From: a virus
Strand: one strand, 5' to 3'
Length of the DNA: 12,559 nt
Virus genome (UHGV): UHGV-1669866
A program made the position numbers and the translations under genes. Positions 1 through 12,559 of the stretch are shown here, one piece after another; within the stretch, counting starts at the first letter, position 1; the number at the start of each line of letters is the position of its first letter. A model generated the notes under the pieces. The model was not told where the DNA came from and did no database searches. It worked only from the letters and a program-made list of their open reading frames with translations.

Positions 1-8676: not shown

Positions 8677-8983
8677 CTTCTACTCCGGCTTTTTTAGCAG
8701 CGAAGCGTTTGATAAGCGAACCAATCGAGTCAGTACCGATGTAGCCGATGAACACGCTCGTTATATAAGCGAGATTGCTACTTAGTCCGGCGAAGTCGAG
8801 AAGGTCACGAATGAACCAGGCGATAATGGCGCACATCGTTGCGTCGATTACTGTTTTTGTAAACGCACCGCCATTATATCTGCCGCGAAGGTACGCCATT
8901 GCAAACGCAAGGATTGCCCCGATGCCTTGTTCCTTTGCCGCGAGAATGGCGGCTAACAGGTCATGTTTTTCTGGCATCTTCAT
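8660..8983 (-). CDS. S: holin/antiholin, lambda S-type (S107/S105 dual start)
   Basis: Translation [39 protein letters not shown]... is near-identical to lambda S as recalled, including the Met-Lys-Met dual-start motif. Confidence 0.95.
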
Positions 8984-9240
8984 GTCTTACCCCCAATAAG
9001 GGGATTTGCTCTATTTAATTAGGAATAAGGTCGATTACTGATAGAACAAATCCAGGCTACTGTGTTTAGTAATCAGATTTGTTCGTGACCGATATGCACG
9101 GGCAAAACGGCATGAGGTTGTTAGCGCAACCTCCTGCCACCCACTTTCACGAAGGTCATGTGTAGAAAGCCGCAGCATAACTATCACTGATGAATTCAGG
9201 ATAGCCAGTGGCTACGGCTCAGGTTGGGTTGTGGCGGTCG
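8984..9240 (-). promoter_or_regulatory. lambda-like 5' leader upstream of S (region of the S translation-initiation control structure)
   Basis: The reverse complement of about 8984-9240 closely resembles my recollection of the lambda sequence immediately upstream of S; the similarity ends near 9240. Confidence 0.4.
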
Positions 9241-9515
9241 GTGCTGAACTCCGACTTAATGACGATAGGCGTGTACCGACGCCTCGTTTTACTTCCTCCG
9301 CTTTCACGGCTTCACCCTAGACCAGCTTTACGAAATCCTCGTAAACCTAACCGCGGCAGATATGACCGGCACGGTGTGCCATATCACGGACCGGCGGGTG
9401 TCTCGTTCACCTGATTAACGCATCAGCCTGCGTATTCACCACAACGATAAGAGTACTGCGCGGCACCTTTCACCAATTCCGCGAGGTCTGCGGGTTCAAT
9501 GCTCTTACCTGTTGT

Positions 9516-9566
9516 GCAAACAAAAAAGCCACCGTTGCAACTTAAGAGTCACTAACGGCAGCTTAC
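9516..9566 (-). terminator. tR'-like intrinsic terminator just downstream of the Q gene
   Basis: Minus strand: GCUGCCGUU, a 17-nt loop, AACGGUGGC (9-bp stem with two G-U pairs), then UUUUUUGUUUG. The following sequence TGCACAACAGGTAAGAGCATTGA resembles the lambda tR' flank as recalled. Confidence 0.5.
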
Positions 9567-9572
9567 CTTCTA

Positions 9573-9602
9573 ATTATGGCTAAATGGATAATTGCATGTC
9601 AA
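9573..9602 (-). promoter_or_regulatory. candidate sigma-70 late promoter (pR'-like) overlapping the Q stop codon
   Basis: Minus strand TTGACA (plus 9597-9602), 18-bp spacer, CATAAT (plus 9573-9578). Predicted start lies at about 9566, at the foot of the terminator hairpin. Confidence 0.45.
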
Positions 9603-10098
9603 GGTTTTTAACAGCAACATGCTTAACTTTCTCAACACGTTTACGCATTTTGAAAGCATTTTGCATTGGCTGGTATAAAACAAATAATGACGCTTTCAGG
9701 ATGTCGTCAATTTCGTTTCTACAGGTTGCCAGTGAAGGTTTTCTCCATCCCTCGCCACCACGTCCACACATCTTGCGTGGCTTTGCAGTCGCGTGATAGT
9801 AGGATGCAATTGCTCGCTTAGATGAACCATGAGCGTAGTAGCTGAGGAGGATGCCAAAGGCTTTCTTGTCAATGTACATGACGGAATCAACGACCTGAGA
9901 AATCAACATTCCATCATCATCATTACACATTGGCCTTGTCATAATTCTTCCCGGCTCTACGCTCTCCATGAACTTCGCTATTACGCTGCTCATGCGCTTT
10001 TCCAGACGACCTGAATAAACCCATGCGCCCCACAGTTCAAGCCAGCCATTCAGCCACTCGTGCTGCTCTTTGGTGAGGTTTAGTTCTCTTATGCTCAT
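9580..10098 (-). CDS. Q: late-gene antiterminator Q (phage 82 / Phage_antitermQ-type, 172 aa)
   Basis: Motifs LELWGAWV and RPMCNDDDGMLISQVVD resemble the 82-type Q family as recalled. Sits between ninH and the lysis cassette; ATGA overlap with the ninH stop; GAGGGGAA RBS. Confidence 0.75.
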   Translation of the reverse strand: MSIRELNLTKEQHEWLNGWLELWGAWVYSGRLEKRMSSVIAKFMESVEPGRIMTRPMCNDDDGMLISQVVDSVMYIDKKAFGILLSYYAHGSSKRAIASYYHATAKPRKMCGRGGEGWRKPSLATCRNEIDDILKASLFVLYQPMQNAFKMRKRVEKVKHVAVKNLDMQLSI

Positions 10099-10283
10099 CG
10101 TCTTCCCCTCTTGCCTTGTTTGACCATCAGGACGCCGTTAACTATTACGTGACGCTCACCTTTGCTGTCTCGGTTGTACTTGAGCACTGTTCCTCTTGCG
10201 CAGGAAAGCATCCTCGCCACTTCGGTCTGATTGCCTCGTGTCTGGATAAGAAGCTCTGGTATCGTTTGAATTGTGGCGTTCAT
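10095..10283 (-). CDS. ninH: NinH-like small DNA-binding protein (62 aa)
   Basis: IPELLIQTRGNQTEVARMLSCARGTVLKY resembles lambda NinH (Fis-like HTH) as recalled; position immediately upstream of Q matches lambda. Confidence 0.7.
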   Translation of the reverse strand: MNATIQTIPELLIQTRGNQTEVARMLSCARGTVLKYNRDSKGERHVIVNGVLMVKQGKRGRR

Positions 10284-10642
10284 GCGTTCTCCAGTTCGGT
10301 GATTTTTATTCCAAGCCGTCCGCCTGGGACTTTCACACCACGAATTACGCGAATGTCATCGAATTGCTCGTCGTCTTCCGCAAATCCGGCGTGGATAAGG
10401 GAGTCGAGTAAACCTTTCAGGATGTTGTCGAGGTCTCGGCGGCGGGAGTCTGGAACGTCTGCGATGACTTTGATGCGGAGTCGTGATTTGGTGAAAATGT
10501 CTAACTTAAGTTGGCGGATAATTTGCTGAACGTCTTTTCGGTATTTCTGGCCTTTATCGCTGATGTAGTATTGGCTTCCCCGTCTTCGCCAGTAGGTATT
10601 CACCGATGGCGGGTATGGAAGCACAAACTGATATTCGTTCAT
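10280..10642 (-). CDS. rusA: RusA Holliday-junction resolvase (120 aa)
   Basis: 120 aa with PYPPSVNTYWRRRG, RRRDLDNILKG and GGRLGIKITE motifs, matching E. coli RusA as recalled. Confidence 0.88.
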   Translation of the reverse strand: MNEYQFVLPYPPSVNTYWRRRGSQYYISDKGQKYRKDVQQIIRQLKLDIFTKSRLRIKVIADVPDSRRRDLDNILKGLLDSLIHAGFAEDDEQFDDIRVIRGVKVPGGRLGIKITELENA

Positions 10643-10929
10643 GACTTAATCTTCCCCTCCTTCAGCAGTATCGCCTGCGTCCTGATCACGCCTTCGAGGT
10701 GGTAAAGTCTGGCGTCTTTGTTGTCGAGATTATGGGTGCGTCGGTCGATTTCATCGTGACACGCGCTACAAGCCCATGCGCCGATCAGGTCGTCAGGCTT
10801 CATTCCCGTTCCGCAAATTCCAGCCATCCGGTAATGTGCCAGAACTGTAGTTTCAGGATTGCCATTGCATACGCCGTAAATACGTACCTGGCATTCTCTG
10901 CCGCGTGCTTCTTTGCGTAGGTTAGCCAT
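10639..10929 (-). CDS. ybcO: YbcO-like Cys-rich putative nuclease (DUF1364-type, 96 aa)
   Basis: RGRECQVRIYGVCNGNPETTVLAH...CSACHDEIDRRTH resembles DLP12 YbcO as recalled; directly upstream of rusA as in DLP12. Confidence 0.7.
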   Translation of the reverse strand: MANLRKEARGRECQVRIYGVCNGNPETTVLAHYRMAGICGTGMKPDDLIGAWACSACHDEIDRRTHNLDNKDARLYHLEGVIRTQAILLKEGKIKS

Positions 10930-11198
10930 TATGGTTCGCTCCAGTAATTCTCAATTGCAGCAGCCATTCTCTGCATCCACTCTGCCAGCTTTAACGCGGC
11001 TTCTCTTTCAGAACCACATTTAGGGAAATCCTTCATTTCCATGCTGGCCTTATATGTTCTGAATGCCAGGTCTCCGGTAATAACCAACTCCTGATCAAGC
11101 ACCGAGCGTTTATTCCGGTGTTGAACGTAATAGACAGATTCAGTCCGCATTTCTTCTCTGTCTTTTTTGAAGGAAATAAGCTCAGAGAAATCACTCAT
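10929..11198 (-). CDS. hypothetical protein (89 aa) in the nin operon
   Basis: ORF track 89 aa; its start overlaps the ninF-like stop (ATGAGTGA) and its stop overlaps the ybcO-like start (TAATG). No family recognised. Confidence 0.5.
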   Translation of the reverse strand: MSDFSELISFKKDREEMRTESVYYVQHRNKRSVLDQELVITGDLAFRTYKASMEMKDFPKCGSEREAALKLAEWMQRMAAAIENYWSEP

Positions 11199-11361
11199 CG
11201 TCTTCTTCCTCGTACATTGAGCTATTCGGATCGCTCATCAGATCTGCGCAGCAGTGCTCACACACGTGAACTTCCAGCACATGCAGCTTCTGACCGCAGT
11301 TAGCGCACGTTAAAGCTCGCTCGACACTTCCTTGTTCGTAACTTCGATTTTGGTCAATCAC
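11191..11361 (-). CDS. ninF: NinF-like small Cys-rich protein (56 aa, GTG start), absent from the ORF track
   Basis: Hand translation of the minus strand gives (V/M)[55 protein letters not shown], resembling lambda NinF as recalled. GTG at 11359-11361 preceded by GAGGAA; GTGA overlap with the ninE stop. Confidence 0.55.
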
Positions 11362-11540
11362 CTTGTTTTCCTCGCACGTTCTCTAAGCCACCGGATATCC
11401 CACAGGTGAGCCGTGTAGTTGAAGGTTTTTACGTCAGATTCTTTTGGGATTGGCTTGCGTTTATTTCTGGAGCGTTTCGTTGGAAGGTATTTGCAGTTTT
11501 CGCAGATGATGTCGGTGATGCTTCGTCGCTGTCGTCTCAT
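11358..11540 (-). CDS. ninE: NinE-like protein (about 60 aa from the MRRQRR start)
   Basis: [23 protein letters not shown]...[14 protein letters not shown] resembles lambda NinE as recalled. The internal ATG at 11540 follows the HNH stop directly; the ORF-track start at 11558 would add 6 residues overlapping the HNH gene. Confidence 0.72.
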
Positions 11541-12139
11541 GCCGCCCTGTCTCCCCATCTCGCTTTCATTTTTTCATTTGCAAATCGCCAGAATCTTCCT
11601 TTGTGATATGAGCTTTCGCCATTACAGCAACGACTAATTGACGAACTATCAAATCCTTCTCTGACAGCATCCATAGCTGCTTCATAATAAACCTCCTCCC
11701 CAGTTTTCATGTCAGTAGAAATAACAGCTTTACTGGCAGGATGATCACCACTAAATTTACCTAGCGATATAGGTATTCTTCCATTTTGTTTATATCCGTG
11801 CTTTGAGTTTTCAGAATGTGATACCCATTCAAGGTTTTCAGCCCTATTGTCATCTCTTTGCCCATTTTTGTGATTAACTACCAAGCCATCACAGAACCCT
11901 GTACAGAATGCTTTCGCAACTATCCTGTGGGCGCTGTATTTCTTACCGTATACCTTTATTTGAAGATATCCTGTCGACTTGCACTTGAATGGTTTTACGC
12001 TAGTGCCATTAATTATTTTCTTATATGGCCTCTGTCTGGTTGATGTTACTGTAACTTCCCTCGTAATAGACCTGAAATTTCCTTTATTGCTAACCTGATA
12101 AAATGGAATCCCTTCGATATCTACCCAAACCTCAATCAT
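11537..12139 (-). CDS. HNH homing endonuclease (NUMOD4 + HNH_3 type, 200 aa)
   Basis: N-terminal NUMOD4-like motif ([15 protein letters not shown]) and HNH_3-like core (HRIVAKAF...[25 protein letters not shown]). The gene lies in an AT-rich stretch that contrasts with flanking DNA. GGAGG before the ATG. Confidence 0.85.
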
Positions 12140-12548
12140 AATTCCTCCATTCGCTAAGATGAATTGAGTTCATGGCACAATATGCTTCTATGTAGTCCAT
12201 TATTTCGGATATTTTTTTTACAGATAGAGTCGCCGTACTCTCTCTGATGTTTATTAGCTCACCTTCTAACCCTGATATAATCTCAGGGTGCTGGTTGGTT
12301 GCAATCTGCCAACCAGAAACGAATAACCCCTTCCAAAACTCAATATTTCTTGCTTTTCCATGATATGTAGCCTTCTTACTTATTTCAGATAGCATCGCGT
12401 GAAGGCGTGCATTTTGCCGAATGCTGCGGTTGCGTTCCTGGATGGTCACTACGATTGGTTTGGTTGGGTCTGGAAGAATTTGCTGTATCGCGTGAATAGC
12501 GTTTTGCTGATGAATGGGGCTTCTTAGTTCAAACGTTAGTTTCCTCAT
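12132..12548 (-). CDS. ninB: NinB/Orf-family recombination mediator (138 aa), chimeric
   Basis: First about 42 residues (MRKLTFELRSPIHQQNAIHAIQQILPDPTKPIVVTIQERNRS) match lambda NinB as recalled; the remainder is divergent and AT-rich. AAGGTGA RBS before the ATG at 12548. Confidence 0.78.
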   Translation of the reverse strand: MRKLTFELRSPIHQQNAIHAIQQILPDPTKPIVVTIQERNRSIRQNARLHAMLSEISKKATYHGKARNIEFWKGLFVSGWQIATNQHPEIISGLEGELINIRESTATLSVKKISEIMDYIEAYCAMNSIHLSEWRNYD

Positions 12549-12559
12549 TGCTCACCTTC

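Follow-up and report, generated by a model that had tools for sequence, protein, structure and literature searches.

A predicted phage 21-type late-operon control cassette overlapping the end of the Q gene in a P22-like Escherichia coli phage

Lambdoid late genes are switched on by allowing polymerase to run through a terminator. In lambda the promoter is constitutive, polymerase makes a sigma-dependent promoter-proximal pause, Q has its site between the -35 and -10 elements and a terminator stands ahead of the late genes; the cassette predicted here shares each of these. It differs in that lambda requires an extra -35-like element and in that the lambda Q family is unrelated to the Q found here. 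The terminated leader of the lambda late promoter pR' is long, ∼194 nt (6S RNA). Phage 21 has a compact version of the same layout, reportedly known since 1991 through Guo, Kainz and Roberts.

The late promoter of phage 21 has been demonstrated as such and was used in the cryo-EM and antitermination assays of its antiterminator, Q21 (bioRxiv 10.1101/651190; PMC6606751). The Q21 site consists of two TGAGCA repeats, in which the C:G pairs at -21 and -13 are essential; the residues that read it are H95, A124, R127 and R128 (Shi 2019, PMC6606751). In the phage 21 record OL657228 the annotated elements are the -35, two Q-binding elements, QBEu (ATTGAGCA) and QBEd (AATGAGCA), the -10 and the start site, then an SDPE at +2 to +8, a terminator at +3 to +50 (citing PMID 1704887) and two tRNA genes. 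An older, partial record of phage 21, AJ237660, marks a 50-nt 'aRNA' at the corresponding place. The two records disagree in the downstream QBE repeat (GCAAGTAGCAA in AJ237660, GCAAATGAGCAA in OL657228) and their Q differs by ∼3%, a discrepancy that is probably an old sequencing error. Phages 21, 82, phi80 and P22 all make short late-promoter RNAs (Sy 2020, PMC7547250).

The DNA analysed here (the window) is a stretch of 12,559 nt from UHGV virus genome UHGV-1669866. Overall it belongs to a mosaic P22-like phage with HK620, Sf6 and CUS-3 as relatives, and its genes lie on the minus strand. To judge from sequence, the segment at the end of the Q gene very probably controls the late operon in the manner of phage 21, in an E. 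coli phage of the P22-like group (CUS-3/Huey/HK620/Sf6-like); Escherichia phage Huey matches this region with 100% identity and CUS-3 with 99.6%. The features are as follows, with signed positions counted from the predicted start:

10098-9580, minus strand: Q gene, 172 aa, stop TAG at 9582-9580 (open reading frame and family match)
9602-9597, minus strand: -35 TTGACA of the putative late promoter pR', positions -36 to -31, Q codons 167-169
9596-9579, minus strand: promoter spacer, 18 bp, TGCAATTATCCATTTAGC (read from the sequence)
9593-9586, minus strand: putative upstream Q-binding subsite AATTATCC, core TTATCC, -27 to -20
9585-9578, minus strand: putative downstream Q-binding subsite ATTTAGCC, core TTAGCC, -19 to -12
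9578-9573, minus strand: -10 CATAAT, positions -12 to -7
9566, minus strand: predicted transcription start (G), 7 nt past the -10
9565-9560, minus strand: predicted sigma-dependent pause element TAAGCT, -10-like, +2 to +7
9564-9517, minus strand: predicted intrinsic terminator tR', hairpin and T-tract (fold and identity with phage 21)
9564-9526, minus strand: tR' hairpin, +3 to +41, with 17 pairs, one bulged A and a 4-nt loop CUUA
9527-9518, minus strand: T-tract T6 G T3, beginning at +40
8983-8660, minus strand: first late gene, lambda-type holin S (Pfam)

By its sequence, the Q of the window is a phage 21-family late-gene antiterminator. A Pfam search assigns it to PF06530 (E=1.6e-25), and it matches the PDB Q21 chains 6JNX/6P18 at E∼1e-91 over residues 1-162. 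Identity with the Q21 of phage 21 is 85% overall and is unevenly spread: residues 1-102 contain just 3 differing positions, and residues 103-162 are diverged. The only Pfam matches are PF06530 and DUF1133, with none to the lambda-Q family, and this Q type has been classed as 12% identical to P22 gp23 (Zaworski 2020, PMC8022706). Cassettes of the lambda type (lambda, P22 gene 23) and of the phage 82 type were excluded by Q family.

The translation of 10098-9580 ends in ...VKNLDMQLSI, ten residues that run past the C-terminus of Q21. Because the window Q is longer than Q21 by these ten codons, which encode the -35 and the putative Q-binding repeats, the -35 and both repeats fall inside coding sequence; the -35 and spacer sit within the last seven Q codons plus the stop, read on the minus strand. 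In phage 21 and loci of its type, by contrast, the -35 lies beyond the gene, starting 6 nt past the Q stop. Other arrangements occur among related phages: in the types of Edwardsiella phage GF-2 and Providencia PSTCR7lys the stop TGA is embedded in TTGACA, and in the window type the -35 begins, at most loci, 23 nt before the stop codon ends. Within Q there is also an antisense site, TTGCGTGGCTTTGC (9773-9786, plus strand), that fits the CII-binding pattern TTGYN6TTGY at a position homologous to the paQ promoter/CII site annotated in the phage 21 record; the pattern alone is not significant, with 3 matches in the window against 3.3 expected.

A preliminary description of this DNA had proposed a near-consensus promoter across the end of Q, a start near 9566, and a terminator beginning essentially at that start. 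All three hold up. TTGACA and CATAAT, 18 bp apart on the minus strand, form an 11/12 match, which is the top promoter match in the window and the only one of 11/12. Position 9566 coincides with the base homologous to the annotated late start of phage 21, a purine directly before TAAGCT, and would be the start here too; counted from it, +3 is the first base of the hairpin and +40 the first of the T-tract. What that description overlooked, while naming promoter and terminator correctly, were the putative Q-binding repeats in the spacer and the pause element TAAGCT, the two elements on which a response to Q would depend.

The promoter taken alone is weakly significant, because 62 of 500 dinucleotide-shuffled versions of the window (∼12%) contain an 11/12 match. 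What speaks for function is the placement of the elements and their homology, rather than motif statistics. That a match this good turns up in 12% of shuffled windows would suit a simpler reading, in which the hairpin is the plain terminator of the early-right operon, that is, the 3' end of the Q mRNA, and the promoter-like hexamers are incidental. Placed 16 nt beyond the Q stop, the hairpin would also halt unmodified polymerase arriving from upstream. Such a reading is nevertheless highly improbable: the -35, the -10 and the 8-bp repeats keep a fixed spacing to the +2 to +7 element in 248 divergent loci, and in phage 21 the promoter at the homologous site has been shown to be a late promoter.

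The two subsites AATTATCC and ATTTAGCC form 8-bp direct repeats in the spacer (-27 to -12). The downstream one includes the Q stop TAG and overlaps the first base of the -10. They are in register with QBEu and QBEd of phage 21, respectively, with the C at -21 and the C at -13 both retained, and differ from the phage 21 repeats at core positions 2 and 6: the cores read TTA(T/G)CC in the window against TGAGCA in phage 21. The upstream core reads TTAGCC in Sf6 and many other loci, and the downstream subsite is invariant across all loci with the window's Q type. Two of the base-reading residues of Q21 are changed in the window Q, H95R and R128N, and R127 is retained. On these grounds the window Q would be a specificity variant of Q21, with core TTAGCC instead of TGAGCA, and it probably does not cross-react with phage 21. 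Since the repeats, the -10 and the spacer length differ from those of phage 21, the Q21 binding data are not directly applicable. The QBE difference of this Q subtype is already published: for phage L, which has the same Q type as the window, AATTATCC/ATTTAGCC was put forward as its probable QBE, and three of the six contact residues were reported to differ in L Q (Zaworski 2020, PMC8022706).

Outside the repeat cores, the likeness to phage 21 is extensive. Both have a TTGACA -35 and 8-bp direct repeats at -27 to -12, both start 7 nt past the -10, and both have TAAGCT at +2 to +7, where the phage 21 record has its annotated SDPE. The 39-nt hairpin from +3 is identical and is followed by a T-tract, giving a leader of ∼50 nt. 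In alignment the window leader equals that of phage 21 from +2 to +45, with the start base being G here and A in phage 21; everything from TAAGCT to the end of the hairpin is identical. The stretch between the spacer and +1 differs: the -10 is CATAAT in the window and AACACT in phage 21, and the spacer is 18 bp against 17 bp. The first T-run has six T in the window and seven in phage 21. The tRNA-Asn and tRNA-Thr genes that follow the phage 21 terminator are absent from the window, where ARAGORN detects no tRNA genes after the terminator.

This layout had been described as far more compact than that of lambda, which is correct in so far as the leader is shorter; there is no long (∼190 nt) lambda-type leader, the T-tract beginning at +40. 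It does not, however, depart from known arrangements. Compactness is the normal phage 21 layout, as the terminator at +3 to +50 in OL657228 and the 50-nt RNA in AJ237660 make clear.

For the tR' hairpin, which reads on into TTTTTTGTTTG, the predicted folding energy is -19.7 kcal/mol; no other T-tailed 39-mer of the window, on one strand or the other, is as stable, and a fold of the 71-nt context gives z = -1.96. A simple terminator scan of the window did not flag it, and it was detected by direct folding. Its 5' arm extends from +3 to +20 and its 3' arm from +25 to +41, so that bases +3 to +7 of the pause element double as the beginning of the 5' arm. Across 20 distinct leader variants of the 21 type and L105 type, 95% of cells are paired, compared with 30-67% in slid controls; two pairs have changed on both sides and seven on one side only. 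The terminated RNA is predicted to be ∼45-50 nt long. Searched against Rfam, the whole window has no match at gathering scores, and 9400-9700 has none at E<=1.

How far these elements are maintained was surveyed in IMG/VR and GenBank, which gave 253 loci whose Q proteins share 60-100% identity with the query set. Four loci without a callable promoter were left out, as was AJ237660 because its downstream repeat broke the register rule; a single scoring rule, with the -10 as reference, was applied to the other 248. The -35, the -10, the +2 to +7 element and the spacer repeats recur in each of the 77 anchored loci that have the window's Q type, the repeats varying by a T/G polymorphism in the upstream subsite and by one further single-base variant. 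The +2 to +7 element reads TAnGnT in 248/248 loci, and the +1 base is a purine in 246 of them, the other two being unscored after register correction.

The leaders are more varied. Where a T-run was found, it starts at ∼+40 in 153 loci (compact leaders) and at +50 to +69 in 69 loci, which have a separate GC-rich hairpin as terminator. The compact hairpin itself comes in three sequence-distinct versions (21-type, L105/L140-type and GF-2-type), starting at +3 or +4; the GF-2 terminator, although compact and starting at +3/+4, is unrelated in sequence. A conserved 5' hairpin including the pause element was considered for all leader types and dropped, RNAalifold giving no consensus over 53 distinct leaders. 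Folded individually, non-compact leaders form weak hairpins (-3 to -11 kcal/mol), and a supported hairpin is limited to the compact leader type. Leaders are also exchanged between phages: ∼10 of the 77 loci with the window's Q and promoter bear an unrelated HK629-type leader (TATGCT, T-tract at ∼+53), and the 21-type leader is found behind four different Q/QBE types. From these swaps, the promoter/QBE and pause/terminator units recombine independently, which agrees with the label 'boundary sequence' given to the homologous segment in CUS-3.

These exchanges bear on two further readings of the module. The first takes it as primarily a small-RNA gene, whose ∼47-nt transcript acts in trans in the manner of StxS, besides or instead of being a by-product of antitermination. 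There is a precedent in the Shiga-toxin phages, where the terminated pR' transcript StxS is an Hfq-bound regulatory RNA (Sy 2020, PMC7547250), and the RNA predicted here would end in a strong hairpin and U-tail, the usual Hfq-binding module. Yet it is nearly all one hairpin, with two free 5' bases and a loop of 4 nt, and because nearly the whole RNA is locked in this way, no single-stranded seed is evident. That loci with an unchanged Q and promoter can carry an unrelated leader speaks against conservation of a target in trans, and the Rfam searches of the window and of 9400-9700 match no known family. A trans-acting role therefore seems very unlikely.

On the second, the 64 bp that follow Q would be nothing but a joint at which mosaic modules recombine and would have no regulatory role. 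The CUS-3 record labels the homologous 64 bp (9579-9516 in the window) 'bsq4; boundary sequence' and nothing else, and a leader that occurs behind four Q/QBE types does behave as a portable junction. A joint and a function are compatible, however, and the segment consists of the pause element and terminator annotated in phage 21, with pairing kept through substitutions; the probability that it is a joint and nothing more is close to negligible.

The closest relatives point the same way. In Sf6, HK75, phage L, ST64T and CUS-3, Q is 97-100% identical to that of the window, and the promoter, repeats and leader are the same. In the Sf6 record (AF547987) the corresponding site is labelled 'P R'... 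nearly identical to phage 21 late promoter', together with a 'qut site' and 't R'', and the HK75 record places pR' and tR' at the homologous positions. HK75 and CUS-3 have TTATCC/TTAGCC and lack tRNAs, as does the window, whereas in Sf6 both cores read TTAGCC, making the repeat perfect, and tR' is followed by genes for tRNA-Asn and tRNA-Thr. With a Q21-family Q, the phage 21 pause and tR' leader and the annotations of Sf6 and HK75, the Q-dependent late antitermination put forward in the preliminary description appears well founded. For annotation, pR', QBE, SDPE and tR' labels could be added to the CUS-3 and Huey records, which have none of them here.

Another arrangement in this Q family is that of the HK629/Hafnia yong1/HK639 type. 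Q, promoter and repeats are the same or related, and a -10-like TATGCT or TATGTT stands at +2 to +7, but termination is assigned to a separate GC-rich hairpin whose T-tract lies at ∼+53 to +69, which leaves the pause element outside the terminator stem. The HK629 record puts a 'putative pR'' ∼150 bp further downstream, which looks like a misannotation.

Q and its repeats change together across the 248 loci. Residue 127 of Q is always R and position 5 of each 6-bp repeat core is always C. Residue 128 is R in the 83 loci with G at core position 2, and N or K in the 165 loci with T; residue 95 is R in the 165 loci with C at core position 6, and H, Y or L in the 83 with A. The association of residues 95 and 128 with these bases has no exceptions in the 248 loci, which fall into 22 distinct classes. 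Each of the four ways of combining the two switches is represented, the single switches by Edwardsiella phage GF-2 (R95 and R128 with TGAGCC) and Salmonella phage MS2 LVA (L95 and N128 with TTAGCA). Further variants pair R95/E124/K128 with TTACCC and L95/R124/R128 with TGGACA.

This covariation is a sequence correlation among related phages, and is consistent with the published contact residues. That the window carries a natural specificity variant of Q21 and that a simple residue-to-base code runs through the whole family has, in our estimate, about an even chance of being right. No published account of a per-residue code was found within a limited literature search. The layout itself is already known, as a pR'-QBE-SDPE-tR' cassette of the L/Sf6/HK75/CUS-3 subtype, and the covariation is the sole element that is mildly new. 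The code, if true, would make Q/QBE pairs predictable and mutually orthogonal, and the covariation could guide the design of orthogonal pairs of processive antiterminators and promoters in synthetic biology.

How the cassette would work is taken over by analogy from the biochemistry and structures of phage 21 (Yin 2019, bioRxiv 10.1101/651190; Shi 2019, PMC6606751), on which the assignment of pausing, Q binding, termination and read-through at this locus depends. Sigma-70 polymerase would initiate constitutively at ∼9566 from the promoter within the 3' end of Q. Sigma region 2 would then rebind the non-template TAAGCT (+2 to +7) as it does a -10, causing a pause in the teens of nucleotides. 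Without Q, polymerase would resume, make the 3' arm and terminate at the U-tract, releasing an RNA of the short length predicted above. With Q, two protomers on the AATTATCC/ATTTAGCC repeats would dock on the paused complex, and one of them would form a 'nozzle' ring in the RNA exit channel that bars hairpin formation. Because the 5' arm of the terminator includes the pause element, Q loading would be decided before the 3' arm is made. The modified polymerase could then pass terminators into S, R, Rz and the head genes.

The genomic setting fits such a role. NinH, RusA and YbcO lie upstream of Q (Pfam). Downstream and on the same strand, the holin comes first, then an endolysin-sized ORF, Rz, the large terminase, a P22-type portal, the scaffold and the coat, and these genes from holin to coat would form the operon controlled by the module. 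Between terminator and holin are ∼530 nt (8984-9516, minus strand), in which the Huey record has two small hypothetical ORFs, 9208-9414 on the plus strand and ∼9035-9178 on the minus strand; neither has a Pfam match. The last 240 bp before the holin (8984-9224) correspond to 'bsq3' of CUS-3, a lambda-like sequence upstream of S. In the nin region, a 200-aa ORF (11537-12139, minus strand) with NUMOD4 and HNH_3 domains, of the homing-endonuclease type, occupies the place where lambdoid phages usually carry nin genes.

Follow-up and report, generated by a model that had tools for sequence, protein, structure and literature searches.

In lambda-type phages ninF is followed by the gene for NinG (Rap), the structure-specific endonuclease of lambda, a protein of about 200 residues. 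The DNA-binding protein Roi of HK620, HK022 and H-19B, with 240 residues, is encoded between ninF and a homologue of ybcO, where its gene is joined to its neighbours by ATGA.TGA and TAATG junctions. A third point of comparison is the protein family PHROG 1258/30735, which includes N15 gp44, phiKO2 Gp43, mEp235_051, HK225_059 and RCS47 p0097. This family is already catalogued (PHROG 1258), and there is no known function, Pfam entry or solved structure for any of its members.

Here we describe a gene for an 89-residue protein that lies, like roi, between ninF and ybcO, in a stretch of 12,559 nucleotides from the virus genome UHGV-1669866 (hereafter the window). With Roi, a much longer protein of unrelated sequence, the analogy is of position only. 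With NinG/Rap the likeness is one of neighbourhood only, the 89-residue protein having neither a match to the NinG family (PF05766) nor the Cys-rich nuclease motifs. The match to the PHROG family extends over the full length of the protein, and nothing material differs. The virus is a temperate coliphage of the P22/HK620 type, and the gene, which is genuine and dispensable, is an accessory one carried in a variable slot after ninF; its product may bind a host factor or one from a rival element.

Genomic setting

The closest matches of the window are P22-like coliphages of the HK620/Sf6 type; vB_EcoP-611R6 is 98% identical over 85% of the window length and HK620 is 97.8% identical over 73%. The minus strand carries the nin string, the gene for the 89-residue protein and Q (Table 1). 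The neighbours match the Pfam families NinB, NinE, NinF and NinH, whereas in the same scan the 89-residue protein matches none of NinB, NinE, NinF, NinH or NinX, in agreement with the original prediction, which could assign it to no nin family.

Table 1. Features around the gene for the 89-residue protein, in window coordinates
Feature	Coordinates	Strand	Basis or remark
NinB	12132-12548	-	Pfam
HNH/NUMOD4 endonuclease	11537-12139	-	Pfam
NinE	11358-11558	-	Pfam
Shine-Dalgarno-like GAGGA	11207-11211	-	8 nt upstream of the ATG of the 89-residue gene, within the 3' end of ninF
NinF, upstream neighbour	11191-11361	-	Pfam PF05810, E 9e-12
Upstream cassette junction ATGAGTGA	11191-11198	-	start of the 89-residue gene overlapping the ninF stop; HK620 homology stops
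89-residue gene, PHROG 1258 member	10929-11198	-	ORF; phrog_1258, E 4.7e-38
Downstream cassette junction TAATG	10927-10931	-	stop of the 89-residue gene overlapping the ybcO start; HK620 homology restarts
YbcO (DUF1364, putative nuclease), downstream neighbour	10639-10929	-	Pfam PF07102, E 1.8e-44
RusA Holliday-junction resolvase	10280-10642	-	Pfam PF05866, E 1.1e-16
NinH	10095-10283	-	Pfam
Q	9580-10098	-	Pfam

The 89-residue ORF overlaps both of its neighbours, as had been predicted, and also has a Shine-Dalgarno motif of its own. Its start codon (ATG, 11198-11196) lies just ahead of the ninF stop (TGA, 11193-11191), giving an overlap of 8 nt, the octamer ATGAGTGA, and the sequence that precedes the start reads TCAATGTACGAGGAAGAAGACG-ATG. 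At the other end its stop codon (TAA, 10931-10929) shares one nucleotide with the ybcO start (ATG, 10929-10927) in the sequence TAATG.

The endonuclease gene between ninB and ninE encodes an HNH homing-type enzyme of 200 residues with NUMOD4 and HNH_3 domains, which also matches the PADLOC model 'HEase' (E 1e-26). It has stop/start overlaps on both sides and a low GC content of 39.8%. Homology with HK620 stops here at 11540, and since ninB directly abuts ninE in HK620 we regard the endonuclease gene as an extra mobile cassette. The Pfam match to NinE starts at residue 7, six codons into the NinE ORF as listed, and M7 is probably the real start, since its ATG at 11540 would form an ATGA overlap with the endonuclease stop.

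Elsewhere in the window, a 145-residue ORF (7766-8203, minus strand) is taken as a putative Rz from its position downstream of holin- and endolysin-sized ORFs. Nested within it, out of frame, is a 71-residue ORF (7819-8034) with a lipobox-like VVSAC sequence, the layout that would be expected of Rz1 inside Rz. A search with Rfam finds no RNA family in the window.

Coding status and expression

Because the window contains 91 ORFs of at least 40 residues, the length of the 89-residue ORF is by itself no evidence that it is a gene. The evidence comes from its variation and its relatives. Among 80 near-identical copies in IMG/VR there are 39 distinct alleles, which carry 18 synonymous and 14 nonsynonymous variants and give an in-frame pN/pS of 0.19; none of the 39 has a premature stop. 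The other sense frames give pN/pS values of 1.2 and 2.7 and the antisense frames 0.71, 0.25 and 4.41; we put the value of 0.25 down to wobble positions that the frame concerned has in common with the 89-residue ORF. A profile built from 32 homologues, searched against 1.8 billion proteins in 50% identity clusters, finds 108 cluster representatives at E≤1e-3, of which 33 remain at E≤1e-10, and homologues extend to about 25-30% identity. The ORF is certainly a genuine conserved gene under purifying selection.

These results bear on the possibility that the ORF is a degraded or truncated nin gene (NinG/Rap, NinX, NinY or NinZ), or else an untranslated chance ORF, either of which could be suspected because it has ninF on one side and the resolvase genes on the other, about where ninG is found in lambda. 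The strong purifying selection in the annotated frame and the depth of the protein homology exclude a chance ORF. A truncated NinG is excluded as well: at E≤0.01 the protein does not match PF05766, at E≤1 none of 50 diverse family members matches NinG, NinX or any other Pfam family, and the gene coexists with an intact ninG in a substantial minority of copies, as described below. Explanations of this kind can safely be set aside.

One database entry joins an overlapping 53-residue alternative frame (window 11033-11194) to the C-terminal half of the 89-residue protein. The entry is more readily taken as a copy with a frameshift or an error than as a second gene.

From ninB to Q the minus strand is free of sites resembling promoters or terminators. 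A good promoter match on that strand first appears at 9602-9573; it is a strong sigma-70 sequence (TTGACA-18-CATAAT, 11 of 12 positions), overlaps the 3' end of Q and is situated where the late promoter pR' would be expected. From the overlaps, the GAGGA motif and the lack of an intervening promoter or terminator, we infer that the gene is co-transcribed with the nin genes in the delayed-early operon driven from pR and that its translation is coupled to that of ninF. Expression with the early-right operon, as first proposed, is thus the natural reading of the arrangement.

The exchange slot after ninF

In HK620 the same slot holds roi, of 723 bp, in place of the 270-bp ORF found here. Alignment of the two phages shows near-identity across ninF up to GACGATGA(G/A)TGA, after which similarity is lost; on the roi-hkbD side near-identity restarts at TAATGG(C/T)TAACC, the start of the ybcO homologue. 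Since homology breaks precisely at both overlapping junctions, whole genes have been exchanged exactly at overlapping stop/start junctions, and the two phages differ by a cassette swap between roi and the 89-residue gene. The GC content of the gene is 43.7%, compared with 49.7% for ninF and 52.6% for ybcO.

The slot was surveyed from both sides. At 77 usable loci with a close relative of NinF, the gene immediately after ninF encodes NinG in 39 cases, Roi in 33, an HNH endonuclease in two, a 78-residue ORF in two and the 89-residue protein in one. The position is a hotspot of gene exchange, and all these occupants, including two different HNH endonucleases, begin a few bases from the ninF stop. 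Conversely, 79 of 80 close copies of the 89-residue gene follow ninF, and the next gene is ybcO in 61 of the 80 and ninG in the remaining 19, an arrangement that is also present in RefSeq annotation. The earlier description of the gene as sitting where lambda has ninG is therefore misleading. Its occurrence between ninF and ninG shows that it is an optional insert and no substitute for NinG; the counterpart of NinG in the phage of the window is presumably, from what is generally known of lambdoid phages, the ybcO-rusA module.

Family identity

The match to phrog_1258 (Table 1) aligns residues 2-89 of the protein with positions 9-97 of the 97 in the profile. All 50 diverse relatives that we compared match PHROG 1258, and 45 of them also match PHROG 30735; both entries are annotated 'unknown function'. 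Phages mEp235 (mEp235_051), ECP1 and phiv205-1 encode a protein that is 100% identical, and Salmonella phages such as SPN9CC one that is 98% identical, in every case annotated 'hypothetical protein'. Identities of 35-44% are found with N15 gp44, phiKO2 Gp43, HK225_059 and proteins of P1-like plasmid prophages (RCS47, SJ46). The exact 89-residue sequence is present on at least 1000 contigs, always unnamed, and the gene occurs in 148 of 5426 complete E. coli genomes. The original description of the gene as unrecognised thus fails for its sequence, which was already deposited many times over and belongs to a catalogued family.

Conservation within the family is concentrated in a motif comprising H27, N29, (S/T)32, Q36, F58-P59, K70, W74 and R77, all of which are found in the window protein; column conservation at these positions is 0.72-0.96 over the 50 diverse members. 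Written out, the sequence pattern that the protein shares with PHROG 1258/30735 is H.NG.T.LEQ ... DFP ... KLA(D/E)W(L/M).R(L/M).

Profile and structure searches, which had been suggested with the original prediction, return only the PHROG 1258 match and no significant fold. Pfam, NCBIfam and PADLOC give no meaningful match for the protein or for the 50 relatives; a match to NCBIfam PRK11027 at E 0.016, seen in one of the 50, was treated as chance. A search of PDB sequences finds no match, and the single hit of a profile search against the PDB, 25 residues long at E 0.65, is likewise ascribed to chance. Domain fusions proved uninformative as a hint of function, the longer family proteins being apparent read-through or chimeric calls or carrying unannotated coiled-coil or N-terminal extensions. 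A full-text search of the literature found nothing on the family or on the 89-residue protein, a candidate paper on Vibrio phages having no bearing on it.

Distribution of the family

Without exception, the distant members of the family map to early or accessory regions. They lie in nin-like regions in prophages of Erwinia, Yokenella and other enterobacteria, and in a Serratia prophage the member adjoins a DUF551 gene, upstream of a methyltransferase gene and an integrase gene. In N15 and phiKO2 the gene lies in an operon downstream of a Q-like gene, in P1-like plasmids it is near hot, humD and phd-doc, and on contigs of uncultured siphophages it comes after NinG or after DnaB. In Mu-like prophages the family domain forms the C-terminal half of a 157-residue protein whose gene (5001-5474 and equivalents), in the semi-essential early region, has a stop that overlaps the gemA start. 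On a T4-like contig a 111-residue member (5001-5336) lies between dsbA (Trans_coact, of the late-transcription coactivator type) and gp59/gp32. Across 23 loci and eight contig contexts there is no constant partner gene, synteny being specific to each lineage. In one lambdoid prophage with a family member, a SIR2_2-domain gene is found two genes from the gene for a CI-like repressor (positions 1-151 and 478-1218 of the locus), with a 44-residue ORF between; the SIR2_2-domain gene could be a prophage-borne defence gene.

Among species-representative genomes the family is confined to Enterobacterales, with three exceptions. One is a 40% match on a contig labelled Limoniibacter endophyticus. In the other two, metagenome-assembled genomes labelled Bacillota and Collinsella, the copy of the E. 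coli phage gene is 100% identical, and these copies most likely come from mis-binned or contaminating contigs.

The occurrence of the gene in 148 of the complete E. coli genomes, together with the relatives in N15, phiKO2, P1-like elements, HK225, Serratia and Erwinia prophages, Mu-like and T4-like phages, marks it as both dispensable and mobile. Such a patchy distribution, and a GC content below that of the neighbouring genes, are also what might be expected of a 'moron' for lysogenic conversion or defence, a gene that the prophage would express to protect or alter the host. The mEp235 record does contain a promoter-like site, but at the 3' end of the gene and facing the next gene; the gene itself lacks a promoter and a terminator, and both neighbours overlap it within a delayed-early operon. 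None of the PADLOC defence models matches the protein at E≤0.1. The member on the T4-like contig also speaks against a role in lysogeny, as T4-like phages are not expected to lysogenise, and it makes it probable that the family is not restricted to temperate phages. We consider a moron very improbable.

Predicted structure

The AlphaFold2 model of the protein, built from a 32-sequence alignment (mean pLDDT 83, pTM 0.65), has strands at residues 4-13, 18-28, 33-43 and 48-53 and a helix at 64-87. The predicted fold is a four-stranded antiparallel sheet, a β-meander, that wraps a long C-terminal amphipathic helix. The BFVD model of a family member with 32% identity superposes on it with a TM score of 0.67, which gives independent support for the fold; the only BFVD match is to this same family. 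A Foldseek search of the PDB gives nothing significant, the best E value being 0.26, and there is no solved inhibitor structure among the fold matches. With a Kyte-Doolittle mean that nowhere exceeds 0.27 over 19 residues, the protein has no transmembrane segment, and it also lacks any recognisable catalytic, metal-binding or membrane motif.

When residues are classed as core or exposed from strand alternation in the AlphaFold2 secondary structure, and not from coordinates, most of the conserved positions would belong to the core: Y23, V25, H27, L34, Q36, L38, W/Y49, A51, F58, P59, L71, W74, L75, L78 and I82. A small conserved set appears to be exposed, consisting of the HxNGxT turn between β2 and β3 and of K70, D73 and R77 on one face of the helix.

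Cystatin and NTF2-like α+β rolls resemble the model in their sheet alone, which aligns over 50-55 residues with 2-8% identity and in no case significantly. In these rolls the helix comes first, whereas in the 89-residue protein it comes last, so that the topology is permuted. The β4-α nucleic-acid binders PC4, Whirly, PUR and SpoVG give background scores, the Whirly match having a Foldseek E value of 1.2 and a TM score of 0.36. The PHROG 1258 family is also mildly acidic and not basic, with a median pI of 5.6 and a net charge of -2.

The comparison with the β4-α binders bears on the main rival interpretation of the gene, namely that its product, possibly a dimer, binds nucleic acid in support of the nin recombination/replication module, either attaching to ssDNA or branched DNA or loading or modulating NinB, RusA or YbcO. 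The gene is embedded among those for NinB, YbcO and RusA, and distant relatives adjoin NinG, DnaB, gp59 and gp32. The acidic character of the family argues against such a role, as do the poor Foldseek scores and the presence of the gene across lineages with no constant recombination partner. A PC4- or SpoVG-like fold, in particular, is no more than a rival: hhalign gives a probability below 0.2% against provisional sequences of the PC4 C-terminal domain and SpoVG, and none of the 50 family members matches Pfam PC4 or SpoVG. We therefore judge a nucleic-acid-binding accessory to be unlikely.

Proposed role

The reading that we favour, with a probability of roughly 0.4, is that the 89-residue protein acts in the lytic cycle by binding a host factor, or one from a rival element, that is tied to phage DNA metabolism or to defence. 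The gene would be transcribed with the delayed-early pR operon and translated by coupling to ninF, and its product would be made in lytic growth or on induction and not in the lysogen. The product is predicted to be a small, soluble, mildly acidic, single-domain protein, and it would act stoichiometrically, by binding another macromolecule, with no catalysis. The target would most probably be a protein of the host or of a rival element that affects phage DNA metabolism or defence; a protein target is favoured because of the acidic charge, the lack of a nucleic-acid-binding signature, the patchy and mobile distribution and the absence of a co-inherited partner. The binding surface could be formed by the HxNGxT turn with K70, D73 and R77, or by the open face of the sheet. 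The mechanism is proposed by analogy with other small early phage proteins. Against this reading, the position of family genes among those for NinB, YbcO and RusA, beside gp59/gp32 and after NinG or DnaB is just as compatible with direct action on DNA.

A more far-reaching and doubtful extension is that PHROG 1258/30735 represents a so far unnoticed inhibitor for host takeover or anti-defence, with an undescribed permuted α+β roll, which travels as a free-standing cassette in at least five unrelated phage types (lambdoid/P22-like, N15-like, P1-like, Mu-like and T4-like).

As it stands, the finding adds one more conserved 'hypothetical protein' to the mosaic nin region, a typical accessory gene of low to moderate interest, and in itself it matters little. 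Its useful results are that it marks a precise slot for gene exchange after ninF, and that it shows a family with no fold or family match spreading far beyond the lambdoid phages, to N15-, P1-, Mu- and T4-like phages, which carry it in their early regions. What remains new is a possibly novel small fold and a spread across lineages that would be in keeping with a factor directed against the host or its defences. The cultured phages mEp235 and ECP1 have the identical protein, and the gene is a reasonable and cheap candidate for anti-defence and host-takeover screens.

Follow-up and report, generated by a model that had tools for sequence, protein, structure and literature searches.

At the boundary between ninB and ninE, the viral genome UHGV-1669866, a P22/lambda-like prophage of which a single stretch of 12,559 nucleotides (hereafter the window) was analyzed, carries an AT-rich block that unites an HNH endonuclease gene with a foreign segment of the adjoining ninB gene (Table 1). 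We lean towards reading this block as a free-standing homing endonuclease cassette of the intronless homing type, one that leaves the translational coupling of the operon intact. All genes at this locus lie on the minus strand.

Table 1. Features of the ninB-ninE locus, in window coordinates
Feature	Coordinates	Strand	Evidence or remark
AT-rich mosaic cassette, 855 bp	11568..12422	minus	stands in place of 284 bp of lambda/HK022-type ninB
Chimeric ninB (orf), 138 aa	12132..12548	minus	Pfam NinB 2.2e-40; PHROG 72 NinB/Orf 2.1e-42
ninB codons 1-42, lambda/HK022-type, 5' homology arm	12423..12548	minus	codon-level junction alignment
ninB codons 43-138, foreign NinB subfamily	12135..12422	minus	GLFVSGWQIAT...PEIxxGLEGE type
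ninB/HNH junction ATGATTGA	12132..12148	minus	read from sequence
HNH gene body, codons 1-190 plus two bases of codon 191	11568..12139	minus	NUMOD4 + HNH_3
Lambda-type ninB 3'-end remnant, 31 nt	11537..11567	minus	in-frame C-terminus of HNH ORF
ninE	11358..11540	minus	Pfam NinE 4.5e-43, match from residue 7 of a longer ORF

The first-pass annotation had described an AT-rich island of horizontally acquired cargo holding a complete NUMOD4/HNH_3 gene between ninB and ninE, and its description stands. GC content amounts to 38.9% in the cassette compared with 48.2% for the remainder of the window. In 200-nt windows, values run from 37 to 41% across 11600-12399 and from 45.5 to 53.5% across 10000-11699, except for a dip to 42.0% at 11000-11199. 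Among 2143 other windows of 855 bp (mean GC 48.3, sd 1.5), the lowest value is 45.1%, which places the cassette about 6 sd under the mean. GC3 drops to 32% for the HNH gene and to 37.5% for the 3' part of ninB, compared with 47-56% for the neighboring nin genes. The low values in both the HNH gene and the 3' part of ninB indicate that the island spans the 3' two-thirds of ninB as well. That the block is horizontally acquired AT-rich cargo is supported, and the I-HmuI-like gene that it contains is intact.

Nucleotide alignment confines homology to phage HK022 to positions 11188-11567 (97.9%) and 12423-12559 (92%); between them, 855 bp occupy the place of 284 bp, and lambda-type ninB codons 43-137 are absent. 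The cassette is a replacement and not a simple insertion. The resident ninB, whose Pfam NinB match covers residues 3-130 of 138, is a chimera of lambda/HK022-type codons 1-42 and foreign codons 43-138. Its 5' arm (126 nt) is 91% identical to HK022 and 86% identical to lambda, terminates at the conserved RNRS codons CGCAACCGCAGC and, among cassette carriers, shows its last polymorphic site at gene nt 114. Over the foreign segment, amino acid identity to the same part of lambda-type NinB is only ∼37-40%, compared with 56-85% to natural NinB proteins possessing their own N-termini, the nearest relatives coming from Yersinia, Pantoea, Mixta and metagenomes.

These alignments bear directly on the origin that had been proposed for the locus, namely insertion of the endonuclease gene at the 3' end of a lambda-type ninB, which would thereby have been truncated to ...SEWRNYD. 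The part of this proposal that holds is the lambda-type tail, which indeed closes the HNH ORF in the same reading frame; the resident ninB also ends in SEWRNYD, as noted at the time, and a 7-nt match near both junctions (GAATGGA versus GAGTGGA) would suit an insertion. The insertion itself does not hold, since the 284 bp of lambda-type ninB were lost and replaced, the AT-rich codons 43-138 are strongly diverged from the lambda-type protein, and ...WRNYD is the native end of the foreign NinB subfamily. The simple-insertion model is refuted by the HK022 and lambda alignments, and we consider it extremely improbable.

The NinB protein of the HK620 type, which has no HNH partner, has an equally short end (...RRYE), in which the Shine-Dalgarno sequence of the following gene is also encoded. 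As short ends are native to the subfamily and also present in the HNH-less HK620 type, the endonuclease did not create a new ninB end. Several HNH ORFs terminate in NinB-like tails, an observation that had given rise to the idea that the HNH gene makes the short ninB end by splitting off a C-terminal helix; as a general rule, this idea was rejected on the HK620-type counter-example, in which ...RRYE is found together with a Shine-Dalgarno sequence and ATGA. In the window, the tail of the HNH ORF is clearly of the lambda type.

The HNH ORF (11537-12139, minus strand) is complete and encodes 200 aa. Both NUMOD4 (1.4e-13, 51 bits, residues 3-63; cut-off 23.4) and HNH_3 (8.2e-12, 45 bits; cut-off 24.8) score above their curated Pfam cut-offs, while the I-HmuI NUMOD-like model PF22083 gives a weak match of 19.3 bits, under its cut-off of 27, and no NCBIfam model was found for the protein. 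The best match among PDB sequences is I-HmuI (1U3E, E=4e-14, residues 55-186), in an alignment reaching query residue 186 and chain residue 170 of 174. When the AF2 model of the protein (pLDDT 88.8, helices at 155-172) was compared with the PDB by Foldseek, I-HmuI was the sole significant match (1u3e_M, E=7.9e-13, probability 1.00, 190 columns), the runner-up having E=0.16. By sequence and predicted fold the protein is I-HmuI-like, with a NUMOD4 domain, an HNH catalytic motif and a putative C-terminal helix-turn-helix-like domain.

Residues H90 and N111 are aligned to H75 and N96 of I-HmuI. N98, N102 and N111 do not vary among 38 homologues, of which at least 90% retain H90. In I-HmuI, as reportedly described by Shen et al. 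in 2004, His75 is catalytic, N96 is the metal-binding Asn and Asp74 is a metal ligand. The window protein carries Asn89 at the position of Asp74, directly before the catalytic His; this counts against homing, although Asn is the consensus of the whole family. The gene is under purifying selection, with pN of 0.13-0.21 and pS of 0.80-0.88 relative to diverged homologues, synonymous sites being saturated. In PADLOC, the only strong match was the generic 'homing endonuclease' model PDLC03687 (1e-26); ZorE scored 0.002 over 30 residues of match, and NinB had no match. A reading as a defence system was rejected, since nothing apart from the generic model exceeded chance level.

Both ends of the HNH gene are embedded in the translational signals of its neighbors. 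Upstream, its Shine-Dalgarno sequence GGAGG (12148-12144) lies inside ninB, and its ATG (12139-12137) precedes the ninB stop codon TGA (12134-12132), resulting in an overlap of 8 nt; the junction is arranged alike in diverged homologous loci. Downstream, the last nine codons, KARWGDRAA, had been thought to resemble the C-terminus of lambda NinB, and the residues are in fact identical. The 31-nt remnant, made up of the last base of the preceding codon, the KARWGDRAA codons and the stop codon, matches the HK022 ninB end at 100% identity, has one mismatch to lambda and contains the ninE Shine-Dalgarno sequence GGGGAGA (11556-11550). The ninE ATG (11540-11538) overlaps the HNH stop codon (ATGA), and this junction is identical to the ninB-ninE junction of HK022. 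The HNH frame continues through these final 31 nt of the displaced ninB and therefore terminates at the former ninB stop codon, which preserves the ATGA coupling to ninE. A diverged homologue, that of SEN22, does not have the KARWGDRAA tail and ends in ...ERMAA.

Other types of mobile element were considered and rejected. An intron-encoded endonuclease does not fit, as no Rfam family was found anywhere in the window and ninB, the HNH gene and ninE are contiguous overlapping ORFs. Searches for terminal inverted repeats or a target-site duplication yielded short chance-level repeats only, none of them at the ends of the block, and the Pfam search revealed no transposase domain, which dismisses a transposon or IS element. 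Checks for tRNAs, promoters and terminators gave nothing above chance level.

Linkage between the foreign ninB segment and the HNH gene is strict, at 80 of 80 places (77 complete E. coli genomes) as well as in all 65 phage records (65/65). Stx phages, APC_JM3.2, IMG/VR loci and the 77 E. coli genomes share the cassette at 98% identity or more. It follows 5' arms of both the lambda and the HK022 class, precedes at least five different downstream genes (ninE, dam, ninD, ninC or another HNH gene), with a 31-nt tail that differs according to the downstream gene, and resides in Sepvirinae Stx phages, P22-like phages and vB_EcoS_P27. Relatives without the insert, whose existence the first-pass annotation had made a matter for comparison, are readily found: in HK022, ninB is directly followed by ninE, lambda and HK620 are also without the HNH gene, and 1307 E. 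coli genomes contain the lambda-type ninB middle, at 1491 places in all. When species-representative genomes were scanned with the HNH alignment, no copies were found; as the scan depends on peptide patterns, this result has no bearing on absence.

The locus thus displays two hallmarks of intronless homing, namely a fixed site that is polymorphic for presence of the gene among related genomes (80 occupied and 1491 lambda-type places in E. coli) and a co-inherited divergent stretch between conserved arms (12423-12548 and 11537-11567). As to cleavage target and drive, we infer that, during lytic growth, the enzyme would nick or cut lambda-type ninB alleles devoid of the cassette, and that repair of the break would be templated by a cassette-bearing genome, with homology supplied by the 126-nt 5' arm and the short 3' tail. 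Repair would copy the endonuclease gene along with the adjacent ninB segment, which would be uncuttable owing to its nucleotide divergence. Such a process would constitute intronless homing in which a resistant allele is co-converted (marker exclusion). Foreign codons 43-138, joined at RNRS to resident codons 1-42, rebuild a full-length NinB. Across the replaced region, the nucleotide sequences of the two ninB types cannot be aligned, and therefore no single candidate cleavage site stands out. Among the points that count against homing are the right homology arm of just 31 nt and the ancient pairing of ninB' with the HNH gene, which also occurs with native ninB' genes and would fit plain vertical linkage too.

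Mosaicism is notorious among lambdoid phages, and homologous recombination, whether ordinary or relaxed, could spread the module to many contexts without any endonuclease, which likewise counts against homing. In an alternative built on this notion, ninB'-HNH is an interchangeable nin module shuffled by Red, Erf, RecET or RecA at short conserved sequences, the endonuclease playing no role in its spread; the HNH gene may then be kept for another role, for example damaging competing phage genomes. We regard this alternative as rather unlikely. In its favor, each junction coincides with a short stretch of conserved sequence, the RNRS codons on one side and the ninB tail on the other, HNH-less ninB genes have a mosaic boundary in the same 5' region, and Red-type recombinases are known to recombine diverged sequences in lambdoid phages (PMC2327257, PMC3945230). 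Moreover, ninB is represented by a third allele in the closest genome-level relatives, 611R6, 683R2 and HK620 (98% over 11.5 kb), and homology to them stops exactly at the ninE ATG, which shows routine module swapping at gene boundaries. The occupancy of only ∼5% of lambda-type ninB sites in E. coli also favors passive shuffling and speaks against homing.

Nevertheless, passive shuffling leaves unexplained that the gene has stayed intact, strongly constrained by purifying selection, in lineages whose synonymous divergence is saturated, and that, among the E. coli and Salmonella-type copies, the foreign ninB segment never occurs without the HNH gene. It also does not account for the presence of two unrelated HNH families, together with HNH fusions to the 5' ends of ninB and dam, at one locus. 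Selfish genes in general make use of this slot, an unrelated HNH_3-AP2 gene occupying it in other phages. Some HNH copies are broken by IS insertions or frameshifts, a form of decay typical of selfish endonuclease genes. Pairwise divergence is 0.25-1.1% in the cassette versus 9.7% in the 5' arm. A recent sweep, which this low diversity might suggest, was rejected because a like contrast is seen in the HNH-less control, lambda versus HK022 ninB (17% differing in the arm, 4% in the middle).

The recurrent neighborhood of HNH and Orf-family genes raises a further alternative, which we deem improbable: an I-HmuI-like nickase and an Orf mediator might cooperate, the nick yielding a single-stranded substrate onto which NinB loads RecA or the phage annealase, so that the pair would be selected for recombination or replication and not for selfish spread. 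The HNH family is found directly downstream of three very diverged Orf subfamilies, as a functional pair would predict: the ninB' type, a Klebsiella 143-aa type (PHROG 72) and the YbcN/DUF1367 type (PHROG 319). In the ninB' and Klebsiella-type loci, the HNH start overlaps the upstream stop codon, and in the YbcN/DUF1367-type loci, the upstream stop codon lies 7 nt before the HNH ATG. In Gram-positive phages, Orf domains are fused to an HNH motif, a parallel that likewise speaks for cooperation (PMC4118853). On the other hand, ∼95% of lambda-type ninB genes, the HK620-type genes and some of the ninB' type (L047, L048) have no HNH partner, the HNH tree is incongruent with the Orf tree, the unrelated HNH_3-AP2 gene can fill the slot, and interrupted or frameshifted HNH copies persist. 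In addition, all Orf subfamilies share one position in the nin operon, and this positional homology alone explains the neighborhood.

The homing reading can be set beside several known systems. The likeness to I-HmuI of Bacillus phage SPO1 includes the N-terminal NUMOD4 beta-domain, the beta-beta-alpha-metal motif of the HNH and, putatively, the C-terminal helix-turn-helix-like domain, at 29% identity over 190 aligned columns and with the catalytic His and the distal Asn conserved. However, I-HmuI is located in a group I intron of a DNA polymerase gene, whereas the window gene is free-standing in the nin operon, and the window protein differs by Asn in place of Asp74 and by a C-terminal appendage of nine NinB-derived residues.

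Among free-standing endonucleases, those of T4-like phages (SegF, SegG, SegB and MobE) are known for intronless homing and marker exclusion (PMC2988022, PMC2790892, PMC2330249). As in the window, they adjoin a conserved gene, show presence/absence polymorphism among relatives, are strictly co-inherited with a divergent flank of the neighboring gene and are bounded by conserved homology arms. They differ in that the hosts are virulent T-even phages instead of a temperate lambdoid phage or prophage, that the Seg enzymes are GIY-YIG proteins and not I-HmuI-like HNH proteins, that cleavage of the empty allele is an inferred property in the window, and that the window ORF borrows the stop codon and tail of the displaced gene. 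In lactococcal Skunavirus, I-HmuI-like HNH genes occupy fixed insertion sites and some have marker-exclusion activity (PMC12724721). They are similarly free-standing, recur at given sites and cluster by site (PMC12724721), and by tblastn are ∼31-35% identical to the window HNH; hosts and insertion sites are different, and a link to ninB is absent. An HNH homing-endonuclease ORF of a P22-like phage, like that of the window, shares one frame with a fragment of the invaded gene, but in that case the fragment is fused to the N-terminus of the enzyme, a pattern also displayed by two of the loci (L028, L030), and in the window the fusion is C-terminal.

The nearest copies are those of Stx2-converting phage 86 (gp72), Lahn2 (ORF200), vB_EcoS_P27, Stx2a_F723 and APC_JM3.2, which are 98-99% identical in nucleotide sequence across ninB' and the HNH gene and have the same junctions and the same KARWGDRAA tail, the only difference being the downstream neighbor (dam or ninC, not ninE). 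The gene is already annotated in Stx2 phage 86, P27, Lahn2 and others, so the gain here is one of interpretation and not of discovery; these records label it 'HNH endonuclease' or 'hypothetical' and contain no cassette analysis.

If the enzyme is active, the locus would offer a clear example of intronless homing among temperate lambdoid phages, Shiga-toxin phages included. An active nuclease would replace a portion of ninB, a recombination-mediator gene, in competing phages while bringing its own uncuttable version. Mosaicism of the nin region would then have an endonuclease-driven source as well, and co-resident prophages would be subject to a natural marker-exclusion system. As DNA in a phage, the cassette is tidy but largely ordinary selfish DNA. 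By borrowing the start and stop signals of displaced genes, the ORF illustrates a way for such elements to escape polar effects where operon genes are tightly coupled, and related loci repeat this design at the 5' ends of both ninB and dam.

The window comes from a lambdoid phage or prophage, P22-like and of HK620/Sf6 type, whose nin region is arranged as listed below. Its closest genome-level relatives, vB_EcoP-611R6, 683R2 and HK620, are 98% identical to positions 1-11540; this homology ends exactly at the ninE start codon (11540), and all three carry a third ninB allele (136 aa) without an HNH gene. NinE itself likely comprises 60 aa starting at 11540, since the family match begins at residue 7 of the mechanically called ORF and the HNH stop shares bases with an ATG at 11540. 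For the 89-aa ORF that separates ninF from ybcO, Pfam gave no family and the sole match is PHROG 1258 (function unknown); it is conserved in 611R6, where it is annotated as hypothetical.

Positions of the ninB-HNH block and its neighbours
Feature	Position	Strand	Remarks
ninB	12132-12548	minus	first in transcription order
HNH gene	11537-12139	minus	second, after ninB
AT-rich block	11568-12422		855 bp
ninE	11358-11558	minus	mechanical ORF, 66 aa
89-aa ORF	10929-11198	minus	between ninF and ybcO
Downstream of the HNH gene		minus	in transcription order: ninE, ninF, 89-aa ORF, ybcO, rusA, ninH, Q
Beyond Q		minus	lysis genes, terminase, head genes

The first-pass annotation had described an AT-rich island with a NUMOD4/HNH_3 homing endonuclease inserted into the 3' end of a lambda-type ninB. 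The island and its HNH gene are confirmed, while the interpretation is supported in part. In 200-nt windows, GC content is 37-41% across 11600-12399 and 45.5-53.5% across 10000-11699, except for a dip to 42.0% at 11000-11199. The block as a whole has 38.9% GC versus 48.2% for the remainder of the window, the lowest value of any other 855-bp window being 45.1%. GC3 shifts likewise: neighbouring genes have 47-56%, the HNH gene 32% and the 3' part of ninB 37.5%. A smaller second dip (37.5%) at 9500-9699 covers the promoter-distal end of Q and the Q-holin intergenic region, where no tRNA or Rfam match was found.

Phage HK022 has ninE immediately after a ninB of 146 aa. Homology of the window to HK022 is confined to 11188-11567 (97.9%) and 12423-12559 (92%), between which the window carries 855 bp in place of 284 bp. 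The left junction falls immediately after the conserved RNRS codons (CGCAACCGCAGC) and the right junction 31 nt ahead of the ninB stop. Judged by this alignment and these junctions, the resident ninB is a chimera, with codons 1-42 of lambda/HK022 type and codons 43-138 foreign (~37-40% amino-acid identity to the lambda type). Of the lambda-type gene, the head and the last nine codons survive, the latter now being read as part of the HNH ORF. The final 31 nt of this ORF match the HK022 ninB end at every base and differ from lambda by one, and the terminal KARWGDRAA equals the lambda NinB C-terminus. The proposed insertion thus holds as regards the lambda tail in the HNH frame, but the event is a replacement. 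Positions 12212-12219 form a homopolymer (T8 on the plus strand, A8 in ninB); two IMG/VR copies (L022, L029) lack 1 nt of it, at nt 330 of ninB, and the resulting frameshift may reflect either genuine inactivation or an error in sequencing.

It had also been suggested that the endonuclease truncated a lambda-type NinB to the present end SEWRNYD. The foreign codons fall within a naturally occurring NinB subfamily (GLFVSGWQIAT...PEIVPGLEGEFINIREST); its representatives in Yersinia, Pantoea, Mixta and metagenomes bear N-termini of their own and similarly short C-termini (e.g. ...WRKYD, ...GGRYE). HK620-type NinB, without HNH, ends equally short (...RRYE), its final codons encoding a Shine-Dalgarno sequence and the overlapping start of the next gene. 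On these comparisons, SEWRNYD is the native end of the foreign subfamily and no truncation took place.

The HNH ATG (12139-12137) lies within ATGATTGA, which also holds the ninB stop, and is preceded at 4 nt by a GGAGG inside ninB. At the other end, the ninE ATG and the HNH stop (11539-11537) share bases (ATGA), exactly the arrangement seen between ninE and the ninB stop in HK022. Of 12 diverged homologous loci examined, 8 show a four-base overlap between the HNH stop and the next called gene. From these overlaps, we conclude that the HNH gene is threaded into a translationally coupled nin operon without breaking the coupling, which is probably important to the operon.

The assignment of the 200-aa HNH protein is upheld by NUMOD4 and HNH_3 matches exceeding the Pfam cut-offs. 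Among solved structures, I-HmuI is the closest in sequence (E=4e-14; residues 55-186 aligned to 36-170 of 174), and it is also the sole significant PDB match of an AlphaFold model built from 38 homologues (pLDDT 88.8; E=7.9e-13 over 190 columns). H90 (conserved in at least 90% of the 38 homologues) and N111 (invariant) align with I-HmuI His75 and Asn96, catalytic residues of that enzyme; the residue preceding the histidine is Asn, not Asp, Asn being the family consensus. The NinB-derived tail is modelled, at lower confidence (pLDDT ~63), as a helix outside the I-HmuI-like fold, and the SEN22 homologue lacks it, ending ...ERMAA. Against homologues of 67-78% identity, pS is saturated (0.80-0.88) while pN is only 0.13-0.21, indicating that the protein has long been kept functional. 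The block was searched for tRNAs, RNA families including introns, terminators, terminal repeats and target duplications; none accompanies it.

Public genomes already list the cassette gene, annotated "HNH endonuclease" or "hypothetical"; the interest lies in the structure of the cassette, not in its mere existence. The same block, at 98-99% identity, occurs in Stx2 phage 86, Lahn2 (ORF200), P27, Stx2a_F723, many Stx2a phages and the P22-like APC_JM3.2. A count over 5426 complete E. coli genomes gave 80 places in 77 genomes for the foreign ninB segment and likewise 80 in 77 for the HNH body; 65 records of the phage collection contain both. The lambda-type ninB middle is found at 1491 places in 1307 of the E. 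coli genomes, giving an occupancy of ~5%. The gene after the cassette is ninE, dam, ninD, ninC or another HNH gene, and the sequence of the 31-nt tail changes with it; the 5' arm in front is of lambda class or HK022 class. Decayed copies include locus L032 (1663-3465), with an IS5-like transposase inserted after codon 46 of the endonuclease gene, a Mixta homologue (L043:2910-4012) ending early at 123 aa with an IS1 transposase gene downstream, and frameshifted E. coli alleles (P0114, P0116) whose C-terminus is read in a different frame.

Intronless homing is described for the T4 Seg and Mob enzymes (PMC2988022, PMC2790892) and marker exclusion for I-HmuI-like enzymes of lactococcal phages (PMC12724721). 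As in those cases, the endonuclease gene of the window adjoins a conserved gene, the adjacent stretch is swapped for a nucleotide-divergent, strictly co-inherited version, and conserved arms flank the block. Based on this matching anatomy, we propose that the HNH enzyme would nick or cut lambda-type ninB, repair of which would copy the block. The main counter-arguments are the general mosaicism of lambdoid phages, whose modules swap at gene boundaries regardless of any endonuclease, the low occupancy and the right homology arm of just 31 nt. HNH-less ninB genes have a mosaic boundary of their own, lambda and HK022 (L037:245-685 versus L002:1501-1941) being 83% identical over the first 126 nt and ~96% over the remainder. 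Low diversity of the cassette was discarded as an argument for a recent sweep, as these genes likewise differ more in the 5' arm, and this too counts against homing.

In seven lineages, native genes of the foreign type (61-78% identity) are likewise overlapped at this position by an HNH gene; more distant ones (59-62%) lack it. Two of the seven carry an unrelated HNH_3-AP2 family (~20% identity; L038:2910-3458, L039:2910-3461), beginning at the same SD-ATGAT position and bearing a C-terminal extension of ~20 residues (...QAIDWARRFGETKRAA) that resembles the C-terminal helix of NinB, as seen by comparison with lambda. Homologues of the window HNH (57-69% identity; L051, L053, L033, L034, L050) also occur immediately downstream of Orf-family proteins from two further subfamilies, one of Klebsiella type (143 aa, PHROG 72) and one YbcN-like (DUF1367/PHROG 319); in Pseudomonas aeruginosa the upstream gene encodes a 112-aa protein with no family assigned. 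Given these varied pairings, and as HNH identities do not track Orf identities across loci, the site behind orf reads as a permissive, recurrently invaded slot; a functional partnership between the enzyme and the Orf-family protein is an unlikely alternative.

A second cassette in ninB (L028:1934-3008; IMG/VR UViG_2751185961_000005), equivalent to window 12435-12452, mirrors the arrangement of the window: lambda-type codons 1-32 run in frame into another, different HNH gene (HNH_3 + AP2, 222-aa ORF), followed by a recoded ninB N-terminus (MKCVKYHLTNESIRYNAIQYLRTCDLDIIVEFKQ|RNRS...), with 595 bp in place of 18 bp. The same protein is listed by NCBI as an E. coli/Shigella NinB (P0002). In a third cassette (L030:3582-4654), an HNH_3 (+AP2-like) ORF opens with the first nine dam codons (MTIKSNTPA) and is followed by dam with a recoded N-terminus (MIKHKSETPKEVRDCWQTP...).
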